In this document: piece by piece, positions 1 through 64,000 of the stretch
Layout of the letters: each line of letters starts with the position of its first letter
Numbering within the stretch: the first letter of the stretch is position 1
Assembly (NCBI GenBank): GCA_944349515.1
Contig: CALVNE010000004.1
Location: 2,166 to 66,165, forward strand
Length of the DNA: 64,000 bases
Direction of reading: 5' to 3'
From: an uncultured Clostridia bacterium
GTDB lineage: Bacteria; Bacillota; Clostridia; Christensenellales; UBA1242
Notes under the pieces: model-generated
The model's database searches: none
Told to the model about the DNA's origin: nothing
The model's input: only the letters and a program-made list of their open reading frames with translations
Position numbers and translations under genes: made by a program

Positions 1-1053
1 TAAGATGACGATGAGAACGAGGAGGCAAATCACGATTATAAGCCAAAGATAGGAGGTGCTTTCGTCCTTTATCGTGCTGACCGTTTGCGAGTGCTGGGTG
101 ATTATCTGTCCGCCGGAGTCATAGATTGTGCAGGTGATGTCGAATCGCCCCTCCACATCGTTGCTGTCGAACAAAAAGTCCTTACCGTACATATCGCGCT
201 CGGTGTCCTTCTCGTTATCGTCGCCATAACTTGGCCACAGTGCCGTGCGCACGTCAAGTTCGCCATTTCTGTCCGTCTCACGCATGATATAGCGCGTGTT
301 GTCCTTGCCAATGCCAGTGACCGACCAAACGATATGCGCCGGGTTGACGTAGTTATAGTAATCTTCGTTGAAGGTTATGTAGTAGGTGTTCAAAAATTTA
401 TCCGAACTATAGGTTTCCACATTGAAGGTGATGTTTCTATTTATGCTGTCGATATCGTCCGGCACCACGGCGAAATACATTGAATTTAGACTATTTTCCA
501 AAACCAAACCGCTGGCGCTGTCGAGATAACTGTATCTAAAATCAAATTTATATATTCCAAACCCGTCGCCGTAGAGTGCGTCGGTGATGATTTCGTCTGG
601 CTCGTCGATATAGAAGGTCAAGACGCGGTTTTGAAGCATATTGTTCGAAATGGTCTCAGTGTATAGGGTGCGCGTTTCAGAGGTATTTTCGCTAAAATTC
701 TCCGTTTGTTTGTAGGAGAGGATAAGTTGGTAATTTATGAAAGTGTTGGCGCTGTTTGCTATGTAGTTTTCAATGTTAATATTTATAAATCTAAGTTGCG
801 ACCAGTTATAGTAGGCGTAATTGACCTCGCGACCATGCTCATCATCGATAATCGTCACAGGGTCTTTAAAGGTGGGGTTAACAGTGTTGGAGGCGGAAGA
901 GTAGCCGGTGAAAGAAATGGAAAAGTTAGAGTCGGAGCGCGACATACTGTTCGCGTCCTCGGCAAAAACGGGATAGGACGGCACAAAAAAGGCAATGCCG
1001 AAGATGAGCATCAAAATGGCAACGATAGAAAAACTTGTTAACCTTTTACTCAT
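1..1053 (-). CDS. hypothetical exported protein (N-terminal signal/TM segment, C-terminal TM segment); 3' end runs off the window
   Basis: Absent from the supplied ORF track because it is edge-truncated. ATG is the complement of 1051-1053. I read the reverse frame triplet by triplet from 1053 down to 1 and found no stop (351 codons). It begins MSKRLTSFSIVAILMLIFGIAFFVPSYPVFAEDANS and ends ...YLWLIIVICLLVLIVIL at the edge. No family recognised. Confidence 0.55.
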   Translation of the reverse strand, partial: MSKRLTSFSIVAILMLIFGIAFFVPSYPVFAEDANSMSRSDSNFSISFTGYSSASNTVNPTFKDPVTIIDDEHGREVNYAYYNWSQLRFININIENYIANSANTFINYQLILSYKQTENFSENTSETRTLYTETISNNMLQNRVLTFYIDEPDEIITDALYGDGFGIYKFDFRYSYLDSASGLVLENSLNSMYFAVVPDDIDSINRNITFNVETYSSDKFLNTYYITFNEDYYNYVNPAHIVWSVTGIGKDNTRYIMRETDRNGELDVRTALWPSYGDDNEKDTERDMYGKDFLFDSNDVEGRFDITCTIYDSGGQIITQHSQTVSTIKDESTSYLWLIIVICLLVLIVIL

Positions 1054-1110
1054 ATTCATATTTTAACACAGAATAAATATTTTTAAAAACAAATTTGCAT
1101 ATTTTTTTGT

Positions 1111-1139
1111 TTGACAATTAACTTTTTTAATTTTATAAT
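1111..1139 (+). promoter_or_regulatory. consensus sigma-A-type promoter immediately upstream of the ATG at 1146 (leaderless candidate)
   Basis: TTGACA at 1111-1116, 17-nt spacer, TATAAT at 1134-1139. Only 6 nt (ATCCAT) lie before the ATG, with no Shine-Dalgarno. Confidence 0.5.
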
Positions 1140-1145
1140 ATCCAT

Positions 1146-1979
1146 ATGGAAGTTAAAGAAATGGAAATTGAAGAATTTGTCGAAGAAAAAGTGGATGTCG
1201 AAAGCGAAAACTTGAGGCAACTTATGGAAAAGGTGGAGCCTCTGGTGTCCTCTGTTTCGCTGGAATGGATTAAGGAGGAAACGCTGGTTTTAGTGGTGAG
1301 AACGAAGAGCGAATTCACCAAAATTCCCCTTCTTGGAAAGAGTATGGAAGGGTACGTCCTTCTTGCCACGTCCGCTTGCAAGCAGAGGTTTGTGGAAGGG
1401 GAGGATAAGGTGTTTGCTTCGCTTTTGAAATATCGCGATGAGGCAAAGCAGATTGCCGTCTTTTATGACGATACACCGCTACTTGAAAAGGCGACCTTTT
1501 TCGAGATTATGCAATATTTTGCCTCCAAAAAAATGAATTTTTTGCCACTTAAAAGGGGCTTTGTGATTAAAAGTGATTTTGTCGAAAACTTCGAGTCGCT
1601 TTTATCCACACCGCTTGACCACTTTGGGCATGACGACTTTTTTGTTGTGGATAGCGCAAAGGCGGTTGGGTATGCGTATCATGTTTTGAATAAGAGGATA
1701 AACAACTTTCACAAGTCGCAAGGGGTGGTTTTGTTTGGCGAAAACACCATTTTTATCGACGCCGACGTGCAGATTGAAAGCGGAGTTATAATCTATCCAA
1801 ACAACCAAATTTTGGGAAACTCGGTGCTTTGCAAGGGCGTGGTGCTTGGAAGCGGAAATGTGATTGACAACTCTATTATATTAGACGATGCCGAACTAAA
1901 TATGTGTTATCTTAAAAACAGCAAGGTGCCAGAGGGCAAGGTGTTAAATAACGAAAAACTAATTAGCGAAACATTGTAG
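1146..1979 (+). CDS. GlmU-like protein (nucleotidyltransferase-like N-domain plus hexapeptide beta-helix), short and with degenerate signature
   Basis: 277 aa. Its position upstream of pth-mfd matches the glmU-(prs)-pth-mfd neighbourhood of Bacillota. The C-terminus has hexapeptide-like repeats (IDADVQIESGVIIYPNNQILGNSVLCKGVVLGSGNVIDNSII). Where GlmU has LAAGxGTRM, this protein reads VVRTKSEF. Confidence 0.45.
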   Translation: MEVKEMEIEEFVEEKVDVESENLRQLMEKVEPLVSSVSLEWIKEETLVLVVRTKSEFTKIPLLGKSMEGYVLLATSACKQRFVEGEDKVFASLLKYRDEAKQIAVFYDDTPLLEKATFFEIMQYFASKKMNFLPLKRGFVIKSDFVENFESLLSTPLDHFGHDDFFVVDSAKAVGYAYHVLNKRINNFHKSQGVVLFGENTIFIDADVQIESGVIIYPNNQILGNSVLCKGVVLGSGNVIDNSIILDDAELNMCYLKNSKVPEGKVLNNEKLISETL

Positions 1980-1988
1980 GAGGGGAGT

Positions 1989-2492
1989 ATGAAGATTGTT
2001 GTTGGGCTTGGAAATTACGGACAGGAGCATGAGCACACCTATCACAACATCGGCTTTGATGTTGTGGACGCACTTGCTGAGCGCCTTGGCATTTCCTTTA
2101 CAAAGAAGATGTGTAAGGGGCTTGTTGCGGAAGGACGCTTAGGCAATGAAAAGTTACTTTTAGTTAAACCGCAAACATATGTCAATTTAAGCGGGTATTG
2201 CGTGAAAGAACTAAAAAGCAAGTTTAAAGACGCGCGCATTTTGGTGATTGCCGACGATATCGACCTTCCGAAGGGCAATTTTAGGTATAAGGAGCGCGGA
2301 AGCGGTGGTACGCACAACGGGCTGAGGAATATCGTGGAACAGGTGGGCGAGGACTTTGAAAGGATACGCGTCGGCATTGGGCGCGACATCTTTATGGACC
2401 TTGCCGACTATGTGCTTTCAAAGTATGATCGCGCGCTTTTTGAGCCGATAATAGAAAAGGTGGCAGACGAGGTGCTAAACAGACTTAAATGA
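1989..2492 (+). CDS. pth: peptidyl-tRNA hydrolase
   Basis: MKIVVGLGNYGQEHEHTYHNIGF... is a typical Pth N-terminus (GLGNxGxxYxxTRHNxGF pattern). SD is GGAGGGG. 167 aa, upstream of mfd. Confidence 0.9.
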   Translation: MKIVVGLGNYGQEHEHTYHNIGFDVVDALAERLGISFTKKMCKGLVAEGRLGNEKLLLVKPQTYVNLSGYCVKELKSKFKDARILVIADDIDLPKGNFRYKERGSGGTHNGLRNIVEQVGEDFERIRVGIGRDIFMDLADYVLSKYDRALFEPIIEKVADEVLNRLK

Positions 2493-5400
2493 ATTTTCAA
2501 GAGCGCATTTTAAAATATAACGAGATTGGTGGCTTGACCATTGGCGAAAAGTCCGTTTTACTTCTTTCTTTAAAACGGGCGGTTTATCTCTGTGGCGATT
2601 TCGTGACGGCAAGCAAGTTAAAGTTCGCCCTTTCTTCGCAAGGTAAAAAGGTGGAGATTGTGGCGTGCGGACGCGAGGTAGAGGACGAGCGCGACCCGAA
2701 CCTCTATCCTTTTTCTAAAGCGCTTTCAAATTTTTTTGGCGAGGAAATTGACTATTTAATTTTTTTGCCGTCGTCCATGACAACCAAGTTCGACGCCGAT
2801 TTTTTGAAGAAAAGTTTGCTTATTCATAAAGGCGAGGAATACGATTTTGCTGCTCTTTCTTCTACGCTAATCGAATTTGGCTATGAGCGGGTGGAGTACG
2901 TCAACATCGAGGGGCAATTTTCGGTGCGAGGAGATATAGTTGACCTCTTTCTTTTTGGCGATGACAGCCCATCGCGCCTTGAGTTTTTCGACGATGAGGT
3001 GGAGAGGATAATCCATTTCGACGCCTCCTCCATGAAAACGATAAAGGAACTTGACAGCATAAAAATCACTCCGCTTGTTTTAAAACTCGGCGAAAGTATT
3101 GTCACCGATATCTATGACACGGTGGTTTTTGACGAGCCTATTAAGATAGAAAATGAGTGCAAAATTTTAAAGGATAGCCGGCAAAATCTCTCATGGGCGG
3201 AAGAAAAAATGTTTGCTGATTTTGAAAAATTGACGCAAAAAAAGCATATAACTTTTGCCAACATCGGCGAGGAAAAATATGAGAACAAAACGATAGGACA
3301 GAAAAGTTACCTTACCGACTTTAACTCGCTTAAAAAGGACATTGTGCTTTATCAGCATGATAGCAATGCGGTTATCCTTTTTGCCGGGCGCTTTCACGAA
3401 CTTATGAAGGAATTTTTGGTGACGAACAAGATTGCCTTTAAGTCGCTTGAAGAGGTGAAGCGGGAGGAGCTTGAGGAAAAAAACGTCTATGTTTCAAGCA
3501 CGTATTACCCGTTTTCGTTCAGTTTTTTAAAAGAAAAAATTATCGCAATTGGCACCGACGATTTATATAAGCCAAAGCGCATCGAGTTTAAAAAGGGTAA
3601 GGAAAAGTTATCGTTTTTGCCTAAGGTAGGCGACTATGTTGTGCATTCCTTTTACGGCATTGGAATTTGCAAGGATATCGTTCGGCTGAAACTTTCCACT
3701 TTTGAAAAGGACTACTTTGTGCTAGAATACAAAAATGGCGCTCTTTTGTATCTCCCAACTGAACAGGCGAACGTCCTTTCGGCGTACATCGGCGGAGAAA
3801 ACCCCAAACTCAACGCGCTCGGCTCGCAAGAGTGGGTGCATTTAAAAAATAAGGTTAAAGAGAACCTTAAAGAGGTGGCGATAGAACTTGCAAAGATATA
3901 TAAACAGCGCGCTACAGTTAAGGGCTATAAATTCACGCGTGATGAGGAACTTGAAAGGGAGTTCGACGAGTTTTTTCCGTACGAACTGACCCCGGATCAG
4001 CAAGAGGCAATCTCGGACGTCGACAAGGATATGGAAAGCGACAAAATCATGGATAGGCTCATCTGTGGCGATGTCGGCTTTGGTAAGACAGAAGTGGCAT
4101 TCCGCGCGTGTTTTAAGGCGGTGTATAATTCTAAGCAAGTGGCATTTCTCTGCCCAACCACCATACTTTCCGAACAACATTTCCGCTCGGCAAGCGAGAG
4201 GTTTAAGCCTTTCGGCGTGAGGGTGGAAGTTTTAAACCGCTTTAAGTCGCAAAAAGAAACGAACGAAATTTTAGCAAAACTAAAAAATGGCGAAATAGAC
4301 ATACTCATTGGCACGCACAAATTGCTCGGCAAGGAGGTTGTGTTTAAGGATATCGGGCTTTTGGTACTCGATGAAGAACAGCGCTTTGGCGTTAAGGATA
4401 AGGAAAAAATCAAAAAATTGAAGGAGAACATCGACGTTTTAACCCTCTCAGCAACGCCAATTCCGCGCACCCTTCATATGTCGCTAAGTAGCATTCGCGA
4501 CATCAGCGTTATCGCCACTCCGCCTAAGGATAGGTTGCCCATTCAAACCTATGTCACCGATTATAGCGACCAACTTTTGGTGGATACTACCCGCCGAGAA
4601 CTTGCGCGCGGTGGGAAGGTGCTTATCCTTTTTAACCGTGTTATAGAGATATATAACTTCGCCTCGCACGTGAGAAGTCTTATTCCGGAAGGTAAGGTGG
4701 GCGTGGCGCACGGGCAGATGATGGAAAAGGAACTTGCGAGTATCATCAACGACTTATACGACAACAAATTCAACATCTTCATCTCCACCACACTCATTGA
4801 AAACGGCATCGACTTGCCGGCGCTTAACACCCTTTTTGTGCTGGATAGCGATAAACTTGGGCTAAGTCAACTCTACCAAATTCGCGGAAGAATTGGGCGT
4901 GGAGATAAACTCGCCTATGCCTATCTCACCTTCGACAGGGGCAAGTTTTTAACTGAGGACGCGTACAAGCGCTTAGACGCAATAACCGAATTTAGAGAAC
5001 TTGGAAGCGGTTTTAAAATTGCCATGCGCGACCTCGAAATTCGTGGCGCGGGCAACATCTTAGGCAAGGAACAGCACGGGCATATGCAAAAGATAGGCTA
5101 TGATATGTATCTTAAACTTCTCGACGAGGTGACGCGTTCGCTTAAAGGCGGTTTGGACGCTGAGACTAAGGAAATTAAAATTGAAATGCCTCTCGACGCG
5201 TATATTAGCGATTCCTACATTGAATCGCAAGAGGAACGAATTGTCTATTACGATAAGATAAGTCACATCTCCTCTAGTTTCGAAAAAGAGGAGGTTTTAA
5301 AGGAACTAGCCCTTTTAAGTGGCGACGTGCCGAAGGAAACAAAAAACCTTTGCGATATCGCGCTTCTTAAAAACTTGGCGCTTAACTTCAATGTTAAACT

Positions 5401-5614
5401 GATAAGGATTAACGGCAAAGAATGCCTTGTCTACTTCTATAAATCGGAGGAAATTATCGACAAAAGATTGTCGAAAATGAGTGAATATTATTCTTTCAGT
5501 TTAAAATTTGAAGAGTTACCTATTCTAAAACTGAATAGCGCGGAAAGTGTGGAAAATAAGATGAAAATTTTAATCGACCTGTTTTCAAAAGCGCTCTCTG
5601 AGAAAAAAGATTGA
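2489..5614 (+). CDS. mfd: transcription-repair coupling factor
   Basis: 1041 aa. Superfamily-2 helicase motifs are present: GDVGFGKTEVA, LLVLDEEQRFG, LSATPIPRTL. It has a CarD-like segment and an ATGA overlap with the pth stop. Confidence 0.93.
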   Translation: MNFQERILKYNEIGGLTIGEKSVLLLSLKRAVYLCGDFVTASKLKFALSSQGKKVEIVACGREVEDERDPNLYPFSKALSNFFGEEIDYLIFLPSSMTTKFDADFLKKSLLIHKGEEYDFAALSSTLIEFGYERVEYVNIEGQFSVRGDIVDLFLFGDDSPSRLEFFDDEVERIIHFDASSMKTIKELDSIKITPLVLKLGESIVTDIYDTVVFDEPIKIENECKILKDSRQNLSWAEEKMFADFEKLTQKKHITFANIGEEKYENKTIGQKSYLTDFNSLKKDIVLYQHDSNAVILFAGRFHELMKEFLVTNKIAFKSLEEVKREELEEKNVYVSSTYYPFSFSFLKEKIIAIGTDDLYKPKRIEFKKGKEKLSFLPKVGDYVVHSFYGIGICKDIVRLKLSTFEKDYFVLEYKNGALLYLPTEQANVLSAYIGGENPKLNALGSQEWVHLKNKVKENLKEVAIELAKIYKQRATVKGYKFTRDEELEREFDEFFPYELTPDQQEAISDVDKDMESDKIMDRLICGDVGFGKTEVAFRACFKAVYNSKQVAFLCPTTILSEQHFRSASERFKPFGVRVEVLNRFKSQKETNEILAKLKNGEIDILIGTHKLLGKEVVFKDIGLLVLDEEQRFGVKDKEKIKKLKENIDVLTLSATPIPRTLHMSLSSIRDISVIATPPKDRLPIQTYVTDYSDQLLVDTTRRELARGGKVLILFNRVIEIYNFASHVRSLIPEGKVGVAHGQMMEKELASIINDLYDNKFNIFISTTLIENGIDLPALNTLFVLDSDKLGLSQLYQIRGRIGRGDKLAYAYLTFDRGKFLTEDAYKRLDAITEFRELGSGFKIAMRDLEIRGAGNILGKEQHGHMQKIGYDMYLKLLDEVTRSLKGGLDAETKEIKIEMPLDAYISDSYIESQEERIVYYDKISHISSSFEKEEVLKELALLSGDVPKETKNLCDIALLKNLALNFNVKLIRINGKECLVYFYKSEEIIDKRLSKMSEYYSFSLKFEELPILKLNSAESVENKMKILIDLFSKALSEKKD

Positions 5615-5762
5615 AAAATTACCGCTTTTTGCTTGAATTTTAACGCCAGATAGGATATAATATCAAAGTTAAAAGCAAAAATTTGAAAGGTGCTTTTCAA
5701 AGAGTAATAAAATTTGCAAATAAAGTTTTACTTAAAAAATTTTTAACCACTATGGAGAATGT

Positions 5763-7775
5763 ATGAAGAAAAAGGTGTTTTCACTGTTGTTATGTCTTGT
5801 TATGTGCGTCTCAGTACTTACGGGGTGCAACCTTTTTGGGCGCGATGATGAAGCATTTTATAACGCCGTTGTGGCTGAGATAAATTATCAGTACTCAATC
5901 GGCACCGATGAACGTTCCTACACCGAGACTATCACAAAACGCGACCTTTGGAATGCTTATTACAGTTATGGGCATAACTACGTTGAAAGCGCAGGTTCAC
6001 AAGAAGGGGCAGTGGAGTTGACGCTCGACGGGCTTATCAACAGACGTTTAATGATAACTGAGGTGGAAAGATACTATAAAGCGGCGGGAGAAGAGGTTCT
6101 AAATGATGCCGAAAAAACCTACCTTTGGGAGGAAACCTACGAGGCTATCTACGATAAGTTTAGAGGCTACTACAACACCCTTTTAGGCATTAAGGACGAG
6201 GAAGCAACAGACGAGTCAACTACAAGCGGAATTGTCTATGAGGAATATCGCAATCCGGCGACCCTTTACACGAAAGAGGACGGCACGCTCGGCATTAAAA
6301 AGACGGATATTGTTCAAAATGTGCGTGACAGAAATTATGTTTTAAAGAACGATGCTGGCGTTGCATACGATGTGGAGTATCAAGACGATCAGGGAAATTA
6401 TATCTTCAAAGACTTAATCTACGAAAACATTCTCTCATACACCAGAACGGACAATGCGGACAAAACCACCGCGTCTAATTTTAGGTCAGCGCTAAATGAA
6501 TATATGAACGTTGTGCGTGAAAACTATTCCTATCTCGACCTCGATGACGAAGAAACTTGCTTTATGTTTGAACTCGACGGAATCTACGATATTGTAAAAG
6601 ACAACTACATGGTGGAAAAATATGAGCATATCTATAACCGCATGGCAACTTCCGGCTCGACGGTGACCAATGTCAATGTTGCCGATGTTGTGAGGTACTA
6701 CGAAAACAAGGCGATTACCGACTATGAGACGTATGCAAATGACAGCGAGTCCTTCCAAACCGCCATTCTTTCACAGTCCACTATGCCAAACTACATCAAC
6801 ACCTCTGACGCTACCTACTTCGACGTGGCAGTTATCAAGATTGAGTATGATAGCACTAAAAAGGCGGAGATTGATTCTGAATATGAGCAGGGCGGAGATA
6901 TTGAAAAATATCACGACCAGTTATTAGCGCTTTACGATAACGCCAGCGTCACAGTTAAAGACTCTTCAACCGGCGAGGAACTTCCAAACACCACCGCCAG
7001 CGCGTCCACTGTGCTATCGAAAATTAAAACTGCTTTACAAGCAACCGGCAACTATATCACCGTTGAACAGGTGAACAATGACCCAGATATGCTAAATGAC
7101 GCTCTTGAGTCATCCGGCTTTGATTTTAGTCAGTATACTGACGAAACGGAGCGCGAGATGATGGAGAAGTACGCAGTACAACTTTATGTGGAAGAGTACA
7201 ACAGCGATGTTGAGCGCAAAAAAGCGTCTGCTATAAGAGAATATTTCTATTACTACAACGATGACACCACTTACCTTAACGCCGACAAACTTTCGGTGTT
7301 CGGTATTTCCAATTCTGGCGAGGTGCTTTATAGCGACACCTACGCCGAGGCAAACTACGCCGAAGAAGGCTTTGAAGATTTTGAAATGTACAACGAGTTT
7401 CAAGAGGCTGTCAAATCTTTCTATAAAAACGGCACGCCAGAGGTGGGCGACCTTGCAACGGTGAACGGCTCCAGCCTCATTCGCGGAAGTGACGGCGTGT
7501 ATATCCTCTTCTATGCGGGCGAGGTTAACAACCTTTTCTCGGGTGTAAATGAAGATTTCTCGCTCACTCAAATGGACGTTCAAAAACTTGCCAACACCTA
7601 CCTCAATGTGTTCACAGAGAAAACTATCTTTGACCAAATCTATGACACTTTGTATGTCGACTCCGCTTATGGAAGTTACGAGGAAAGCACCATAGGAAGG
7701 CTTATCAACTCTCTCACCAAGGGCGCAGATAGTGGTGTGGTTAAGCACCATGATAACTACAAAGATATGTTTTAA
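5763..7775 (+). CDS. lipoprotein, SurA-N/PrsA-like chaperone candidate (no clear parvulin signature)
   Basis: Signal peptide with lipobox LTGC (MKKKVFSLLLCLVMCVSVLTGC). SD is GGAGAA. 670 aa. It lies after mfd, where Clostridia often encode a PrsA/SurA-like protein. The functional assignment is weak. Confidence 0.55.
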   Translation: MKKKVFSLLLCLVMCVSVLTGCNLFGRDDEAFYNAVVAEINYQYSIGTDERSYTETITKRDLWNAYYSYGHNYVESAGSQEGAVELTLDGLINRRLMITEVERYYKAAGEEVLNDAEKTYLWEETYEAIYDKFRGYYNTLLGIKDEEATDESTTSGIVYEEYRNPATLYTKEDGTLGIKKTDIVQNVRDRNYVLKNDAGVAYDVEYQDDQGNYIFKDLIYENILSYTRTDNADKTTASNFRSALNEYMNVVRENYSYLDLDDEETCFMFELDGIYDIVKDNYMVEKYEHIYNRMATSGSTVTNVNVADVVRYYENKAITDYETYANDSESFQTAILSQSTMPNYINTSDATYFDVAVIKIEYDSTKKAEIDSEYEQGGDIEKYHDQLLALYDNASVTVKDSSTGEELPNTTASASTVLSKIKTALQATGNYITVEQVNNDPDMLNDALESSGFDFSQYTDETEREMMEKYAVQLYVEEYNSDVERKKASAIREYFYYYNDDTTYLNADKLSVFGISNSGEVLYSDTYAEANYAEEGFEDFEMYNEFQEAVKSFYKNGTPEVGDLATVNGSSLIRGSDGVYILFYAGEVNNLFSGVNEDFSLTQMDVQKLANTYLNVFTEKTIFDQIYDTLYVDSAYGSYEESTIGRLINSLTKGADSGVVKHHDNYKDMF

Positions 7776-7881
7776 TGTCATATAATTTGCGCTACTAGCG
7801 GATAATTTCGCTGTTTTAAAAGCAAAACATTGCTGTGAATTTGTTAAAATATTGATTTTTAAAAGAAACTTTTGTTAATCA

Positions 7882-7910
7882 TTGACAAGAGTTTCTTTTT
7901 TTGGTAAAAT
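7882..7910 (+). promoter_or_regulatory. sigma-A-type promoter with extended -10, 8 nt from the ATG at 7919 (leaderless candidate)
   Basis: TTGACA at 7882-7887, 17-nt spacer ending TGG, TAAAAT at 7905-7910. No SD before the ATG. Confidence 0.5.
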
Positions 7911-7918
7911 AAAATCGT

Positions 7919-9313
7919 ATGGACGAAAAAGAGGCGCAAGAAGTAGAAATTCGCGAAGATGTGGAAAAAAACGAAGAAAAGCCCGTGGAAGATAAGGGCA
8001 AGTTTTTGGCGCGCCTAAAAGAAAAAAGAGCAAAGAAAAAAGAAGAAAAAATTAAAGAATTTAAAAAGCAAGACGACGAAAAAAAGGAAGTTGTTGAGGA
8101 AAAACTTGAAGAAGTAAATAAAGAAGTTAAAAAGGTCAACACAAAAAAACAAAAAATAATCAACTTTTGCTTTCTTATCTTCAATATCGCGCTTGTTGTT
8201 GGCATTCTCCTTTGGAATTTGCTTGGCTCCGATGAAGGCTTCACTCCGCTTTCACAACTAGATATACATTGGGTATTTATGCTAGTTTATGTTCTCTTTA
8301 TCTTTTTGGCATTCATGTGCCACGTTTTTTGTGTGCACAGAATGATATACCGAAAAACCTTTAAGTCGCGTTGGATTTTGACATATAAGTCACAAGCAAT
8401 TTGCCGATATTATGACGATATCACGCCACTTGCTGCCGGTGGGCAGGCGTTTATGACCTCATATTTAATAAACCGTGATGTGCCGGCGTCAACCGCGCTT
8501 TCCATTCCACTTGCCAAACTTGTTTTTCAAGACATTGTTTGGGTGATTGTCTGCTTGGTCTGCCTTATTTGTGCAAGTTTTAATCCGGCGCTTCAAGGTT
8601 TTACTTTCATTTCGGTGACAAGTATTGTTGGTTTAGTTTTGTCGCTCGGCATGATTGCTGCAATTCTATTTTTGTCGCTTTCGAAGCACGGCAAAAAGGT
8701 GATAGAGTGGCTTTTAAAACTGCTAAATAAAATGCACCTTATCAAAAACTATGAAAAAAAATATCAAAGTATCATGAAAACGGTGGACGATTACCAAGCG
8801 ATAATGCGCGAATATAGCCGTTCGTTTTGGGATATTGTCTATCAAATGGTGCTGGTGGCCATGTCGAATATCATCACAAAATCTCTGCCGTTTTTCATAT
8901 ACTGCATCTTTAAGGGCTTTCCGGCAACCGGCGCGGGCGAACTTTACTCCACCTTTTTCATGGCGGCGGCGCTTATTGAACTATCGTCAAGTTTTATCCC
9001 CCTTCCGGGCGGTTCCGGCATGAACGAAATCACCTTCACGATCATTTTCAGCAATATCGGCGGGCTTGGCGGTGAGACCTTTTGGGCGCTGCTGCTTTGG
9101 AGATTTGCCACCTATTACTTCTACCTATTGCAAGGTATTGTCATCATCGTCTACGACACAGTATATGGAAACAAAAAATGGCAATGGACGAAAAAACGCT
9201 CGGCACTTCAAGAGGAAAGTCAGGCGTTTAAGGCAAAGCAGATTGAAATGTTTAGGTTAGAGAGGAGTAAGCGTCGCAAGCATGAGAAAACTGCAAAAAC
9301 CGTGCATAATTAG
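7919..9313 (+). CDS. integral membrane protein of the lysylphosphatidylglycerol-synthase-TM / flippase-like (UPF0104) type with a Lys/Glu-rich N-terminal extension
   Basis: 464 aa. About 85 N-terminal K/E-rich residues are followed by multiple TM helices. It has the motifs AAGGQAFMTSY and PLPGGSGMNEITF, typical of that family. Confidence 0.6.
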   Translation: MDEKEAQEVEIREDVEKNEEKPVEDKGKFLARLKEKRAKKKEEKIKEFKKQDDEKKEVVEEKLEEVNKEVKKVNTKKQKIINFCFLIFNIALVVGILLWNLLGSDEGFTPLSQLDIHWVFMLVYVLFIFLAFMCHVFCVHRMIYRKTFKSRWILTYKSQAICRYYDDITPLAAGGQAFMTSYLINRDVPASTALSIPLAKLVFQDIVWVIVCLVCLICASFNPALQGFTFISVTSIVGLVLSLGMIAAILFLSLSKHGKKVIEWLLKLLNKMHLIKNYEKKYQSIMKTVDDYQAIMREYSRSFWDIVYQMVLVAMSNIITKSLPFFIYCIFKGFPATGAGELYSTFFMAAALIELSSSFIPLPGGSGMNEITFTIIFSNIGGLGGETFWALLLWRFATYYFYLLQGIVIIVYDTVYGNKKWQWTKKRSALQEESQAFKAKQIEMFRLERSKRRKHEKTAKTVHN

Positions 9314-9338
9314 ACTAAATTAAATTCAAAATAAGGAT

Positions 9339-9872
9339 ATGAAAAAGACATATCCTTATATTTTTTCTATCATAATTTTGGTGATACTTCTGGCACTTTC
9401 CTTGTATCTCGGGTTCTCAGGCTATTTCTTTTCGGTTGCCATGTATGACAGCGCCTCCGATTTAACATTGGGCGAAACGGTGGAGGTGGAGATAACGCCT
9501 AACGAAGCAAGTGTGCTTTCGTTTACGCTGGACGGCTCCTACCTTCCGGGTGAAAAATTGCCACAGGTGGTGCAGATAAGGGCGAGCGACGAGGATAAAA
9601 ATATGCGAGTGAGGGTGAAAGCGGAAATTTTTGCTAAGGAAAACCTCACACCAATAGACTTTGTGGCAAACGAAAATTTTGTTAAAGCAACCGACGGTTA
9701 TTTCTATTTGGTGGACGATTTGGCGAGTGGAAACAAGGTGACATTTTGTTCTTATATCGTTCTGCCAAAGGATAGTGAACTGCAAAGTAAGGAAAAATAT
9801 ATCTTGTCAATTGTGGTGGAAAATGTGGACGCAAGTTTAGAAAATATTTGGGGAGAATATGAAATTGCCTAA
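9339..9872 (+). CDS. hypothetical membrane-anchored protein
   Basis: 177 aa, N-terminal TM helix (IFSIIILVILLALSLYLGF), beta-rich ectodomain. No family recognised. Confidence 0.5.
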   Translation: MKKTYPYIFSIIILVILLALSLYLGFSGYFFSVAMYDSASDLTLGETVEVEITPNEASVLSFTLDGSYLPGEKLPQVVQIRASDEDKNMRVRVKAEIFAKENLTPIDFVANENFVKATDGYFYLVDDLASGNKVTFCSYIVLPKDSELQSKEKYILSIVVENVDASLENIWGEYEIA

Positions 9873-9925
9873 ATTTGCTGGACTTTTATCTCGATTTTTA
9901 TTACAATAACAAAAAGAGGTTTTTC

Positions 9926-10321
9926 ATGGAAGATAAAAAAATGCCAACGCCACCTAAGATTGTTCCACCTCCACCACCGCATATGAAACGGCAGGAGGGT
10001 TTATCTACGGCGAAGGAAGATAAGGCAAGCGCCTCAATAGATAATGCTCCTTTGCCAAATGAGAAGGGAAACGGCAAAGAAAATTCACTTGCGTCGTCAA
10101 GTGAAGAAGTGCTTTCCACAAATGATGAAAAGGTGAACGCTTCGCCGTCAGCACCTAAGAGCGAGGAAAAAGAAAACGTCGGCAAGACAGCGGATGAAAA
10201 AAGTAAAGAGGAAAAGGTTGAGAAAAAGAAAATCGACAAAGTCAAACTCCTTTCGTGGATTGGCGCTATCTTTGGCGGCGTGTTACTAATTGCGCTTATA
10301 GTGCTGTTGATAATTTATTAA
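9926..10321 (+). CDS. hypothetical proline/acidic-rich tail-anchored membrane protein
   Basis: I prefer the in-frame ATG at 9926 (SD AAGAGG at 9914-9919) over the track start at 9875. Begins MEDKKMPTPPKIVPPPPPHMK, then a low-complexity S/E/K region and a C-terminal TM (IGAIFGGVLLIALIVLLIIY). Confidence 0.5.
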   Translation: MEDKKMPTPPKIVPPPPPHMKRQEGLSTAKEDKASASIDNAPLPNEKGNGKENSLASSSEEVLSTNDEKVNASPSAPKSEEKENVGKTADEKSKEEKVEKKKIDKVKLLSWIGAIFGGVLLIALIVLLIIY

Positions 10322-10386
10322 AAGTTAAAAAAAGTGAAAAATTGAAAAAATAGCGCTAAAATGTGCAAAAAAACTGAAAAAAACTT

Positions 10387-10423
10387 AAAAATTCAGCATT
10401 TTGATGTTGAATTTTTATTTTTT
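10387..10423 (+). terminator. rho-independent terminator candidate
   Basis: AAAAATTCAGCA (10387-10398) pairs with TGTTGAATTTTT (10405-10416) at 11/12 positions. A T-rich run follows. Confidence 0.4.
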
Positions 10424-10438
10424 GGCAAAAATTAGGCT

Positions 10439-10891
10439 ATGAAAAAACTTATTGTGTTTATGATGATAGTCCTTATGGTGAGTTTAACTTATTTTGTTAA
10501 GAACGACTATAATCCGCTCTTTGCGTATGCCGGCACCACCAAAGTCTGCCTTGTTGTGAAAGACGGCGCGCTTAGCGAGGGCGAGATAGTTGACTCTGGC
10601 AATATCGACTTTGTTTACCTTTCCAAGGAGGCAGGGTTAAATGCCGTTTCAAAGGTGCCGGTGGAGGGGATTGAGTTTTATTTGTCGGGTGCAATACAGG
10701 AGGAAATTTTGACCATATTGAAAGCAAGCGTTATTAAAGAAAGCACGATTAATAACATTAATTTAGTCTATGCATATACGCCGTATTATCAAGATTCCAT
10801 TATAATGGAAGGCAAAAAGGTCAACTTGCAACTTGCGCTTTATGGCGAGGAAATTATTGCGGGTTTCCCGATAATTTTGACGGGCTATTAA
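10439..10891 (+). CDS. hypothetical exported protein (weak resemblance to the YwmB/DUF1779-type C-terminus)
   Basis: 150 aa with an N-terminal signal/TM. Ends ...EEIIAGFPIILTGY. It lies upstream of the SpoIIQ-like gene. The family call is tentative. Confidence 0.45.
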   Translation: MKKLIVFMMIVLMVSLTYFVKNDYNPLFAYAGTTKVCLVVKDGALSEGEIVDSGNIDFVYLSKEAGLNAVSKVPVEGIEFYLSGAIQEEILTILKASVIKESTINNINLVYAYTPYYQDSIIMEGKKVNLQLALYGEEIIAGFPIILTGY

Positions 10892-10955
10892 AAAATTTAA
10901 AAATTTATGTTTAAACTTTTTGAAATCTGACAATAACATAGGCATGGAGGAAAAT

Positions 10956-11516
10956 ATGGAACTAAAATCTAACAAATTCAAAAACTTTTTCAAAAGATAC
11001 GGCGCGCTTGCCCTTGCGGGAGTGTTCACAGTGGCAATTGCGCTCACAGTGGCACTGACGGTGACAAACAGAGATTTGGAGGTCTCCACAACCGATCTCG
11101 CCTTCCAACTGCCGATGAATAATGCGGAGGTGATTCGCGACTACGACGAAAATTACCCACAATATTACGACATTCTCAACAAGTGGCAAATCCACCTTGG
11201 CGTTGATTTGACGTCAAACACTGACACAAGCGTAATGTCGGTTTTGGACGGCACGGTGACTGATGTTTACAGCAACAACCTTGAAGGTAACGTTGTGGAA
11301 ATCACTCACGCGAATGGCTTTGTTAGCACCTACTCTTCACTTGCAGACGGCGTGCTAGTAAGCGAAGGCGACGAAGTTACAAAAGGGCAAAAAATAGGCG
11401 AGGCGTCCAACACCGCAGGCAAGGAGTTTGACGACGAGATTGCACTTCACTTTATGCTCTTTAAAGACGGCGTGGAAGTTGACCCTAACGACTATTTAGA
11501 CCTTGGGCTTAAATAA
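10956..11516 (+). CDS. membrane-anchored M23/LytM-domain protein, SpoIIQ-like
   Basis: GGAGG at 10946-10950 precedes the ATG at 10956; alternative starts are 10944 and 10920. It has an N-terminal TM (ALALAGVFTVAIALTVALTV) and a LytM domain. HxxxD is intact (HLGVD), while the HxH position reads ALH. It lies upstream of spoIIID, as spoIIQ does in Clostridia. Confidence 0.6.
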   Translation: MELKSNKFKNFFKRYGALALAGVFTVAIALTVALTVTNRDLEVSTTDLAFQLPMNNAEVIRDYDENYPQYYDILNKWQIHLGVDLTSNTDTSVMSVLDGTVTDVYSNNLEGNVVEITHANGFVSTYSSLADGVLVSEGDEVTKGQKIGEASNTAGKEFDDEIALHFMLFKDGVEVDPNDYLDLGLK

Positions 11517-11761
11517 TTTCGCACTGTTTTAAGATGTAAGCAAAATCTTACAAAAATTTAAAAATCAAAATAGGCGCGCTTTAATGGTTTTGTGTAAAAG
11601 CAAAAAAATATTTAATTTGCGTCTATCTTAAAGAGAAAACTTGCTGGCGCTTGGCAAGTTTTTTATGTTTAAAAAATTTTAAATAAATATTTGATTTTAC
11701 CTTAAAATAAGTTGATTTTTTGAAAGTAACTATGGTATCATAAACTAGGTGGAGGTCAAAA

Positions 11762-11992
11762 ATGATAATAGAAAAAGTTAAAGAGTTGCTTGCAGAACAA
11801 CTTGGAATTGACGCCGGCACTATCGCTGACGAAGCCAATATTTTGGAGGATCTTGGGGCTGACTCGCTGGATATCATTGAAATGTTGATGACGCTTGAAG
11901 ACGAGTACGGCATAACAATCCCAGACGACAAAATCAATCAAGTTAAAACTGTTAAGCAAGTTGCAGAACTCATTGAAGAGTGCAAAAAGTAG
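11762..11992 (+). CDS. acpP: acyl carrier protein
   Basis: 76 aa. Has the phosphopantetheine-attachment motif LGADSLDIIEM. SD is GGAGG. Confidence 0.9.
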   Translation: MIIEKVKELLAEQLGIDAGTIADEANILEDLGADSLDIIEMLMTLEDEYGITIPDDKINQVKTVKQVAELIEECKK

Positions 11993-12051
11993 ACAAGTTT
12001 TATCATATTTCGACAAATTCTCTCATATTTTTTATATGGGAGGATTTTTTT

Positions 12052-12309
12052 ATGAAGCCATATATCGAAAGTCGCACGCGAGAACTTGGAGAATATGTCT
12101 ACCAAACTCACGATACCATAAGGGAGAGCGCAAAAAAATTTAACCTCTCTAAAAGCACCGTGCATTATGATTTGTCAAATAGATTAAAAAGGGTGGATGC
12201 CGAACTTTATAAGGAGGTCAAAAAAATTTTGGATTTGCACTTTTTGGAGAAGCACATAAGGGGTGGAGAGTCGACTAAATTGAAATATCAAAATGGCAAA
12301 AATAAATAA
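12052..12309 (+). CDS. spoIIID: stage III sporulation protein D (mother-cell transcription factor)
   Basis: ATG at 12052 preceded by GGGAGGA. MKPYIESRTRELGEYV...SKSTVHYDL...IRGGESTKLKYQ closely parallels B. subtilis SpoIIID. The track's upstream extension from 11980 is rejected. Confidence 0.85.
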   Translation: MKPYIESRTRELGEYVYQTHDTIRESAKKFNLSKSTVHYDLSNRLKRVDAELYKEVKKILDLHFLEKHIRGGESTKLKYQNGKNK

Positions 12310-12690
12310 AAATTTTTCTCTCTAAAAACACCTTGAAATAATAAATAATTATTTCTCTAAAATGTGTCTTGTAAAAGTAAAAAAGAAAAATCAAAAAATA
12401 TTAAAAAAATAGCAAAAAAATCAATTTTTTTTTGAAAAAAATGCTATTTTTTTATTATTTTTTGATTTTTTTATATTTTTTAAATAAAAATTAGCCGTTT
12501 TTTATTTTAAATAAATTTAGCAATAATTAAACTTTGTGGACTATTTTTTTAATATTTTACTTTGCTTTTATATAAAAAATCTTAAAATAAAATTATTCTT
12601 AAAATTTTAAATTATTTTTTAGACAAATTTGTTTTAATATTTTCCAAAATAAAATGTTTAAAAATATTCGATAAAATTTATCAAATTATT

Positions 12691-12718
12691 TTGATTTGCG
12701 CCTTAAATGATATATAAT
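12691..12718 (+). promoter_or_regulatory. candidate sigma-A promoter of the giant gene
   Basis: TTGATT at 12691-12696, 16-nt spacer, TATAAT at 12713-12718, about 70 nt upstream of the ATG. The background is very AT-rich, so a chance match is possible. Confidence 0.35.
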
Positions 12719-12788
12719 ATATTATATATTTAAGCCTACTTGTTTAAATATTTATTTGCTTTATGCAAATATTATCTAAGGAGGAGTC

Positions 12789-12857
12789 ATGAAAAAAATT
12801 GCACCCATAATGCTTTGCGTGTTTATGATGTTTGGTGGAATTGTGCTATCCGCTTGT
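12789..12857 (+). other. lipoprotein signal peptide of the giant protein (cleavage before Cys23)
   Basis: MKKIAPIMLCVFMMFGGIVLSAC has a basic n-region, a hydrophobic core and an L-S-A-C lipobox. The Cys codon TGT is at 12855-12857. Confidence 0.75.
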
Positions 12858-15800
12858 TCGGGAAGCAATATCTCTTTGTCGCTCTCAACGAACTATGTGG
12901 AAATTTACACGAATGACGCCGACCGCGAAAATTACCAATCGGCAAATATCGAGGTTAGTTTAAATGGCTCCAATGACGGAATTGATGTTCAAGTTGAGTC
13001 TGGTGACGATGTTGTTACTATCGCCTCACGCGAAAACTCTTCTTCGTCGACCACTATCACCTTGAATGCCATTAAGTCTGGTGATGCAAGGGTGAAAGTT
13101 TATTCGCGAGAAAATAATGCGGTGTATGACTACCTCAATATTAAGGTCTACACCTTGCCAACCGCAACAAATATTATCGACCAAAATGACGATAACAACA
13201 GAACGAGTATGTTTGTGGTGAAGGACGGCGAAGGCGTGTCGCTTGAAGTTGATAAGTACATATCTTTTGAACCGGCCGATGTTAATGTTAAAGATATCTC
13301 ATGGTCTTTCAACTCTCAAAATGAGGAAATAAGCACAGTTTATGAACAGGATATGGGCGATGGCACAACAGAGACTTATGCCGAGATTGTTAACAACACC
13401 TTGAAAGTTTATGATGCTTGTAACGAACAAACTATAACTGTATACGCCATTGTGGAAACCGACCGCTCGCTCTCTAAGCCGCTTGTGTTTGAGGTGATTG
13501 AGTCTTCGTCGATTAACTATTATGAGATAGGCGGTCATGAGATAGACGATGCTGACGGCGAGGTGGAATTTGACCTTGTTAGAAACAACTCGAACACTGA
13601 CGCCTCAAGTGGTGTGGGTGTGTCGTCGATTTCCGGCGAAGTGTGCCTTACCACTTTCGACGAAAATATGACTTTAACGCCAAAGGCATATTTAAAAAAT
13701 AGTGGAGTGGAGGTTGAAGCGCGCGAATACTTTAAGTTTACCTACAACAGCGTTTACGACGATGTACGAGGAAGGTTGACTTTCTACTTCACTATTGACG
13801 CGCTATATGATGACTACACCATGGAAAAGCGCTTTGGCGAACTATACTTTGATTTGGTCTTTGAATACAGCGAGTATGTCTATTCGATAAGCGCGCGCGA
13901 AGAGCTTGTCGGTGAGCCGGTGCTCAACCTTTCCTTTGTTCCGGAAAGCATTGTGCTTCGTGACCAAAGTGGCAACGACATCGGCGGAAATCCTATTGAT
14001 TTATACTCGCAATACTATGGCTCTCAAGGCTATCTCGTGACCGGCTATGTCTACCCGGACGATGTGCCACTCAGTGACGATACATATCGAATCCAAATTG
14101 ATTTAAGTGAATATATAGGTCTTGCGGACTCTGACAGTGAGGGCTTTGTTGACCGCTTCCTTCAAGTTTCTGATAGGACAGGGCGTAAGATTGAACTTGA
14201 GCAAGTGGGTAACTCGCAAACTTACCTTTCCACATCAATCGCCAACGGCACTTCGGTTTACTTAAGAAGTGGAGATCTTGGAGGCAACCCTTCGATAAAT
14301 GGCTTTCCAATTTCCTTCCTTGCCAGCGTAAATTCTCATGTTGCCACCGAAAGTTTAACCGCCAACCTCTATTATATAACCACAGGCACAACAATGACTG
14401 TTGCTGAGGTAATTTACGACGAGGACGGCAACGAGTCTTTCGTGGATGACTACACCGCCGTAAAATATCTCTCTTCGGCGAGAAACAGCGCCGGCGTGGC
14501 GTCCACAAAGGAATATTTCTTTAGAATTTCCGGCATATCTTCTGCCGAGGGGCTTTCGCTAGATCGGGCGGAAAACCAAAACTTCACCATAACCATGGAC
14601 GAGTACGCGCGTTCCGCTGACGACGAGGAACAGTTTGTTATTGTTAGGGTGACGGTGACGCCGAATGGCACGAATTTCCGCGACCGTACCACTTTTAGAT
14701 TTTACCATAAGTCCGGCTTAACGTCGGATACGGTGACGCTAGAGACTTTTGTTCCGCTTGCGATAGCGTCGGTGCAAGATAACAATCAGGCCTCAAACAA
14801 CATCTTTGGCGAAACGACCGAGGAGCAAAACTATCTTTTAGTTGACGGAGAAATTGTTGCCGAGGGCGCGTCGTCAACAACCTTGTCTTCAATTCTGGCT
14901 TCGGCTGGGTCGAATGTTTCCATTTTACTAAATTATCAAAGCGCCACACTTAACACCGTGGCAAACACCGCGGGTTATCAATTCTTCTTCCTAAATTACG
15001 AACTTTTAGACATGGAAGAGGACGAATTTAAGAGTTTGAACGTTGCGGATATTTTGAATTATAACAACGCCTTCACCTCCGACGGCATCACCGACTATTT
15101 TACCTACAACAACGGCGTTTTGAGCCTAAATGACAGCGAGTTTGTGGTCTTTGTAAAGGTGGAATTCTATGGCTATGACTCTAATCACAACGATGTTACA
15201 TTGGTGAGGTTTTTCAAACTTGAAAGTTTTTATCCGGTGACCATTTTAAGAAGCAATGTCTCTGATGTCAATCTTCTCTCTCACCAAAGTTTGGCGGAGG
15301 GCGATGAAGAACTTTCGCAGGTTGATGTCACCTTAACGCTTAGAAGTGACAGTAAGGTGACAACATATGCTTCCGAAGATGAGCACCTTTCCTATTTCAA
15401 AATCATTTTAGGTGCAGAAACAAGTTATGTGGTGAACAACGACAACCTTGCAAACGGCACGCTTGAGGATGAGAATAACTCTTTTGAGAATATGCTATCT
15501 TTATATGATATTTCCTATATATATAACGATTATTTATACTTAACCAACTTTCGCCTTGTTGGTGGCAACACGTTTAGGTTTAATATACGAGCGGAGTCGA
15601 CCAATTTCCAAAACCATGTCAATGATGTTGTTATGATTGAATATAGTTACGGCAGTGTGACGTACAGAGAGTCGATAAATGTCAATATCACTCAAGTTAA
15701 TCGCGTGGAGGAGGTTTCATGGCTAAACGCCAATGCCGATTCCAGCATTTACCTCAATCTCGCAACCAATGATACCCTAGAGCAAAACTTCACAATTATC

Positions 15801-18800
15801 ACCTCGGTGGGCCCAAGCGATGCTTACAACACCTCGCTTTCGCACGTCTATCAGCCGATGGATAACAACGGAGATATCCTTCAAATAACCACATCTGAAG
15901 TCGGGCAGACCTTCACGCTGTCCATTAATAGCGCCACAAGAGGAGGCTGGGGCTATCTTTACCTATTGCCAGCGGACATGATTAAAGCACAAGGTGGAAC
16001 AAGAAGAGCGCTAGTGTATAGGCAAGATGATTTAGGCAATATGGTCAGCGAATTCCTTGCCCTTGATGATATCCACAGTTGGTATGACGCTGTTATTAAT
16101 GGCGAGGAAGGCTATTTAAACTATTTCCTCAACAACGACGATGAGAGAATCTATTATCGCGATATAATTGTGCAGATAAGAATAACTGTTGCTGACGGAA
16201 CGAGCGAAGAAACGGCAATTAGAATCTATGAGGAAGCGGATTTTGTGCAAGAGATACAAGAAAATCCTAGCCTCTTTTATCGCATAATGAACGATTTGAC
16301 GCTAGAAGACTATAAAGAAAATTTCAACTTTTCCGGCATGATTTTTGGCGATAACGAGAATGTTTCCATAAATCTTAACGGCATAAGTTTGATAGGTGAA
16401 CTTTCTGGCGTTGTGAAGGACCTAACAATCTATGGCTCTTCAACAAACGGTGCGTTTGTGGCAAGTAAAATTGGCGAAAGCGTGACAAATAACAACGTAA
16501 TAAGCGCCGGTTATCGTCTGCCAACCGTGGAAAATGTGATTATAGATGTGCGCTATGACGATGAGAGCAACAGATACGAGCCGAGCGCTTTAAGTGGCAG
16601 TAGGTCGGAGAGCGGTACTACATATGCCGGCGCCATTGCCTCAGTGAACGGCGGAATTATTTTAGACTCTTATGTTTACGGCGTTACTCTAAACACTACG
16701 GGCGTAGATTATGTTGGCGGGCTTGCCGGCTGGAGTTACGGCGAAATCAGCGGTTCTGGCGTGGAATTTTATCAATTTGCGGGCGACGATAACAACTATA
16801 CTAACACTTTTGCGGGTGGTACAATCGGCGGACTTGTGGGGCATTTGGGAAGTCAAGACTTCACATCTTCCGTAACAAATTCCTACGTCTACGCCTTCAA
16901 TCTTAATGCCGGCGTTGGCGCTAGTGGAATTTCCTCTTACACATCAAATATTTTAGGCGCGCAATGGTTCGGCGGGCTTGCTGGAAGTTCCGAAGGGACG
17001 GTAAACATTGATACCTCTTTCGCCTTTATGGGTGAGTACGCAAATTTAATCGGCAATCTAGGGACGGGGACGAACATTACAAATGCTTACATCACTTACT
17101 ATAGCATTAGCAACGGACTATATTACCCAAATTTCACATATTATAACGGGAACGGTGTTTTGAACACGGTTAGTTACAGCCAAATGAACACCATGCCTTG
17201 GACGGGGCTTGATAGCGCAATTTGGGAGTATGAAAATATTTCCAGCGAATACAACTTTGGTTATCCGTATTTTAAAGAGGTTAAACAAACAATGAGTGCC
17301 TCGGTTGAGCAAACAGTGCAGTTTGTTAGTGGCAAAAGTTTGCCTGTTGACGGTGGCGAAAATGGCATTTTGTTTAACTATAGCGTTCGCGAGAATGTGA
17401 CGGGCGACATTGCAAACGGCGAACTTGAGGCTTATAACACCATATCTTTAAAAGAGTTGTTTGGAGTGACAGAGGCAGAGTCGAGAAGTCTACTTTTGTC
17501 GGTGGATAACCCTCTTTACGCGCACTTTTCTAACTCCTCAATTACGACGCTTATGACCACCGATAACTATGCCGGCAGAGTTGTGGGCGTGACGCTGACC
17601 AGCCGAACAGATTTCAGTAACAGCAAAAAGTTTAACATTATGATAATCGACGCCATACCAGAATTTGTTGTGACCGCAAATGACGTCGTACTGAGAGATG
17701 AGCAAATTTTAAGCGTTCAAACGGGGGCTAGAAATGCCCAAAGCGTGAGTGTTATTGTCGACGATACAATTTACCTAAATGGCGAAAGTTACACCTTGAT
17801 TCTTGATGACTATGACTACTTTAATGAGTTCGATGAGACCAACCAATATGAGGGCGTGGAGAACTATTATTTTACCCATGAAACGCTGGGAAATGCCATT
17901 GAATATCAGGCGAATAATGCCTCGGAAAGCAATGTTAACGCCAATATTTATCTGGGCCTTACCAGCCTTGGCGCAAACTATGAAAGTTACAGTGAGGCGA
18001 TAAAGATAAACAACACAAGAAACCTTCTTCTTTACGCTTATGACGGCGCAAATTCGCTTTCAGTCAGTGCGGACTTGCTTAGTTTTAAACCGCTTGGCAC
18101 CACTTCCTTTACCGCCACAATAAACTCTGATAGAGTGGACGAAAAACTATTTATCGAGGTGGGATATGATGACGGAAATGACGAAGAGATCTATGATGTC
18201 ATCTATTCTGACGATATGAATGGCACGGTTAAGATAAATGACAATTTAGAAATTTACTTCTCTATGACGGAGGAGAAAAACGGTAACAATATCTTTGTAA
18301 ATACCCTTATCGGCGTGTCGCAAGATTATAGGCATAGGGTAGATAAAGACTATAATCTTACGCTTTACATTAGGCCGGACAGCAAGCGCACAAGCGATGA
18401 TCTTCTTTCCACCATTTCTCTCACCGTTCTAAAGCAATCCATTGAAGATTTTAATGTCACAAACTACTCCCTATTAAGTAAGCAACTTAGAAATTCAAGG
18501 TGGTATTATGTGCGTAGCGAAAATATCACCACAACAATCGCGCCGGGCACGGAAACGATCCTTATGGTCGACGTCAATCCAAATTATGCACATATGTCTA
18601 ACTTTACAGTGACATATACTCTCTCTAACCCTAGCGCTGGAACGGTGAGTTTGTCGCGCTTAATGTATAACAATAGTTATGGCTACTACGTTGACAGCAC
18701 AACCACCGAGGCGCTCAATGCCTATAACTCCACCTTGCGCGGACTTAATGTGACACCGACTGATGACGATTTAAGAAATGGAGTTTACTATTTTAGGCTA

Positions 18801-21800
18801 TATATCTCTTCAAGTTTCACGGCAAATTCTTTGATTAACCTAACCTTCACCTTCTATGACGGAGAGGAAGTGCTTAAATCGGAAACGGTGCCATATACTA
18901 TCGATTACATTCAAGAGGCGGTTGTGCTTGTTAACGGCGAAACTTCAATAATGCTTGCTAGAGGTGATTCGGCTTCCGTCAGCGTGGAAGTGAACATCGA
19001 CCAAACCCTAGACAGCATTTATCTAAGCGGTCACGGCGCTTACATCACCATGACAAACATCACCGAAACAATCTATCCTACCTACAAACTTTACACCGCT
19101 TCAATCAACACCTCGGTGCTTTCTACTCTTGCCTCGGGCGAAGAAACAGGCTCCTTCACGGTGGAGGCGTCGGTGGTAAGTTACATAAACGGCAGACCAA
19201 GTTATAAATATAGTTACGCCACCATTTCCCTTGTTGATTTTGTTGTCAACACAAGCGAAACTTCGCTTAGCACTTCAGGTTCAACCTCTATCTATGGCGG
19301 GGTGGAATACGACACCTTTAATTCCTACATGAACGCGTCAAACGAGTTGTCATTTAATTATTCCGTAAGCCCGTCAAGTTACACCTACAACACCGTCGAA
19401 GAGGAGATTGCGGTAAATGAACTTCTTCAAAAACAGCGCTCTTTCCAAAGCACCGGCTATTATGCCGACGCCGAAAATGGCTATTACATCAATTACGAAA
19501 CGAATCCAATTTCCGGCGCGATAGAAAAGGTTTCCTTGAAGGAAAGACTTTATTACGCCAACAGCGACGGCACCTATACGGCGGTTTATAACAGCCAGCA
19601 AAATAGGTTCCTTGAAAATTCCACCTTCGATTTTGTGGGCGGTGATGAAGGAAATTCTATCACCATTCGCGGAAAGCAGTCGGGGAGCGTTTTGCTTAGA
19701 CTTGAAACCATTATTATGGTGGGAAATAATATACAAAGATTTAACTATGACTTTGTTGTGCGCATTACCATTTGGACGGATGAAGAAGTGCCAATCCCAA
19801 TCTACACGGCGGAAGAATTTTTGCGATACTTAAATGGAAATCCGGACTCTGAGGGCAACACCGATTCCGGCGACTATATCCTTATGAACGACATAATTTT
19901 AGATAGTTACGTGCCTCAATCGACGCAGTATTTCGATAGTCTCGACGGAAATGGCTACACAATCTACCTTAACTCCTTTACTTTTGACAACGCTTCGACG
20001 ACATTAAACCTTGCTTTGTTCAGTGAAGTCACCTCAAATTCCACCATAAAGAATGTCAGAGTTAACCTCTATAATGCGGGGCAAATAACGGTGAATATTC
20101 AGCAGTACGATTACATCAATATTGCCGGCTTTACCCTTCTAAACAATGGTATCATATATAACTGCGATGTCGTTTCCTTCTATGATGTCAATAACTCAAG
20201 TTATCGTGTGGGTGGCAATAACGGTATCGTTGTAAGTTTCGTCCGAGGAAATGGCGGTCAAGCAGTTGATTTGACTTCTGGCGACATAAGGCCAGAAAAC
20301 ATCAATATCGCCGGCTTTGCGCTTGATAATAATTCGATAATCACCAACTCGCGCGTTGGCGGTGAAACATATAAATGCATCCGCGAAGAGTTTGATGAGC
20401 GCTATTACGACGAAATGTCACTCTCCCTCTTCACCATACAAGGGCAGGGCTATGTTTCCGGCTTTGTAGGTGAAAACTCTGGCACTATCTCGGCGTCGTT
20501 TGCTAGCAACATGGCAATCAGCAACAGTATGCAAACCACGCTTTCAGAGACTGCCGGCTTCGTTCTAGAGAACCTTGGAACGATTAACACCTCCTATGTG
20601 CGCGGGCAGTACTCCACCGCCGATGACGATGAGTATTATTACGACGGGTCGACAATTTCCACCACCGGCAATGTGGGCGGATTTAGTTATTACAACAATG
20701 GCACAATAAAAAATAGTTACGTCAACTTCGCCATTGAAATTGAACAGTCAAGAAGTTATATGTCGGCGGGCTTTGTTTACCGAAATGGCTCGGAGGGCAT
20801 TGTAACGCTTTGCTATGCGCAAGTGAAAATGTCCTCTTCAAGCATAAACGATATGAGCTTTTCCGGCGTCACTGAAGGCGGGGTGAGCCTTAACGAGAAT
20901 GACGACGGCATCTCTTATTGCTACTACTTCTCTGACGAGCGCGATATCGACATTCAAGGGGAATATGAGGGGATAGGCGCCTACGCCATTTCAACAGTTG
21001 ACGACGAGAGCGTGTATTATAGGTTCAGTTTTGCCTCAGAACAAAACGCTGTGGACGGCATTTGGACGATGCTTGGCGAGGGCAGAGGCATCACCCTTGC
21101 AAGCGCTGACCACATCGCTTTCTCGAATAGGTACATCGTTTACGACGAGGAAAACGAGGAAGAATATGCGCTATTTTACAGCACTCTGCGCGACTACACC
21201 ACAAGGCTTCAAGTTGACCTCTCTTACGGCTCGCTTAACAACCCTATCATCATTAGAAGCGCGGAGGATTTCGCAAGAGCCACGGGCAGGGCAACAAGCG
21301 AGGAAATTTCTTCCTATCAAAATTACTATAACGATTATGAAGTGTTTGGAAACTACCGCTTTGTCAACGACATTGACTTTAGCACCATAGACCAAAACTT
21401 AGACGATAATAAAGCGGTAAGGCTGACAACCACCACCAAGGAATTTTCTGGTATTATTGACGGAAATGGCTTTACCATTTCTAATATCGTGCTGGAAAGT
21501 TCGGGCACCCTTGAAAATTACGGACTTTTCGCTAGCATAAATAACGGAACAATCATGAATTTGGGACTGGAAGTGGCGTCGGTTCACAACGGAACGGCAA
21601 GTATTGTTGGAACTTTGGCAGGCACGGCGATAGATTCTCGCCTCATTGGGCTTTCGCTGTCGCTTGCTGGCTCGCGCGATGACGAGGACGCCCTTGTTGC
21701 CATTTCCATACACGGAAATAATATCGTTGGCGGTGTTGTTGGTGCAGTTTTTGGCAACTCTAAACTTTCAGATATCTTGATTGAAGATATCGACGTCGCA

Positions 21801-24800
21801 GCGAACTATTACGACGAGTATAAAACGGTGACAAACAATAACTACAACCCAAACAGCACCCTTGTAGGCGAAAGTTTGAAAAAAATCGTTGAGGCGGGCG
21901 GGTCGCTTTCCAGCGCCGTTTCCAATCTCTCATATGCTGGCGGACTTGCGGGCTACGTCGACATCTATGAAGATATCGACGAAGAAAATGTCACCTTCAG
22001 CGGTTCGGTGGACTACTCCACCTATGACCTTTTGACGATAAGAATTTCTAACTCCATTAACATCTACGGCGAGGTTGCCGGCGGGCTTGTGGGATATTTA
22101 AGTGGAACAACAACTGCCTACGATATGGGGCTAGAGTTAAATGCCGACATGGCGCTTTCCACACCGTCATACATCACGGCTAAAAACCTCTATGCGGGCG
22201 GAATTGTTGGCGAAAGTTATGGCGGACTATTTGCTTGCTACGCTGAGTACACAAGAGAACTTCAAGACACAATTGAAGAGAGTATGTACCGTTATTATAA
22301 CTCCTCAGCGAATGTCGAACGCGGACAAATGAGCATTTTCTCTTTCACGGAGTCGGAAACCGGCGTGGGCATTACGAGCAGATATAACGACCCATACTTT
22401 GTTGGCGGACTTGTCGGCTATGCGGGCGGTGGCTTTATCTCAACATCATACAATAGGTTGAACGTCGTTTCCAATACTTCTCATAAACGAGATTATCAAG
22501 CATATTTCGGCGGACTTGTCGGCTGTGTGGATAGTGATGACTATTTCTCCTCCCAAATTCTTAACACAAGAGGGCAAGTTTCTTACTCGCTCAATGAAAC
22601 CTATTTCAGCGGAGTGCTAAACTCCACCACCGCCGCTTCCATGGGTGGTGCTGTTGGGTTAATCACAAGCGATAGCATTGTGGAAATGCGAAGGGTGAAC
22701 TCCATTCCTTACTATGATTCTAACTCTGATAGGTCAAAAATTTTCGGTCTTATTGGCGGATTTGAAACGAATGTGAACACCGACGGCGGACTGAGTTTGA
22801 CAAGACCTTCTCACCTTTACCTTATGGATAACGCCAATGGCTACTACGACATTATAACCAACACAAGGCTCAGCGGTAACACCTACGAAACCACCACAAC
22901 AAGCATAGCAGTATCCGCAGAGTACCTTGCGCAAAACGATGTGTTGGAAAATGACGCGACGCGCTATAACTACATTTTCAGCTATCGCGACTCGCTTATC
23001 GAAACCTTTAACCCAGATATTTCCGACGCTGCAACAGACATAGATAGCGCTCAAATTATGCAAGTGGAGTGGATAAGAAACCTCTCCACCATGGAATCGG
23101 CATACACAAGAATGAATCAATATTTCCTAAGGAACGATTGGGAGCCTGACTATTGGCAACACGAGGTTGGCACTCTTTATCCGCGTATTGTTTTAACCCC
23201 AAGAACTAACACCGTCTACCTCGACGCCTATGAGGAAAGCATCAGAGAAGTTTTGGATATCATAAACGAAAACTCCTCTTACACCGTGATTGTGCGCGGG
23301 CTTATCGACCCAGAAAATCCAAGTTTGGGCTACACCGATGTCGACCTTAGACCATATCTCGACGCTAGCACCACGGCGCGTAACTTCTCTGGCAGATTTG
23401 TGTCTTATGAAGAGTATATGAACTCCAACACCGAAGGGCTTGTCACTGCGGGGAAAGAAGTATTTGACGGACCATATATCATCGGTGGCACTGCCGGCGA
23501 AAATGTGGGCATTATCCTTGACCAGCCTATCTTTGAAACGGTGGATTATGGCTTTGAGATGGGCAACCTTAACATCTATTACACCAACAGTGGCAACGTT
23601 TCCACAACTTCCTATACCTCGCTTTTGGTGGCAAGAACGGCAACTAACGGATATTTCCATGAACTAGATATCCACCTCAACAACCCTCTCACCTTGCAAG
23701 CGGATTCCTACGGCATGGCGGGACTTTTAACTGCCGAGTCTATCTCCACCGATTTTGTGGATATAAACATCATCTTTAGAAGAGCGAATTTAAACGATAA
23801 TTCTGTCGATTTGACATTTATCGATTCTGACGCCGAAAGGCTAAACGGCGGAAGTCAGTATTTCGGCATTTTGTCGGGCAGAATGCTTCAAAATTCGGTG
23901 TATAAGGCGATGACCATTTCGAACATCAACTTTGCTGTGGAGCAAAAGCGAACGTCGAGCCAGCAGTCGGGCGGAGGCACAGCCACACAAAATTCTAACA
24001 TCAATTTCAATTTTGTTAAACAAACAGATAACAGTTACGATTTGTATTTTGGTCTATTGTCTGGCGACAGCAGTGTGGAAGCGGGCAGTAATCCTTCGCG
24101 GTTTAGAATGACCTCGCTTAATAGGTATCAAGGAAATAACTATAATATCAACATAACTTTCACCAAAAACGACTCTTTATCCGGCGACCAAAATATCAAT
24201 AACGCCTACATAGGTTCCTACTTTGGAAGGGCTAATTTCGGCTATATTGAAGGTGTGTTGGGCGATGATAATTATCCACTAAACAACATAACCATATCTC
24301 AGAATCTTCCGGTTACCACTGAATATATAGGGCTTGGTTTCGGCAGATTGGTGGGTAATGGCAGTATGAATATCACAAAAGATAGCGATGCAGTTGTCAA
24401 CTTTGTTGCTAAAGGTAGTGTGGTGCAAGAGGGCACGGTGGAAACCGCTTACATCGGCGGGCTTATCGGTCAGGCTGAGATGAATTTAAGTATCGACAGC
24501 AACATTGAAACCGGCTTGTCACTTGCTGGCGCGGAAAATATCACTTCCTCTGCAAACATCGGCTCCATTATCGGCGTACTAAATGGCACCTTCTCGGCTA
24601 AGTCGTTTAGCACGGAAAACTCATTAACTGTGAACACTTTGGGCGGCGTAGATATCAATTACGGGCTTATTGGTGTTTTAAGTGGCAGAGCAAGCGTGGA
24701 AATGGGCGTAGACACTGACGCCGACGCTATGCTTTCGCGTGATGATATCACCATTTTGAACACCACTGGCAATGTCAACATCGGCGGTGTGGTTGGTAAG

Positions 24801-27800
24801 GTGGAAAGCACAAACAGTGAAAACGCTGTTACCATTTCAAATTATCTTAATTTAAGCACCTATACCATTGAAAACTGCGCAAATGCGACGGTGGGTGGTA
24901 TTGTCGGCGACGCCAGCACGGCAAGTTTCACTATCACTTCCTCCGGCTTTGGTGGAAAGGTATTACTGAGTAGTGTAAATAACAATCAAGACTTTGCTGT
25001 TGGTGGAATTATCGGCAGGGCGCAACAGTCAACCTCGCCAAGCACTTTAAGCAATATCTATTCCTTCGGCGATGTGTTTGTAAGTTACGCTAATAATGAC
25101 AATAGATTAAACACCTATTACTTTGGTGGCGCTGTTGGCTTCTATGAGGTGCAAGAGGGCTCAAATGTCAATTTGACCATTCGAAATTCCTATTCCTTGA
25201 TGTCATCGTTCAACGATAGGGTGACAAACGCCATCGCAAATTACGCCGTTAATGCCTTTGTTGGCTACGGCGCAGATTCGGTTACTTACAGCGGAAATTA
25301 CTATGCTTCCGGTGTCACCTTCGCCCTTCAAACGCAAAGCGGAAATAATGACACCTACTTCATCGCTCACAACGCAAGCGCACCAACTTATTATGGTTAC
25401 ACACTCAGTAACAACGAGGTGCAAGCGTCTAACACAAACATTGTTGCAAACATAAGAAATGGCATTTCTAATATTGTTGGTGGCACTAACGCACTGGACG
25501 ATATTAAAAAACTCAATCCAACCCTTCTTGAAGTGGGCGGAAATGGGGCGTTTACAGGGGTATTTGACAATAGCACAGCGCGCGATATAAATTGGTTCTA
25601 TGTTGGCAGTTCCTTGGGCGACAGCGATAACTATATCACTGCAAGAATAGCAACTTTGAATAATGCGGTCATCGTTGGAAACGGGCAAACTATCAACTTC
25701 CGCTCAAGCGAGGACGCCACCGAGGTTGGCGAAGAGGCGACGTCAGATTACGGCTTTATTGGCGAGATGTCAACACTGGGCAATTCTTTCTCGGCGGTGA
25801 CAAACTTAGTTGTTAATAACACTGTAAGCGTTGTTTCAAACAGCGGTATTGCTGTTGGCGGTATTGTTGGACACATGGGCGCTTCCAATGGAGGCACGTC
25901 CATTCTCTACGCTGTGGGCGTGAGTGGCGAGATAATCGTCGGCGGAACGGGCAACATCTACGTTGGAGGACTTGTTGGTAATATGCAAGGCGAAGGCATG
26001 ATAAACAACGCATACTTCGACGGCGATATCTATTATTCGGCAGGCGCTAACGGCACTGCAACTGGAATAGCATATAGCCAAAGTCACTTAGAAATTTTAA
26101 ACACATTCTCGGCTGGCTCAATTCAAACTCTGTCGAGTCTAGGATATGTAAGTTTGTTTAACGACTCTTCTGCATCCACTGTAACACGCATATTTGACTC
26201 CTACACAATCATGCAACACTTTGGGAACACCGACTATGACGCTGGAATTTATGAAGGCAATTTAGGCACATTCGTTGGCACGCAATCAAATTGCTTATCC
26301 GACTCCTCGGGTGTTTCGTACGCGACGCGCTCGGTTGGCTACGGCGGAGCAACTTACAGTAAAAATTCGCTTGTTGTCAGCGAGGACGACGCGGGAACAG
26401 CAAACAATAACAACGGCTATGTTGAGGTTGAAAATGGCACGCGCGATGTTTGGTTCTATTCGCCATACAAAAACTACGGCTACGGCACCACCGGCTTTGG
26501 ATTCCTTAGAAATGTCACCATTGCAACGCGCGAAAGTGTGCAGACTGGCGATTCCGAAACGGTCAACTATGAGTACACAAAGTATGCGATAAGTGATATT
26601 GCTAATATTGAAACAACCACCACCGACTTCTTCTATCCAATTCTAAACAGCGCACAATTTAATGCAATGATTACCTTGTCAGGAGCGGCGGATGTTGCCG
26701 AAAAGGATAGACAATATATGCTCCGTTACGATATCACGGCAAATTTAGATAGAGGCAGTAACTTCTCTAACCCTAGCGCGCCTTTCACTTTGGACGGCAG
26801 AAATAACACGCTAACGCTAAATTCCTCTTCTTCAAATATGAATGTCGCACTTTTCAATGTTATTTATGGCAATCTTGAAAACCTAAACTTTAAAGATGTA
26901 AAGGTTGAAAGCACAGACTCAAGTCTCAATTTAGAAAATGGCATGAGCGTTTATGGCACGCTGGCAAATGCCTCCTATAACGCGCGCATTGTGAATGTGA
27001 CCATGCAAGGAACACTGGCGGTTACCGATACTTATAAAATTGTTGGTGGCGTCATCGGCGTGGCTGTAAACTCTGAGATAAGAGCGGTGGAAAGTGTTGT
27101 CGACTTCGCACTAAATGCGGACAGTAGTAACAGCATTGTTGGCGGTGTTGTTGGCTATGCTATCGAAAATGGCGACGCACGAGAGGATATTGCAGTTGGC
27201 ATCTTCTATTCGTCAAATGCTGGGAATATCAGTATAGATGACCCTTATGCACGAAATGTTGGTGAAAATGAAAGTAGCACGGAGGAAGGCGGACAAGATT
27301 TAGTCTTTATAACCGCAAGTTTGAACGGCGATGCATTAACCCTTTCTTCAAAAGGTACTATAAGCGCGCACACAAGCAATGTGGGCAATGGCGGAACAAG
27401 TGATATGCAATTAGATTCCAACCTTTCCAGCATAATTGGCGGAATTGCCGGTGTCAGCGAGGTGAATATCGACCACTCATACAACTCGGCAACTCTTATA
27501 AATGGATACAGACAATTTACAAGTGAGGAACAACATAAAATCGGAGCAGTTTCCGCGGGCGGAATTGCGGGATACTCCACGGCGGATATCTCCAACTCTT
27601 TCAACGCTGGCTATGTTGTTGCGGGAAATATGTATAACTACTACGAAACGGTTGAAAGCGCAAACGTGGAAAGAAAATATGGCTACGTGGCACTTGCGGG
27701 CGGAATTGCAGGCTACACCACAGGTTCGATAGGCGCGAACGGCACAAGTTACAACGACGGCAAAGTGCAATCGGTGAGTTATTTTGATTCCAAAGTGCCG

Positions 27801-30800
27801 GCGGGAAATGACGGCTCAGAATACCAAATTGAACTTTCCAGCGTTACATGGGAAATGAACAACACGGGTTGGGACGGAACCGTGGATGGCACGGGTAAAA
27901 CTATCAACGAAACACTAAACGATTTGGAAGATTATATCAATAATGCTCTTTACCCGGGACAGGGTGATGCATATGACGGAAGTATGTATAATAGAAAAGA
28001 CACTTCCATTTCACTTACCTTCAACTTTAAGATAAAAATGAACACCATAAACACAGCAAGGCTGACGCATGCTTATGCACTCGGCTATCAAGGCGCAGAG
28101 AGCGAAATGAACGGTGCGAATGGTCAGTATGCCGAAATTGTCAATGACGGCTGTATTGGTCTTATAGAAAAAGACGTATCGTTCAACGAAACCATTCAAC
28201 GCTACGGCGGAGTGACACTTTCCTATCCATATATCTATGACTGGGTGGAATTTGCCGAAGTTGACGAAAATTTCGTGGCAAGTTATAGCCAAGAAGGAAA
28301 CGGCGAATCCTCTTCGGAAAGCATGAACATGATAAGCGCTTACGATTCCTACGGCTTCCCAAGCAGACTCAATGTTTATTATAAGTATTCGTTTGATATG
28401 AATGTTCTTAGCGCAAACCGATCAAGGAATTATCATAGTTTATGGCGTTTGGCTGGCTCATTAAATGCGCCGACGAATAGATATAAGTTCACTGTTACTG
28501 ACAAACCTTACGACAAAACTCACACCGTTTCTGCGGAAGGAGAAGTTATAAGCCTTGATTTATCCGTTCAAAATGCGCAAGGGGTATTGCCGGGCGGTGA
28601 AACTGAACACTACTTCTCAATGCCGTTCTATCAAGGTAGTGGCGCAACCGGTTATGACGGCAGTTCCTATGAAGAATATATGTATCGCCTAAACAACACT
28701 TTGAGTTTGTATAATAACTACACAACAGCCAGCATGGGCACGGACATCTCGCAAGACTTAGAAAGGTTGTACGGCGAGATTAAAACATATGTTTCAAACA
28801 ACACGCCGGAAAAGAAATTTAATATACGTGGCAACACTTTCAGCATGGTATATAGTGGTGACCAACTCTCTGCTTACACCAAAGGCGTTTCCTTCACGGG
28901 GCAGATAGAGATAGGCAACGCGCCAACTCTATCGCGCGACGGTGAGGAACTTTCTAGCACAAGCGCGGGAATTAGAGTGAAAGATATGACCTTTGACATC
29001 TATAACGGCGCTACGCAAGTTGCTTTAAGTCCACTAAGTTACACGGCATATATCAGCGAAAACACAATTTACTACACTGTTTACTACGATAAAGACGCGT
29101 TGTCGGAAAATTTTGGCGGTGAAGACCTTGATTTAAGCGGTTTGAGTATAGACGCGGGCTACACACTTGAATACACCTTCCGCGACAGCCTCACGCTGAC
29201 AAAGAACAATGTCATTCAAGACGAGGAAATTGTCATCTTCAAAATTATGGACGAAGATACTCTTACCGCGATAAGTTTTGAGGAGTATTTCGCCGAACTA
29301 GACAGCATTCAAACCAGCGAACTGCCTGTGGAATTTGAGGGAATTGATGACGAAGTTATTGCACCGCTTTTAGGTGATGACGGAAATTATCGCATAACTT
29401 ATGGCAACTTGCCTAATTCAACTGGCGAAAAAGAGGCGTATTTCAGTTTCAACTCCGTGGCAGATGCTGATGCCTTTGTTGGTGCGCTTGATGAAAGCGG
29501 AACGGTGAATATGTACTTCTATTATCAAACTTATGGCTCTGGCGAGTATGAGGACGAAAATATCGTCACTCATGTTGGCGCTCTTAGCGACATTTCGCAA
29601 GACTATATATTTGGCATAGGCGAATTTGGTGATGCCGGAACAGTGTTAACTAACACTGCGGGCGTTTCGCTTGATGAAACGGCGGGTTCGTCGATTATGA
29701 GGTTGATGTTCCCTAACAATTCCGACCTTGGTGCGATTAAAGTGGAATTTGAGAATGGCAATATCTACTTCTATCCTCAGACCTCTGACGAAGATAAATT
29801 CAGTTACTATATCGACACCTACGGCACTGGGATTGAGGTCAGCGCTGTATCAAATGGCACCAACTTCTATATCAACCTAGATTTTAGCATGGAGACCAAC
29901 AGCGGGCTATATTCCGCATGGCAGAGTATGCTATCAAGCGCCACAGTTTCCACAGCAGAAGCGGTTACGGACAATAACACAGTGACAGTGCCAAACAGGA
30001 TAAGTCAAACATTGAATGGTGTCAACGTCACCTATATTTTGGACCGCTCTAATACAACCGATTTCACCTACCAAGATGTTGGAAACAGCGTGGAAGTTAC
30101 AAGAACGGGCTCTCAAGCCGTATTCACGGCAAACTATAACTACGCGGGGGCCTCTGTTGGCGGGGTTGGTAATGTGCAGTTTGTAACAATTAGTGACAAC
30201 CTCTACTATGTCAACAGCGACTACGTCCTTCGCGTTGGTGAGAACGGGCAAGTGTCTGGCATTCGAGATAATAAGGGCGCAACTTACGAGTTTACAAGCG
30301 GCAACACCGACACTGTGTATGGCTTACTCACCGCTGGCACTTCTTACACGCTGACCACAATTGAATATAGCAATGCAACGCTAAACATCTATCGTCATGC
30401 TGGCGGTGAGATTAGGGTTTATGAGTTTAGCGGCTCAGCGTACATTGTTGACGGCGCAGATAGGTACGTTTATGTTAATGACACTTTAACAAGCGTAACA
30501 GCAATAGATGAGGACTACTTCTTTGTGGCAAACAATGGCGCGCTTAGAAACTTCACTTTAACCGACATTGTTCTAAGCGACGACGATTATTACCTTGTTT
30601 ACAGCGGTGGGCTTTTCGTTGGTAATTTTGGCGCGTACTCATATGATCCAAACAGCAACACGGCAACTTACGGTGGTGCAAATGTTGAATCCATGATTTA
30701 CCGACTTAACCTGTCAGATTTAACTGGCACCTTTGATATCACAACAGAAACCGGCAACGAAACAGCAAATTATTCGGGCGGATATAACGGCTGGTTTGAA

Positions 30801-33197
30801 AGCGATTACGAGTTCTACTTTGTGGCAACAAGTGTGGTGGACACATCATATGACGCCTCAGACCTCTTCCGCACACAAGTTATCACTTTCGACGAAAGTG
30901 GACTTCAAGTGTTGATTGACGATAATGCTTACAACTCTTTACAAATCAAACAGTATAACCGCACGCTCTCTGACCCTGAGAGGTTGCAACTATTCCACGG
31001 CACAACCGAAATTGACTACGACCCTTCCGGTGACGCCGTGTGGGATACTTCAAATTCTAGTTCGTTGTTCGCCTTCGATTCCTTCTTCATTGCCTCCCTT
31101 AGCGACGAGTTAACCGACGGCGTTAGCAGTGTGGCTTTTGGAGCGCACACCGGCGAGGTGGTGTTCAAAGCGGACGTTACAAGCGAAAATAGTCACACCT
31201 TAACTTTAAGCGAAGAAGAGGCGACAGAGAAAGAAAACGAAATTTTAAGATTCACAAATGCACACAATATCATCTTAGGCGACAATGTTTACTATGAGGG
31301 CAACATGATTTTGAATGGCACACAACTCTACGGCAACAGTTATGTTATCAACGTCTTTGGCAATATGAACGCGTGGAAAAATATGATTGAAGTCAACGCA
31401 ACGGCAGACAGTCAAGGACTTATCACAGACACTTCCTTTGCCTTTGCGGTGGACTTGACAAGTTACGCTTATCGTGGCGAAGGGGTGACCGAGGATAACG
31501 ATCATTACGACAGCGCACTTATCTATGTTGGCGCAGAAAATAATGGCGGAATGCTTAGTAACATTAAATTATACGGGTCACTTAGAAATGTAAGTTCCGA
31601 CACCACCGACGAGTTTGGCAACGTTGATTGGAGGACCAGAAATGCTGATGGGCGGGCTTACATAGATTCTTCATATACAGAAGCGGAAGTGTTATTAAGA
31701 AAAATTTCCCTTCTTTCGTCAAATCTAACTGAAGATAGTTCTAATCTTCAAAATATCACATCAGCAATGACCATTCAAGGCAAAAGCGCAAAGGCGAATG
31801 ACCGTATTGTTGCCAGAATGACGGTATCTTCTGGTGATGATTTTGGATATAACCAATACAACGTTAAAGACGGCGCGAACGTCAATGTTGTTTTAAGCGT
31901 CGGCGAACAGGTCAGCGCAAACAAAACCTATGTTGTGCTGGGCGACGGTGCCAATGGCGCCAATGGCGCAGAGGGTAGCTCTACGGGTGCCAATGGTGGT
32001 AACGGCGGTAAGGCAGGTATTGTTGATAGCACGGGGAAAGATGACAAAACTAACGAAGAAAATGGCGCAACAGTATTTTATGGCATCGACGGCTTGGGTG
32101 GTAACGGAGGAAACGGTGCGGACGGCAAAAATGCTTCCTACTATTATGTAAACATCATTATACCACGAATAGATGCTAGCACAGGTGGCGGAGGCGGTGG
32201 CGCCTACGGACTTGACGGCAATGTTTACAAGCTGACGAACGCAGACGGCACATATACTTTAACTTATAATGGCACAATTGAAACGACGGTGTTATCTAAT
32301 AGGCGTCAAGCAAGAGATTCAAAAAATATCGACGGCACTCAAATATCCGCACTTGCCGGCAACGGCGGAACAGGTGGACTTGGACTTATCTATATCGGCG
32401 GTGTTAGTGATGATAATGTTTATGACGCCTTCAATAGAGATCGAGGGTCCTTAGGTCCGACTTATCCAAACGAATACGCAACCTCATGGTATATCACCGC
32501 TGCCGGCGGTGGCGCTGCGGGAAGAAGAGATAACTATCAAGGTGCTGGCGGAAGGCGTCATGTTGGTGAAACCGGCGAAAGTGGAATGGCTGGGTATGAG
32601 ATTGGAACTAAAGGCAGTAGTAGTTTTGAACGTGGCAGTTTTACTCATGGTGAAGTAAATGAATATTCATATATATACACAAGTCAAGCAAAATCAAGTT
32701 ATTATTTTGCAAACCATCATGGAGATTATCCAAATGAATTCTTATTTGGAAATCTGCAATATATTCCTGCCTTCTCACATTGGTACATTACTCCTGCATC
32801 ATATGGGCATGATAATGTGAATATCATAGTAAGACCTCCTGATGGTTATAATGATGATAGATATGGAGGGGTCTTGCTTGGGCGTGAAAATTCAACATAT
32901 GATGATGTTTCCACACTTACTGGATACTTTAACTACTTCCTAGCCGACAAAACTAGTATTTGGAAAGATATCTATTATGGTGGTGCCGGAGGATACTTTA
33001 CGACAAGTATTAATCCGAATGGTGTTTATCCGGAAATGTATGGTGGGACTCCATATACCAAAGAAATTTTGGGATATGTATTGTTTGAAGACGAAATTGC
33101 AAGTTATTCCGGTTACGGACAGTACTTCTTCACTAGAAATGATATGGTGACAAGTGGTGGCTCGTTCGGTATGGCGCAAGGGGTGTATATCAAATAG
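12789..33197 (+). CDS. giant (6,802 aa) surface lipoprotein with Ig-like repeats, five GLUG-type beta-helix blocks and a glycine-rich C-terminal region
   Basis: Single uninterrupted ORF of 20,409 nt. SD AAGGAGG at 12778-12784. Lipobox LSAC. 22 G-G-[LIVA]-[AVI]-G pentapeptides are readable in the translation. No LPXTG, HEXXH or C-terminal TM. Confidence 0.9.
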   Translation: MKKIAPIMLCVFMMFGGIVLSACSGSNISLSLSTNYVEIYTNDADRENYQSANIEVSLNGSNDGIDVQVESGDDVVTIASRENSSSSTTITLNAIKSGDARVKVYSRENNAVYDYLNIKVYTLPTATNIIDQNDDNNRTSMFVVKDGEGVSLEVDKYISFEPADVNVKDISWSFNSQNEEISTVYEQDMGDGTTETYAEIVNNTLKVYDACNEQTITVYAIVETDRSLSKPLVFEVIESSSINYYEIGGHEIDDADGEVEFDLVRNNSNTDASSGVGVSSISGEVCLTTFDENMTLTPKAYLKNSGVEVEAREYFKFTYNSVYDDVRGRLTFYFTIDALYDDYTMEKRFGELYFDLVFEYSEYVYSISAREELVGEPVLNLSFVPESIVLRDQSGNDIGGNPIDLYSQYYGSQGYLVTGYVYPDDVPLSDDTYRIQIDLSEYIGLADSDSEGFVDRFLQVSDRTGRKIELEQVGNSQTYLSTSIANGTSVYLRSGDLGGNPSINGFPISFLASVNSHVATESLTANLYYITTGTTMTVAEVIYDEDGNESFVDDYTAVKYLSSARNSAGVASTKEYFFRISGISSAEGLSLDRAENQNFTITMDEYARSADDEEQFVIVRVTVTPNGTNFRDRTTFRFYHKSGLTSDTVTLETFVPLAIASVQDNNQASNNIFGETTEEQNYLLVDGEIVAEGASSTTLSSILASAGSNVSILLNYQSATLNTVANTAGYQFFFLNYELLDMEEDEFKSLNVADILNYNNAFTSDGITDYFTYNNGVLSLNDSEFVVFVKVEFYGYDSNHNDVTLVRFFKLESFYPVTILRSNVSDVNLLSHQSLAEGDEELSQVDVTLTLRSDSKVTTYASEDEHLSYFKIILGAETSYVVNNDNLANGTLEDENNSFENMLSLYDISYIYNDYLYLTNFRLVGGNTFRFNIRAESTNFQNHVNDVVMIEYSYGSVTYRESINVNITQVNRVEEVSWLNANADSSIYLNLATNDTLEQNFTIITSVGPSDAYNTSLSHVYQPMDNNGDILQITTSEVGQTFTLSINSATRGGWGYLYLLPADMIKAQGGTRRALVYRQDDLGNMVSEFLALDDIHSWYDAVINGEEGYLNYFLNNDDERIYYRDIIVQIRITVADGTSEETAIRIYEEADFVQEIQENPSLFYRIMNDLTLEDYKENFNFSGMIFGDNENVSINLNGISLIGELSGVVKDLTIYGSSTNGAFVASKIGESVTNNNVISAGYRLPTVENVIIDVRYDDESNRYEPSALSGSRSESGTTYAGAIASVNGGIILDSYVYGVTLNTTGVDYVGGLAGWSYGEISGSGVEFYQFAGDDNNYTNTFAGGTIGGLVGHLGSQDFTSSVTNSYVYAFNLNAGVGASGISSYTSNILGAQWFGGLAGSSEGTVNIDTSFAFMGEYANLIGNLGTGTNITNAYITYYSISNGLYYPNFTYYNGNGVLNTVSYSQMNTMPWTGLDSAIWEYENISSEYNFGYPYFKEVKQTMSASVEQTVQFVSGKSLPVDGGENGILFNYSVRENVTGDIANGELEAYNTISLKELFGVTEAESRSLLLSVDNPLYAHFSNSSITTLMTTDNYAGRVVGVTLTSRTDFSNSKKFNIMIIDAIPEFVVTANDVVLRDEQILSVQTGARNAQSVSVIVDDTIYLNGESYTLILDDYDYFNEFDETNQYEGVENYYFTHETLGNAIEYQANNASESNVNANIYLGLTSLGANYESYSEAIKINNTRNLLLYAYDGANSLSVSADLLSFKPLGTTSFTATINSDRVDEKLFIEVGYDDGNDEEIYDVIYSDDMNGTVKINDNLEIYFSMTEEKNGNNIFVNTLIGVSQDYRHRVDKDYNLTLYIRPDSKRTSDDLLSTISLTVLKQSIEDFNVTNYSLLSKQLRNSRWYYVRSENITTTIAPGTETILMVDVNPNYAHMSNFTVTYTLSNPSAGTVSLSRLMYNNSYGYYVDSTTTEALNAYNSTLRGLNVTPTDDDLRNGVYYFRLYISSSFTANSLINLTFTFYDGEEVLKSETVPYTIDYIQEAVVLVNGETSIMLARGDSASVSVEVNIDQTLDSIYLSGHGAYITMTNITETIYPTYKLYTASINTSVLSTLASGEETGSFTVEASVVSYINGRPSYKYSYATISLVDFVVNTSETSLSTSGSTSIYGGVEYDTFNSYMNASNELSFNYSVSPSSYTYNTVEEEIAVNELLQKQRSFQSTGYYADAENGYYINYETNPISGAIEKVSLKERLYYANSDGTYTAVYNSQQNRFLENSTFDFVGGDEGNSITIRGKQSGSVLLRLETIIMVGNNIQRFNYDFVVRITIWTDEEVPIPIYTAEEFLRYLNGNPDSEGNTDSGDYILMNDIILDSYVPQSTQYFDSLDGNGYTIYLNSFTFDNASTTLNLALFSEVTSNSTIKNVRVNLYNAGQITVNIQQYDYINIAGFTLLNNGIIYNCDVVSFYDVNNSSYRVGGNNGIVVSFVRGNGGQAVDLTSGDIRPENINIAGFALDNNSIITNSRVGGETYKCIREEFDERYYDEMSLSLFTIQGQGYVSGFVGENSGTISASFASNMAISNSMQTTLSETAGFVLENLGTINTSYVRGQYSTADDDEYYYDGSTISTTGNVGGFSYYNNGTIKNSYVNFAIEIEQSRSYMSAGFVYRNGSEGIVTLCYAQVKMSSSSINDMSFSGVTEGGVSLNENDDGISYCYYFSDERDIDIQGEYEGIGAYAISTVDDESVYYRFSFASEQNAVDGIWTMLGEGRGITLASADHIAFSNRYIVYDEENEEEYALFYSTLRDYTTRLQVDLSYGSLNNPIIIRSAEDFARATGRATSEEISSYQNYYNDYEVFGNYRFVNDIDFSTIDQNLDDNKAVRLTTTTKEFSGIIDGNGFTISNIVLESSGTLENYGLFASINNGTIMNLGLEVASVHNGTASIVGTLAGTAIDSRLIGLSLSLAGSRDDEDALVAISIHGNNIVGGVVGAVFGNSKLSDILIEDIDVAANYYDEYKTVTNNNYNPNSTLVGESLKKIVEAGGSLSSAVSNLSYAGGLAGYVDIYEDIDEENVTFSGSVDYSTYDLLTIRISNSINIYGEVAGGLVGYLSGTTTAYDMGLELNADMALSTPSYITAKNLYAGGIVGESYGGLFACYAEYTRELQDTIEESMYRYYNSSANVERGQMSIFSFTESETGVGITSRYNDPYFVGGLVGYAGGGFISTSYNRLNVVSNTSHKRDYQAYFGGLVGCVDSDDYFSSQILNTRGQVSYSLNETYFSGVLNSTTAASMGGAVGLITSDSIVEMRRVNSIPYYDSNSDRSKIFGLIGGFETNVNTDGGLSLTRPSHLYLMDNANGYYDIITNTRLSGNTYETTTTSIAVSAEYLAQNDVLENDATRYNYIFSYRDSLIETFNPDISDAATDIDSAQIMQVEWIRNLSTMESAYTRMNQYFLRNDWEPDYWQHEVGTLYPRIVLTPRTNTVYLDAYEESIREVLDIINENSSYTVIVRGLIDPENPSLGYTDVDLRPYLDASTTARNFSGRFVSYEEYMNSNTEGLVTAGKEVFDGPYIIGGTAGENVGIILDQPIFETVDYGFEMGNLNIYYTNSGNVSTTSYTSLLVARTATNGYFHELDIHLNNPLTLQADSYGMAGLLTAESISTDFVDINIIFRRANLNDNSVDLTFIDSDAERLNGGSQYFGILSGRMLQNSVYKAMTISNINFAVEQKRTSSQQSGGGTATQNSNINFNFVKQTDNSYDLYFGLLSGDSSVEAGSNPSRFRMTSLNRYQGNNYNINITFTKNDSLSGDQNINNAYIGSYFGRANFGYIEGVLGDDNYPLNNITISQNLPVTTEYIGLGFGRLVGNGSMNITKDSDAVVNFVAKGSVVQEGTVETAYIGGLIGQAEMNLSIDSNIETGLSLAGAENITSSANIGSIIGVLNGTFSAKSFSTENSLTVNTLGGVDINYGLIGVLSGRASVEMGVDTDADAMLSRDDITILNTTGNVNIGGVVGKVESTNSENAVTISNYLNLSTYTIENCANATVGGIVGDASTASFTITSSGFGGKVLLSSVNNNQDFAVGGIIGRAQQSTSPSTLSNIYSFGDVFVSYANNDNRLNTYYFGGAVGFYEVQEGSNVNLTIRNSYSLMSSFNDRVTNAIANYAVNAFVGYGADSVTYSGNYYASGVTFALQTQSGNNDTYFIAHNASAPTYYGYTLSNNEVQASNTNIVANIRNGISNIVGGTNALDDIKKLNPTLLEVGGNGAFTGVFDNSTARDINWFYVGSSLGDSDNYITARIATLNNAVIVGNGQTINFRSSEDATEVGEEATSDYGFIGEMSTLGNSFSAVTNLVVNNTVSVVSNSGIAVGGIVGHMGASNGGTSILYAVGVSGEIIVGGTGNIYVGGLVGNMQGEGMINNAYFDGDIYYSAGANGTATGIAYSQSHLEILNTFSAGSIQTLSSLGYVSLFNDSSASTVTRIFDSYTIMQHFGNTDYDAGIYEGNLGTFVGTQSNCLSDSSGVSYATRSVGYGGATYSKNSLVVSEDDAGTANNNNGYVEVENGTRDVWFYSPYKNYGYGTTGFGFLRNVTIATRESVQTGDSETVNYEYTKYAISDIANIETTTTDFFYPILNSAQFNAMITLSGAADVAEKDRQYMLRYDITANLDRGSNFSNPSAPFTLDGRNNTLTLNSSSSNMNVALFNVIYGNLENLNFKDVKVESTDSSLNLENGMSVYGTLANASYNARIVNVTMQGTLAVTDTYKIVGGVIGVAVNSEIRAVESVVDFALNADSSNSIVGGVVGYAIENGDAREDIAVGIFYSSNAGNISIDDPYARNVGENESSTEEGGQDLVFITASLNGDALTLSSKGTISAHTSNVGNGGTSDMQLDSNLSSIIGGIAGVSEVNIDHSYNSATLINGYRQFTSEEQHKIGAVSAGGIAGYSTADISNSFNAGYVVAGNMYNYYETVESANVERKYGYVALAGGIAGYTTGSIGANGTSYNDGKVQSVSYFDSKVPAGNDGSEYQIELSSVTWEMNNTGWDGTVDGTGKTINETLNDLEDYINNALYPGQGDAYDGSMYNRKDTSISLTFNFKIKMNTINTARLTHAYALGYQGAESEMNGANGQYAEIVNDGCIGLIEKDVSFNETIQRYGGVTLSYPYIYDWVEFAEVDENFVASYSQEGNGESSSESMNMISAYDSYGFPSRLNVYYKYSFDMNVLSANRSRNYHSLWRLAGSLNAPTNRYKFTVTDKPYDKTHTVSAEGEVISLDLSVQNAQGVLPGGETEHYFSMPFYQGSGATGYDGSSYEEYMYRLNNTLSLYNNYTTASMGTDISQDLERLYGEIKTYVSNNTPEKKFNIRGNTFSMVYSGDQLSAYTKGVSFTGQIEIGNAPTLSRDGEELSSTSAGIRVKDMTFDIYNGATQVALSPLSYTAYISENTIYYTVYYDKDALSENFGGEDLDLSGLSIDAGYTLEYTFRDSLTLTKNNVIQDEEIVIFKIMDEDTLTAISFEEYFAELDSIQTSELPVEFEGIDDEVIAPLLGDDGNYRITYGNLPNSTGEKEAYFSFNSVADADAFVGALDESGTVNMYFYYQTYGSGEYEDENIVTHVGALSDISQDYIFGIGEFGDAGTVLTNTAGVSLDETAGSSIMRLMFPNNSDLGAIKVEFENGNIYFYPQTSDEDKFSYYIDTYGTGIEVSAVSNGTNFYINLDFSMETNSGLYSAWQSMLSSATVSTAEAVTDNNTVTVPNRISQTLNGVNVTYILDRSNTTDFTYQDVGNSVEVTRTGSQAVFTANYNYAGASVGGVGNVQFVTISDNLYYVNSDYVLRVGENGQVSGIRDNKGATYEFTSGNTDTVYGLLTAGTSYTLTTIEYSNATLNIYRHAGGEIRVYEFSGSAYIVDGADRYVYVNDTLTSVTAIDEDYFFVANNGALRNFTLTDIVLSDDDYYLVYSGGLFVGNFGAYSYDPNSNTATYGGANVESMIYRLNLSDLTGTFDITTETGNETANYSGGYNGWFESDYEFYFVATSVVDTSYDASDLFRTQVITFDESGLQVLIDDNAYNSLQIKQYNRTLSDPERLQLFHGTTEIDYDPSGDAVWDTSNSSSLFAFDSFFIASLSDELTDGVSSVAFGAHTGEVVFKADVTSENSHTLTLSEEEATEKENEILRFTNAHNIILGDNVYYEGNMILNGTQLYGNSYVINVFGNMNAWKNMIEVNATADSQGLITDTSFAFAVDLTSYAYRGEGVTEDNDHYDSALIYVGAENNGGMLSNIKLYGSLRNVSSDTTDEFGNVDWRTRNADGRAYIDSSYTEAEVLLRKISLLSSNLTEDSSNLQNITSAMTIQGKSAKANDRIVARMTVSSGDDFGYNQYNVKDGANVNVVLSVGEQVSANKTYVVLGDGANGANGAEGSSTGANGGNGGKAGIVDSTGKDDKTNEENGATVFYGIDGLGGNGGNGADGKNASYYYVNIIIPRIDASTGGGGGGAYGLDGNVYKLTNADGTYTLTYNGTIETTVLSNRRQARDSKNIDGTQISALAGNGGTGGLGLIYIGGVSDDNVYDAFNRDRGSLGPTYPNEYATSWYITAAGGGAAGRRDNYQGAGGRRHVGETGESGMAGYEIGTKGSSSFERGSFTHGEVNEYSYIYTSQAKSSYYFANHHGDYPNEFLFGNLQYIPAFSHWYITPASYGHDNVNIIVRPPDGYNDDRYGGVLLGRENSTYDDVSTLTGYFNYFLADKTSIWKDIYYGGAGGYFTTSINPNGVYPEMYGGTPYTKEILGYVLFEDEIASYSGYGQYFFTRNDMVTSGGSFGMAQGVYIK
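16200..17110 (+). other. GLUG-type beta-helix block 1 of the giant protein (approximate bounds)
   Basis: Starter IRIYEEADFVQEIQENPSLFYRIMNDLTLE, then VGGLAGW, IGGLVGH and FGGLAGS motifs with NSYVY/TSFAF-type rungs. Confidence 0.6.
19780..20890 (+). other. beta-helix block 2 (AGF-variant motifs; approximate bounds)
   Basis: Starter IPIYTAEEFLRYLNG...GDYILMNDIILD...LDGNGYTI, then IAGFTLLNNGIIYNC, IAGFALDNNSIITNS, VSGFVGENSGTIS, TAGFVLENLGTIN, VGGFSYYNNGTIKNS and SAGFVYRNGSEG. Confidence 0.55.
21240..22780 (+). other. GLUG-type beta-helix block 3 (approximate bounds)
   Basis: Starter IIIRSAEDFARATG...GNYRFVNDIDFS...IDGNGFTISN, then GGVVGA, GGLAGY, GGLVGY (twice), GGIVGE, GGLVGC and GGAVGL. Confidence 0.6.
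23200..26130 (+). other. GLUG-type beta-helix block 4 (approximate bounds)
   Basis: Contains GGLIGQ, GGVVGK, GGIVGD, GGIIGR, GGAVGF, GGIVGH and GGLVGN, spaced by NSY/SFG-type rungs. Confidence 0.5.
26627..27775 (+). other. GLUG-type beta-helix block 5 (approximate bounds)
   Basis: Starter YPILNSAQFNAMITLSG...RQYMLRYDITANLD...LDGRNNTLTLN, then GGVIGV, GGVVGY, GGIAGV and GGIAGY (twice). Confidence 0.55.
31929..32600 (+). other. glycine-rich tract of the giant protein
   Basis: Contains GDGANGANGAEGSSTGANGGNGGKAG, GLGGNGGNGADG, STGGGGGGAYGLDG, AGNGGTGGLG, AAGGGAAG and GAGGRRHVGETGESGMAG. Confidence 0.7.
32580..33197 (+). other. aromatic-rich C-terminal module with different base/codon composition
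   Basis: About 205 residues rich in Tyr/Phe/His/Trp/Gly (YYFANHHGDYPNEFLFGNLQYIPAFSHWYITPASYGH...). Visibly more AT-rich. I count only 3 GGC among roughly 27 Gly codons here, whereas GGC dominates upstream. Confidence 0.5.
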
Positions 33198-33415
33198 GCT
33201 GGTGGCAATTAAAAACATCCCTTTTGCCATGCTTTAAAAAAATGCATACATTTGGTTTAATTTTGGCGGTTAGCGCTATAGAAAGGTGCATTTATGGTGA
33301 ATTGCTTAGTTCTTTGTGCACTGGCAAAAATATCTAAATATCACGCTAAAATTTTCCATTTTATTTGACATAAACTTATTTTGCTTAAATTAAGCGAAAA
33401 TACAAAGGAGGAAAT

Positions 33416-34168
33416 ATGAAAAACGACGATATTTCGCATGACGGGCATAGGGCGCGCCTCTTGGACCTTGCGTGCAATGCCGGGCTTGACAGCATGAGCG
33501 ACGTTCAAGTTGTGGAATTTCTTTTGACCTACATCTTTCCACGTGGCGATGTCAACCCGCTGGCGCACCGACTACTTGACACCTATGGCGACATAACTCA
33601 CATAATCAACGCGAATGTTGCTGAACTTATGACGGTGAAGGGCTTAAACGAACGCTCGGCGAAGAAACTTTCTAAGTTTGGCGATTTGTTCTTCGCCTAC
33701 ATCACCGCGCGCATGAATAAAAAATTCCACGCCGCTTGCGAAGGAGAAATTATCGACGCCGTGGAAGATTTATTGCGATTCCGTAACGACGAATTTATGC
33801 TACTGCTTGGCTTTTCGCCCAAAAATTACCTCTGCGGTAAGAAAATGGTGACCCGCAATTCCAAAAACGAGGTGGGCATGAATGTTATGGAATTGACCGC
33901 CTTTCTTTCCTCCGTTAAACCGCACGCGCTGGCAGTTGCCCATTGCCACCCCTATGGGATAAGCGACCCAAGCAAAGACGATGTGCAAACGCTGGCAAAA
34001 GTCAAAAAAATTTGTTACGATTGTGGCGTTCGACTGATTGATTCCTACATCGTCGGCGAGGACGGCGTGTTTAGCCAAACAAGAGGTTTTAAGGTGAGAA
34101 AATACACCGACGTAGACGACCTTAGAAAAGCCTTTGAAACTTTAAGCGAAAACAAAGACGAAGAATAA
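33416..34168 (+). CDS. radC: RadC-like JAB/MPN-domain protein
   Basis: 250 aa. SD is AGGAGG. HhH-like segment (VKGLNERSAKKL) and the JAMM-type motif HCHPYGISDPSKDD. Confidence 0.8.
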   Translation: MKNDDISHDGHRARLLDLACNAGLDSMSDVQVVEFLLTYIFPRGDVNPLAHRLLDTYGDITHIINANVAELMTVKGLNERSAKKLSKFGDLFFAYITARMNKKFHAACEGEIIDAVEDLLRFRNDEFMLLLGFSPKNYLCGKKMVTRNSKNEVGMNVMELTAFLSSVKPHALAVAHCHPYGISDPSKDDVQTLAKVKKICYDCGVRLIDSYIVGEDGVFSQTRGFKVRKYTDVDDLRKAFETLSENKDEE

Positions 34169-34342
34169 AGGTTTGCTTTATTAGGTTTCGACATGGGCGC
34201 AGTCATTTTGGCGAGCGCTGTTCTCCATGATTTTGAAATTTGTTAAATTTACGCTAAAAACTTATCACAGTATAAATTGGTTTATATATAAAATATGCTT
34301 ATTTAAGCAACATTAAATTTTAAACAAAAAAACTTCTAATTA

Positions 34343-34375
34343 AAAAACTTCTGCAAATTTTCCGCAGAAGTTTTT
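34343..34375. terminator. bidirectional rho-independent terminator candidate between radC and the convergent gene
   Basis: AAAAACTTCTGC (34343-34354), loop AAATTTTCC, GCAGAAGTTTTT (34364-34375). The GC-containing core stem CTTCTGC/GCAGAAG is 7 bp. An A-run lies upstream and a T-run downstream. Confidence 0.55.
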
Positions 34376-34560
34376 ATATTTCCCTTTATTTTTTGTGACA
34401 TTTGATAAATTTAATTCAGTTTAAAAATTAATATTTGCCTATTTTAAATTTTCATTTAAATTATTATTTTGATTATTTTAAACCTTTTTAATCGACATAT
34501 TCGCCTTTTGCGCCTCTTAAGTTTTTTTGCACACTTTTATTTTTCTTAACTTGCTAAAAC

Positions 34561-34929
34561 TTAACCTATTCGCAAAAGGTAGTAGGTGACAATTACGCCA
34601 AGTATGGCGCCAAGGAAGGCAAAGAGGAAGCAAAGAAATGCCACAAGTGCCGTTCGATTTTTTTCTCGACGGCTGGGTTTTTCGTTTTCAATCGTTTCGT
34701 TGCCATAGGGCAGAACGGCGAGGCAGTAGGTGTCGTCATCGTCGTATTTTATCGAAATCATATCCTGCCTTTCAAGGTGGGTGAGGATATGGCGAATGCC
34801 GACGCTGTCGGTGCGATAGTGTTTGGGTAAGGCTGAAATAAGGTCAGCGCTTTCAAAAATCTTATAACTTCCGCCCACGCTCTCCTTGGCGAGAATCTTT
34901 AAAACAAGCATACTTTTACTGTCTAACAT
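34561..34929 (-). CDS. membrane-tethered winged-helix-like protein (paralogue of 57275-57634)
   Basis: I prefer the ATG at 34929 (MLDSKSMLVLKILAKE...) over the TTG at 34992. It has an N-terminal wHTH-like domain and a C-terminal TM (ALVAFLCFLFAFLGAILGVIVTYYLL). Confidence 0.5.
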   Translation of the reverse strand: MLDSKSMLVLKILAKESVGGSYKIFESADLISALPKHYRTDSVGIRHILTHLERQDMISIKYDDDDTYCLAVLPYGNETIENEKPSRREKNRTALVAFLCFLFAFLGAILGVIVTYYLLRIG

Positions 34930-35296
34930 ATTTCTATTTTTGCTATCTTTGCCTTTTTTATTCTTTTTCGTCCACTTTCGGGCGAATAGCAAACCTTTTT
35001 AAGGTTATTGTAGGTCTTTGATGCATTGTGGATATTATACTTTTTTGTTATTTTTAGTGCTATTGTTAATATTTTTAGCATTTTAAGCGCATTTATCTAA
35101 ATTTTTTTTGTTTTACGAAATTTTGTGTTCTTCTTTTTGTTTAAATTTTTTTAATACGCAAAACCTCGAAATTTTCTTGCCTAAGTAAGCGCAATTATCT
35201 TTAAAAGAAAAGTCATTTTTGTCAAAGATATTTTTTGCTTGTTTTTTCTGGGAAAAGGTGGTAGAATATATCTCGAGAGTATTTTAAGGAGTTTAT

Positions 35297-36064
35297 ATGT
35301 TACTTTACGGCGATTATCACACCCACACAACCTATTCTAGAAACCATCACGGCAAGGGAACGGTGTTAGAGAATGCCTCCGTTGCCGCCAATAAGGGGCT
35401 AAAGCAGATTGCCATAACCGACCACGGCTTTAACCACCAATTTTACGGCATAAGGCGCAAGGATATCCCAAACCTTAAAGAGGACATCTTAAACGCGCGC
35501 GAGGTTTCGGGCGTTGACATCCTCTTGGGCGTGGAGGCGAACCTTATCTCGCTCGACGGCGGGGTGGATATCCGCGAGGAGGACTATGAGTTTTTGGATA
35601 TCTTTTTAATGGGCTATCACAGAATGGTCAAAACAACCACCATAAAAGACAAGGCGCTTCTAAATTGGGCGAACGACATCGGCAAAATCTTCCGCCCGAG
35701 TGAGCAGACGATAAACCGAAACACCACCGCTTTTTTGAAGGCGCTTGATAAATATCCTATCGACATCATCACCCACCTTAACTACGGCTTTGAAACCGAC
35801 ACCATTGCGGTCGCAAAAATGGCTAAGCAAAAGGGGGTGTATGTTGAACTCAACGGCAAGCGAATTAATTTCACCGACGATGAAATATTAACAATGGCAG
35901 GCGAGGGCGTGAAGTTTATCGTCAACTCTGACGCACATAAGCCAGAGAACGTTGGCGAGGTGAACAACGGGCTTGACACAATCTATCGTTTAAACATTCC
36001 TCTTTCACTTGTGGCGAATGTCGACAAAATGCCTAAATTTAATAAGAAAAGAGGAAGTTTTTAA
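35297..36064 (+). CDS. PHP-domain phosphoesterase (histidinol-phosphatase family)
   Basis: YGDYHTHTTYSRNHHG...IAITDHG...NSDAH metal-binding motifs. SD is AAGGAG. Confidence 0.75.
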   Translation: MLLYGDYHTHTTYSRNHHGKGTVLENASVAANKGLKQIAITDHGFNHQFYGIRRKDIPNLKEDILNAREVSGVDILLGVEANLISLDGGVDIREEDYEFLDIFLMGYHRMVKTTTIKDKALLNWANDIGKIFRPSEQTINRNTTAFLKALDKYPIDIITHLNYGFETDTIAVAKMAKQKGVYVELNGKRINFTDDEILTMAGEGVKFIVNSDAHKPENVGEVNNGLDTIYRLNIPLSLVANVDKMPKFNKKRGSF

Positions 36065-36261
36065 GATTTTTGGCGCATAGATATGGTTTGTTTTCATAGA
36101 GAAAGGCGTTATTTTTTAATTATCAAAATTTATGGCGTGAGAAAATTTAAAACTTGCAAATTAGGTGAATAAAAAAATGTTAGTAAAATATCGATAAAAA
36201 GCATAAAAGTAATCAAAATTTTGCTATAAAGTTTAAAGATGTGAAGATTTAGCGAGGCAAT

Positions 36262-37224
36262 ATGAGTTTTTCAAGAGAGTCAAAGGTGGAGATTTTAGAA
36301 ATGGAGTTGGAGGACGATTCCTCTTGCGTCGCTTTTTTATCGGGGCTTTTTCATTCATCGGGCGAGATAGGTAAGGAGGGGGCCGAGTATTTTGTTTCGA
36401 TTATTTCCGACATTGAAGAACTTTTTCCGTATGTGAAGAAGATTGTCAAGCGCCTTTACGGCAATGATGTGGAGGAAAAACTCTCCGAACAATACTCCAT
36501 AAGCAAAAATGACTTCTATGAATTAAGGTTTGATGTGAAAAATTTTCAGCAACTACTATTAGACGTCGGCGTCATCGACTTTTCAGACGGCTTATCCTTC
36601 AATTTTGAGGTCAATAAAAGCATAATTTTGGAAGATACACCGCGTCGCGCCTTCATAAAAGGGGTGTATATCGGTTGTTCCACGTCGAGCATTAAGTTTT
36701 CAGAAGGCGCGCATAAGACGGAGGCGACAGGCTATCACCTTGAATTTGTGTCGAAAAACCACGATTTTTTATTGGAACTTTCCTCCATACTTGCCGGCTA
36801 CAACATCCTTGGCAAGATTTTTGAGCGAAAGGGCGACTTTGTCTACTATCTCAAAGACGTCAATGCTATTATGGACCTACTTGCGCTGGTGGGCGCGAAC
36901 GATAGCGTGTTAAAACTGAGTAACGAACTTGTCACTCGGGAACTTAGAAACAATGTCAATAGGCAAGTTAACTGCATAAACGCAAATATTAATAAGACGG
37001 TGGAGGCAAGTTTAAAACAAGTGGAGGCGATAAACACGATTATCTCCACCATAGGACTTGAAAGTCTGCCAGAGGACTTACAAGAGGTTGCCATGCTTCG
37101 GCTTGCCAACCAAGAGGAAAGTTTGGAGGAACTACTTAAACTTTCCACCATAAAACTGACCCGTTCGGGGTTAAATCATAGATTTAGAAAAATAATTAAA
37201 ATCGCAAAGGAGTTAGAAGAATGA
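36262..37224 (+). CDS. whiA: DNA-binding protein WhiA
   Basis: 320 aa. Has a LAGLIDADG-like scaffold (FLSGLFHSSGEI, FIKGVYIGCST) and a C-terminal HTH (LTRSGLNHRFRKI). Confidence 0.85.
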   Translation: MSFSRESKVEILEMELEDDSSCVAFLSGLFHSSGEIGKEGAEYFVSIISDIEELFPYVKKIVKRLYGNDVEEKLSEQYSISKNDFYELRFDVKNFQQLLLDVGVIDFSDGLSFNFEVNKSIILEDTPRRAFIKGVYIGCSTSSIKFSEGAHKTEATGYHLEFVSKNHDFLLELSSILAGYNILGKIFERKGDFVYYLKDVNAIMDLLALVGANDSVLKLSNELVTRELRNNVNRQVNCINANINKTVEASLKQVEAINTIISTIGLESLPEDLQEVAMLRLANQEESLEELLKLSTIKLTRSGLNHRFRKIIKIAKELEE

Positions 37225-40200
37225 AAGATTTTGTCCACTTGCATGTGCACACTGAATTTTCACTACTGGACGGAATTGCCAGAATTGCTAAACTTGTTGA
37301 GATGACAAAGGAGCGTGGATATTCCGCCTGCGCCATCACCGACCACGGCAATATGTTCGGCACTTTGCAGTTTTTTGAAGCGTGCGTAAAGGCAGGGATT
37401 AAGCCAATCCTTGGCTGCGAGTTTTATATTTGCAATGACTTACATCGCAAGCAAGGTAAGGACGACATCGGGCATATTATCTTACTCGCCAAAAATGACA
37501 CAGGTTTACATAACCTATATAAACTCAACGGAATTGCATATGTTGACGGTTTTTACTATAAGCCAAGAATCGACTACGAAACATTGAAGGCGCATAGCGA
37601 AGGCGTCATCTGTCTTTCGGCGTGCCTAGCGGGACACATCCCCGGGCTTATCTTACAGCGCCGATTTGACGAGGCGGACGCACTTGCACTTAAACTTAAA
37701 GATATGTTCGCGCCGGGCGATTTCTATTTGGAACTCCAAGACCACGGTCTCGAGGAGCAAAAACTTGTCAACTCCTATCTTATCGACCTAGCCGAGCGAA
37801 TAGGCGTCAAACTTGTTGCCACAAACGATGTGCATTATCTAAATCAAACGGACGCGGAGATGCAAGATGTTTTGATGTGCGTGCAGATGGGAAAATATTT
37901 GGAGGACCAGGACAGACTTCGCTTTGATACCAACGAATTTTACCTAAAAACGCGTGAAGAGATGGAAAAAATCTTTCCTGATGAGTATCTTGACACCACG
38001 ATTGAAATAGCGAACAAGTGCGATGTGACGATTAAAACCAAACACCTTGCGGAAGTTGCAGAAATTGCTGAAAGATATAAGTTGCCAGCAAACCAAAACT
38101 ATATCCCTGTCTACAAAACCTCAACTGGCGAAGAGCCGTATGAGTTTTTGCGAAGGATATCATATGAGGGACTACATAAGAAATATAAGGAAATCACAAA
38201 GGAACTTATCGACAGACTGGAAATGGAACTTACCACCATTAAAGAACAGGGCTTTGTGGAGTATTTCCTTATCGTTTGGGACTACATCAACTGGGCGACC
38301 GAGCATGGCATACCTGTCGGTCCGGGGCGTGGAAGCGGTGCGGGGAGTTTGGTTGCCTACACCTCAGGTATCACGCGCGTGGACCCAATTAAGTATAATC
38401 TCTTCTTCGAGCGCTTTATCAACAAAGAGCGCGTTTCTATGCCGGACTTTGACGTCGACTTTTGCACCGATAGGCGTGAAGAGGTTATTAACTATGTGCG
38501 CGAGCGCTACGGCAGTGACCATGTGGCGCAGATTGTCACCTTTGGGCGTATGCAGGCAAAGAACGCCATTCGCGATGTGGCGAGAGTTTTGAGAACGCCA
38601 TATTCAGAAGTGGACAAGATAACAAAACTTATTCCTCTTAAAAAGCCAGACGGCATCAAAAAGCCACCACTACTTAAATATTACTTCGGCACAACGGGCG
38701 ACCCAGCAAACAACCAGTTTATCATTCCAGAACTTAGAGAGATGTACGAAAGCGATCCAAGCGTCAAGCGTATTGCCGACATGGCGATTAAACTTGAGGG
38801 CGTGCCAAGAAACACTTCCACTCACGCGGCTGGTGTGCTTATTTCGCCTGAGCCTGTTTCCAACTTCGTTCCGCTTGCAAGAAACGGCGACGATATTGTG
38901 ACGCAGTATGATATGATTGAACTTGAATCACTGGGCCTCCTTAAAATGGACTTTTTGGCGCTCATTACGCTTACCGATATCAAAAAGGCGTGTGACTATA
39001 TCTACGAAACGCATGGCATAAAGGTTGATATGTATGCCATGGAATATGACGACCCAAAAGTGTTCGATTTGATTTCTTCTGGCAGAACGGACGCGGTGTT
39101 CCAACTAGATGGCGCAGGTATGAAGAAATTTATGAAAGAACTTAAACCTTCGTGCATGGACGATATTATCGCGGGAATTTCGCTCTACCGACCAGGTCCT
39201 ATGGACTTTATTCCAAAGTTTGTGAAAAATAAGGAAGACCCAGAGCATATCGAGTATGACGACCAATGCCTTGAAGGGATACTTGATGTTACCTATGGCT
39301 GTATCGTTTATCAAGAGCAAGTTATGAAAATCTTTCAGGTTATGGGCGGATATAGCCTCGGTCAAGCAGACAATATTCGCCGTATCATGGGCAAGAAAAA
39401 GGTGGATAAGATTGGCGAAGAGAGAGTGAAATTTGTCAATGGTTGGGAGGATCCAGAGGGTAAAAAGTCGATACCTGGCGCGGTGAAACTTGGGCATAAA
39501 AAGGAAGTTGCAGAGAAGATTTTTGATGAGATGAAGGAGTTTGCAAAATACGCCTTCAACAAATCTCACGCCGCAGCATATGCCTATGTTTCCTACCAAA
39601 CGGCATATTTAAAATGCTACTACGAAGTGGAATATTTGACGGCAGTTTTAAATAACAGAATAACAAGCGCCGACAAACTGACAAAATTTATCAACTTTGC
39701 AAGAAGCGAAGGTATACAAATTCTTCCGCCTGATGTCAACAAAAGTGGAACATATTTTAAGGTGGAAAACGGCGGAATTCGATTTGGACTTGGCGGACTT
39801 AAACACGTTGGCACGCAGGTCATCGAAAATATGGAAAAAGAGCGGGAAGCGAACGGCGAGTTTAAGAGCATGGAGGACTTTATCGACCGCATGAGCGACT
39901 ACACCATAAATAAGAAAATGGTGGAGTGCCTTATTCTTAGCGGTGCTTTTGATTGCTTTGGGCATTCGCGTTCTTCGTGCATGGCAGTGTATGAAAAGGT
40001 CATGCAACGCGCAAGTAAGGACAAAAAGACAAGGCAACTAGGGCAAATATCTTTCTTCTCAACCAACGAAATTGTCGACACAGTGGAATATCCAGACATC
40101 AAGGAGTTCAACAAAAAGACGCTTCTAAGAAATGAGCGCGATATTGTTGGCGTGTATATGTCAGGGCATCCGCTTGAAGAATACGCTGAAAAGTTTAAGA

Positions 40201-40808
40201 ATTTCACTATCAACGCGGAAACCTTAAATACCATAAACACAAGAGATGAGGATATGGAAATTCCAGAAGAGGACGACAAATTTAGCGAAGAGACGGAACT
40301 ACTCGATGGTCAACCTTTTACTTGTGGCGGAATTATTGTGGAAGTCAAAAAAATTCGTTCTAAGAGTGGGCGCGATATGTGCGCGTTCAAACTTGAAGAT
40401 TTGACAGGCACAATGGAGGTCACACTCTTTCCAAATATCTATGCGAAATATCGTAATGAGATTGTGGAAGACGCACTTGTAACGGCCAAGGGAAAGTTTA
40501 ATGTGCGTGATTCTGGCGTTTCGCTGATTGGCGACAGTGTGTTCGTTTGGAAGGAAGAAGAAAAGGCTAAGGCGGAAGAAAGGATAGGAAAGGTATATCT
40601 AAGATTTGACACTAAGGACATAGATGTGTATTCCAAGGTTAAAAATTCGCTCTTGTCATATCCGGGCGAGGCACAGGTCATCATTCGTTGCACCTCCTCA
40701 GGCTCGGCACTCAACTTTAATGGTAAGGTGGCAATAAATAATTATCTCATCAACGAACTTTCAGGAATTATCGGCAATGAAAACATTGTGGTTAAGGAGG
40801 CAAAATGA
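37221..40808 (+). CDS. dnaE: DNA polymerase III alpha subunit
   Basis: 1195 aa. N-terminal PHP domain (FVHLHVHTEFSLLDG), catalytic MPDFDVDF, HhH and OB regions. ATGA overlap with the whiA stop. Confidence 0.93.
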   Translation: MKDFVHLHVHTEFSLLDGIARIAKLVEMTKERGYSACAITDHGNMFGTLQFFEACVKAGIKPILGCEFYICNDLHRKQGKDDIGHIILLAKNDTGLHNLYKLNGIAYVDGFYYKPRIDYETLKAHSEGVICLSACLAGHIPGLILQRRFDEADALALKLKDMFAPGDFYLELQDHGLEEQKLVNSYLIDLAERIGVKLVATNDVHYLNQTDAEMQDVLMCVQMGKYLEDQDRLRFDTNEFYLKTREEMEKIFPDEYLDTTIEIANKCDVTIKTKHLAEVAEIAERYKLPANQNYIPVYKTSTGEEPYEFLRRISYEGLHKKYKEITKELIDRLEMELTTIKEQGFVEYFLIVWDYINWATEHGIPVGPGRGSGAGSLVAYTSGITRVDPIKYNLFFERFINKERVSMPDFDVDFCTDRREEVINYVRERYGSDHVAQIVTFGRMQAKNAIRDVARVLRTPYSEVDKITKLIPLKKPDGIKKPPLLKYYFGTTGDPANNQFIIPELREMYESDPSVKRIADMAIKLEGVPRNTSTHAAGVLISPEPVSNFVPLARNGDDIVTQYDMIELESLGLLKMDFLALITLTDIKKACDYIYETHGIKVDMYAMEYDDPKVFDLISSGRTDAVFQLDGAGMKKFMKELKPSCMDDIIAGISLYRPGPMDFIPKFVKNKEDPEHIEYDDQCLEGILDVTYGCIVYQEQVMKIFQVMGGYSLGQADNIRRIMGKKKVDKIGEERVKFVNGWEDPEGKKSIPGAVKLGHKKEVAEKIFDEMKEFAKYAFNKSHAAAYAYVSYQTAYLKCYYEVEYLTAVLNNRITSADKLTKFINFARSEGIQILPPDVNKSGTYFKVENGGIRFGLGGLKHVGTQVIENMEKEREANGEFKSMEDFIDRMSDYTINKKMVECLILSGAFDCFGHSRSSCMAVYEKVMQRASKDKKTRQLGQISFFSTNEIVDTVEYPDIKEFNKKTLLRNERDIVGVYMSGHPLEEYAEKFKNFTINAETLNTINTRDEDMEIPEEDDKFSEETELLDGQPFTCGGIIVEVKKIRSKSGRDMCAFKLEDLTGTMEVTLFPNIYAKYRNEIVEDALVTAKGKFNVRDSGVSLIGDSVFVWKEEEKAKAEERIGKVYLRFDTKDIDVYSKVKNSLLSYPGEAQVIIRCTSSGSALNFNGKVAINNYLINELSGIIGNENIVVKEAK

Positions 40809-41671
40809 AAATTTTAGTTTTGTGTAGCGGTGGCGATGCACCAGGGATGAACCGATTTGTCTATACGCTTTCAAAAAATTTTGAAGATGTCTACTATGCC
40901 TACAAGGGCTTCAAAGGGCTTGTGGAAGGCGACATACGAAAATTAGAAAAGGCCGAAATTGAAAAGGTTAAGGACGAGGCTGGCGCATACATCCGTTCTT
41001 CTCGCTATCCAGAGTTCAAAGAGAAAAAATACTTTTTGAAAGGGCTTAAAAATGCACTTAAATTTGATGTGACAGTTGTGCTTGGTGGCAACGGCAGTCA
41101 AAAGGGCGCAAAGGAACTTAGAAATAATGGTGCAAATGTGCTTTTCGTGCCAGCGACCATTGATAACGATGTGGAAGGGGCGGAATACAGCATGGGCTTT
41201 GACACGGCAGTCTATCAAGGCGTCTACACCGTCGAAAATTCCATGCCAAGTTTTCACACCTTTTCCAAAACCTGTCTATATAAGGTTATGGGAAGGTATT
41301 GCCCGAAGATTGCTGAGGCGGTTTTTGAAAAGACGAATGCCGATTATCTCATTGCCAGCGAAAGCGATTTAAAATATTCAAAGATTAAAAAGATAATCAA
41401 AGAGAATGAAAAAAAAGACAAAGGCACGGCAATCATCGTGAAAGAAAAAATCATAGATATGGACGAACTAAAAAATAAACTTGAAGCATATCCAACTCAA
41501 ATTCGCGTGCAGACAGTTGGCTACTTGCAACGTGGTGGAAAGCCTACAAAGACGGAACTCAAAAAAGCCGACCAAATTGCAAATCAAACCTCAAAATTAA
41601 TTAAAGCGCAAAACTTTGGAAATTCAGTTATGTTTGAAAAAATAGAAAAAATCGCCGTAAAACCGCTTTAA
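40805..41671 (+). CDS. pfkA: 6-phosphofructokinase-family protein (short, divergent)
   Basis: Motifs GGDAPGMN, PATIDND, MGR and GYLQRGG are present. GGDGS reads GGNGS. 288 aa. ATGA overlap with dnaE. Confidence 0.7.
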   Translation: MKILVLCSGGDAPGMNRFVYTLSKNFEDVYYAYKGFKGLVEGDIRKLEKAEIEKVKDEAGAYIRSSRYPEFKEKKYFLKGLKNALKFDVTVVLGGNGSQKGAKELRNNGANVLFVPATIDNDVEGAEYSMGFDTAVYQGVYTVENSMPSFHTFSKTCLYKVMGRYCPKIAEAVFEKTNADYLIASESDLKYSKIKKIIKENEKKDKGTAIIVKEKIIDMDELKNKLEAYPTQIRVQTVGYLQRGGKPTKTELKKADQIANQTSKLIKAQNFGNSVMFEKIEKIAVKPL

Positions 41672-41702
41672 AGCTTAATAATTTAGCTAAAATAATAAAA
41701 AG

Positions 41703-41753
41703 TGTGAAACAAAATTGCCAAAAATTGCATAAAATGTTTCACATTTTTATTTT
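41703..41753. repeat. repeat A, copy 1: terminator-like long hairpin element
   Basis: GTGAAACAAAATTGCCAAAAATTGCATAAAATGTTTCACATTTTTATTTTA. GTGAAACA pairs with TGTTTCAC. A near-identical element lies at 43398-43448. It sits between the pfkA stop and the stop of the convergent HTH gene. Confidence 0.7.
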
Positions 41754-41967
41754 AATATATAAAAAGGTCTTCATAGTTTATTTTTGTTACTTTTGATATT
41801 CGCACGAGATAATAAAGCGAAACGCTTTTATTATTTAAAATTTTTCTTAGTATTCTTTCGTCAATGGCGCAGTGTTTAGCAAAGGTTGTTGTATTATAAC
41901 CATTTTCTTCCATATATTCTTTAATTTTGTCAGTATTATAAACTATTTCATATTTATCGTCTTTCAT
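41752..41967 (-). CDS. small HTH protein (Cro/CI-like, divergent)
   Basis: 71 aa. SD AAGGAG is the complement of 41974-41979. HTH-like segment TTTFAKHCAIDERILRKILNN. Divergent from the XRE gene across a three-operator region. Confidence 0.6.
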   Translation of the reverse strand: MKDDKYEIVYNTDKIKEYMEENGYNTTTFAKHCAIDERILRKILNNKSVSLYYLVRISKVTKINYEDLFIY

Positions 41968-41987
41968 TTTTTTCTCCTTATTGTTTT

Positions 41988-42060
41988 TTATCTGTTTAGA
42001 TAATTATAATATATATTATCTATTTAGATAATGTCAAGCAAATGTTATCTATTTAGATAA
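41988..42060. promoter_or_regulatory. three palindromic operators TTATCT(A/G)TTTAGATAA
   Basis: Copies at 41988-42003 (one arm mismatch), 42016-42031 and 42045-42060. The 7-bp arms TTATCTA/TAGATAA flank a TT centre. Centre spacing is 28 and 29 bp. They lie between the divergent HTH genes. Confidence 0.75.
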
Positions 42061-42064
42061 TTTA

Positions 42065-42093
42065 TTGTTTTAAATTGTCCATTTGGGTAAAAT
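42065..42093 (+). promoter_or_regulatory. candidate rightward promoter of the XRE gene
   Basis: TTGTTT at 42065-42070, 17-nt spacer, TAAAAT at 42088-42093, directly after operator 3. Confidence 0.4.
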
Positions 42094-42119
42094 ATAAGTA
42101 AACACATGTGGAGAAAAAG

Positions 42120-42332
42120 ATGTCTGTTAGAAAAGAGTTTGCATATAGGCTTAAAGATTTAAGAATGGAAAAAGGCTTGACTTTAAAACAATTAAGTGAA
42201 CATATCGGAGTGAGTTTTAACACCATAAGTCGTTGGGAGCGTGAAGAGCGTGTGCCTAATATTGAAAACATTGTGGCGCTTGCAAAGTTTTTCAAAGTTT
42301 CTGCCGATTATCTTTGTGGCTTAGAGGATTAA
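42120..42332 (+). CDS. XRE-family HTH transcriptional regulator
   Basis: ATG at 42120 after GGAGAA. MSVRKEFAYRLKDLRMEKGLTLKQLSEHIGVSFNTISRWEREERVPNIENIVALAKFFKVSADYLCG is a classic HTH_3/XRE pattern. Confidence 0.85.
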   Translation: MSVRKEFAYRLKDLRMEKGLTLKQLSEHIGVSFNTISRWEREERVPNIENIVALAKFFKVSADYLCGLED

Positions 42333-42347
42333 GTCCTCTTTTATTTT
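42323..42347 (+). terminator. small terminator candidate overlapping the XRE stop codon
   Basis: AGAGGA, loop TTAAG, TCCTCT, followed by TTATTTTT. Confidence 0.4.
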
Positions 42348-42388
42348 TAAAATCTATCGGCAAGTTAATTTTAAAAAATTGCTGGTAT

Positions 42389-42494
42389 TTTTGCCGATAA
42401 GATAAAGAATTTGCAAAAAACACGCAAAAATACCACTTTTTACAAGTTATCGGAAAAAAAATTTAAAATTCTTGTTGCAAAATTGCCGATAATT
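42389..42494. repeat. repeat B, copy 1 (about 105 nt), containing the fic promoter region
   Basis: Aligns by eye at roughly 85 percent identity with 43481-43587. Shared core: CACTTTTTACAAGTTATCGG.AAAAAAAATTTAAAATTCTTG...AAAATTGCCGATA. Confidence 0.7.
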
Positions 42495-42503
42495 TGGTAT
42501 AAT
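42475..42503 (+). promoter_or_regulatory. promoter of the fic gene with a TTGCCGATA box in its spacer
   Basis: TTGCAA at 42475-42480, 17-nt spacer ending TGG, TATAAT at 42498-42503. TTGCCGATA at 42483-42491 lies inside the spacer. Confidence 0.5.
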
Positions 42504-42518
42504 AATTATGAGGTGTGT

Positions 42519-43385
42519 ATGAAATATTTAGGGACAAAGGAAATAAGTAAACTTTGGAAAGTATCAGAAAGGTCAGTGAGAAATTATTGCAGAGAAGGTA
42601 AGGTTGAGGGTGCAGTTTTTGTTGGTAAAACTTGGCAAATACCAGAAAATGCAATGAAGCCTAAGCGTGTTTGTGGCAATAATCTGCTTTTTGTTTTGAA
42701 AGAAGAAAAGAGTATGAAATATAAGGGCGGAATTTATCACAAAACACAAATTGAACTCACTTACAACTCTAACCATATTGAAGGGAGCAGGTTGACCGAA
42801 GAGCAAACACGCCTTATCTTTGAAACGAACACAATCGGCGTTAGTGAAAGTGTCAATGTTGATGATATTATCGAAACGACAAACCATTTTAGATGTGTAG
42901 ATTATATTATAGATAATGCCAGCAAACCACTCACTGAAATGATGATAAAAAAACTGCACTATATGCTTAAATCTGGCACAAGCGATGCTAAAAAAGATTG
43001 GTTTAATGTTGGAGAATACAAAAAATTGCCAAACGAAATTGGCGGTAAGACAACCTGTTTGCCTGAAAATGTGGCAAAAGAGATGAGAAAACTCTTAGAA
43101 AAATATAAAAACGAAAAGACATTTGAAAGTATTGTGGCATTTCATCATGATTTTGAAGGTATACACCCATTTCAAGACGGCAATGGGCGAATAGGTAGGC
43201 TCATCATGTTTAAAGAATGCTTGCACCATAATATTGTGCCTTTCATTATTGACAGCGCGCATAAATTATATTATTATCGAGGGTTAAGTGAATGGGAGAA
43301 TGAGCATGGCTTTTTGATTGAAACTTGTTTGTCTGCGCAAGACACTTACAAAAAATGGTTAGATTATTTTAAAATCAAATATTAA
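42519..43385 (+). CDS. fic: Fic-domain protein (AMPylase-type) with N-terminal HTH and internal inhibitory motif
   Basis: ATG at 42519 after AGGTG; the track's extension from 42411 is rejected. Fic motif HPFQDGNGRIGR matches HxFx(D/E)GNGRxxR. SNHIEG matches (S/T)xxxE(G/N). The N-terminus ISKLWKVSERSVRNYCREGKV is a MerR/excisionase-like HTH. Confidence 0.85.
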   Translation: MKYLGTKEISKLWKVSERSVRNYCREGKVEGAVFVGKTWQIPENAMKPKRVCGNNLLFVLKEEKSMKYKGGIYHKTQIELTYNSNHIEGSRLTEEQTRLIFETNTIGVSESVNVDDIIETTNHFRCVDYIIDNASKPLTEMMIKKLHYMLKSGTSDAKKDWFNVGEYKKLPNEIGGKTTCLPENVAKEMRKLLEKYKNEKTFESIVAFHHDFEGIHPFQDGNGRIGRLIMFKECLHHNIVPFIIDSAHKLYYYRGLSEWENEHGFLIETCLSAQDTYKKWLDYFKIKY

Positions 43386-43397
43386 AAACATAAAAAT

Positions 43398-43448
43398 GTG
43401 AAACAAAACAAGCAAAATTTGCAGAAAATGTTTCACATTTTTATTTTA
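43398..43448. repeat. repeat A, copy 2
   Basis: GTGAAACAAAACAAGCAAAATTTGCAGAAAATGTTTCACATTTTTATTTTA lies directly after the fic stop. The extended stem TAAAAATGTGAAACA/TGTTTCACATTTTTA is 15 bp. Confidence 0.7.
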
Positions 43449-43480
43449 TAGGCAAAGTGATTTGAAAAAATTACAGAAAA

Positions 43481-43587
43481 TATTGCCGATAGGGCAGAAA
43501 TCTGCAAAAAAACACGTCAAAAAGCCACTTTTTACAAGTTATCGGCAAAAAAAATTTAAAATTCTTGCTCTAAAATTGCCGATAGGT
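43481..43587. repeat. repeat B, copy 2 (lacks the -10 element of copy 1)
   Basis: See copy 1. It ends at the stop codon of the convergent gene 43588-44307. Confidence 0.7.
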
Positions 43588-44307
43588 TTAGACTTCTATG
43601 ATTAGTTTTGTATAGGAGTATTTGATTTGGGCGGAGAGGTTGCGGTCTTGGGTGGAGTTTGTAAGGTCGAGCAAAATTTCATTTATCTTTACAAAGCTCG
43701 TGCGCATATTTGCGATGTCGCTGTTGGTGTTGACTTTAAAGAGCGTTTCAAAGTTGTTCTTTTTTGTTAAAAAGTTGGAATATACTTCGTTGATTTTGAG
43801 TTTTGCGGTCACTTCGTCGGTTACACCTGTGTCAAGGCTGACCGTGATATCGTAAAGGCTTTGAAAAACGCTGTCGGCAACGGCTAAACTTTCCTTTAAC
43901 ACATTTTCTTCACTTTCGGAAAAGTTTCCTTCAAGGATTATGCTAGGCTTTGTCAGTTTTAATATTTCCGCTTCAATGCCGTTGGTCTTTAGGTTGCTTT
44001 TTACAAGTTCCGCGTCGTTGTTATTTTTGTAGCAACTTGCAATGATATGGTAGGCGTCATCGTTTTCGTAGATATATAAGCCGAAATTGGTGTCCGAGAA
44101 ATTTTCTAGTTCATTTTCGGCTTTTTCCAAACTTTCGGCGGAGTAGACGGAGAGAAGATAGTAGGTGTTTTGTCCGCTTTCCACCTTTTGCGCCACTTGA
44201 AAAAGATTGGCGGAAACGATAAAAGTGGAGAGTAAGTATCCAATGGAAACACACGTCAAGAGGGCTAAAACCACCGAAAAAGTTGCAAAATACGGAAATT
44301 TTTTCAT
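43588..44307 (-). CDS. membrane-anchored protein with SPOR-like domain
   Basis: 239 aa with an N-terminal TM. YYLLSVYSAESLEKAENELENF...YHIIASCYKNNNDAELVKSNLKTNGIEAEILKL fits the SPOR repeat pattern. Confidence 0.5.
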   Translation of the reverse strand: MKKFPYFATFSVVLALLTCVSIGYLLSTFIVSANLFQVAQKVESGQNTYYLLSVYSAESLEKAENELENFSDTNFGLYIYENDDAYHIIASCYKNNNDAELVKSNLKTNGIEAEILKLTKPSIILEGNFSESEENVLKESLAVADSVFQSLYDITVSLDTGVTDEVTAKLKINEVYSNFLTKKNNFETLFKVNTNSDIANMRTSFVKINEILLDLTNSTQDRNLSAQIKYSYTKLIIEV

Positions 44308-44439
44308 ATTAAAATATATTATTTTGCTTTTTTGTTTATACTTTTTTGTCGATTTTTCTTCAAAAATAATAAAAATTGTGGTATTTATTTAAAAATTTTT
44401 AGAGCGATAAGCATTTTGTTTTTATTTAAGAAAAATTTT

Positions 44440-44448
44440 TGATATAAT
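44440..44448 (+). promoter_or_regulatory. extended -10 element (TGaTATAAT) 6 nt from the ATG at 44455 (leaderless candidate)
   Basis: TG at 44440-44441, TATAAT at 44443-44448. No SD. No good -35. Confidence 0.4.
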
Positions 44449-44454
44449 AAATAT

Positions 44455-45300
44455 ATGAAATTTTTTGACCTATTTAAGAAAAAAATCAAAATCGGCGTGG
44501 CTTTTGGTGGCGGTGGCGCTAAGGGCATGACTCACATCGGCGTGATGAAGGCGTTTGAAGAATACGGACTTGACTTTGACTATGTGGCAGGCACAAGTGT
44601 GGGCAGTATCATGGGTGCGGCTTATGCCTCAGGCATGAAATCAAGCGAAATTTTGAAGGTGGCAAAAAGCATGAAAACGAGCGACATTCGCACAAGCAAG
44701 GTGTTTTTTGTGCCGTCAAAAACGGAAGGCATTGAAAGCATGATGCGAGACACCTTCGGCGACATAAACATTGAGGACCTTAAAAAGCCCTTCTCTTGCG
44801 TTGCGGTCGATATGAAAAGCACTAAGGAACTTTGCATATCGCACGGCAATCTCGCCAAAGCGGTGGCAGGCAGTTGTTGTGTGCCGGGCATCTTTCAACC
44901 TGTTGTTTTTGGCGACTATCTCTTATGTGACGGCGGACTTCAAAACAATATTCCAGCGAACATTCCACGCTTTTTTGATTGTGACTATGTCATCGCGGTT
45001 GACTGTAACAGCACGCGCACCTACGGCACGGAAAGCGCTAAAACGCTCGACATCATCTCCTGCGCGCTTAGAATTCTTATGAAAAGTAACTCCATTAAAG
45101 GCTATCTCAACGCTGACCTCACCATTGCGTGCGACACTAAGCGCTACAAGGCGACCGAACTACAAGGCATAGACGAAATGGTGGAGATAGGTTATCGAAA
45201 CACGATTGATATGATGCCAGAGATTATGAAGATTTTTTCAGGCAAGTATCCGCGGGCGAAAAAGAAGGACTACGGTAAGGACGATATTTTGTTTATTTAA
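44455..45300 (+). CDS. patatin-like phospholipase
   Basis: Has the GGGGAKG oxyanion loop, the GTSVG nucleophile elbow and the CDGGL Asp motif. 281 aa. Confidence 0.85.
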   Translation: MKFFDLFKKKIKIGVAFGGGGAKGMTHIGVMKAFEEYGLDFDYVAGTSVGSIMGAAYASGMKSSEILKVAKSMKTSDIRTSKVFFVPSKTEGIESMMRDTFGDINIEDLKKPFSCVAVDMKSTKELCISHGNLAKAVAGSCCVPGIFQPVVFGDYLLCDGGLQNNIPANIPRFFDCDYVIAVDCNSTRTYGTESAKTLDIISCALRILMKSNSIKGYLNADLTIACDTKRYKATELQGIDEMVEIGYRNTIDMMPEIMKIFSGKYPRAKKKDYGKDDILFI

Positions 45301-45376
45301 CATTCTTTAAACGAAATTTTGGCTAATACAAAATTTTTTTGCGAAGGGCATTTTTGGCTAATGAAGAAAAATTGAA

Positions 45377-46456
45377 ATGAATAAGTACATTTGGAAGATA
45401 AAACATTTTAGGTGGAAACATGAGCATAGCGTGAAGATTGTTCTTCTAATTCTTTTCAGCGCTATATTTTTTCTTTTCTACATAAATATGACCTCGATTT
45501 CGCTTTTCTTTCATAATTTTAATGCTATCTACAACGCGCCACTTCAATTTTACTCGTTTTATGTCGGGCAAGGCGAGTGTTCACTGGTCATTGCCGACGG
45601 CGTGACTTACCTTTACGACACCGGCACCAAAGAATATGCGAACAGAATGTGCGACGAACTCTCCGCCATTTTGAAAGGTAATGGGCTTAAAAACATCGAC
45701 TACCTCATCATCTCTCACGCGCACAGCGACCACTACGGCGGAGCGAAAGAGGTGTTAAGAAGATTTGACGTAGAGAATATCTTTCGCCCGAAGGTACTTT
45801 CGGCGCTGGAAGAGGAGGTGGAAGGCTATGCCGTTTCAAATGACCTTGCCTATATTGAAATGATTGAGACGGTGGAAGAGGAAGAGGCGGAGGTCTTTTT
45901 CCTTGAACCGTGCGAACTTACAGTTGGTCAGACCTTTCTAAAATTTTGGACGCCGCTAAATGACAGTTACTCAAACGACAACGCCATTTCGACCATTCTT
46001 ACAATTTCTTCGCATAACAATATAGTTATGCTCACGGGCGATGCGGTGGGCGAAACCGAAAACGAGTTTTTGTCGGCTCTTGGCGAAGAGGAAATGAAAG
46101 TCGACATCTTAAAAGTGCCTCATCATGGCTCCGACACCGCCTCGTCTGCCGAGTTTTTAAATAGAATCAATCCGCAAATCGCCGTTATCAGCGCTGGCAT
46201 AAACAATACATATAATTTTCCAGCCGAAGAGGTGATAAAGCGCCTTCATGACGCCGGCGCAAGCGAAGTGTATGTCACAAAAAATATCGGCACCATAGGC
46301 ATTTCTTTGGGCGCAACATCATATAAACTTTCAAGTGGCTTTATCTTTAACGATGACCCGCTATTATTAACAATCTATTTCCTCTTTGTGTTTGTGATTA
46401 TCGCGCTGAAATTCCCACACAAAAAAATTTTTAGAATAAAAAAGCATAATTTTTGA
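45377..46456 (+). CDS. ComEC/Rec2-related metallo-beta-lactamase-fold membrane protein
   Basis: TM helices at both the N- and C-terminus. The motifs YVGQGECSLV and ISHAHSDHYGG are typical of the ComEC C-terminal MBL domain. Confidence 0.7.
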   Translation: MNKYIWKIKHFRWKHEHSVKIVLLILFSAIFFLFYINMTSISLFFHNFNAIYNAPLQFYSFYVGQGECSLVIADGVTYLYDTGTKEYANRMCDELSAILKGNGLKNIDYLIISHAHSDHYGGAKEVLRRFDVENIFRPKVLSALEEEVEGYAVSNDLAYIEMIETVEEEEAEVFFLEPCELTVGQTFLKFWTPLNDSYSNDNAISTILTISSHNNIVMLTGDAVGETENEFLSALGEEEMKVDILKVPHHGSDTASSAEFLNRINPQIAVISAGINNTYNFPAEEVIKRLHDAGASEVYVTKNIGTIGISLGATSYKLSSGFIFNDDPLLLTIYFLFVFVIIALKFPHKKIFRIKKHNF

Positions 46457-46464
46457 TAAATTGT

Positions 46465-46492
46465 TTGTTAAAAACAAATATTGTGCTAAAAT
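46465..46492 (+). promoter_or_regulatory. promoter with extended -10, 6 nt from the ATG at 46499 (leaderless candidate)
   Basis: TTGTTA at 46465-46470, 16-nt spacer ending TGC, TAAAAT at 46487-46492. Confidence 0.4.
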
Positions 46493-46498
46493 AACATC

Positions 46499-46972
46499 AT
46501 GACAGAGGTAGATTTCGATAAAATCGTCATTGTTTCCTTATATGAGAGATTTTCCACTCTTGTTGCAAAAGCCATTGCAAAAGATGTGAATATGCTTTTT
46601 TGTAGTACAAGAGAACTGCTTGCTTACGAGATTATGGATAGAAAACTTGTCGAGGAGCGCTGTTCGGTGGATTATCTTAAAAAACAGGAACTACGCGTCA
46701 TTAAAAACCTTGCCTCATATGAAAATGTCTGCATATCTATTTCGTATGAGCGCTTCTACGAAAACGCCTCGCTCTTTCAAAAGAACAGTTTAATTGTGTT
46801 TATCGACCTTCCAAAAACATATATTAAACAAAAGTCCAAAATTTCATATATCCGTTTTAACGAAAGGCGAGAAAATTTAATTAAAACCTCAACTTTGTCT
46901 TTAAAGGTGAGAAAGGTTGAAGTGGAAAGCGTAAAGATTAAAATTTTAAAACAACTTGGAGGAATTCTATGA
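46499..46972 (+). CDS. shikimate-kinase-like protein with degenerate P-loop (probable pseudoenzyme)
   Basis: 157 aa. Colinear by eye with AroK: KIVIVSLYERFSTLVAKAIAKDVNMLF against xIVLIGFMGxGKTTxGxxLAxxLGxxF, and LIVFIDLP against VIFLDL. The Walker A glycines and lysine are absent. ATGA overlap with tkt. Confidence 0.45.
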   Translation: MTEVDFDKIVIVSLYERFSTLVAKAIAKDVNMLFCSTRELLAYEIMDRKLVEERCSVDYLKKQELRVIKNLASYENVCISISYERFYENASLFQKNSLIVFIDLPKTYIKQKSKISYIRFNERRENLIKTSTLSLKVRKVEVESVKIKILKQLGGIL

Positions 46973-48933
46973 ATATCGTGCAAAAATCAATAAACTATGT
47001 GAAAGCAATTTCGGCGGAGACAATCTCAAACGCAAAGTCTGGGCATACTGGCGTGGCAATTGGTGCATCGAGCATTCTTTTTGCTTTCTTTAGAGATCAC
47101 TACAACTTCGACTCGTCGGACACCGACTTTTTGAACAGAGATAGGTTTGTGCTTTCGGCGGGGCACGCCAGCGCGCTTTACTACACGCTTTTGTCGATGT
47201 TCGGCTTTGATTTAAGTTTACAAGACTTAAAAGAATTTAGAAGTTACGGTTCCAAAACACCGGGGCATCCAGAGTATCGCGTAACGGACGGCGTGGAGGT
47301 CTCCACCGGACCACTTGGGCAAGGCGTGGCTAACGCTGTTGGCATGGCAATTGCAGAAAGCATTATGGAGGAGCGCTTTAACACCGTTGGTTTTAACATT
47401 ATAAATCACTACACCTATTGCTTTGCCGGCGATGGGTGCCTTATGGAGGGCGTGGCGCAAGAGGCGTGTAGTCTGGCGGGCGCGCTGAGGCTGAAAAAAC
47501 TTATTTTGCTTTATGACAGCAACAATGTCACCATAGACGGACCATTGCACATCGCAAGTCGCGAAAATGTCGCAAAAAAATTTAGAGCAATGGGTTGGAA
47601 TGTTATCAAGGTTAAAAATGGCAATTCCTACTTTTCATGCACAAGGGCGATTGCGCGCGCTAAGAAGAGCAGTAAGCCAACAATCATTATCTTCAAAACA
47701 ACAATCGGCATCGGCACCGACAAGGAAGGTACGAGCGCCGTTCATGGCGCCTATCTTAACGACGCCGAACTTAAAGCCTTTAAAGAAAGGTTGAAGGTGA
47801 AGGAGAGTTTTTACGTTCCAAGCGACGTTCGCGAGTTTTGCATGGCAACCACAAGACGCGGGAAACTAAACCACGAAAAGTGGAACCAAACCTTGGCTAT
47901 GTACAGTAGCACGCACCCAGAGTTATACAAGTCTTTCATGGCTTTCTTTGACAAAAAGAAGATTAATTTTGAAAGAATTGTTCGCAATATCGCAAAATAT
48001 GACGGTCAGAGCATGAGAAAAGTAAATCACTACGCACTCAGCGAACTTGCCTATCAGTGCCCGCAACTTGTTGGGGGAACGGCAGACGTCGCGCCGTCGA
48101 GTTTGGCATATATCGACAACGCCGGCAACTATTCCTATGGCTATAAGCGTGGAAAAAATATCCACTATGGTGTTCGCGAACACGCTATGGGCGCCATTTC
48201 AAACGGCATAAGTTTGTATGAAGATTTTATCACCTTCGACTCCACCTTTTTGGCGTTTTCCAACTATATGATTCCAAGTATTCGTATGCGTGCCATGATG
48301 AAACTGCCCGTGCTTTCCTTCTTTACACATGACAGTTTAAAGGTGGGGCAGGACGGACCTTCGCACCAGCCGATCGAACAAGTGGGGCAACTTAGAAGCA
48401 TTGTCGGCAATGTGGTGTATAGGCCATGCGACTATAAGGAACTTGTGGCGGGGTATGAATATTCCATAAAGAATGCCTCACCGGTGTCCTTCATCTTGTC
48501 GAGACAGGACCTTCCTCATATCGAAAATACCTTCTATGACGGCGCGCTTATGGGCGGATACATTTTGGAAGAAAACAGTCAAAAGCCAGAGATTGTGTTG
48601 GTGGCAAGTGGTAGCGAGGTAAGTTTGGCGCTCGACGCCGCAAAGGAACTAAGCAAAAAACACAGCGTTAATGTGGTCAGTATGCCAAGCCTTGAAGTGT
48701 TCGAAAAACAGCCACAGGCTTACCGCTCTAAAATCTTGCCGAAGGAGTCAACTTGCATCTATATTGAGATGTCAAACGACACAAAGGCACTTAAACTTCT
48801 TCCTAAAAACAGTTTTCTCTATGGCATAGAAAAGTATGAGCACAGCGGAAATGGCGAAGTTGTTGCCGAAAAAGCCGGATTCACCGTGAAAGCGCTTGTT
48901 AAATCTGTGGAAAATAAACTCAGCGGAAAATAA
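46969..48933 (+). CDS. tkt: transketolase
   Basis: 654 aa. SGHTG, the GDGCLMEG thiamine-diphosphate motif and the conserved C-terminal domain are present. Confidence 0.92.
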   Translation: MNIVQKSINYVKAISAETISNAKSGHTGVAIGASSILFAFFRDHYNFDSSDTDFLNRDRFVLSAGHASALYYTLLSMFGFDLSLQDLKEFRSYGSKTPGHPEYRVTDGVEVSTGPLGQGVANAVGMAIAESIMEERFNTVGFNIINHYTYCFAGDGCLMEGVAQEACSLAGALRLKKLILLYDSNNVTIDGPLHIASRENVAKKFRAMGWNVIKVKNGNSYFSCTRAIARAKKSSKPTIIIFKTTIGIGTDKEGTSAVHGAYLNDAELKAFKERLKVKESFYVPSDVREFCMATTRRGKLNHEKWNQTLAMYSSTHPELYKSFMAFFDKKKINFERIVRNIAKYDGQSMRKVNHYALSELAYQCPQLVGGTADVAPSSLAYIDNAGNYSYGYKRGKNIHYGVREHAMGAISNGISLYEDFITFDSTFLAFSNYMIPSIRMRAMMKLPVLSFFTHDSLKVGQDGPSHQPIEQVGQLRSIVGNVVYRPCDYKELVAGYEYSIKNASPVSFILSRQDLPHIENTFYDGALMGGYILEENSQKPEIVLVASGSEVSLALDAAKELSKKHSVNVVSMPSLEVFEKQPQAYRSKILPKESTCIYIEMSNDTKALKLLPKNSFLYGIEKYEHSGNGEVVAEKAGFTVKALVKSVENKLSGK

Positions 48934-49034
48934 CCAAAAATAAGCGTAATTTCGCTAAGAAATAACATTTTTTTGATATAAAACATAATACCTTTCTAAA
49001 TACAATAGATATATATTGTTTTAGAGAGGTTTTT

Positions 49035-49964
49035 ATGTTATCTAAAAAAAGCATGGTGCTTTCCGATTTAGACCACAACAGCCCTAGGCGCGCCGTTTTA
49101 ACGCTGGAAAAGGTGGGCGATGATGTGCGCGGGAGTTTGAGACTATACAACTTTTCGTCCACGATAGACGGGCTTTTGACTCTCGGCTTTTATGTCGACG
49201 ACAAGGTCATCAAAAGCGGTTTAACCTACAAAAGCGCCTCATATTTCACCTTTTTGCTTGGCGAGGACTTCATCAGCAAAAAATTTTCGTGCGCCGTTTT
49301 GGTGTTTAATGAAGCCGAGGCAAAGCCGATTTTGTATGGGTCAAGTGAGGGTAGAGAGGAAGATGTCTACGCCAGCATTATCAACGAACTTTCCTTCAAT
49401 TTTTCCAAGGACAATGTGGAAAGGGTGCTTGATGAGCATGGCGTGGACTATGACGAAAAAGAGAAAAAAGAAATTGAAAGCGAGATAGATAAATGCATGG
49501 GCGATTGCAAAAATTGCTATTATAAGGAGTATTTTTACAAAAATTCCGGCGGAGATGAAGTCGAGGCGAGCGCTTTAACTGACACCATAAACAAGCAAAC
49601 AGATACCGAGCAAGAGGATAGGCAAGAGCCGTTTGTCAAGCGTTTAAAACCGCAGATAGACAAACTTTTTGAGAAAAATCCGGCGGAAACCAATTTGGAG
49701 GAGATGATTCCTTCGTCTAAGTGGGTGAAGGTGGAATATGAGGACGATGGCGATTTCTATGTGTTTGGGCTGTTGTACGAAAAGGGCGAGGTGAAATATG
49801 TTTGCTACGGCGTGCCGGCAGTTTACGAGAAGGACCCGCCAAAAGAACTTAACGGATATCCAATTTTTTTGCCACTTAACAGCGAGGACAAGGAAGGCTT
49901 TGGCTATTGGCTGACCTATCAAGACGCTGAAACCGGCGAACCGATAAAGGCGATTGTGGAGTAA
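49035..49964 (+). CDS. hypothetical protein
   Basis: 309 aa. SD is GAGAGG. Acidic middle region and a C-terminal segment GDFYVFGLLYEKGEVKYVCYGVPA. No family recognised. Confidence 0.55.
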   Translation: MLSKKSMVLSDLDHNSPRRAVLTLEKVGDDVRGSLRLYNFSSTIDGLLTLGFYVDDKVIKSGLTYKSASYFTFLLGEDFISKKFSCAVLVFNEAEAKPILYGSSEGREEDVYASIINELSFNFSKDNVERVLDEHGVDYDEKEKKEIESEIDKCMGDCKNCYYKEYFYKNSGGDEVEASALTDTINKQTDTEQEDRQEPFVKRLKPQIDKLFEKNPAETNLEEMIPSSKWVKVEYEDDGDFYVFGLLYEKGEVKYVCYGVPAVYEKDPPKELNGYPIFLPLNSEDKEGFGYWLTYQDAETGEPIKAIVE

Positions 49965-49967
49965 GGT

Positions 49968-50900
49968 ATGAAAGTTGTTGGTTACATTTTGCTTGTTTTG
50001 TGTCTACTAATTATACTTGCCTTTCTTTACTACCTCGTTGTTGGGAGCATAATCTTCCACTACAGCCTTGGTAAAAAGACGCTTAAAAAGCGGGTGCGAA
50101 AGAAAAATTTAAACAAAAATTTGGAAAAATACCAAATAGACCTATGTTGGTGGGATAAAATTCCTTTCGAAGAGGTGAAAATTAAAAGTTTTGATAATTT
50201 GACGCTTGTTGGGCATTACTTTGGCGCGGACTCCAACAAAACCGTTTGCCTTGTGCATGGCTACAGCGCCAATTATAAGGAAATGCAACCATATGCTCAA
50301 TTTTTCTACCAAAAGGGCTATAACCTTCTCTGTGTGGAAAATAGAGCGCACGGCGCAAGCGAGGGCAATGTTGCTGGCATGGGATATTTGGATAGAAAAG
50401 ATTTACTAAAGTGGCTCGAATTTTTGGGGGCAGAGAATGACATTGTCTTTTTCGGGCTATCTATGGGTGCGAGCGCGGTATGTGCCTTGTCGGGCGAAAA
50501 ACTTCCCACTAGTGTCAAAGGGATAATTTCAGACAGCGCCTTTGATAACGCCGAAAGGGAACTAATACACGTGCTGAAAAGGTTTGGCATTTTTAAAAAA
50601 CTACTCCTCAAACATCTAAAATCTTATGCAAGACGGGTTCACAACTTCGATCTTGCGGACGCGGATATTGTCAAGTGCGTTAAAAAGGCGAGCGTGCCCA
50701 TTCTTTACATTCATGGCAAGGCGGACGCATATGTGCCTTTTAGCAATTCACAAAATCTCTACAACAATACACCGAAAAATTTGCGCGAACTTGTGCTTGT
50801 AGACAGTGCCGACCACGCCATGAGTTATGTCACGCTGGGCGTTGAATACGAAAGAAAGATAACCAACTTTTTTAGGAAATTTCATATCTTTGATTATTAA
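49968..50900 (+). CDS. alpha/beta-fold hydrolase with N-terminal TM anchor
   Basis: Has LVHGYSAN, the nucleophile elbow GLSMGAS, and the HGKADAYVP and DSADHA motifs. Confidence 0.75.
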   Translation: MKVVGYILLVLCLLIILAFLYYLVVGSIIFHYSLGKKTLKKRVRKKNLNKNLEKYQIDLCWWDKIPFEEVKIKSFDNLTLVGHYFGADSNKTVCLVHGYSANYKEMQPYAQFFYQKGYNLLCVENRAHGASEGNVAGMGYLDRKDLLKWLEFLGAENDIVFFGLSMGASAVCALSGEKLPTSVKGIISDSAFDNAERELIHVLKRFGIFKKLLLKHLKSYARRVHNFDLADADIVKCVKKASVPILYIHGKADAYVPFSNSQNLYNNTPKNLRELVLVDSADHAMSYVTLGVEYERKITNFFRKFHIFDY

Positions 50901-51180
50901 ACGGAAAAAGCATTATACGAATTTAAAAACTATTAAATGAAATAAAAAAACATTATACAAATTTTGAAAATAAAAAATTGGAGGGAAAAGTGAGCGAAAA
51001 AACATTAAAAAAATCGAAAAATTTGTTAAAAAAAGGTCAAAATGATGAAAAATCTTGGCAAATCATATTTAAAATTTTAAAAAGCACCAATTGTTAAGGT
51101 TGATAAAAACATTAAGATTTTTGTTTGAAATGTCGAAAATATAACCTCAACAAGTTTACGTTATATTTCTACGATAGGTG

Positions 51181-51241
51181 CTAAAAAAGCGCGAAAAGAA
51201 AGTGCCGTTATAACTAAAACAATCACTTTCCTTACGCGCTT
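51181..51241 (-). terminator. rho-independent terminator of the flavin-reductase/rubredoxin gene
   Basis: AAGCGCGAAAAGAAAGTG (51187-51204) pairs with CACTTTCCTTACGCGCTT (51224-51241) at 16/18 positions. The A-run at 51183-51188 on the plus strand gives a U-run after the hairpin on the minus strand. Confidence 0.6.
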
Positions 51242-51265
51242 ATTTTAATTTTCAAAATGTTTTTG

Positions 51266-51868
51266 TTAAATTTCGCTTCTTTCAAAATAGGTGGCGTCAT
51301 GCAAGCAAAGTGGGCAAACAAAATCTTCGGGCAGTGTGTCGCCTTCATAAACATATCCGCAAATGGAGCAAATGTACACCACTTTTTTCTGTGTCGCTTG
51401 CACTTTCGGCTTGATGTTTGCTTGGTAATATGCGTAGGTGATTGAAGGCAGTTCGTTCAAGGAAACCTCCTTCACTACTTCCGCCAAAAATTCATAGTGA
51501 GTGCCAAGGTCGCGAACTTCCACAACATCTGCACATATGTACGAATTTGTGCCTTGGGTGATGTATGGTATGCCATTCTCGGCAACATCGTAGCCGGCAA
51601 AATCCTCAAATTTGTTGGTAGCCCTTCCGCTTGCGAAGCCAAATCTTTTTATCAAATCAAAGTTTGCCTTCTCATTTAATATGGAAACGTTGAATTTTTT
51701 TGTTTTCAAAATTTGCGCCGTTGTGTGGTTATTTTTGTTAATGGCAATCATAATTCTGTTTGGTGTTGATGTCACTTGCGAAAGAGCGTTTATAACACAG
51801 CCATTCATTTTTTCCTCATTTGCGGTCAATATGTATAGCCCGTAGGAAATGTTAAACATCACATTCAT
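51266..51868 (-). CDS. flavin reductase-like domain fused to rubredoxin (high-molecular-weight rubredoxin type)
   Basis: N-terminal flavin-reductase-like domain (YGLYILTA...GCVINALSQV). The C-terminal rubredoxin has two CxxC pairs (YICSICGYVYEG...FVCPLCLH). SD is AGGAGA. Confidence 0.8.
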   Translation of the reverse strand: MNVMFNISYGLYILTANEEKMNGCVINALSQVTSTPNRIMIAINKNNHTTAQILKTKKFNVSILNEKANFDLIKRFGFASGRATNKFEDFAGYDVAENGIPYITQGTNSYICADVVEVRDLGTHYEFLAEVVKEVSLNELPSITYAYYQANIKPKVQATQKKVVYICSICGYVYEGDTLPEDFVCPLCLHDATYFERSEI

Positions 51869-52105
51869 AATTTTCTCCTAAAAATATCTTAGCATGAAAT
51901 AACTTTTTCAGTCAAACATTTTGTCTATTAAATTTTGATTGGTAAATTTTCTTCAAATTGCGTGCCTAAAATGTTGCGCTATCAAATACTTATTTTATTC
52001 GACTTTATAAAAGTTTAAATTGTAAAGGGTATCAGTTACCTTATAATGAAAGGATATTTTTACTAAACATATACAATGAAAAAGTAAGCGTCTCTTTTTA
52101 AACAT

Positions 52106-52128
52106 AAAAAAAGGATAGCGCGCTATCC
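52106..52128 (-). terminator. rho-independent terminator of the 40-codon gene
   Basis: Perfect 16-nt palindrome GGATAGCGCGCTATCC at 52113-52128. Seven A at 52106-52112 precede it on the plus strand, giving a U7 tail on the minus strand. Confidence 0.7.
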
Positions 52129-52142
52129 CTAACTTACATAAT

Positions 52143-52265
52143 TTAGTTTTGATTTTCAAGTGTGCTTATTCTGCTTTCTAGTGTGGGGATGACGTTGCGC
52201 GTCAAATTCCAAATGATTTTTTTGAGTTCCTCGACTTCGTTTTCAAGACTATATAAGTTGTTCAT
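52143..52265 (-). CDS. small coiled-coil-like protein, 40 aa (below the ORF-track cutoff)
   Basis: MNNLYSLENEVEELKKIIWNLTRNVIPTLESRISTLENQN. AAGGAGAAAAAT precedes the ATG (complement of 52263-52265). It has its own promoter and terminator. Confidence 0.5.
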   Translation of the reverse strand: MNNLYSLENEVEELKKIIWNLTRNVIPTLESRISTLENQN

Positions 52266-52285
52266 ATTTTTCTCCTTTTTGCAAA

Positions 52286-52314
52286 ATTTTACCTTGGAAA
52301 TCTAATTTTTTCAA
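52286..52314 (-). promoter_or_regulatory. sigma-A-type promoter of the 40-codon gene
   Basis: On the minus strand: TTGAAA (complement of 52309-52314), 17-nt spacer, TAAAAT (complement of 52286-52291). Confidence 0.5.
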
Positions 52315-52407
52315 TTTTTTATGCCATTTTTTGTATTTTTTTTGAAAAAAAGTGCGTTTTTTATGAATTTTACCTATCAAATTTTATTTTGCGCATTTTT
52401 TACTACT

Positions 52408-53127
52408 TCACTTTTTCTTCTTTTTGTTTTTCATAAAGAGTAGCGCCATGATTATTCCTATGCAGGCAATCGCAATCGTAACGGCGTAGATGATGAGTGG
52501 ATTGACGCCGTCAGGAGCAACCGTGTCGGTCAAAACATAGCCGTATTGCAGAGAGTTCTCTCTTTGGTAGGCGATAGGGGTAAACTCCAAATCTTTGTTG
52601 TAGCCTTCATAGAGATAGACACGCTCGCCTTTTTCGATTTCAATCTCGCTTTCAGTTATCGTTTCGCCGTTTAGAAGATATAGTTTTGTGTTAGAGTTAA
52701 TGGAGGCGTTGTAGGCGGGGTAGGTTTCAATATCACTTCCACCGAGTGCCACAAAGTCGGAAAAGATGTAGGCGGAAGGGAGTTGCTCTCCAGCGTAACC
52801 ATCCACCTTGTAAAAAATCATGCCATAACTATCCGCATATTCGGTGGGCGCGCCTTTTGTCAACTCTAAACTTAGCTCGTCTTTGTGAGCAATTCTCAGT
52901 GGCTCGCCGTTTTCGCCAACCACTTTTTGCGAAGTGAACGCAGGCGCTTCATAAAGATAGCAAAAGTTGGCAGTGCATATGTACACTTGTTCATTCTCGG
53001 CTTGCACACCACTTGCCGGCGCAAAAAAAACGCCCAGCAAAAGTACTGCCGACATCAAAAACATCAGCAAAAACTTGCCTATGATCCCTTCGCACTGAAA
53101 GAATGAAACCTCGCCAAACCTTTTCAT
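52408..53127 (-). CDS. membrane protein with two SH3b-like segments and a C-terminal TM plus poly-Lys tail
   Basis: 239 aa with an N-terminal signal/TM (FLLMFLMSAVLLLGVFFAPASG), a C-terminal TM (LIIYAVTIAIACIGIIMALLF) and KNKKKKK. The SH3b call is weak. Confidence 0.5.
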   Translation of the reverse strand: MKRFGEVSFFQCEGIIGKFLLMFLMSAVLLLGVFFAPASGVQAENEQVYICTANFCYLYEAPAFTSQKVVGENGEPLRIAHKDELSLELTKGAPTEYADSYGMIFYKVDGYAGEQLPSAYIFSDFVALGGSDIETYPAYNASINSNTKLYLLNGETITESEIEIEKGERVYLYEGYNKDLEFTPIAYQRENSLQYGYVLTDTVAPDGVNPLIIYAVTIAIACIGIIMALLFMKNKKKKK

Positions 53128-53133
53128 ACTCTA

Positions 53134-53162
53134 ATTATCCACCAAATAAAAACCCTTGTCAA
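53134..53162 (-). promoter_or_regulatory. consensus promoter 6 nt from the ATG at 53127 (leaderless candidate)
   Basis: On the minus strand: TTGACA (complement of 53157-53162), 17-nt spacer, GATAAT (complement of 53134-53139), then TAGAGT and the ATG. Confidence 0.5.
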
Positions 53163-53248
53163 GCAAAGTTTAGTTTTAGCACGAAAAAGATTTAAAATCA
53201 TTTTTTTGATTTTGTTATATAAAATATTTTTGTTTAATAAAATACAAT

Positions 53249-53464
53249 ATGAAATTTTTAACAATAAAAAAGGCACATTGTGCCATTCTTTTGGTTATTC
53301 TAGTTGCAATCTGTTTGATTGTCGGCGTTTGCTATGCGGCTAGGGCGACGAGTTCGCCGAAGGCACAATACACCATTGTGATTGACGCAGGGCATGGTGG
53401 AGTAGATGTCAAGTTAGGACAGTATATTTTAAATCCTAAAAGTCAATTCTTACATATTTTTTAG
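53249..53464 (+). pseudogene. 5' fragment of a cwlD-type N-acetylmuramoyl-L-alanine amidase gene
   Basis: The first 51 codons (MKFLTIKK...YTIVIDAGHGG) parallel the intact cwlD at 56261. Similarity ends at about 53401, and 20 unrelated codons follow before the stop. Confidence 0.7.
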
Positions 53465-53507
53465 GTATAAGAAAAAAGCATATCATTTGATATTCTTTAA
53501 TTAAGTT

Positions 53508-54539
53508 TTATTGTAGCCAATCTCTTTCGGTAGTTTCTTCCCATATATCTTTTAAAAGTTTACCATCAATTTTAGCATTGTTTATAAAATCTTCCTTTGT
53601 TTTGAATGTTTGCAAATGCCCACCATTAAAATCATTCATTTTAATGATTTCTTTGTTTTCATCGGATGTGAGAATTAGCTCGTAGTATATATTTTTGTAT
53701 TTAAATTGAACTTCGCTATACACATATAATGCTTCGATAAAATCTTCTAGGTCAGGTTCAAAAGGCTTATATTCACTGTATAATTTTTTCGCTTTGTTTA
53801 GTGAGATAAGATTTGGGTAGATAACTCTGTTTTTAAATTTATTTGCAAATTTATCAAATTTCCAACCGCAGTTTTCGCACTCGCCGTTTCCGAATTGGTC
53901 TTTTAGACATTTATTTCCGCAAACAGGGCACTTTATTTTGTATTTTCTTTTGAAAGTGCTATCTTTTCCGCAAATTAGGCAAGCGCCATTATAAGTATCA
54001 ACCGTTATATAGTGTCCGCAGTCGCATTTGTAATTTGCCATTGAAAAACTTTGAGATGGCTTTTCTGTTAGACTTTCTACTACATTAAAAATCTGTTCGA
54101 GATTATCAAAGTCCGCATAGATAATAAATTTTGTATCTTTTGATTTTTCGATGTTGTTTTTTGTTTCTTTTAAATCTTCAGAGTTATAAAGTTCTTGCTG
54201 ATAATTGTATCCATATATAAGATATTTGAGATTTGCAAAAACTTTCAAATTAAGCGATAAAAGTTCCCCTTTATTTGGGTAGAGTTTTATGTAACCAATA
54301 TAGTTTTTGTTCGTATAGACATCAAAAAAAGTTTCAGTTTTTATTCCTTTCTGTTTGAAGCGGATAATAGGAATCGGATATAATTCATTTGTAAATTGCC
54401 CACCTATTTTTATTCTATGCCCATAATGAAAATCTAACGCATGGTCGACACAATTTTTGCTAAGAAATTTTGACATTTTTTCCATTTTTTCAAATGCAGA
54501 TGCATAAATTTTGTTTAAATTTTTAACAGTTTTTCTCAT
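53508..54539 (-). CDS. hypothetical protein with central zinc ribbons including a CPCC-type Cys-rich domain
   Basis: 343 aa. Contains YKCDCGH...CLICG and KCPVCGNKCL...GECENCGWKFD...ISLNKAKKLY. The region is AT-rich. Confidence 0.6.
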   Translation of the reverse strand: MRKTVKNLNKIYASAFEKMEKMSKFLSKNCVDHALDFHYGHRIKIGGQFTNELYPIPIIRFKQKGIKTETFFDVYTNKNYIGYIKLYPNKGELLSLNLKVFANLKYLIYGYNYQQELYNSEDLKETKNNIEKSKDTKFIIYADFDNLEQIFNVVESLTEKPSQSFSMANYKCDCGHYITVDTYNGACLICGKDSTFKRKYKIKCPVCGNKCLKDQFGNGECENCGWKFDKFANKFKNRVIYPNLISLNKAKKLYSEYKPFEPDLEDFIEALYVYSEVQFKYKNIYYELILTSDENKEIIKMNDFNGGHLQTFKTKEDFINNAKIDGKLLKDIWEETTERDWLQ

Positions 54540-54546
54540 GTTTTTG

Positions 54547-54555
54547 ATTATATCA
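54547..54555 (-). promoter_or_regulatory. extended -10 (TGaTATAAT on the minus strand) 7 nt from the ATG at 54539 (leaderless candidate)
   Basis: The complement of 54547-54555 reads TGATATAAT, followed by CAAAAAC and the ATG. Confidence 0.4.
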
Positions 54556-54620
54556 TATTATTTTATTATTTAAAACAAATTTTCGCTCTAAATCATCTTT
54601 AAACCAAAACATTGTTTAAT

Positions 54621-54640
54621 ATGAAATTCTTAACAATAAA
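54621..54640 (+). repeat. isolated 20-nt copy of the cwlD start (ATGAAATTCTTAACAATAAA)
   Basis: Identical to 56261-56280 and 19/20 to 53249-53268. It is preceded by TTGTTTAAT, which also occurs upstream of copy 1. Confidence 0.75.
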
Positions 54641-54797
54641 TTAACTACGTCATTCTTTGAAATTTATGTCATATAAACTTGAATTTGCAAAAAATGTGAC
54701 TTAATATATTTCTATAAAAGTTTGTGAGAAGATTCTTTACAAACTTTTTTGTTAAAAGTCGAAAATTTTTATTAAAATAAGGAGAAAAGATGATATA

Positions 54798-55139
54798 ATG
54801 GAAAAAGGACCGAGTGAATACGCTGATAATTGGACATCACCTGAAAATGAAGTAGAACACTTTAAGCATGCAAAAGAATTTAATTTAAATCCATATGATT
54901 ATTCCGAAAGTGCGAAAAGATTTAAGGAAAATGAAGATGAAGATAATTTAATTTTTAAAACAGAGGATGGTACTACTTACAAATATAATGAAAAAACAAA
55001 AGAATTCATTATTATATCAAAAAACGGAAAAATTGTTACATACTTTAGAACGAGTTTAAGATATTTTTTGAAATTATTTAATGATTTAAATGGGAAATGG
55101 ATACAAGGAGGGAAATATGAGTTTATCCAACAAGAATAA
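54798..55139 (+). CDS. hypothetical small acidic protein
   Basis: 113 aa. AAGGAG lies upstream, and a 2-codon mini-ORF (ATG ATA TAA) overlaps the start. No family assigned. Confidence 0.5.
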   Translation: MEKGPSEYADNWTSPENEVEHFKHAKEFNLNPYDYSESAKRFKENEDEDNLIFKTEDGTTYKYNEKTKEFIIISKNGKIVTYFRTSLRYFLKLFNDLNGKWIQGGKYEFIQQE

Positions 55140-55443
55140 GAATCACCCGCATAAATGCAAAGTTTGTGGTTTGAGCGATATAGAGCATGCATTTGCAATA
55201 TGTAGAGTTTGTGGCTGGGAAGATGATATTATCCAAAACAATGATAAAGATTATATTGGTGGTGCGAACAATATGAGTTTCAATCAATATAAAAAATTTT
55301 GGAAAGAAAATAAAGAAGATATTTTGAAAAATCATAAGGACGACCTATTTTATGTTTATGAAAAAGCAGATAAATTTTACAAACAAAATTTCGAAGAAAG
55401 CAATTTGAAATATTTAAGCGAAATTGAGCCTGATTATGAATGA
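55117..55443 (+). CDS. CPCC-family cysteine-rich protein
   Basis: ATG at 55117 after GGAGGG. HKCKVCG...AICRVCGWEDDIIQNNDKDYIGGANNMSFNQYKKFW fits the CPCC Cys-rich domain pattern (CxxC...CxxCxWEDD...GGAN). Confidence 0.65.
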   Translation: MSLSNKNKNHPHKCKVCGLSDIEHAFAICRVCGWEDDIIQNNDKDYIGGANNMSFNQYKKFWKENKEDILKNHKDDLFYVYEKADKFYKQNFEESNLKYLSEIEPDYE

Positions 55444-56212
55444 ATTAAAACTTACAATGGAATTACTCCCAAAAGGCGCTTGGGGGAATGATTTAAGTAT
55501 AATATTGCCTAAAAAAGATTGGAATATATTAAGAGAGTTTGCTTTAAAAAGAGCAAATGGAAAATGTGAAGTATGTGGATATGAAAGCGACGACCTTGAT
55601 GTTCACGAAGAATGGGAATTTGATATTAAAAATAAAACTCAAACTTTAAAGGATATAATCGCAATTTGCAGTAGTTGTCATGGTGTAAAGCATTTCAGAA
55701 ATTCAAGACGAATAGGATTTGAAGAAGAAGCGAAAAAGCATTTTATGGAAGTTAATGATTGTAATGAATTTGAATTTGCTGCTCATTCAACTCAGGCAGA
55801 AATTTTATTCAATGAAAGAAATGAAATATATTTTTGGAAGATGAAATTAAATTTATTAAAGTTTGGTGGAGAAGAAATCTCCATTCCAGATATAACAAGG
55901 TTAAAAATTTTGAATCCATATAGTGAAAACGATTTAGAAGATTTGAAAAATAAAATTAACTTATTGCCTAGAATTTTAAATATAGAAGTAAATAATTATT
56001 CAGGAGACATAATTGTTAAAAGTGATATTTCTAATAAAATAGTTTGGTTTGTTGATAATAAAATAGCAAAAACTCAGTTTAATTTTGCACATATATTAAA
56101 ATCAGTTTTTTCTGTCGTTGGGTTAAAAGGTGAAAATGTGTATTTTAAACTATATGGGGATTATGGAGAAATAAATTCAAAAGTATTTAAGCTAGAAAAT
56201 TGGGGATATTAA
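55436..56212 (+). CDS. HNH-like (CxxC...H...CxxCH) zinc-finger nuclease-type protein
   Basis: ATG at 55436 overlaps the previous stop (TATGAATGA). Contains GKCEVCGYESDDLDVHEEWEF...ICSSCHGVKH. The C-terminal 130 aa are unassigned. Confidence 0.5.
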   Translation: MNELKLTMELLPKGAWGNDLSIILPKKDWNILREFALKRANGKCEVCGYESDDLDVHEEWEFDIKNKTQTLKDIIAICSSCHGVKHFRNSRRIGFEEEAKKHFMEVNDCNEFEFAAHSTQAEILFNERNEIYFWKMKLNLLKFGGEEISIPDITRLKILNPYSENDLEDLKNKINLLPRILNIEVNNYSGDIIVKSDISNKIVWFVDNKIAKTQFNFAHILKSVFSVVGLKGENVYFKLYGDYGEINSKVFKLENWGY

Positions 56213-56260
56213 TATCCTCTTTTTTGTTATAAAAAGTAAAGAATAAAAATATGTTATTAT

Positions 56261-56941
56261 ATGAAATTCTTAACAATAAAAAAGCGCACTATATTGTTTG
56301 TTTTGACTGCGGTTATTTTGCTCTTCTCGGTCATTGGAGCCTGCTTTGTCATCCAAGCATCTTCGCCAAAGGCATTATACACCATTGTGATTGACGCGGG
56401 GCATGGCGGGCGTGACGGCGGTGCAGTGGGCAGCACTGGGGTGACAGAGAGTGAACTAAATTTAGAGTTTAGTTTGGAATTGAAAGAATTGTGCGAGGAG
56501 TATGGTTTTAAAGTGGTGCTGACGCGCAAGGATATGAACGGGCTATATTCGCTTTTTGCCACCAACAAGAAGAAGAGCGAGATGAAAAAGCGCCAAGAGA
56601 TTATTGAAAAGGCAAAGCCAGACGTGGTGGTCAGCATACACATGAACAGTTTTTCGTCTTCATCCAGTGGGGCACAGTGCTTTTATGCGAGTGGTAATGA
56701 GGCTGGAGAAAAACTTGCAACAAGAGTGCAGCAGGCGTTGTCAACCGAGATTGAGCATACCGGCACAACTGCAAAGGTCGGCGATTTCTATGTGCTTAAT
56801 TGCACAGATTACGCCAGTGTTTTGGTGGAGTGCGGATTTCTTTCTAACCCAGAAGAAGAACAAAAACTTTGCGACGAAGAATATCAAACCAACTTTTGCC
56901 GAACGCTTTTATATGGCATATTGGATTATTTTGAGATGTGA
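56261..56941 (+). CDS. cwlD: N-acetylmuramoyl-L-alanine amidase, CwlD-like (germination-specific type)
   Basis: 226 aa with an N-terminal TM. Amidase_3 motifs are present: IDAGHGGRDGGAVG, SIHMNS and ECGFLSNPEE. Confidence 0.8.
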   Translation: MKFLTIKKRTILFVLTAVILLFSVIGACFVIQASSPKALYTIVIDAGHGGRDGGAVGSTGVTESELNLEFSLELKELCEEYGFKVVLTRKDMNGLYSLFATNKKKSEMKKRQEIIEKAKPDVVVSIHMNSFSSSSSGAQCFYASGNEAGEKLATRVQQALSTEIEHTGTTAKVGDFYVLNCTDYASVLVECGFLSNPEEEQKLCDEEYQTNFCRTLLYGILDYFEM

Positions 56942-57274
56942 ACATATATGTAAAACTAAATCTTTAAAGGTGGCATTAAAGATTTGGCCTATATAAATAC
57001 GAAATAGATTATAAATGTAAAATTTGGCGTGAGTCTGTTTTTATTTTTAATTATAAACATTAGTAAGACGCATTTTTGTTTTGAAGATAATTCCAACACA
57101 AAATTAAATTGAAATAAAAAACGCAAAAAAATCATCAAAAAATCAACAAAATTGCGTAAAAAATTGAATTTTTTATATATTTTTATGCTTTTTCCTTTGT
57201 TTTGATTAAATTTATCAACTTTTCACACGAAGTTTAAAACGCATAAAAAGAACGCTTTTGCTTAAATTAAATGC

Positions 57275-57634
57275 ATGACTAAGAAGGAAAAGTTGGTCAT
57301 GTCATATTTATGCGAGAGATGTCAAAAGAAGAAAACTTATCTTATCTCTCCGCAAGAAATTACTTCTGCACTGTCGAAGAAGTATGTTTTATCTATTGAT
57401 GAAATTGATGAGATTATGGTAGGGCTTTCCAATGCCAACTTCATAGATTTTGTAATCTCAGACGGTAAGAAGGGGTATATGTACTGTGTGACATTAAAAA
57501 AGTGCGGGCAGACTTATCTTTCCGATGTTAAAAATCAAAGAAAGACGCTGGGTATCTTGGTGCTACGCTCTATTTTTCTTGCCACTGTCAGTTTTATCTT
57601 TGGTATCATTTTAAAGGCGATTTTTAAATCGTGA
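57275..57634 (+). CDS. membrane-tethered winged-helix-like protein (paralogue of 34561-34929)
   Basis: 119 aa. Has a wHTH-like N-domain and a C-terminal TM (ILVLRSIFLATVSFIFGIILKAIF). TGcTTAAAT lies 7 nt before the ATG, with no SD. Confidence 0.55.
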   Translation: MTKKEKLVMSYLCERCQKKKTYLISPQEITSALSKKYVLSIDEIDEIMVGLSNANFIDFVISDGKKGYMYCVTLKKCGQTYLSDVKNQRKTLGILVLRSIFLATVSFIFGIILKAIFKS

Positions 57635-57729
57635 TTTGGCATTTTTTTTGCTTAAATACGGAAAAATTTAGCTGTTTTCTTTTAAAATTTAAGAGAAATA
57701 GCGAAAATTTAAAAAATTTAAAAATTTAC

Positions 57730-57758
57730 TTGACAAATCCCCCCCCCCGTTTTATAAT
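57730..57758 (+). promoter_or_regulatory. consensus promoter whose 17-nt spacer contains a C10 homopolymer (candidate phase-variable promoter)
   Basis: TTGACA at 57730-57735. The spacer is AAT-CCCCCCCCCC-GTTT, with the C tract at 57739-57748. TATAAT at 57753-57758. SD AAGGAGG and the ATG at 57789 lie downstream. Confidence 0.65.
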
Positions 57759-57788
57759 GGCGGTGAGAGTGAATTTAAGGAGGTTAAA

Positions 57789-58523
57789 ATGCAAAAAACA
57801 AAATCTAGAAAAATTTGGGCGGTGCTCGCTGTTTCTGTTATGCTTGTTGCATTCATGTTTTTAGCAACTGCCTGTGGTGGTTCAAAGACTGAAAGCGTTT
57901 CCACATATCAGGAACTCGTTGACGCACTTGCTGGAAACTGCGACATAGTTAAACTTGAAAACGACATCGTTGTTGAAGATGGCTTGGTTGTTACAAGAGA
58001 AGTTGTGCTTGACATGAATGGAAAAACTCTTTCTAACAATGAGGACATTTGGCATGAAGTACAGCCGGGAGAAGAGGGAGTTAGCACTCTTTCTATCATC
58101 GCTGTTGAAGAAGGTGGAGATTTGACCGTTAAAGGTAACGGAACAATTCGCGCAAAAGAGAATGACTGCTACGCGTTTGATGTTTCAGGTGGCGGACACC
58201 TTGTTATTGAAGACGGCACATATGTTGGAAATATAAGCGTTGTGTATGTGTTAGATGGTTCTGCTGAAATTGAAGGCGGAAGATATTCTATTCAACAACT
58301 CAATCCAACAAAAGACTATCAGTTCACATTAAATTTACAAGATGATTGTTACACCAATGGAACAGGAAGCATTGTTGTGACAGGCGGAACTTTTGAGAAT
58401 TTTGACCCATCAAAAAACGCCGCTGAAAGTGATGACCTTTCCACAAACTTTGTTAAAGAAGGATATATTTCAACTTTAACAATGGAAGGCGAGTTGACGA
58501 CATACGTTGTGACAGAGGTGTAA
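57789..58523 (+). CDS. surface lipoprotein with beta-helix-like domain
   Basis: The signal peptide ends in FLATAC. STYQELVDALAGNCDIVKLENDIVVE...LDMNGKTL resembles the module starters of the giant protein. 244 aa. Confidence 0.7.
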   Translation: MQKTKSRKIWAVLAVSVMLVAFMFLATACGGSKTESVSTYQELVDALAGNCDIVKLENDIVVEDGLVVTREVVLDMNGKTLSNNEDIWHEVQPGEEGVSTLSIIAVEEGGDLTVKGNGTIRAKENDCYAFDVSGGGHLVIEDGTYVGNISVVYVLDGSAEIEGGRYSIQQLNPTKDYQFTLNLQDDCYTNGTGSIVVTGGTFENFDPSKNAAESDDLSTNFVKEGYISTLTMEGELTTYVVTEV

Positions 58524-58547
58524 TTTAACTTTAGTATTTTTAAAAAG

Positions 58548-58580
58548 TTGTATGAGTTGCTCTCCTCATACAATTTTTTT
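58548..58580 (+). terminator. rho-independent terminator
   Basis: TTGTATGAG (58548-58556), 8-nt loop, CTCATACAA (58565-58573), then T7 (58574-58580). Confidence 0.7.
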
Positions 58581-58597
58581 ATTGCTATTAAAACTTT

Positions 58598-58626
58598 TTG
58601 TTGTTTATGATATTTTGTGATATAAT
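58598..58626 (+). promoter_or_regulatory. promoter with extended -10, 6 nt from the uvrB ATG (leaderless candidate)
   Basis: TTGTTG at 58598-58603, 17-nt spacer ending TGA, TATAAT at 58621-58626, ATG at 58633. Confidence 0.45.
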
Positions 58627-58632
58627 ATAAGT

Positions 58633-60618
58633 ATGAATAATGAAAGAAGTGAACATGATTTTGAACTTGTGAGTAAGTATAAACCTGCGGGTGACCAACC
58701 AAAGGCAATTGAAGAGTTGGTGGAAGGGTTAGAAGACGGGCTTAAAAGTCAAGTGCTTTTGGGTGTAACCGGCTCTGGTAAAACCTTCACTATGGCAAAC
58801 ATCATCGCAAAAGTCAACCGTCCGACGCTTGTGATTGCGCACAACAAGACGCTTGCGGCACAACTATGCAACGAGTTTCGTGAGTTTTTCCCAAACAACC
58901 GTGTGGAATATTTTGTTTCATATTACGACTATTATCAGCCGGAAGCCTACATCGTTTCGAGCAATACATACATCGAAAAAGATATGAGCGTCAATGACGA
59001 CATCGACAAACTTCGCTCTTCTGCGACTTCTTCGCTACTAGAGAGGCGAGATTGCATTGTTGTGGCGTCGGTTTCTTGCATTTACGGCTTGGGTATACCG
59101 GAAGAATATTTGAACCTTCACATTGCTTTGCGACCGGGTGACGAGTGCGATCGCGACAACCTCATCTCGCGACTTATCAATATTCAGTACACGCGCAACG
59201 ACATCGACTTCAAGCGCACGACCTTTCGTGTTAAGGGTGACACGGTGGATATCTTTCCGGCGAACCTTTCCGAGTCGGCGATTAAAGTGCGATTCTTTGG
59301 TGATGAGGTGGAGAAGATATATGAGTTTGAGCCTGTCAGCGGAAATTTGCTGCGCGAACTAAAATACGTGGCAATCTTCCCAGCGACGCACTATGCAGTT
59401 GGTAAAAACAGAATGGAAAACGCGCTTGTTGAAATCGAAAAGGATAGAGAAAAGGCGATTGAGGGCTTCACAAGGGAAGGCAAAGCGTTGGAGGCTGAGC
59501 GTATCGGACAGCGTGTAGCGTATGACCTTGAAATGATGCGCGAGGTGGGTTATTGCAGTGGCATCGAAAACTATTCGCGCTATTTTGATGGACGAAAACC
59601 AGGCGAGCCACCGTATACGCTTATCGACTATTTTCCGGATGACTTTTTAACAATCATTGACGAAAGCCACATGACCATTCCGCAGATACGCGCGATGTAT
59701 AACGGCGACCAAGCGCGAAAAAAATCGCTAGTCGATTATGGTTTTAGACTCGAGGCGGCGAAAGATAATAGACCGCTTAAATTCGACGAGTTTGAAAAAA
59801 GACTGAAACAGACAATCTTTGTTTCGGCAACGCCGGGGAAATACGAGCTTGAAAAGGCAGGGCAGGTTGTGGAGCAAGTCATCCGACCAACAGGCTTACT
59901 TGACCCGACCATTGAGGTGCGACCTATTAAAAATCAGGTGGACGAACTTATGGAAGAGTGCCGAAAGACGATTACACGCGGTGCGAGAGTTTTAGTTACC
60001 ACTTTAACTAAGAAAATGGCGGAAAGTTTGACAACATACTTAACCGACCACTCCTTTAAGGTGAAATATCTACACTCCGAAATCGACACCATGGAGCGTG
60101 TGGAAATAATAAACGGACTAAGGCAAGGCGAGTTTGATATACTTGTCGGCATCAATCTTTTGCGTGAAGGCTTGGATATGCCAGAGGTGGAACTTGTCTG
60201 CATTTTGGATGCGGATAAAGAGGGCTTCCTTAGAAGTGAAGGTGCGCTTATTCAAACGATTGGTAGGGTGGCGCGTAATGCTAATGGGCGTGTCATCATG
60301 TTTGCGGACACCATCACCGACAGTATGCGCCGGGCGATGGACGAAACTGCGCGCCGAAGAAAACTTCAAATGGAATATAACGAAAAGCATGGTATTGTGC
60401 CAAAGACGATTATCAAGGAAATTAAAAACACGCTTGAAATCGGCAAGAAAGTCACCGACCAGCACTTATCAAAACGCGACATACCGCTTGAAATTGACAG
60501 GCTAACATCGATGATGAAAATTGCCTCTTCTCAACTTGACTTTGAGCGCGCGATTGAATTAAGAAACAAAATTGTGCAACTTAAAAAGAGATTGAATAAG
60601 AAAGAAGAAATAGAGTGA
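58633..60618 (+). CDS. uvrB: excinuclease ABC subunit B
   Basis: 661 aa. Has [12 protein letters not shown], the DESH box, helicase motifs, and the C-terminal UVR domain ([13 protein letters not shown]). Confidence 0.95.
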
Positions 60619-60892
60619 AAAAACAAAAAATATCAAAAAAATGCGCAAAAATTCAATTTTTTCTTAAAAAATATGCAAAATTTTCGTGTTTTTTCTAATT
60701 TTTAAGTTTTTTTAAACATTTTTTATGATTGAAAGTTTACTGATGTTGATAAAAAATTTTTAAATCTTTGTATATAATTGGTATTGTTATTAGTTGTTAT
60801 ATTTTGAAATTTTATGGCGCTGACTGGTGCTAGTTTGGTGGTGTTTGAAATTTTAAAATCTAATATCAATTTTAAAAATAGCGTGGCGAGAC

Positions 60893-60921
60893 TTGTTTTC
60901 TTGTTAGATTTGTGGTATAAT
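60893..60921 (+). promoter_or_regulatory. promoter with extended -10, 9 nt from the uvrA ATG (leaderless or near-leaderless candidate)
   Basis: TTGTTT at 60893-60898, 17-nt spacer ending TGG, TATAAT at 60916-60921, ATG at 60931. Confidence 0.4.
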
Positions 60922-60930
60922 AATTAGGCT

Positions 60931-63756
60931 ATGAAAAATCAAATTGTAATTAAGGGCGCAAGGGAGAATAATTTAAAGAATGTCAACTTGACCTTGCCAA
61001 GAGATAAGTTTATTGTTTTTACAGGTGTGAGTGGCTCGGGGAAGAGTTCACTTGCGTTTGGCACGATTTTCGCCGAGGGGCAGAGAAAGTATATGGAAAG
61101 CCTTTCCTCATATGCGCGTATGTTCTTAGGTCAAAGTCAAAAGCCAGATGTCGACTCGATTGAGGGGCTTTCGCCGGCAATCTCCATCGACCAAAAGACA
61201 ACCAACCACAATCCGCGCTCCACGGTTGGAACGGTGACGGAGATATACGACTATTTTAGGCTACTTTTTGCAAACATCGGCACGCCGTATTGCCCGAACT
61301 GCCATAAGAAGATTGTGCCACAGACTATCGACCAAATTGTGGATAGCATTAAGGGGTATGGCGAAGGGACAAAGGTTTCTATTTTGGCTCCAGTTGTGCG
61401 CGGACAGAAGGGCACGCAGGCGAAACTTTTTGACAGTTTAAAAAAGAGCGGTTTTACGCGTGTGGAAGTTGATAATTTCACACACTTACTTGACGATGAG
61501 ATAAATCTTGACAAAAACTTGAAGCACAATGTGAGCGTCATCATCGACCGCATAGCGATAAAGGAAGGTAAGGACGCGCGCCTTGCGGGCAGTCTAGAAA
61601 CGGCGTTAAAACTCGCTGACGGACTTGTGATTGCAAAGACTGAAGAAAGGGAAGATTTGTATTCGATAAACTATGCCTGCCCAACTTGTGGCTGGACTCT
61701 TGGAGAACTTACTCCAAGATTATTCTCTTTCAACGCTCCTTATGGCGCTTGCCCAACCTGTTTAGGCTTAGGCTTCAATAGCGACATCGACGAGAATGCG
61801 GTGCTTAAAAACTCCAATCTTTCCATTAATCAAGGCGCTTTCAACCTCACTGGCTGGAAGAGCGAAGAGGGGAGTATGGCGCGAGCCTACTTTGAGGCGC
61901 TATCGCGAAAATATGATATTGATTTGGATACGCCTGTTCGCGATCTATCAAGAGATAAAATTGACATTCTTCTCTATGGAACCAAGGACGACACGATTGA
62001 ACTTGAAGTTTCAAACGATAGGAATAAGCGCTATCTCACCACCACTTTTGAGGGTATTGTAAACAATTTAAGAAGAAGATACAAGGAAACAAACAGCGAG
62101 TGGATTAAGTTTGAGATTGGCAGGTTTATGCGCGAACAGCCATGCGTCTCTTGTCATGGCAAAAGGTTAAACGAAAGTGCGCTGTCGGTTAAAATTGAAG
62201 GCAAGGATATTTACGATTTTTGCAACGAAAGCGTGAAAAACTTAATTCCAATGGTTAAAAATTTATCGTTAAGTAAGGCAAAAGCCGCCATTGCTGAACC
62301 GATTGTGAAAGAGATTTTGAACCGCTTGCAGTTTTTGGAAGATGTTGGGCTTAACTATTTGACATTATCGCGCTCGGCGGACACGCTCTCTGGCGGTGAG
62401 GCGCAGAGAATTAGGCTGGCAACGCAAATTGGCAGTGGCTTAGTCGGCGTGACATACATCTTGGACGAGCCGTCGATTGGATTACACCAACGCGACAATG
62501 AAAAACTCCTTAGAACGCTTAAAAATTTGAAAGATTTAGGAAACACCGTAATTGTGGTTGAGCATGATGAAGACACGATACGTGCGGCGGACTTTCTTGT
62601 GGACGTTGGACCGTACGCTGGCGTGCATGGCGGTGAAATTGTGGCGGCTGGGACTGTCAATGAAGTTATGAAGAACAAAAAGTCGGTCACGGCAAAATTT
62701 TTGCGTGGCGAAGATAAGATTGAAATTCCAACTTCGCGTAGGCAACCAAAGGACTTCATCACCATAAAGGGAGCAAAGGAAAACAACTTAAAGAATATCA
62801 CCGTTAAAATTCCAACTGGCGTGTTCACTGCGGTGACCGGCGTTTCTGGAAGCGGAAAGAGTTCGCTTATCAATCGAATATTGTTTCCATATCTATCTAA
62901 CCAACTTAATAACAGTAAACTTCCGCTTGGCAACTGCTCTAAGATTGAAAATGTGGAGGCAGTTGATAAGGTTATCTGCATTGACCAAGCGCCGATTGGC
63001 AGAACGCCACGAAGTAATCCTGCCACTTACACTGGTGTGTTCACGGCAATTAGAGAACTTTTCGCTTCCACTGTCGACGCTAAGACGAAAGGATATAGCG
63101 CAGGGCGATTCTCTTTCAATGTGAAGGGCGGAAGATGTGAGGCGTGCGAGGGCGCTGGCGTCAAAGAGATTGAGATGTATTTCTTGCCAGACATCACCGT
63201 GCCGTGCGAGGTTTGTAAGGGTAAGCGATATAACCGCGAAACTTTGGAAGTTAAGTATAAGGGCAAGTCGATAAGCGATGTGCTTGATATGACGGTTGAA
63301 GAAGCGCTCAAATTCTTTGAGAACATCCCATCCATTTTGAACAAAATTCAATCACTTTATGATGTTGGGCTTGGCTATATTAAGTTAGGACAGCCGGCAA
63401 CCGAACTTTCGGGCGGTGAGGCGCAAAGAGTGAAACTGGCAACAGAACTCAGTAAACGCGAGACGGGTAAGACGATGTATATCTTGGATGAGCCAACCAC
63501 AGGACTTCATGTTTACGACATCAAAAAGTTGGTGACGATTTTAAATAGGCTTATCGGCACCGGCAACTCGGTTGTTGTGATTGAGCATAACCTTGATGTT
63601 ATAAAGTGCGCCGACTATATCATCGACATGGGTCCAGAAGGCGGAGATGAGGGTGGCACGGTGGTGACCACAGGAACGCCTGAAGAGGTTGCCGAATGTC
63701 AAAAGAGTTACACAGGGCAATTCTTAAAGAAAATTTTAGAAGAAAACAAAAATTGA
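60931..63756 (+). CDS. uvrA: excinuclease ABC subunit A
   Basis: 941 aa. Has two ABC ATPase modules ([12 protein letters not shown] and [20 protein letters not shown] twice) and zinc-finger CxxC pairs. Confidence 0.95.
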
Positions 63757-64000
63757 TAAAAAATGGCGTAAATTTTGCGATTTTTTTGAAAAAAAGTGCA
63801 TTTTTTTTGAAATTTTGCACTAAATTTGCAAAAAAAGTTTAGGAAAGATATTAAAATTTTTTATGGCAAACTTAAATAAATATTGATTTATATAATCAAA
63901 ATTTGAGATTTTGTTTATTAAATTGCTAAAAATTACCACATTTTTAAGATTTTTTGATAGCGAAAATTTTGTTTTAAATACAAATCATTTTGAAAATTTT

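Follow-up and report, generated by a model that had tools for sequence, protein, structure and literature searches.

A recombinase-less two-cassette island in the 5′ end of cwlD of an uncultured Clostridia bacterium, probably acquired by site-specific recombination

Background

Tandem recombinase-less units that share one chromosomal site and keep its recombination site are known from the accretion of CIMEs and ICEs (ICESt1 and ICESt3) in Streptococcus thermophilus, where composites of such units can move together (PMC5704250). The ICESt1/ICESt3 systems rely on tyrosine integrases and on identical core repeats located in the 3′ ends of tRNA or protein genes, with attL and attR both retained in a CIME. 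SCC and SCCmec elements, inserted at rlmH (orfX) with CcrAB, and the Enterococcus cassette chromosome have two large serine recombinases (LSRs) side by side. SCC elements enter a conserved housekeeping-type gene with its reading frame kept, form tandem arrays that include recombinase-less cassettes, carry many conflict and defence genes as cargo, and can be excised in several combinations of cassettes (PMC11470126, PMC12286644, PMC6222049); their target is the 3′ end of rlmH, with repeats of only ~15-20 nt. LSR elements inside a sporulation-related gene (skin in sigK, SPbeta in spsM, gin in gerE) are removed by an exact rejoining that restores the frame.

Integrons also hold ordered small mobile cassettes by one fixed site, in an order that varies between genomes, with an IntI tyrosine recombinase and attC hairpins as hallmarks and GTTRRRY as the core consensus. 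The ssrA-specific islands of Dehalococcoides reportedly involve a serine recombinase; several are said to stand in tandem, with a copy of the gene end left by each, reportedly a short piece of the 3′ end of the tmRNA gene. The islands are described as integrating site-specifically at one conserved single-copy gene (PMC3146451). A literature search found no paper that joins cwlD with "serine recombinase", or with attB in this sense.

Results and discussion

The window, a stretch of 64 kb, contains a 3,009-bp insert (53401-56409) in the 5′ end of cwlD, the gene of a spore-cortex amidase. The initial annotation of this DNA had described foreign DNA in two AT-richer modules, with an intact cwlD restored on the right, and this description stands: GC content is 0.22-0.35 in the island vs ~0.42-0.48 in the flanking genes, and the four island orfs encode 343 aa on the minus strand followed by 113, 117 and 262 aa in overlapping orfs on the plus strand. 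The first 20 nt of cwlD, ATGAAATTCTTAACAATAAA, are found at 53249 (19/20), 54621 (20/20) and 56261 (20/20), and at no further site in the 64 kb with up to three mismatches allowed; none of 100 shuffled sequences reached three matches. Copy 1 runs on as a diverged 52-codon cwlD 5′ fragment (53249-53400) with 54.7% protein identity to codons 1-52 of the intact gene by tblastn; the best nucleotide repeat pairs 53353-53400 with 56362-56409 (48 nt, 90% identical, spacing 3009), and the likeness, which had been seen to end at about 53401, ends after the GG at 53400. Copy 2 retains the 20-mer and the upstream TTGTTTAAT and nothing more, as had been reported. The initial annotation was mistaken in taking the 20-mer as the attachment site: the recombination point is the GG in the GHGG codons, ~150 nt further in, and behind it stands a conserved 25-nt arm that had been overlooked. 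The 20-mer is repeated only because each cassette brings its own promoter and first ~50 cwlD codons.

The left boundary of the insert is an attL-type junction composed of native cwlD codons 1-50, GG and the conserved element arm. Its host-side (B) arm is the displaced native cwlD 5′ end (53249-53400, plus strand), recognized by tblastn to CwlD residues 1-52 and preceded directly by the native promoter region (~53200-53248). This fragment has 79% nucleotide identity to the 5′ end of cwlD in the close relative L002, much as the gene body has (~80%), and the 48 nt upstream of 53249 match the regions upstream of intact genes in L002, L009, L010, L014 and L016. The putative crossover dinucleotide GG (53399-53400, plus strand; right counterpart 56408-56409) forms the first two bases of the last glycine codon of GHGG; it was worked out from L047 and L049, two complete elements in which joining of B, GG and B′ reopens the cwlD frame, and the repeat spacing of 3009 nt in the window agrees with it. 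The element-side arm (P′) occupies 53401-53425 on the plus strand (AGTAGATGTCAAGTTAGGACAGTAT, 25 nt, non-coding); a second copy is absent from the window at up to four mismatches. It is identical at 25/25 positions to the arm adjacent to LSR genes in L033. When junctions were aligned, mean pairwise identity was mostly 0.7-1.0 across 20 nt of the arm and ~0.4 beyond, with no codon periodicity found in the arm; the arm is better conserved than either flank, and in relatives its orientation is always that of cwlD. Its exact pattern is rare, occurring in five metagenome contigs and no viral sequence of the scanned public collections. It contains GTTAGGA, which resembles the integron core consensus without matching it. 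A weak hairpin, AAGCATATCAtttGATATtCTT (53476-53497), is the counterpart of a conserved terminator-like hairpin, AAAAAAGCATATCnnTTGATATGCTT, that stands behind the arm in many cassettes; the terminator scan of the window did not call it.

The cwlD orf at the right boundary (56261-56941) is entire and intact. Its body (56410-56941, plus strand) is resident and contains an Amidase_3 domain (Pfam PF01520, E=7e-44, residues 42-220); the best NCBIfam match is CwlD (TIGR02883), and the product is named only CwlD-like because its score of 184 bits is below the equivalog cutoff of 221.6 bits. Codons 1-50 (56261-56409, plus strand) are fused in frame to this body and have another affinity: 56311-56360 is 42-52% identical to the close relatives L001 and L002, as against ~80% for the body, and the same cassette ends on its right, in L027 and L009, with almost the sequence of the gene start and the 60 nt upstream of it. 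Judged by these identities, the present 5′ end of cwlD (promoter and 50 codons) was evidently imported and the native one displaced.

Cassette A carries a minus-strand gene (53508-54539) for a 343-aa protein with a cysteine-rich CPCC zinc-ribbon domain (Pfam PF14206, E=2.9e-8; phrog_3711, phrog_6332), with homologues in L033 (86% nucleotide identity), L003, L005, L009, L010, L030, L034, L035 and L037. Cassette B (54658-56260, plus strand), characterized by Pfam and PHROG hits and the terminator scan, has three plus-strand orfs: 54798-55139 (113 aa, no family), 55090-55443 (117 aa, CPCC) and 55436-56212 (258 aa, HNH endonuclease). The second has lost the DUF4417 domain of its 370-aa L027 homologue, which has both CPCC and DUF4417, and the blastn matches between the window and L027 are parted by a 785-nt gap. 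A terminator-like hairpin (56202-56219) is followed by the imported cwlD promoter region. The zinc-ribbon proteins, the HNH nuclease and the truncated CPCC/DUF4417 partner bear some resemblance to conflict genes, which hints at a role of toxin/immunity or nuclease type. Between the cassettes lies a decayed junction (54583-54657, plus strand), delimited by the ends of cassette homology to L033, L027 and L009. It consists of a promoter remnant (TTGTTTAAT, 54612-54620), cwlD nt 1-20 (copy 2, 54621-54640) and 17 nt of unmatched filler, and lacks cwlD nt 21 to ~150 and the P′ arm; homology of cassette A to L033 stops at 54619, and that of cassette B to L027 and L009 begins at 54658, the first base past the P′ arm in those loci.

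The locus was compared, as the initial annotation had proposed, among related contigs, all of them MAG or metagenome contigs of uncultured gut Clostridia with Christensenellales or Catabacter-like names, and an empty site (L018), alternative cargo and differing cassette orders were found. In at least 14 related genomes, the same arm stands behind one to four truncated cwlD 5′ fragments, every one of which stops at the same GG. Many recombinase-less cassettes have kept the P′ arm whole, and at least eight types of cargo directly follow it. Order differs between L013 and L029, and the window has A then B where L009 has B then A. Cargo is present without a surviving arm in L001, L002, L005, L007 and L015; fragments are internally deleted in L020 (at 7267) and L033 (at 8788) as in copy 2 of the window; and one L009 fragment has the look of a chimera joined ~28 nt into cwlD. 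Among L009, L010, L014 and L016, the DUF4417 cargo is 92-96% identical in nucleotides and the adjoining cwlD 5′ segments 76-85%, against 43-62% for anchor genes and 56-62% for cwlD bodies in five of six pairs (76% for L009-L010). Likewise, the window HNH gene is 88% identical to that of L027 (cwlD body 57%, anchor 45%) and cassette A is 86% identical to that of L033 (anchor 51%). Cassettes and adjoining 5′ segments are thus far more alike between genomes than core genes are, a pattern of identities that indicates horizontal transfer.

The absence of a recombinase noted initially was upheld, in that LSR and tyrosine-integrase probes found none in the 64 kb and none was among the best 25 of 43 Pfam families of 30 other orfs of the window. 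A recombinase for the site was found in relatives as an LSR pair. On other contigs, 13 different junctions have the arm within 50-100 nt of the paired LSR genes of ICE/IME-like elements (domains Resolvase, Recombinase and Zn_ribbon_recom, with DUF4368 in some). The pair is directly beside fragment and arm in L033, and beside them in L040-L049 and L057-L059, that is, in all contexts of LSR1 orthologues with readable ends except L056. One identical LSR protein and arm occur in three different host cwlD genes (L041-L043), and the arm variant shifts with LSR lineage. The complete elements L047 and L049 truly split cwlD; their attP is an imperfect inverted repeat of ~50 bp (half-site symmetry 17/25 in L047 and 19/25 in L049), and their rejoined B+GG+B′ arms are exact and in frame, encoding DPGHGGMDPGS and DAGHGGEDGGAVG. 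Elements with LSR pairs in related gut Clostridia appear to insert at one exact cwlD codon, the last glycine of GHGG. L033 is a composite of cassette A, attL and then an ICE, followed from the attL side, the backbone of which has relatives with T4SS genes and is therefore ICE-like.

Tandem recombinase-less islands sharing attachment sites, the concept raised initially, remain the closest described one, and the array can be rated a form of site-specific accretion, comparable to CIMEs or SCC-like islands. The cassette-attL-ICE order of L033 is a composite of the CIME kind. The cwlD system differs from CIME systems in having a serine recombinase pair, a target at codons 50-53, near the start of a protein-coding gene, and units that are attL-type only, each with a promoter and ~50 codons. 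Shared with SCC are the two LSR genes side by side, insertion with the frame of the target gene kept, and tandem arrays that include recombinase-less cassettes; the hosts here are uncultured gut Clostridia. Because the 5′ end of cwlD is the target, every insertion exchanges its promoter, start codon and membrane anchor. As described, the Dehalococcoides islands target a tmRNA gene and have no counterpart of the surrogate promoter and 5′ coding segment. Neither IntI nor attC hairpins were found at the cwlD locus, nor do its cassettes consist of promoterless single orfs that all face the same way. The initial comparison with skin holds for L047 and L049 but fails for the window, where the island has no recombinase and cwlD is uninterrupted.

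We put the probability at about 0.6 that the insert is a stranded two-cassette recombinase-less array that arrived by site-specific recombination of a paired-LSR lineage with its attachment site in cwlD. The cassettes would have travelled as passengers of an LSR-bearing ICE or IME in an L033-like composite: excision from the outer attL would carry them along with the ICE, the transferred composite would integrate into the recipient cwlD, and once the ICE excised again from the inner attL, the cassettes would stay behind with donor promoter and 5′ codons on the recipient gene body, after which a small deletion may have ruined the internal junction and produced copy 2. CIME accretion and cis-mobilisation (PMC5704250) and the excision of tandem cassettes in all combinations by Ccr (PMC11470126) are precedents. 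Counting against this reading are the lack of a recombinase in the 64 kb, the rarity of the exact arm pattern in the scanned public collections and the fact that the comparators are all MAG or metagenome contigs. The sole sites in window-type arrays are B-P′ junctions and the intact gene (B-B′); the element-side P arm and P-B′ junction were not found in them, and so canonical LSR reactions alone cannot explain the first duplicate of promoter and 5′ end.

That duplicate is accounted for with ordinary recombinase chemistry if each unit is an immobile scar, left when an ICE or IME split cwlD, the gene was repaired with foreign intact cwlD DNA by one homologous and one illegitimate crossover, and the element decayed, similar cassettes reflecting descent or occasional homologous exchange. 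The many loci with cargo and no arm, and the internally deleted fragments, suit such scars; yet the at least eight cargo types abutting the arm would require many independent precise losses of both LSR genes, the contrast of 92-96% cargo identity with 43-62% in flanks is incompatible with descent and leaves homologous exchange improbable, and the arm is more conserved than both its flanks, all of which makes this account improbable. Somewhat more credible, though still unlikely, is an integron-like or SCC-like system in which the LSR pair acts in trans to recombine a B-P′ cassette circle with the intact B-B′ gene; since both kinds of site are re-formed, one of each, cassettes could insert by cwlD, excise and reshuffle without an ICE. 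An array of B-P′ sites with one B-B′ site would be its exact product, and the many retained P′ arms with varied cargo, the permuted orders and the paired LSRs, some with DUF4368, are in keeping with it. Recombination of attL with attB, however, is not carried out by the canonical serine integrases studied (PMC3783163), the loci yielded neither a circular cassette nor a contig with an alternative junction (L035 and L037 are linear chromosomal arrangements), and attP is of the ordinary inverted-repeat kind in the complete elements L047 and L049.

Two further explanations are less likely still. A homologous hotspot upstream of cwlD, with Campbell-type RecA insertion of circles anywhere in the 150-nt homology, could draw on the repeated 5′ segments, promoter regions and 20-mer starts, and the chimeric L009 fragment would be of the expected kind; but it is very unlikely given that all fragments end at one GG with the same arm, that the 13 junctions adjoin LSR genes, that attP is an inverted repeat with exact in-frame B+B′ joins, and that partner 5′ segments are only ~70-85% identical. 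Hardest to credit is a developmental excision like that of skin, or a switch of the CwlD promoter and N-terminal anchor by recombination of the left fragment with the intact gene. Related elements do split cwlD, sporulation genes are present in the lineage, with SpoIIID in the window and Spo0A and SpoIIE close to related loci, and the native promoter is still in place at the left fragment; against this, island and window have no recombinase, recombination of direct repeats would delete the island irreversibly and not switch it, the internal junction has decayed, and excision is not needed where cwlD is intact.

Conclusions

Under the preferred reading of a stranded two-cassette array, the lack of both a recombinase and a P-B′ junction implies that the array can no longer move, short of the arrival of a new element in cwlD. 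By bringing a spare promoter and gene start, the cassettes keep cwlD whole.

The island upstream of cwlD

The 20-mer ATGAAATTCTTAACAATAAA occurs in the window at 53249 (copy 1, 19/20), 54621 (copy 2) and 56261 (copy 3), with no further match at up to three mismatches, and three matches were reached by none of 100 shuffled sequences. A cwlD 5′ fragment continues from copy 1, and the intact gene of 226 codons begins with copy 3; its product belongs to Amidase_3, finds its best NCBIfam match in CwlD with a score under the equivalog cutoff, and has no exact-sequence database record. A stronger direct repeat of 48 nt (53353-53400 and 56362-56409, 90% identical, spacing 3009 nt) codes for YTIVIDAGHGG. 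The initial annotation had described three copies of the 20-mer, a diverged 5′ fragment and an AT-rich island with its ORFs, all of which are present; GC is 0.22-0.35 in the island versus about 0.42-0.48 in the flanking genes.

Pfam and PHROG searches identified in the island 343-aa and 117-aa proteins with a cysteine-rich CPCC domain, a 113-aa protein of no known family, and an HNH endonuclease of 258-262 aa; integration and transfer genes are absent among these four ORFs. PADLOC found no defence-system match among the island proteins, only a weak homing-endonuclease match (E=0.018), and a PDB sequence search with the HNH protein returned nothing significant. From weak profile matches, the cargo may tentatively be described as toxin/immunity or nuclease conflict genes.

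A conserved arm behind cwlD fragments in relatives

A scan of the genome collection with CwlD yielded 34 loci from uncultured gut Clostridia; the comparators are metagenome-derived contigs throughout, and 64 kb of the host genome was seen. By tblastn, about half of these loci have cwlD codons 1-52 repeated one to four times ahead of the intact gene, each repeat being oriented as the gene is. Every such fragment ends, in nucleotide alignment, at the GHGG codons and is followed by the non-coding sequence GATGTCAAGTTAGGACAGTA or a close variant, whereas intact genes continue as GAYGGNGGNGC. Mean pairwise identity of the 20-nt block over all junctions is mostly 0.7-1.0, and the block shows no three-base periodicity; on its left the cwlD part has codon periodicity, and on its right identity falls to about 0.4. 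The window has a single copy of the block (53405-53424), within a 25-nt arm (53401-53425) that is identical at 25/25 positions to the arm beside the recombinases of L033, a related locus on contig CAJJUK010000005.1. Of the two element-side arms, P and P′, only the P′ half is present in the window. An exact scan of viral contigs with the 20-nt arm gave 0 matches, blastn of the junction against plasmid and phage collections gave none, and a metagenome scan with a degenerate GHGG-plus-arm pattern retrieved only 5 contigs, one of them L033. At 8760-8810 of L033, no more than about 11 nt of GHGG-like sequence separate the leftmost arm from a 330-aa membrane-protein-like ORF to its left; this could be a deleted fragment or a pseudo-site insertion.

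In nearly all loci the variable region is bounded upstream by a conserved minus-strand gene (the 239-aa ORF at 52408-53127 of the window), hereafter the anchor gene. Both the empty sites and the alternative cargo for which the initial annotation looked to relatives were found: in L018 the anchor gene lies 271 nt from cwlD, a gap that indicates an empty site, and the interval in other loci is low in GC and holds diverse cargo, namely CPCC proteins, DUF4417 plus HNH proteins, a toxin-like C-terminal fragment, ankyrin and LRR proteins, an mTERF-like protein, and a radical SAM plus ATP-grasp pair. A 91-107-aa ORF starting MGMCKPSGG (at about 7980-8320 in L009, L010, L014 and L016; 11695-11901 in L040) matches the C-terminal end of the phage 'toxin' family phrog_18811, with CPCC proteins encoded behind it, and a weak Ntox33 match plus DUF4279 lies upstream of cwlD in L043 (11879-12511); judged by these profiles, such cargo resembles orphan toxin and immunity modules.

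The recombinase pair and its attachment site

The initial annotation had noted that no recombinase is present, and probes for large serine recombinases (LSRs) and tyrosine integrases agree, finding none in the island or the 64-kb window, as do the best 25 of 43 Pfam families among the 30 other ORFs. In L033, two minus-strand genes (545 and 573 aa) lie directly behind a cwlD fragment and block; both products contain Resolvase, Recombinase, zinc-ribbon and DUF4368 domains and are therefore LSRs, 37% identical to each other. Beyond the pair are DUF6870, methyltransferases, a primase-type protein and an LRR protein. When a 198-aa backbone protein of L033 was used as a probe, it retrieved relatives (L050-L055) with the same type IV secretion system (T4SS) backbone but a tyrosine integrase, and the T4SS genes of these relatives indicate that the L033 element is ICE-like. 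The shared backbone comprises T4SS genes, DUF3846, LRR, DUF1281_C, primase and C5 methylase; a 522-aa tyrosine integrase stands in place of the DUF6870 and two LSR genes of L033, so that the integration module appears to have been swapped.

The outer recombinase, LSR1, belongs to a clade of orthologues at 50-57% identity. In all readable contexts (L040-L049 and L057-L059) except L056, a cwlD 5′ fragment and block variant follow the DUF6870-LSR2-LSR1 module within about 50-100 nt, a distance that also separates the arm from the LSR pair in L033. The block variant shifts with the recombinase lineage, and in L041-L043 one identical recombinase and block lie beside three different host cwlD sequences in three different neighbourhoods. 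The short LSR contigs L056-L059 provided further attL junctions (L057-L059) and no right ends. The exception, L056 (1858-2042), encodes an LSR1 identical to that of L057, yet has no cwlD fragment or arm, and its next gene is nrdD; it could be a rearranged end or reflect a different target. A scan of viral contigs with LSR1 found no relatives.

An LSR element carries its recombinase gene (Resolvase, Recombinase and zinc-ribbon domains) inside, usually beside one end, and a typical attP of about 50 bp consists of imperfect inverted-repeat half-sites around a 2-bp crossover, with an attB that is unrelated except for the core. Two complete LSR-pair elements were found, one of about 7 kb near spoIIE (L047, 3860-11840) and one of about 17 kb with a MobL relaxase (L049, 820-18240). 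At the far end of each, a non-cwlD arm leads into cwlD codons 53 onward, and hence the gene is truly split in both. The crossover was set at GG, where the attP half-sites match as inverted repeats at 19/25 (L049) and 17/25 (L047) positions and the attB half-sites at only 6-7/25; the host arms on its 5′ and 3′ sides (B and B′) rejoin in frame as DPGHGGMDPGS and DAGHGGEDGGAVG. This layout, as predicted from the contigs, is the standard anatomy of a serine-integrase site. To the extent that aligned junctions can show it, the paired-LSR lineage integrates at the GG of the cwlD GHGG codons, and the left boundary of the island in the window is such a junction.

Anatomy of the inserted unit

The inserted unit (53401-56409, 3,009 bp) consists of two cassettes, an arm and an imported 5′ segment. 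To its left are the native promoter and native cwlD codons 1-50, which are 79% identical to the 5′ end of a close relative (L002), much like the gene body at about 80%. The unit begins with the arm and then a weak hairpin, followed by cassette A (the 343-aa gene), homologues of which lie directly upstream of the cwlD start in L003, L005, L033, L034, L035 and L037. The internal junction with cassette B (the 113-aa ORF, 117-aa CPCC gene and HNH gene) is decayed: cassette A homology stops at 54619 and cassette B homology begins at 54658. Since the base matching 54658 in L027 and L009 is directly 3′ of the arm, this junction in the window has lost the arm together with cwlD nucleotides 21 to about 150 and retains only copy 2. 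The middle protein of cassette B is without the DUF4417 domain found in L027; this 117-aa CPCC protein (55090-55443) derives by deletion from a 370-aa CPCC-DUF4417 fusion (L027, 8056-9168), and the roughly 785 missing nucleotides mean that cassette B is partly decayed. At the right end are the imported promoter and cwlD codons 1-50, just 42-52% identical to L001 and L002 at 56311-56360; the 60 nt upstream of this segment barely differ from the corresponding end of the cassette in L027 and L009. Joining 53400 to 56410 would give an in-frame cwlD.

A perfect palindrome with a 5-bp stem, GGCACATTGTGCC, is found in the AHCA codons of the displaced fragment (53272-53284) and recurs in other 5′ segments (L007, L009 at 5739, L029 at 10204, and L033). 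At the start of cassette B, a sub-threshold Rfam match to STnc390 (54696-54756, 27 bits against a 50-bit cutoff) falls on a hairpin with a T-run behind it, a conserved feature shared with L009 and L027 that is probably a terminator. The arm does not correspond to a known RNA, since no Rfam family attains its gathering score at any position of the window.

Other features of the window

A single giant plus-strand ORF (12789-33197, 6,802 aa), the N terminus of which resembles a signal or lipoprotein start, probably encodes a huge surface protein. A second low-GC patch (41000-44300, 0.32-0.35) includes a 324-aa ORF (42411-43385) with the motif HPFQDGNGRIGR. Among the best 25 of 43 Pfam families in the window are Fic, for which the matching ORF is not named, and SpoIIID, for which a 109-aa ORF (11980-12309) is the guessed member; the latter family fits a lineage that keeps sporulation genes.

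Horizontal movement of cassettes and its proposed mechanism

Cargo genes are far more alike between genomes than the surrounding core genes. Among all pairs of L009, L010, L014 and L016, nucleotide identity is 92-96% for the DUF4417 gene and 80-92% for the HNH gene, compared with 43-62% for the anchor gene and, for the cwlD body, 56-62% in five of the six pairs and 76% for L009-L010. The cwlD 5′ segment beside the cargo is 76-85% identical, above the body in five of the six pairs, which places the break in relatedness at the GHGG site. Between the window and L027, the HNH gene is 88% identical, the cwlD body 57% and the anchor gene 45%; between the window and L033, cassette A is 86% identical and the anchor gene 51%. 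The order of cassettes also varies: A precedes B in the window and B precedes A in L009; in L013 the sequence of genes is radical SAM/ATP-grasp, CPCC-345, mTERF, and in L029 it is mTERF, a 370-aa gene, CPCC-345, radical SAM. Homologous recombination is implausible as a transfer route because the flanks are too divergent, and random insertion is ruled out by the constant junction.

We infer from this horizontal transfer that the recombinase-less cassettes may be mobilised by the LSR pair, and the preferred explanation is that they travel as passengers by cis-mobilisation, through canonical reactions only. An ICE or IME would land in the intact cwlD of a donor already holding cassettes, the state seen in L033; excision from the outer attL would take the cassettes along; the composite would integrate into a recipient cwlD; and later excision from the inner attL would remove the ICE. 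The recipient's own 5′ end would be left as a fragment, with the donor's cassettes and 5′ segment before the recipient's gene body. Cis-mobilisation has been described for CIME-ICE composites (PMC5704250).

It is improbable, by contrast, that the paired LSRs capture, excise and reshuffle the cassettes in trans by recombining an attL-type site (B-P′) with the intact gene (B-B′), which would make each cassette an integron-like unit of a recombinase half-site, a spare promoter and a 50-codon gene start. Canonical serine integrases do not perform this reaction, and phage integrases have strict site-pair directionality. The canonical serine integrases of one study are reported not to recombine attL with attB (PMC3783163), although SCCmec recombinases, reported to act on a variety of site pairings, offer a precedent (PMC12286644; PMC11470126). 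Neither trans capture nor cis-mobilisation explains the origin of the first duplicate of promoter and 5′ codons. When the arrays were searched for remnants of the P arm, with the distal arm in reverse complement as the query, only the arms themselves matched; for the first duplicate, one illegitimate repair event is the simplest guess.

Relation to known systems

Nearest in concept are CIME/IME accretion, SCC composite islands and the serine-recombinase intervening elements of sporulation genes. Like a CIME, the island is without integration or transfer genes; a CIME retains both attL and attR, whereas the island has an attL-type junction on the left and intact cwlD (B-B′) rather than P-B′ on the right, and with no attR it falls outside the strict definition. 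A skin-like element splits its target gene, which is reconstituted by excision during sporulation. The initial annotation drew a loose comparison with skin while noting that a full-length cwlD remains; the window is not skin-like, its cwlD being full-length and the Amidase_3 domain complete, but cwlD is split in L047 and L049, whose elements are, from their contig sequences, candidates for a new sporulation-gene intervening element. In an SCC-like system a pair of LSRs mobilises cassettes, some of them without a recombinase of their own, at one site in a conserved gene; the relatives have LSR pairs and cassette arrays, and such mobilisation may be read from the horizontal transfer. SCC integrates at the 3′ end of rlmH through CcrA, CcrB or CcrC, and since the elements here target another gene, cwlD, and at its 5′ rather than 3′ end, the island is not SCC. 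An integron would be expected to have an IntI tyrosine recombinase, attI and attC hairpins. The arm motif GTTAGGA is near the integron core consensus GTTRRRY, but the idea was dropped as no tyrosine recombinase was found in the window (by probes and the best 25 of 43 Pfam families among 30 other ORFs) or among Pfam-scanned array ORFs, and a search for repeats revealed no inverted repeats of the attC kind at the ends of cassettes. The ssrA islands of Dehalococcoides appear to be a looser parallel (PMC3146451).

The new features are the target at cwlD codon 50-53, the repeated replacement of promoter and membrane-anchor codons, the arrays with attL-type junctions only, and the gene-splitting and gene-preserving outcomes within one recombinase lineage. 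In a literature search that took in few subscription journals, no paper was found that combines cwlD with 'serine recombinase' or with attB in the attachment sense.

Implications

These comparisons point to cwlD as the attachment gene for a lineage of paired LSRs on ICE/IME-like elements, with attP, attB and both recombinases defined well enough for a direct test. The few sporulation genes interrupted by mobile elements are joined by a further candidate, the cwlD that is split in some genomes. This site can also become a growing array of recombinase-less cassettes, each bringing its own promoter and 5′ codons to keep the gene alive; their accretion makes chimeric CwlD proteins and moves putative conflict-type genes between very divergent gut Clostridia, with cargo at 88-96% identity against 45-62% for core genes. 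If capture in trans were true, the system would be functionally analogous to integrons but made from different enzymes, and each insertion would rewrite the 5′ end of the target gene: a serine-recombinase gene-cassette platform of gut Clostridia anchored inside a sporulation gene.

Follow-up and report, generated by a model that had tools for sequence, protein, structure and literature searches.

What do four genes of foreign appearance do in front of the spore-wall amidase gene of an uncultured Clostridia bacterium of the Christensenellales, and how did they come to lie there? They belong to a stretch of 64,000 nucleotides (the window; contig CALVNE010000004.1), where an earlier note had described them as island cargo consisting of two CPCC-type zinc-ribbon proteins, an HNH-like protein and a small acidic protein of unknown role, compatible with a toxin-immunity or anti-phage module. 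All four open reading frames (343, 113, 108 and 258 aa), both CPCC domains and the HNH finger were re-found in sequence and profile checks, and the island does look foreign, with a G+C content of 26–28% against ~43% outside it. The reported overlaps of the plus-strand genes, at 55117-55139 and 55436-55443, can be read directly from the sequence. The note was silent on the copies of the amidase 5' end that bound the island, and on the loss of a gene from its operon. The four genes make up two cassettes, gained by horizontal transfer and placed at a single exact codon of the spore-wall amidase gene. We consider it rather probable that 53408-56415 is a two-cassette array of acquired conflict genes at a fixed point of this cwlD-like gene, in which cassette B would hold a toxin and immunity pair and a deleted DUF4417, and cassette A the orphan p343. 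The features of the island are:

53206..53407, (+), amidase promoter plus 5' end, displaced copy 1; direct repeat of 56218-56415, ~85-90% identity
53408..53425, (+), junction motif GTCAAGTTAGGACAGTAT, 18 nt; left end of every cassette at the amidase locus
53508-54539, (-), p343, ORF of 343 aa
54547..54574, (-), site resembling a promoter, upstream of p343 (TTTAAA-16-TG-TATAAT); by consensus only
54608..54645, (+), second amidase start, displaced and vestigial (ATGAAATTCTTAACAATAAA); divides cassette A from cassette B
54798-55139, (+), p113, ORF of 113 aa; own ATG with Shine-Dalgarno sequence (SD)
55117-55443, (+), CPCC zinc-ribbon protein (CPCC117), ORF of 108 aa
55432..55439, (+), deletion scar; microhomology GATTATGA/GATATGA
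55436-56212, (+), HNH gene, ORF of 258 aa
56202..56219, (+), hairpin resembling an intrinsic terminator; runs across the stop codon of HNH
56218..56415, (+), replacement promoter ('U2' type) with amidase 5' end, both brought by the cassette; reaches codons G-H-G-G-R-D
56261..56941, (+), CwlD-like N-acetylmuramoyl-L-alanine amidase, the intact target gene; Pfam Amidase_3 E 7e-44

Cassettes stacked at one codon of the amidase gene

The target gene matches the spore_cwlD family TIGR02883 with E 3e-54 and 184 bits, under the 221-bit cut-off. The amidase start in displaced copy 1 (ORF 53249-53464) is cut short behind codons G-H-G-G-V-D. Fifteen such truncated amidase copies were examined in 11 genomes (that of the window and 10 others), and all have the same break point, after codons G-H-G-G-x-D and beside the same conserved 18-nt motif, with the amidase gene itself intact. 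The DNA sequence of the motif is kept even in a copy with another reading frame (L025), and the sequence 3' of it is cassette-specific from its very end. A search of 31 genomes for the motif as free attP or dispersed repeat found no copy outside the junction. The vestige that separates the two cassettes has a 23-nt exact match to an amidase start in L118, and its intact equivalents are seen in L037, L040 and L065. These three, together with G003, carry arrays with two to three truncated copies between different cassettes. Congeners hold different cargo at the same amidase spot, and cassettes that lack HNH (ankyrin, DUF6883/DUF4926, or p343 alone) share both the site and the motif. The segment shared with other species begins at 54658, just past the motif, and ends where the following copy has its G-H-G-G site (56409-56464); identity is 85–88% from 55435 to 56409-56464 and 70–75% thereafter. 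The U2 upstream type always lies 3' of a plus-strand HNH gene.

From this arrangement we infer an order of insertion. An incoming cassette would carry the 18-nt motif at its start and its own amidase promoter and 5' end at its finish. Since the cassette would bring an amidase 5' end, the gene would be rebuilt and the older 5' end left behind as a truncated copy; in the window one such copy is intact and the other vestigial. The G-H-G-G site of the rebuilt gene is intact in every genome examined. The locus thus described is a recurrent, codon-precise hot spot in a sporulation gene of small-genome gut Christensenellales, where cassettes stack, the gene stays unbroken and no recombinase is visible.

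The copies at 53206-53407 and 56218-56415 duplicate the target-gene end, and so give the island the direct repeats of an integrase-borne islet. Some observations count against our explanation. Neither the window island nor any of the amidase-locus arrays examined contains a recombinase gene, and in G007, which has the cassette, no duplication of the amidase could be detected. The genome of the window has four PF00589 genes in other places, on contigs C21, C2, C69 and C9. Tyrosine integrases occur only at non-amidase loci, where they adjoin the cassette and many are truncated. At some of these loci the cassette sits at a tRNA 3' end with flanking repeats of 100–125 bp. Off the amidase, flanking repeats are clear in three cases, L103 and L113 (both at tRNA 3' ends) and L107 (at a small gene's 3' end); at most non-amidase loci there are no flanking repeats within 6 kb. 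A prophage remnant was rejected as an explanation, since genes for phage structure or replication are missing and the unit of three to four genes recurs as a discrete module.

A putative toxin and its CPCC partner

The small protein p113, whose acidity is mild (pI 5.3), appears from its family profile to be a colicin-D/CdiA-CT-like (BECR-type) toxin domain that stands free and lacks a delivery domain, which gives a candidate role to a protein that had none. As a single sequence it reaches only E 0.32 against chain A of PDB 8EY4, an E. coli CdiA-CT (PT-VENN)/Cys_rich_CPCC complex, whereas the profile of the 24-member p113 family matches this chain with E 2.7e-7 over residues 9-88 of 88. The same profile resembles the tRNase domains of colicin D at E 0.04–0.06, which is below significance alone, and this likeness suggests membership of the same RNase-toxin superfamily. 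In the family His24 is invariant and His21 nearly so. All 24 homologues are stand-alone proteins with the N-terminus MEKGPS, and none is the tip of a carrier as in CdiA-CT.

The 108-aa CPCC protein is the predicted immunity partner of p113. It belongs to Pfam PF14206 (Cys_rich_CPCC; E 1.3e-11, 44.5 bits vs a 24.5-bit cut-off) and matches 8EY3_A, the immunity protein alone, and 8EY4_I with phmmer E-values of 1.7e-11 and 2.3e-11. Its ATG has the SD AGGAGGG 6 nt upstream; an alternative ATG at 55090 is without SD. The closest relatives (L031, L036, L038, L094 and L116) encode a CPCC-DUF4417 fusion of 358–370 aa, and by comparison with them the 108-aa protein is the leftover N-terminal part of such a fusion. 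The matches of both proteins to the two chains of 8EY4 support the toxin-immunity idea that the earlier note had raised, with the roles changed: the 113-aa protein would be the toxin and the CPCC protein the antidote. They also supply, for this pair, the described system that the note could not name. As an RNase domain without a delivery part, p113 would be bound and neutralised by the translationally coupled zinc-ribbon protein. The pair most likely acts inside the cell, either as an addiction/immunity pair that stabilises the island or as a shield against the same toxin from competitors. Against this count the lack of a secretion or delivery domain in p113, and a toxicity that is a prediction only. 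Two of the four 'unknown' genes thereby gain a concrete, testable function, as toxin and antidote. A gut-Clostridia example is also added for CPCC proteins as immunity proteins, a barely documented role; a literature search found no functional study of DUF4417, CPCC/PF14206 or 8EY4.

The second CPCC copy and the extra CxC/CxxC ribbon that had been read in p343 are both borne out. The protein consists of an unassigned N-domain (residues 1-165), the extra ribbon (172-191), a CPCC domain (203-258; Pfam Cys_rich_CPCC E 2.9e-8, above threshold) and a C-terminal domain (263-335; phrog_3711), and it matches 8EY4 chain I with E 0.004. It is an immunity-type protein and, because no cognate toxin gene lies next to it, an orphan. 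In relatives the genes stand in series, with the sm91 toxin tip followed by paralogues that combine CPCC and C-domain and p343 last; the sm91 domain forms the C-terminus of proteins of up to ~2,000 aa. Cassette A would accordingly hold p343 alone, as an orphan immunity type for a YD-type toxin tip that is absent from the genome of the window. The end of a 6,802-aa protein in the window was checked for a matching toxin tip with a CPCC gene downstream, and no such arrangement was found. The p343 mRNA may be leaderless, because the -10 box of the promoter-like site ends 7 nt before the ATG.

The HNH protein and its missing partner

Its sequence and structure model both indicate that the 258-aa protein is an HNH nuclease with a CCCH zinc finger (HNH domain, residues 1-146) and an Ig/FN3-like beta-sandwich (~179-254). 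It matches phrog_5200 'HNH endonuclease' with E 4e-25 and Pfam HNH (PF01844) with 18.6 bits, just under the 21.4-bit cut-off. The HNH-like finger that had been noticed earlier is well founded, as 46 homologues keep C44, C47, H57, E58, C78, C81, H82 and H86 without exception, zinc-finger cysteines and catalytic His included. At the place of the canonical Asn of the H-N-H motif, N66 after the first strand varies in the family, whereas T68 and Q69 are invariant. The AF2 model has a pLDDT of 94.6. In the N-terminal 140 residues the protein is 37–40% identical to the free-standing HNH endonucleases of phrog_5200 from rV5-like (Vequintavirinae) phages, and the folds are alike (TM 0.74–0.81 and rmsd 2.2–2.7 A to phage HNH endonuclease models). 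In contrast, the phage proteins are of ~140–154 aa, without the Ig-like C-domain and, in the records seen, without pairing to DUF4417. A fold search of the C-domain against the PDB gave weak, generic Ig/FN3 matches only. The family is unnamed and confined to uncultured gut Christensenellales, and NCBIfam and PADLOC profile searches of the four proteins returned nothing useful.

The earlier note had proposed asking whether homologues of the genes co-occur, and they do so strongly. A DUF4417 gene lies directly upstream of HNH (within 80 bp, the criterion used for the pair) in 79 of 80 species-level loci, the 80th being cut by a contig edge. Of the other cassette genes, p113 is present in 29 of these loci, CPCC117 in 30, sm91 in 40 and CPCC plus C-domain genes in 39. 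The DUF4417-HNH pair is therefore singled out as the only invariant core of the cassette across the 80 loci, and among GTDB species-representative genomes it occupies 131 loci or more. This core matches no described defence system, as the note had stated for the island as a whole. DUF4417 itself had no match in a PDB sequence search. The best PDB matches of its AF2 model are tRNA-guanine transglycosylases (TIM-barrel), and these are kept as a lead only since they are weak (E 0.1, TM 0.3).

There is no DUF4417 in the window, nor anywhere in its genome. Relative to L116 (4222-4999), the scar in 55432..55439 marks the loss of ~0.78 kb that encoded linker and DUF4417 domain, and the SD of the HNH gene is gone together with it. 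Cassette B is then the remnant of a conserved operon of putative toxin, CPCC immunity protein fused to DUF4417, and HNH/Ig-like nuclease, from which a recent microhomology deletion took the DUF4417 domain and the HNH ribosome-binding site, leaving HNH orphaned yet intact. The dN/dS of the HNH gene is 0.10–0.23, which does not exceed the values of relatives with DUF4417 still present, and the gene could have an independent function in this genome.

Known systems and rival readings

Both partners in 8EY4 are homologous to the p113/CPCC pair, and the window has likewise the order toxin then immunity in tightly coupled genes. Unlike the 8EY4 toxin, p113 is stand-alone, with no VENN pre-toxin motif, filamentous delivery region or signal; unlike the 8EY4 immunity protein, the CPCC domain of close relatives is fused to DUF4417. 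The pair differs from colicin D/ImmD, to whose catalytic domain the p113 profile bears its weak likeness, in that its immunity protein is of another fold class (zinc ribbon) and that translocation and receptor domains are absent. In CDI/Rhs loci a piece of a conserved gene stands before every module and gives homology for recombination, and the arrays of the window are alike in this. The repeated fragment here, however, is the 5' end of cwlD, an unrelated housekeeping/sporulation gene, rather than the conserved region of the toxin; the toxins are without a carrier protein and the invariant DUF4417-HNH pair travels along. Orphan cassettes of CDI/Rhs systems, which Poole et al. in 2011 and Zhang, Aravind et al. 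in 2012 are said to have described, reportedly form arrays of toxin tips and immunity genes with orphan and tandem immunity genes. Tandem cassettes between copies of an attachment region are also known from integron arrays and from the ICE/CIME arrays at the fda 3' end of Streptococcus thermophilus. Accretion of the ICE/CIME type includes units without a recombinase and restores the target by element-borne sequence, as the window arrays appear to do. Unlike those arrays, the amidase arrays have no integrase in or beside them, their target is a gene 5' end with its promoter, their repeat is of ~200 bp with 75–90% identity, and the 18-nt motif stands on one side only.

Three other readings were weighed against a two-cassette array of conflict genes. 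The HNH protein (with DUF4417) might be a homing-type or site-specific nuclease that cuts cassette-free amidase genes at their conserved G-H-G-G site and thereby drives insertion, with the toxin-immunity genes hitch-hiking. Such a nuclease would fit insertion at one exact codon within the target's best-conserved motif, that of the zinc ligands, a cassette whose sole invariant core is DUF4417-HNH, the lack of an integrase in every amidase array and the 37–40% identity of the HNH N-domain to free-standing endonucleases of large lytic phages. The HNH gene is also 94.7% identical to that of L116, against 75–80% in the flanks, which suggests a recent gene-sized exchange. We nevertheless regard this reading as unlikely, as HNH-less cassettes use the same site and motif, off-amidase cassettes lie at tRNA 3' ends or beside tyrosine integrases, and the rebuilt amidase always keeps an intact site. 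An anti-phage system, with the HNH nuclease as effector and the CPCC zinc-ribbon proteins as sensors or regulators, seems to us quite improbable. A variable island, low in G+C, in which a nuclease stands with small coupled genes is what it would look like, and toxin-antitoxin-like pairs often work through abortive infection. Yet the only PADLOC 2.0 match is HEase at E 0.018, the extra genes of relatives match nothing, and recognised defence genes are absent nearby. The CPCC protein and p113 moreover match a solved interbacterial toxin-immunity complex, and the neighbouring cassettes of relatives are modules of polymorphic-toxin type; the anti-phage suggestion of the earlier note is thus left without support.

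Its implication that HNH is the toxin fares no better; the partner of HNH in 79 of 80 loci is DUF4417, not CPCC, and that partner is deleted here beside an intact HNH gene. The same deletion bears on the idea that DUF4417 protects and HNH attacks, as a modification-restriction-like or immunity-toxin pair, the window then holding a disarmed or silenced nuclease. Adjacency in nearly all loci and the joint loss of DUF4417 and the HNH SD speak for it, as does the weak resemblance of the DUF4417 model to base-exchange enzymes, a structural match that is below significance. Also in its favour, phage DUF4417 domains are fused to ParB-type domains, much as DNA methyltransferases are (bioRxiv 10.1101/2025.10.10.680097). 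The window HNH, however, keeps all family-invariant residues at a dN/dS that is not raised, which is hard to square with DUF4417 as an essential antidote, and we give this idea only a slim chance. As a natural DUF4417 deletion with an intact HNH, the genome of the window argues against an indispensable antidote and narrows the hypotheses. DUF4417 and the HNH/Ig-like nuclease may form a hitherto unrecognised, integrase-independent machine for DNA insertion or targeting that reads the 18-nt end and the cwlD G-H-G-G site, a proposal we put forward as distinctly speculative. Were it true, the pair would build integron-like toxin/immunity arrays at the beginning of a sporulation gene, and every insertion would bring this gene a fresh promoter and 5' end.

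Cassettes preceding a cwlD-like amidase gene

The island, which is decaying, belongs to an undescribed, widespread cassette family, in which toxin/immunity modules of known type accompany an unexplained DUF4417-HNH core, and whose insertion mode is unusual in that the target gene is preserved. The four ORFs at 53508-56212 are present as the earlier note described, the sequence itself showing gene overlaps 23 nt and 8 nt long, and G+C is 0.26-0.28 at 54-56 kb against ~0.43 in the surroundings.

Genes of the island
53508-54539, minus: p343, 343 aa; cassette A
54798-55139, plus: p113, 113 aa; cassette B
55117-55443, plus: CPCC gene, 108 aa, likely start ATG 55117 with AGGAGGG before it; cassette B
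55436-56212, plus: HNH gene, 258 aa; cassette B

The start of the ORF at 53249-53464 resembles that of the amidase gene (56261-56941), and a ~200 bp repeat (53206-53407 and 56218-56415) takes in 53 codons from the start of the amidase gene together with its promoter region. The vestige of a third amidase start is present at 54608-54645, and the island therefore consists of two cassettes. The amidase matches Pfam Amidase_3 (E 7e-44) and TIGR02883 (E 3e-54, under the curated cut-off), and is CwlD-like.

In congeners (G015, G010, G002 and G003), one or two truncated 5' copies likewise precede the amidase gene, with cargo in between. All 15 truncated copies, from the window and 10 other genomes, break after the G-H-G-G-x-D codons; GTCAAGTTAGGACAGTAT comes next in every one, and cassette-specific sequence begins after this motif. 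The motif is conserved as DNA, since one relative's locus (L025) keeps it in a different reading frame, and it had no further occurrence in the 31 genomes searched. Arrays at three loci (L037, L040, L065) hold different cassettes divided by up to three truncated amidase copies, and none of 14 congener loci examined had an empty amidase site. Other cargo at the congeners' site includes an ankyrin protein, a DUF6883/DUF4926 pair and a radical-SAM plus ATP-grasp pair. In two congeners, L023 (3327-5349) and L021 (6061-7032), this hot spot, which has the up239 homologue on one side and the amidase gene on the other, carries genes for radical-SAM and ATP-grasp-like proteins in place of toxin cassettes; in L023 a decayed junction motif precedes them.

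The window is 85-88% identical in DNA to cassettes of other species from 54658, just past the expected motif site, to 56409-56464, beyond which identity falls to 70-75%. This shared segment fits a unit of motif, cargo, new promoter and amidase 5' end. Amidase upstream regions of the U1 type carry a perfect palindrome, AACATTGAAA-N8-TTTCAATGTT, directly 5' of a TTGTGACA box (L017 6830-6900, also L037, L065, L071 and L072). The DUF4417 and amidase genes diverge from this region, and the palindrome may serve them as an operator or as a bidirectional terminator.

Candidate toxin and immunity genes

The two CPCC domains recognised earlier both score above the Pfam Cys_rich_CPCC threshold (E 1.3e-11 in the 108-aa protein; E 2.9e-8 at p343 residues 203-258). 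The 108-aa protein also matches PDB 8EY3 and chain I of 8EY4 (E 2e-11), recorded as 'Cys_rich_CPCC domain-containing protein'. Its partner chain, 8EY4 chain A ('PT-VENN domain-containing protein'), is matched weakly by the p113 single sequence (E 0.32) and over its entire length by a profile of 24 p113 homologues (E 2.7e-7), which also reaches colicin D tRNase domains (E 0.04-0.06). On these matches, we regard p113 as a putative free-standing colicin-D/CdiA-CT-like toxin domain and the 108-aa protein as its probable immunity protein. The toxin-immunity reading of the earlier note thus holds in part, with the roles reassigned to p113 (toxin) and the CPCC protein (immunity), while its suggestion of anti-phage defence is unsupported, no PADLOC model going beyond E 0.018. 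Four to five paralogous CPCC genes stand in tandem inside one cassette at L034 (2396-4233) and L069 (7183-9812), of either the 117-aa or the 152-aa type, in an immunity-gene-array pattern.

The CPCC domain of p343 matches 8EY4_I (E 0.004) and its C-terminal domain is phrog_3711, a combination common to 152-aa proteins of relatives, where these are preceded by sm91 (91-107 aa). An sm91 profile search found 832 representative proteins, many of them 400-2,000 aa with the domain at the extreme C-terminus, a position that marks a polymorphic-toxin tip. As the window has no sm91 gene, p343 is an orphan immunity-type protein; the 165 residues at its N-terminus have no domain assignment. A promoter-like site for p343 (54539-54574, minus) has its -10 box ending 7 nt from the ATG, before which no SD is visible, and the mRNA may be leaderless. 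Elsewhere in the window, a 6,802-aa ORF (12789-33197) starts in the manner of a lipoprotein and contains repetitive beta-helix-like blocks; none of the toxin tips studied matches its C-terminus, and the gene after it is RadC-like.

The DUF4417-HNH core

The HNH-like finger seen earlier was borne out by phrog_5200 'HNH endonuclease' (E 4e-25, residues 7-146), the Pfam score being below threshold (18.6 against 21.4 bits). None of the >240 full-length homologues carries a name or Pfam domain, and the 131 loci of the family (one genome per species) are all in uncultured gut Clostridia (Christensenella, Christensenellales, Candidatus Onthoplasma and similar labels). His57 and the zinc-finger cysteines are invariant in 46 homologues. 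In the AF2 model (pLDDT 94.6), the HNH domain superposes on phage HNH endonucleases at TM 0.74-0.81, and the C-terminus is a beta-sandwich with generic Ig/FN3 matches only. The N-domain shares 37-40% identity with free-standing HNH endonucleases of rV5-like phages.

Co-occurrence relative to the HNH gene in 80 species-level loci
DUF4417 gene end <=80 bp upstream: 79/80 (remaining locus cut by contig edge)
p113 upstream: 29/80
CPCC117 upstream: 30/80
sm91 downstream: 40/80
CPCC+C-domain genes downstream: 39/80
p113 together with sm91: 3/80
Full amidase gene inside the locus: 27/80

The closest relatives of the window encode CPCC-DUF4417 fusion proteins of 358-370 aa. No function for DUF4417 was found in the literature searched, where it is phage-enriched and joined to ParB-CTPase folds (bioRxiv 10.1101/2025.10.10.680097). 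In several hundred phages of Mycobacterium and Gordonia (e.g. NC_054787) it is gene 1, at the left end of the genome; it is annotated as a nuclease in a few phage records, and occurs as a fusion with ParB in Streptococcus phages. A fold search with the AF2 model of the CPCC-DUF4417 fusion (pLDDT 81) ranked tRNA-guanine transglycosylases first, weakly (E 0.1, TM 0.3), a possible likeness that serves as a lead only. At L028 (2525-5533), a 5'-truncated DUF4417 gene is directly preceded by the gene for a 658-aa reverse transcriptase (RVT_1, group-II-intron-like), and that cassette may have received an intron.

DUF4417 was not found in the window's genome. The window lacks 778 bp that in the relative's locus L116 encode the linker and DUF4417 domain, with microhomology at the junction (GATTATGA/GATATGA); also missing is the SD of the HNH gene, which in relatives reads AGGTG. 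On this comparison the window is a deletion derivative. Its HNH gene keeps every invariant residue, and its dN/dS of 0.10-0.23 is the value among relatives with DUF4417. DUF4417 was either lost recently or is dispensable for HNH. The HNH gene (55435-56212) is 94.7% identical in DNA to L116 5000-5777, as against only 75-80% for the flanking CPCC region and the amidase gene, a pattern suggestive of gene-sized exchange or conversion in the recent past.

Mobility and entry into the amidase gene

At three non-amidase loci the cassette clearly lies between 100-125-bp direct repeats, which begin within tRNA 3' ends at L103 and L113 and lie at a small gene's 3' end at L107; at most such loci a search of 6 kb found no flanking repeat. 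A tyrosine integrase (PF00589) adjoins the cassette in ~24 loci, often truncated and usually directly upstream. These repeats, tRNA ends and neighbouring integrases identify the cassettes as mobile cargo of small integrative islets. No amidase array contains a tyrosine integrase; the window genome has four PF00589 genes at other locations. This genome measures 1.49 Mb, and those of its genus 0.8-1.3 Mb.

Entry into the amidase gene could have been through an integrase acting in trans, through RecA-dependent Campbell insertion of circles with 200-bp homology, or through the DUF4417-HNH pair itself. A site-specific insertion step is favoured, because cassettes of unrelated content share a fixed 18-nt end.

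Follow-up and report, generated by a model that had tools for sequence, protein, structure and literature searches.

A Poly-C Tract in the Spacer of a Consensus Promoter: a Candidate Phase-Variable or Rheostat Promoter of a Lipoprotein Gene in an Uncultured Gut Clostridia Lineage

In the DNA analyzed here, a stretch of 64,000 nucleotides from an uncultured Clostridia bacterium that is called the window below, ten consecutive cytosines lie between the -35 and -10 boxes of a promoter in front of a lipoprotein gene, and this raises the question of whether the run serves as a length switch for the expression of that gene. A sequence-only reading had proposed such a phase-variation switch, in which slipped-strand mispairing changes the distance between the two boxes. 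The mechanism that it invoked is well documented in Neisseria: unstable homopolymers are located between -10 and -35 in porA, fetA, and opc (PMC2791445), multi-level "rheostat" expression has been described for promoter-located repeats (PMC2791445), and a 17-nt spacer is optimal for porA (PMC7864442). On the evidence presented below, we consider it probable that C10 is a slippage-prone tract in a phase-variable (multi-level "rheostat") promoter of the porA/fetA type that controls the lipoprotein gene.

ENA contig ERZ28614028 scaffold_670, from sample SAMEA6814456, has the same sequence as the window, and the nearest named genomes are those of uncultured Clostridia MAGs and of Candidatus Caccovivens faecavium. 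Caccovivens belongs to the family UBA1242 of the GTDB order Christensenellales (PMC8035907). The genes of the window, among them mfd, dnaE, pfkA, whiA, transketolase, uvrB, and uvrA, mark it as core chromosome; those of the UvrB and UvrA families follow the lipoprotein gene. Because of this gene content, an origin from a prophage or mobile element, considered in view of nearby HNH and amidase genes, was rejected. At 12789-33197 on the plus strand, the window also has one open reading frame of 6802 aa, which probably encodes a giant cell-surface protein; the first 404 aa, which were scanned, gave a sub-threshold Ig-like match, and the ortholog of 6686 aa in contigs L010/L011 has a faint match to Peptidase_M26_N.

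The promoter, its tract and the controlled gene

Reading out the sequence and a script gave the same promoter that the sequence-only reading had described: the consensus -35 hexamer TTGACA at 57730-57735, a spacer of exactly 17 nt at 57736-57752, and the consensus -10 hexamer TATAAT, without a TGn extension, at 57753-57758, all on the plus strand. The spacer is AAT-CCCCCCCCCC-GTTT, where CCCCCCCCCC is the C10 homopolymer at 57739-57748 (plus strand), the mutable element that sets the spacer length. Among the orthologous loci of the window type (group A, see below), the -35 hexamer is the same in 12 of 12, and AAT and GTTT are invariant around a variable middle that includes this tract.

The tract is exceptional for its surroundings, as had been claimed. 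No other C or G run in the 64,000-nt window, whose G+C content is 41%, reaches 6 nt, and the next longest ones have 5 nt. A first-order Markov model of the window gives an expected number of 0.0005 for C runs of at least 10 nt, and about 8.7 for G/C runs of at least 6 nt, of which one was observed; such runs are therefore otherwise avoided in this genome. The exact arrangement TTGACA-N17-TATAAT is found twice in the window (positions 1111 and 57730), as against 0.00 times in 100 dinucleotide-preserving shuffles, and the one at 57730 is the only promoter matching at 12 of 12 positions within 55-61 kb. The other one (1111-1139, plus strand) is located 7 nt upstream of an open reading frame starting at 1146, and its spacer consists of A and T only, without a tract. 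TTGACA-AAT-C10-GTTT-TATAAT has a simple-sequence repeat between recognizable -35 and -10 hexamers, as porA/fetA-type promoters do, and C10 is a G:C run in the range of hypermutable length (about 8 nt or more).

Directly 5' of the -35 box, at 57704-57729 (plus strand), lies an A/T-tract block of about three copies of AAAATTTAA (period 8 and 2.9 copies by a tandem repeat finder), which is possibly UP-element-like or curved DNA; this block is not conserved in the sister lineage. The promoter ends 30 nt upstream of the gene, and a short 5' leader is predicted at 57764-57788 (plus strand), with the start site placed about 6-8 nt after the -10 box and a Shine-Dalgarno sequence AAGGAGG at 57777-57783. 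Since folding of the leader gave no significant RNA structure (z = +1.07) and an Rfam scan of the whole window found no family, a riboswitch or attenuator was dropped as a candidate. Downstream of the gene, an intrinsic terminator-like hairpin with a T-run at 58542-58579 (plus strand) has a 15-pair stem followed by a T-rich tail, and is retained elsewhere within the 1.14-kb cassette described below. Judging from this layout, promoter, gene, and terminator-like hairpin are predicted to form a compact monocistronic unit.

The controlled gene (57789-58523, plus strand; ATG at 57789 in the list of open reading frames) encodes a 244-aa precursor, and its designation as a lipoprotein gene proved correct: a signal peptide at aa 1-28, with a basic n-region and a hydrophobic stretch, leads to the lipobox L-A-T-A-C, whose Cys29 is invariant among 56 aligned homologs. 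The gene is single copy in the window, and its coding sequence has no tandem repeats. None of its 115 homologs is annotated, and searches of Pfam and NCBIfam with the lipoprotein, the 119-aa protein encoded upstream, and a 302-aa protein of contig L021 (see below) gave nothing above threshold. The match of the lipoprotein to PF20585 Pectate_lyase_5 ("putative pectate lyase-like adhesive domain") reached 14.0 bits (E = 0.059) against a gathering threshold of 24.3 bits, and a precomputed PF20585 match is found only for two distant homologs. An AlphaFold model from 56 sequences (pLDDT 88.8, pTM 0.81) has many short beta-strands. A Foldseek search of this model against the PDB gave no significant match (best E = 0.4), and the best among the weak matches were right-handed beta-helix proteins, i.e., pectate lyase 7xks, the L. 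reuteri SRRP adhesin 5nxk, and autotransporter passengers. As modeled, the mature domain would be an all-beta, beta-helix-like domain of no assigned function, and exposure of the protein on the cell surface is plausible.

Tract alleles across lineages and between close strains

Orthologous loci of Christensenellales (family UBA1242, a Caccovivens-like genus) have been collected; they stem from about 60 contigs of gut metagenomes and MAGs that were obtained independently. The distribution of tract lengths is based on ENA, Logan, and NCBI contigs, which are consensus assemblies, and a pattern scan of JGI metagenomes for tract variants yielded one locus, L098 (T-C10). A G:C homopolymer located 0-4 nt beyond the -35 box is retained in six diverged lineages, as poly-C in some and poly-G in others, with spacers of 16-20 nt and tracts of 7-14 nt over all lineages. 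In group A, with the frame TTGACA-AAT-...-GTTT-TATAAT, the middle is C10 in the window, C8TC in L002, or T-C9 in L003/L004, L008, and L019 (all with 17-nt spacers), C9 in L006/L007 and L018 (16 nt), T-C10 in L098 and CCAC8 in L016/L017 (both 18 nt), and CCAC9 in L005 (19 nt). Group B, with 68% protein identity, has TTGACT-Cn-AGCCATAT-TATAAT, where C8 (spacer 16) is found in L009 and L015 and C9 (spacer 17) in L010-L014. Group C has TTGACA-TT-Gn-ATATTTGG-TAAAAT, with G7 (spacer 17) in eight contigs and G8 (spacer 18) in L021 and L028. Group D has TTGACA-T-Gn-AnTTTGA-TATCAT, with G8 (spacer 17), G9 (18, or 19 with an extra A), G11 (19), and an interrupted G6AG4 (18), while group E has TTGCTA-CTA-C9-GGTACTG-TACAAT with a 19-nt spacer in seven contigs. 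Group F is represented by L022, where tandem promoters occupy L022:2780-2960 upstream of the ortholog: TTTACA-AA-C14-GTGA-TAAAAT (spacer 20) and, upstream of it, TTGACA-TACA-C12-TGA-TAAAAT (spacer 19). Runs of A20 and A17 separate the two, and their tracts are the longest that we have seen.

An extended -10 box (TGn) is present in groups C, D, and F, where it may relax the spacing requirement, and is absent in groups A and B. The promoter of the window lineage should therefore depend fully on the distance between its two boxes.

The comparison of tract length among strains, which the sequence-only reading had proposed as a test, gave a positive outcome, C9 (16 nt), C10 (17 nt), and T-C10 (18 nt) being found in the same promoter. 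The tract varies in length and integrity in a promoter that is otherwise frozen. In 11 group-A loci, 85 flanking nucleotides of promoter and leader (30 nt upstream, 9 nt on the side of the -35 box, and a 46-nt part reaching from GTTT to ATG) are identical, yet there are six tract alleles; when the window is included, the 55 promoter-proximal nucleotides (9 + 46) show one variable site in group A, which lies in the 46-nt part, while dS in the gene is 0.26-0.34. Often the tract is the sole indel in 1-6 kb of pairwise alignment. Thus, L009 and L010 align over 5857 bp with 15 mismatches and one gap, which is the tract, and L021 and L099 align over 2718 bp, again with the tract as the only indel (one gap). 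Between L018 and L019, the 732 nt of coding sequence do not differ at all, while the tract is C9 (spacer 16) in L018 and T-C9 (spacer 17) in L019. Outside group A, close strains with conserved flanks differ as C8/C9, G7/G8, and G8/G9/G11. The gene is intact at every spacer state from 16 to 19 nt, with dN/dS of 0.12-0.72, and this fits reversible or transient states of low expression rather than terminal silencing.

What is seen is that close strains differ, rather than that a single clone switches, and minority variants cannot be shown by consensus assemblies. The first alternative to be weighed is a slow evolutionary tuning knob, in which the tract mutates often enough for strains to differ and for expression levels to become fixed lineage by lineage, but too slowly to produce functional mixtures within a clone. 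Several observations speak for it. No pair of contigs with 100% identical flanks differs in tract length, one consensus length being found each time, and the length is invariant across different samples in three sub-lineages, for G7 (8 contigs), C9 of group E (7 contigs), and G6AG4 (4 contigs). Several group-A alleles (TC9, C8TC, and CCAC8) are substitutions rather than products of slippage, and interrupted alleles such as TC9 and C8TC, which both keep 17 nt, and G6AG4 look like stabilized versions of particular states, as if the state had been locked. Against this, slipped-strand mispairing makes uninterrupted G:C runs of 9-14 nt inherently unstable at the scale of populations (PMC5953494), and minority variants would be invisible in consensus sequences. 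Furthermore, the uninterrupted tract has persisted through a synonymous divergence (dS) of about 0.3 and in different genera, and this implies that the homopolymer itself is under selection. We therefore regard the slow tuning knob as unlikely, while it is the best surviving of the alternatives. Logan per-run contigs L112 and L113 (positions 1-10 of each) start inside or right after the poly-G tract of group D; these breaks are weakly suggestive, being compatible with branching of the assembly graph at a tract of heterogeneous length or with a drop in coverage.

If, instead, the G:C block were a static element, either structural (a rigid A-like G:C tract) or a binding site for a protein or regulator, the length differences would be tolerated noise. 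The conserved position beside the -35 box in six lineages accords with this explanation, as does the exchange of C for G, since a G:C duplex is physically similar whichever strand carries the Cs. A static element should, however, be constrained in length, whereas the tracts and spacers vary over the ranges given above. The homopolymer, on either strand, is the sole spacer feature common to the lineages, the surrounding spacer bases not being conserved and no further motif being shared; more distant orthologs (L024-L026, L029-L034, L041-L044, and others) do without the tract and have ordinary promoters with no G:C run; and with both boxes at consensus no activator is needed. This explanation is thus very improbable. 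Least credible of all is a technical artefact, in which the tract is real and its length differences are homopolymer errors of sequencing or assembly: many contigs have low coverage (e.g., cov 1.8-10 in record names) and the Logan contigs mentioned above break inside or at the tract, but most alleles recur in independent assemblies from independent samples and assemblers (3 for C9, 4-5 for TC9, 5 for C9 of group B, and 2 for C8 of group B), lengths correlate with the flanking SNP haplotype, and substitutions within the tract are not a product of homopolymer length error, so that read error is an inadequate explanation.

Proposed mechanism and known systems

The locus is a well-supported candidate for a phase-variable or rheostat promoter of the porA type. 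In such a promoter, replication slippage in C10 would lead to gain or loss of a C and would change the spacer by 1 nt per event, from 17 nt with C10 to 16 nt with C9 or 18 nt with C11. For a promoter of the sigma-A/sigma-70 type, an altered spacer would alter the contact of the holoenzyme with both boxes: at 17 nt the sigma-A holoenzyme would contact both consensus hexamers optimally and expression would be high, at 16 or 18 nt activity would be lower, and at 15 nt or fewer and 19 nt or more it would be very low. If slipped-strand mispairing occurs at high frequency within clones, and if a change of tract length alters transcription, as we infer, the population would consist of sub-populations with high, reduced, and very low expression of the lipoprotein.

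A strict scheme in which C10 is ON and C9 and C11 are OFF is probably too simple, because some lineages (groups D, E, and F, with G8 of group D listed at 17 nt) have spacers of 18-20 nt throughout their samples, and these would be permanently low under a strict rule that only 17 nt is ON. Graded expression, i.e., a multi-level rheostat, more likely fits the data than a strict ON/OFF switch.

On three sequence-level features, namely, a tract in the spacer, a length out of the ordinary, and polymorphism among strains whose flanks are conserved, the locus appears porA/fetA-like. In porA (poly-G) and fetA (poly-C) of Neisseria meningitidis, an unstable G:C homopolymer in the spacer likewise sets the spacing, so that a surface protein is expressed at several levels (PMC2791445; PMC7864442). 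The present promoter shares this geometry, and among its natural alleles there are differences of 1 nt in either direction. Unlike these, the present host is an uncultured gut Clostridia bacterium of the Gram-positive type (Christensenellales UBA1242) and not a proteobacterial pathogen, and the target, for which we infer switching and an effect on expression, is a lipoprotein of no assigned function and not a porin or receptor. In the vlp system of Mycoplasma hyorhinis, a poly-A tract in the promoter spacer controls variable lipoprotein genes, which form a multigene family with repetitive coding regions. The likeness lies in a homopolymer between -35 and -10 that controls lipoprotein genes of a host-associated bacterium related to Bacillota; since the present gene, single copy in the window, has a poly-C/G tract instead of poly-A, no multigene family, and no coding repeats, a vlp-type system was rejected.

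Variable promoter homopolymers also modulate the transcription of surface-protein genes in Neisseria opc (poly-C) and Treponema pallidum tpr/tprL (poly-G) (PMC7864442). The opc tract overlaps the -35 region and the tprL tract overlaps the -10 region (PMC7864442), so box spacing is not the variable there, whereas the tract here is strictly within the spacer. Gram-positive precedents have a different layout. In Streptococcus pyogenes M28, naturally polymorphic 1-nt indels in the intergenic T tract of Spy1336/R28-Spy1337 change the transcript levels of a surface protein gene (PMC7098570); this is alike in the Gram-positive host, the 1-nt indels in a polymorphic intergenic homopolymer, and the kind of gene, but that tract lies between divergent genes and acts via a regulator axis, whereas the present one is a G:C tract within a core promoter spacer. 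In a search of full-text literature, no prior description of such promoters was found for Clostridia, Christensenellales, or Caccovivens.

Recombining cassette, further tracts and significance for the family

The lipoprotein gene and its promoter are part of a 1.14-kb cassette (window 57467-58602). It contains the final 55 codons of the 119-aa gene that lies upstream, followed by the intergenic region, the promoter with its tract, the lipoprotein gene, and its terminator. Four assemblies, independent of one another, have this cassette inside trpS (L016:2548-4411, and also in L005, L017, and L019). There, trpS is split into two pieces, an N-fragment that covers model positions 5-66 and is fused to the tail of the 119-aa gene, and a C-fragment that covers positions 131-328; about 64 codons of trpS are lost, and no repeats are evident on either side of the inserted cassette. 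In a comparison of window 57276-58970 with L018, a block that runs from the 119-aa gene over the lipoprotein gene into the first part of uvrB has a nucleotide identity of 88-100%, while the rest of uvrB has 70-80% and the background around the block about 75%. About 150 nt just upstream of the -35 box interrupt the block with only about 70% identity. These identities are signs of a recent inter-species recombination, of which the block would be the footprint. The protein P0007 (L016:3001-3723) is near-identical to the window protein in its N-terminus and its last 45 or so residues, as is its promoter, and resembles the P0020/P0025 group in its center; this mosaic suggests intragenic recombination.

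At the related loci, every other G/C run of at least 7 nt is also found in a promoter spacer, namely, at L021:4807 and, in the tandem promoter with C12, at L022:2804. The run in L021, a sister species, belongs to a second and unrelated gene, a 302-aa open reading frame (L021:4769..3861) that is convergent to the lipoprotein gene and has no Pfam or NCBIfam family. Its promoter (L021:4769-4840, minus strand) is TTGACA-ACT-C8-ATTGA-TATAAT, with a 16-nt spacer, an extended -10 box, and the tract at L021:4807-4814. In an uncultured Eubacterium MAG, a distant homolog is preceded at about 1.5 kb by the sequence TTGAAA-AAATTTC-G10-TAGAAT (L056:1470-1520), which has a 17-nt spacer with G10 directly against the -10 box. 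Runs of G8 at L036:4025, L036:6203, and L038:3890 lie within the coding sequence of large beta-helix-like proteins with a distant homologous domain in Bacteroidales MAGs, and are possible sites of translational phase variation.

Three observations raise the possibility, which we put forward only tentatively, that G:C spacer tracts are a clade-wide and selectively maintained contingency strategy of the gut family UBA1242: the tract is found with genes that are unrelated to each other (the lipoprotein gene and the 302-aa gene of L021), it has been re-invented on either strand, and it travels with a promoter and gene cassette of 1.1 kb that recombines between species, even into trpS. Repeat-driven contingency loci are textbook knowledge for a few pathogens, such as Neisseria, Haemophilus, Campylobacter, Mycoplasma, and Treponema, while the literature that we found on phase variation in gut commensals deals mostly with DNA inversions and methylation. 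The promoter switch proposed here is of a known kind, in a lineage for which the literature found holds no earlier description of such promoters, and the locus provides a clean example, supported by comparison, in a lineage of uncultured Christensenellales, one that is common in the gut metagenomes of chickens and humans.

Such tracts are also sites where metagenome assemblies silently collapse real heterogeneity of populations, and the present locus can be tested directly from existing read archives. Fluctuating selection in the gut (e.g., by IgA or other antibodies, by phage, or through adhesion trade-offs) probably acts on the uncharacterized family of beta-helix lipoproteins, if the protein is exposed on the surface as supposed. 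If the clade-wide strategy is true, a lifestyle of surface variation like that of Mycoplasma and Neisseria would be present in a lineage of commensal Clostridia that has never been cultured.
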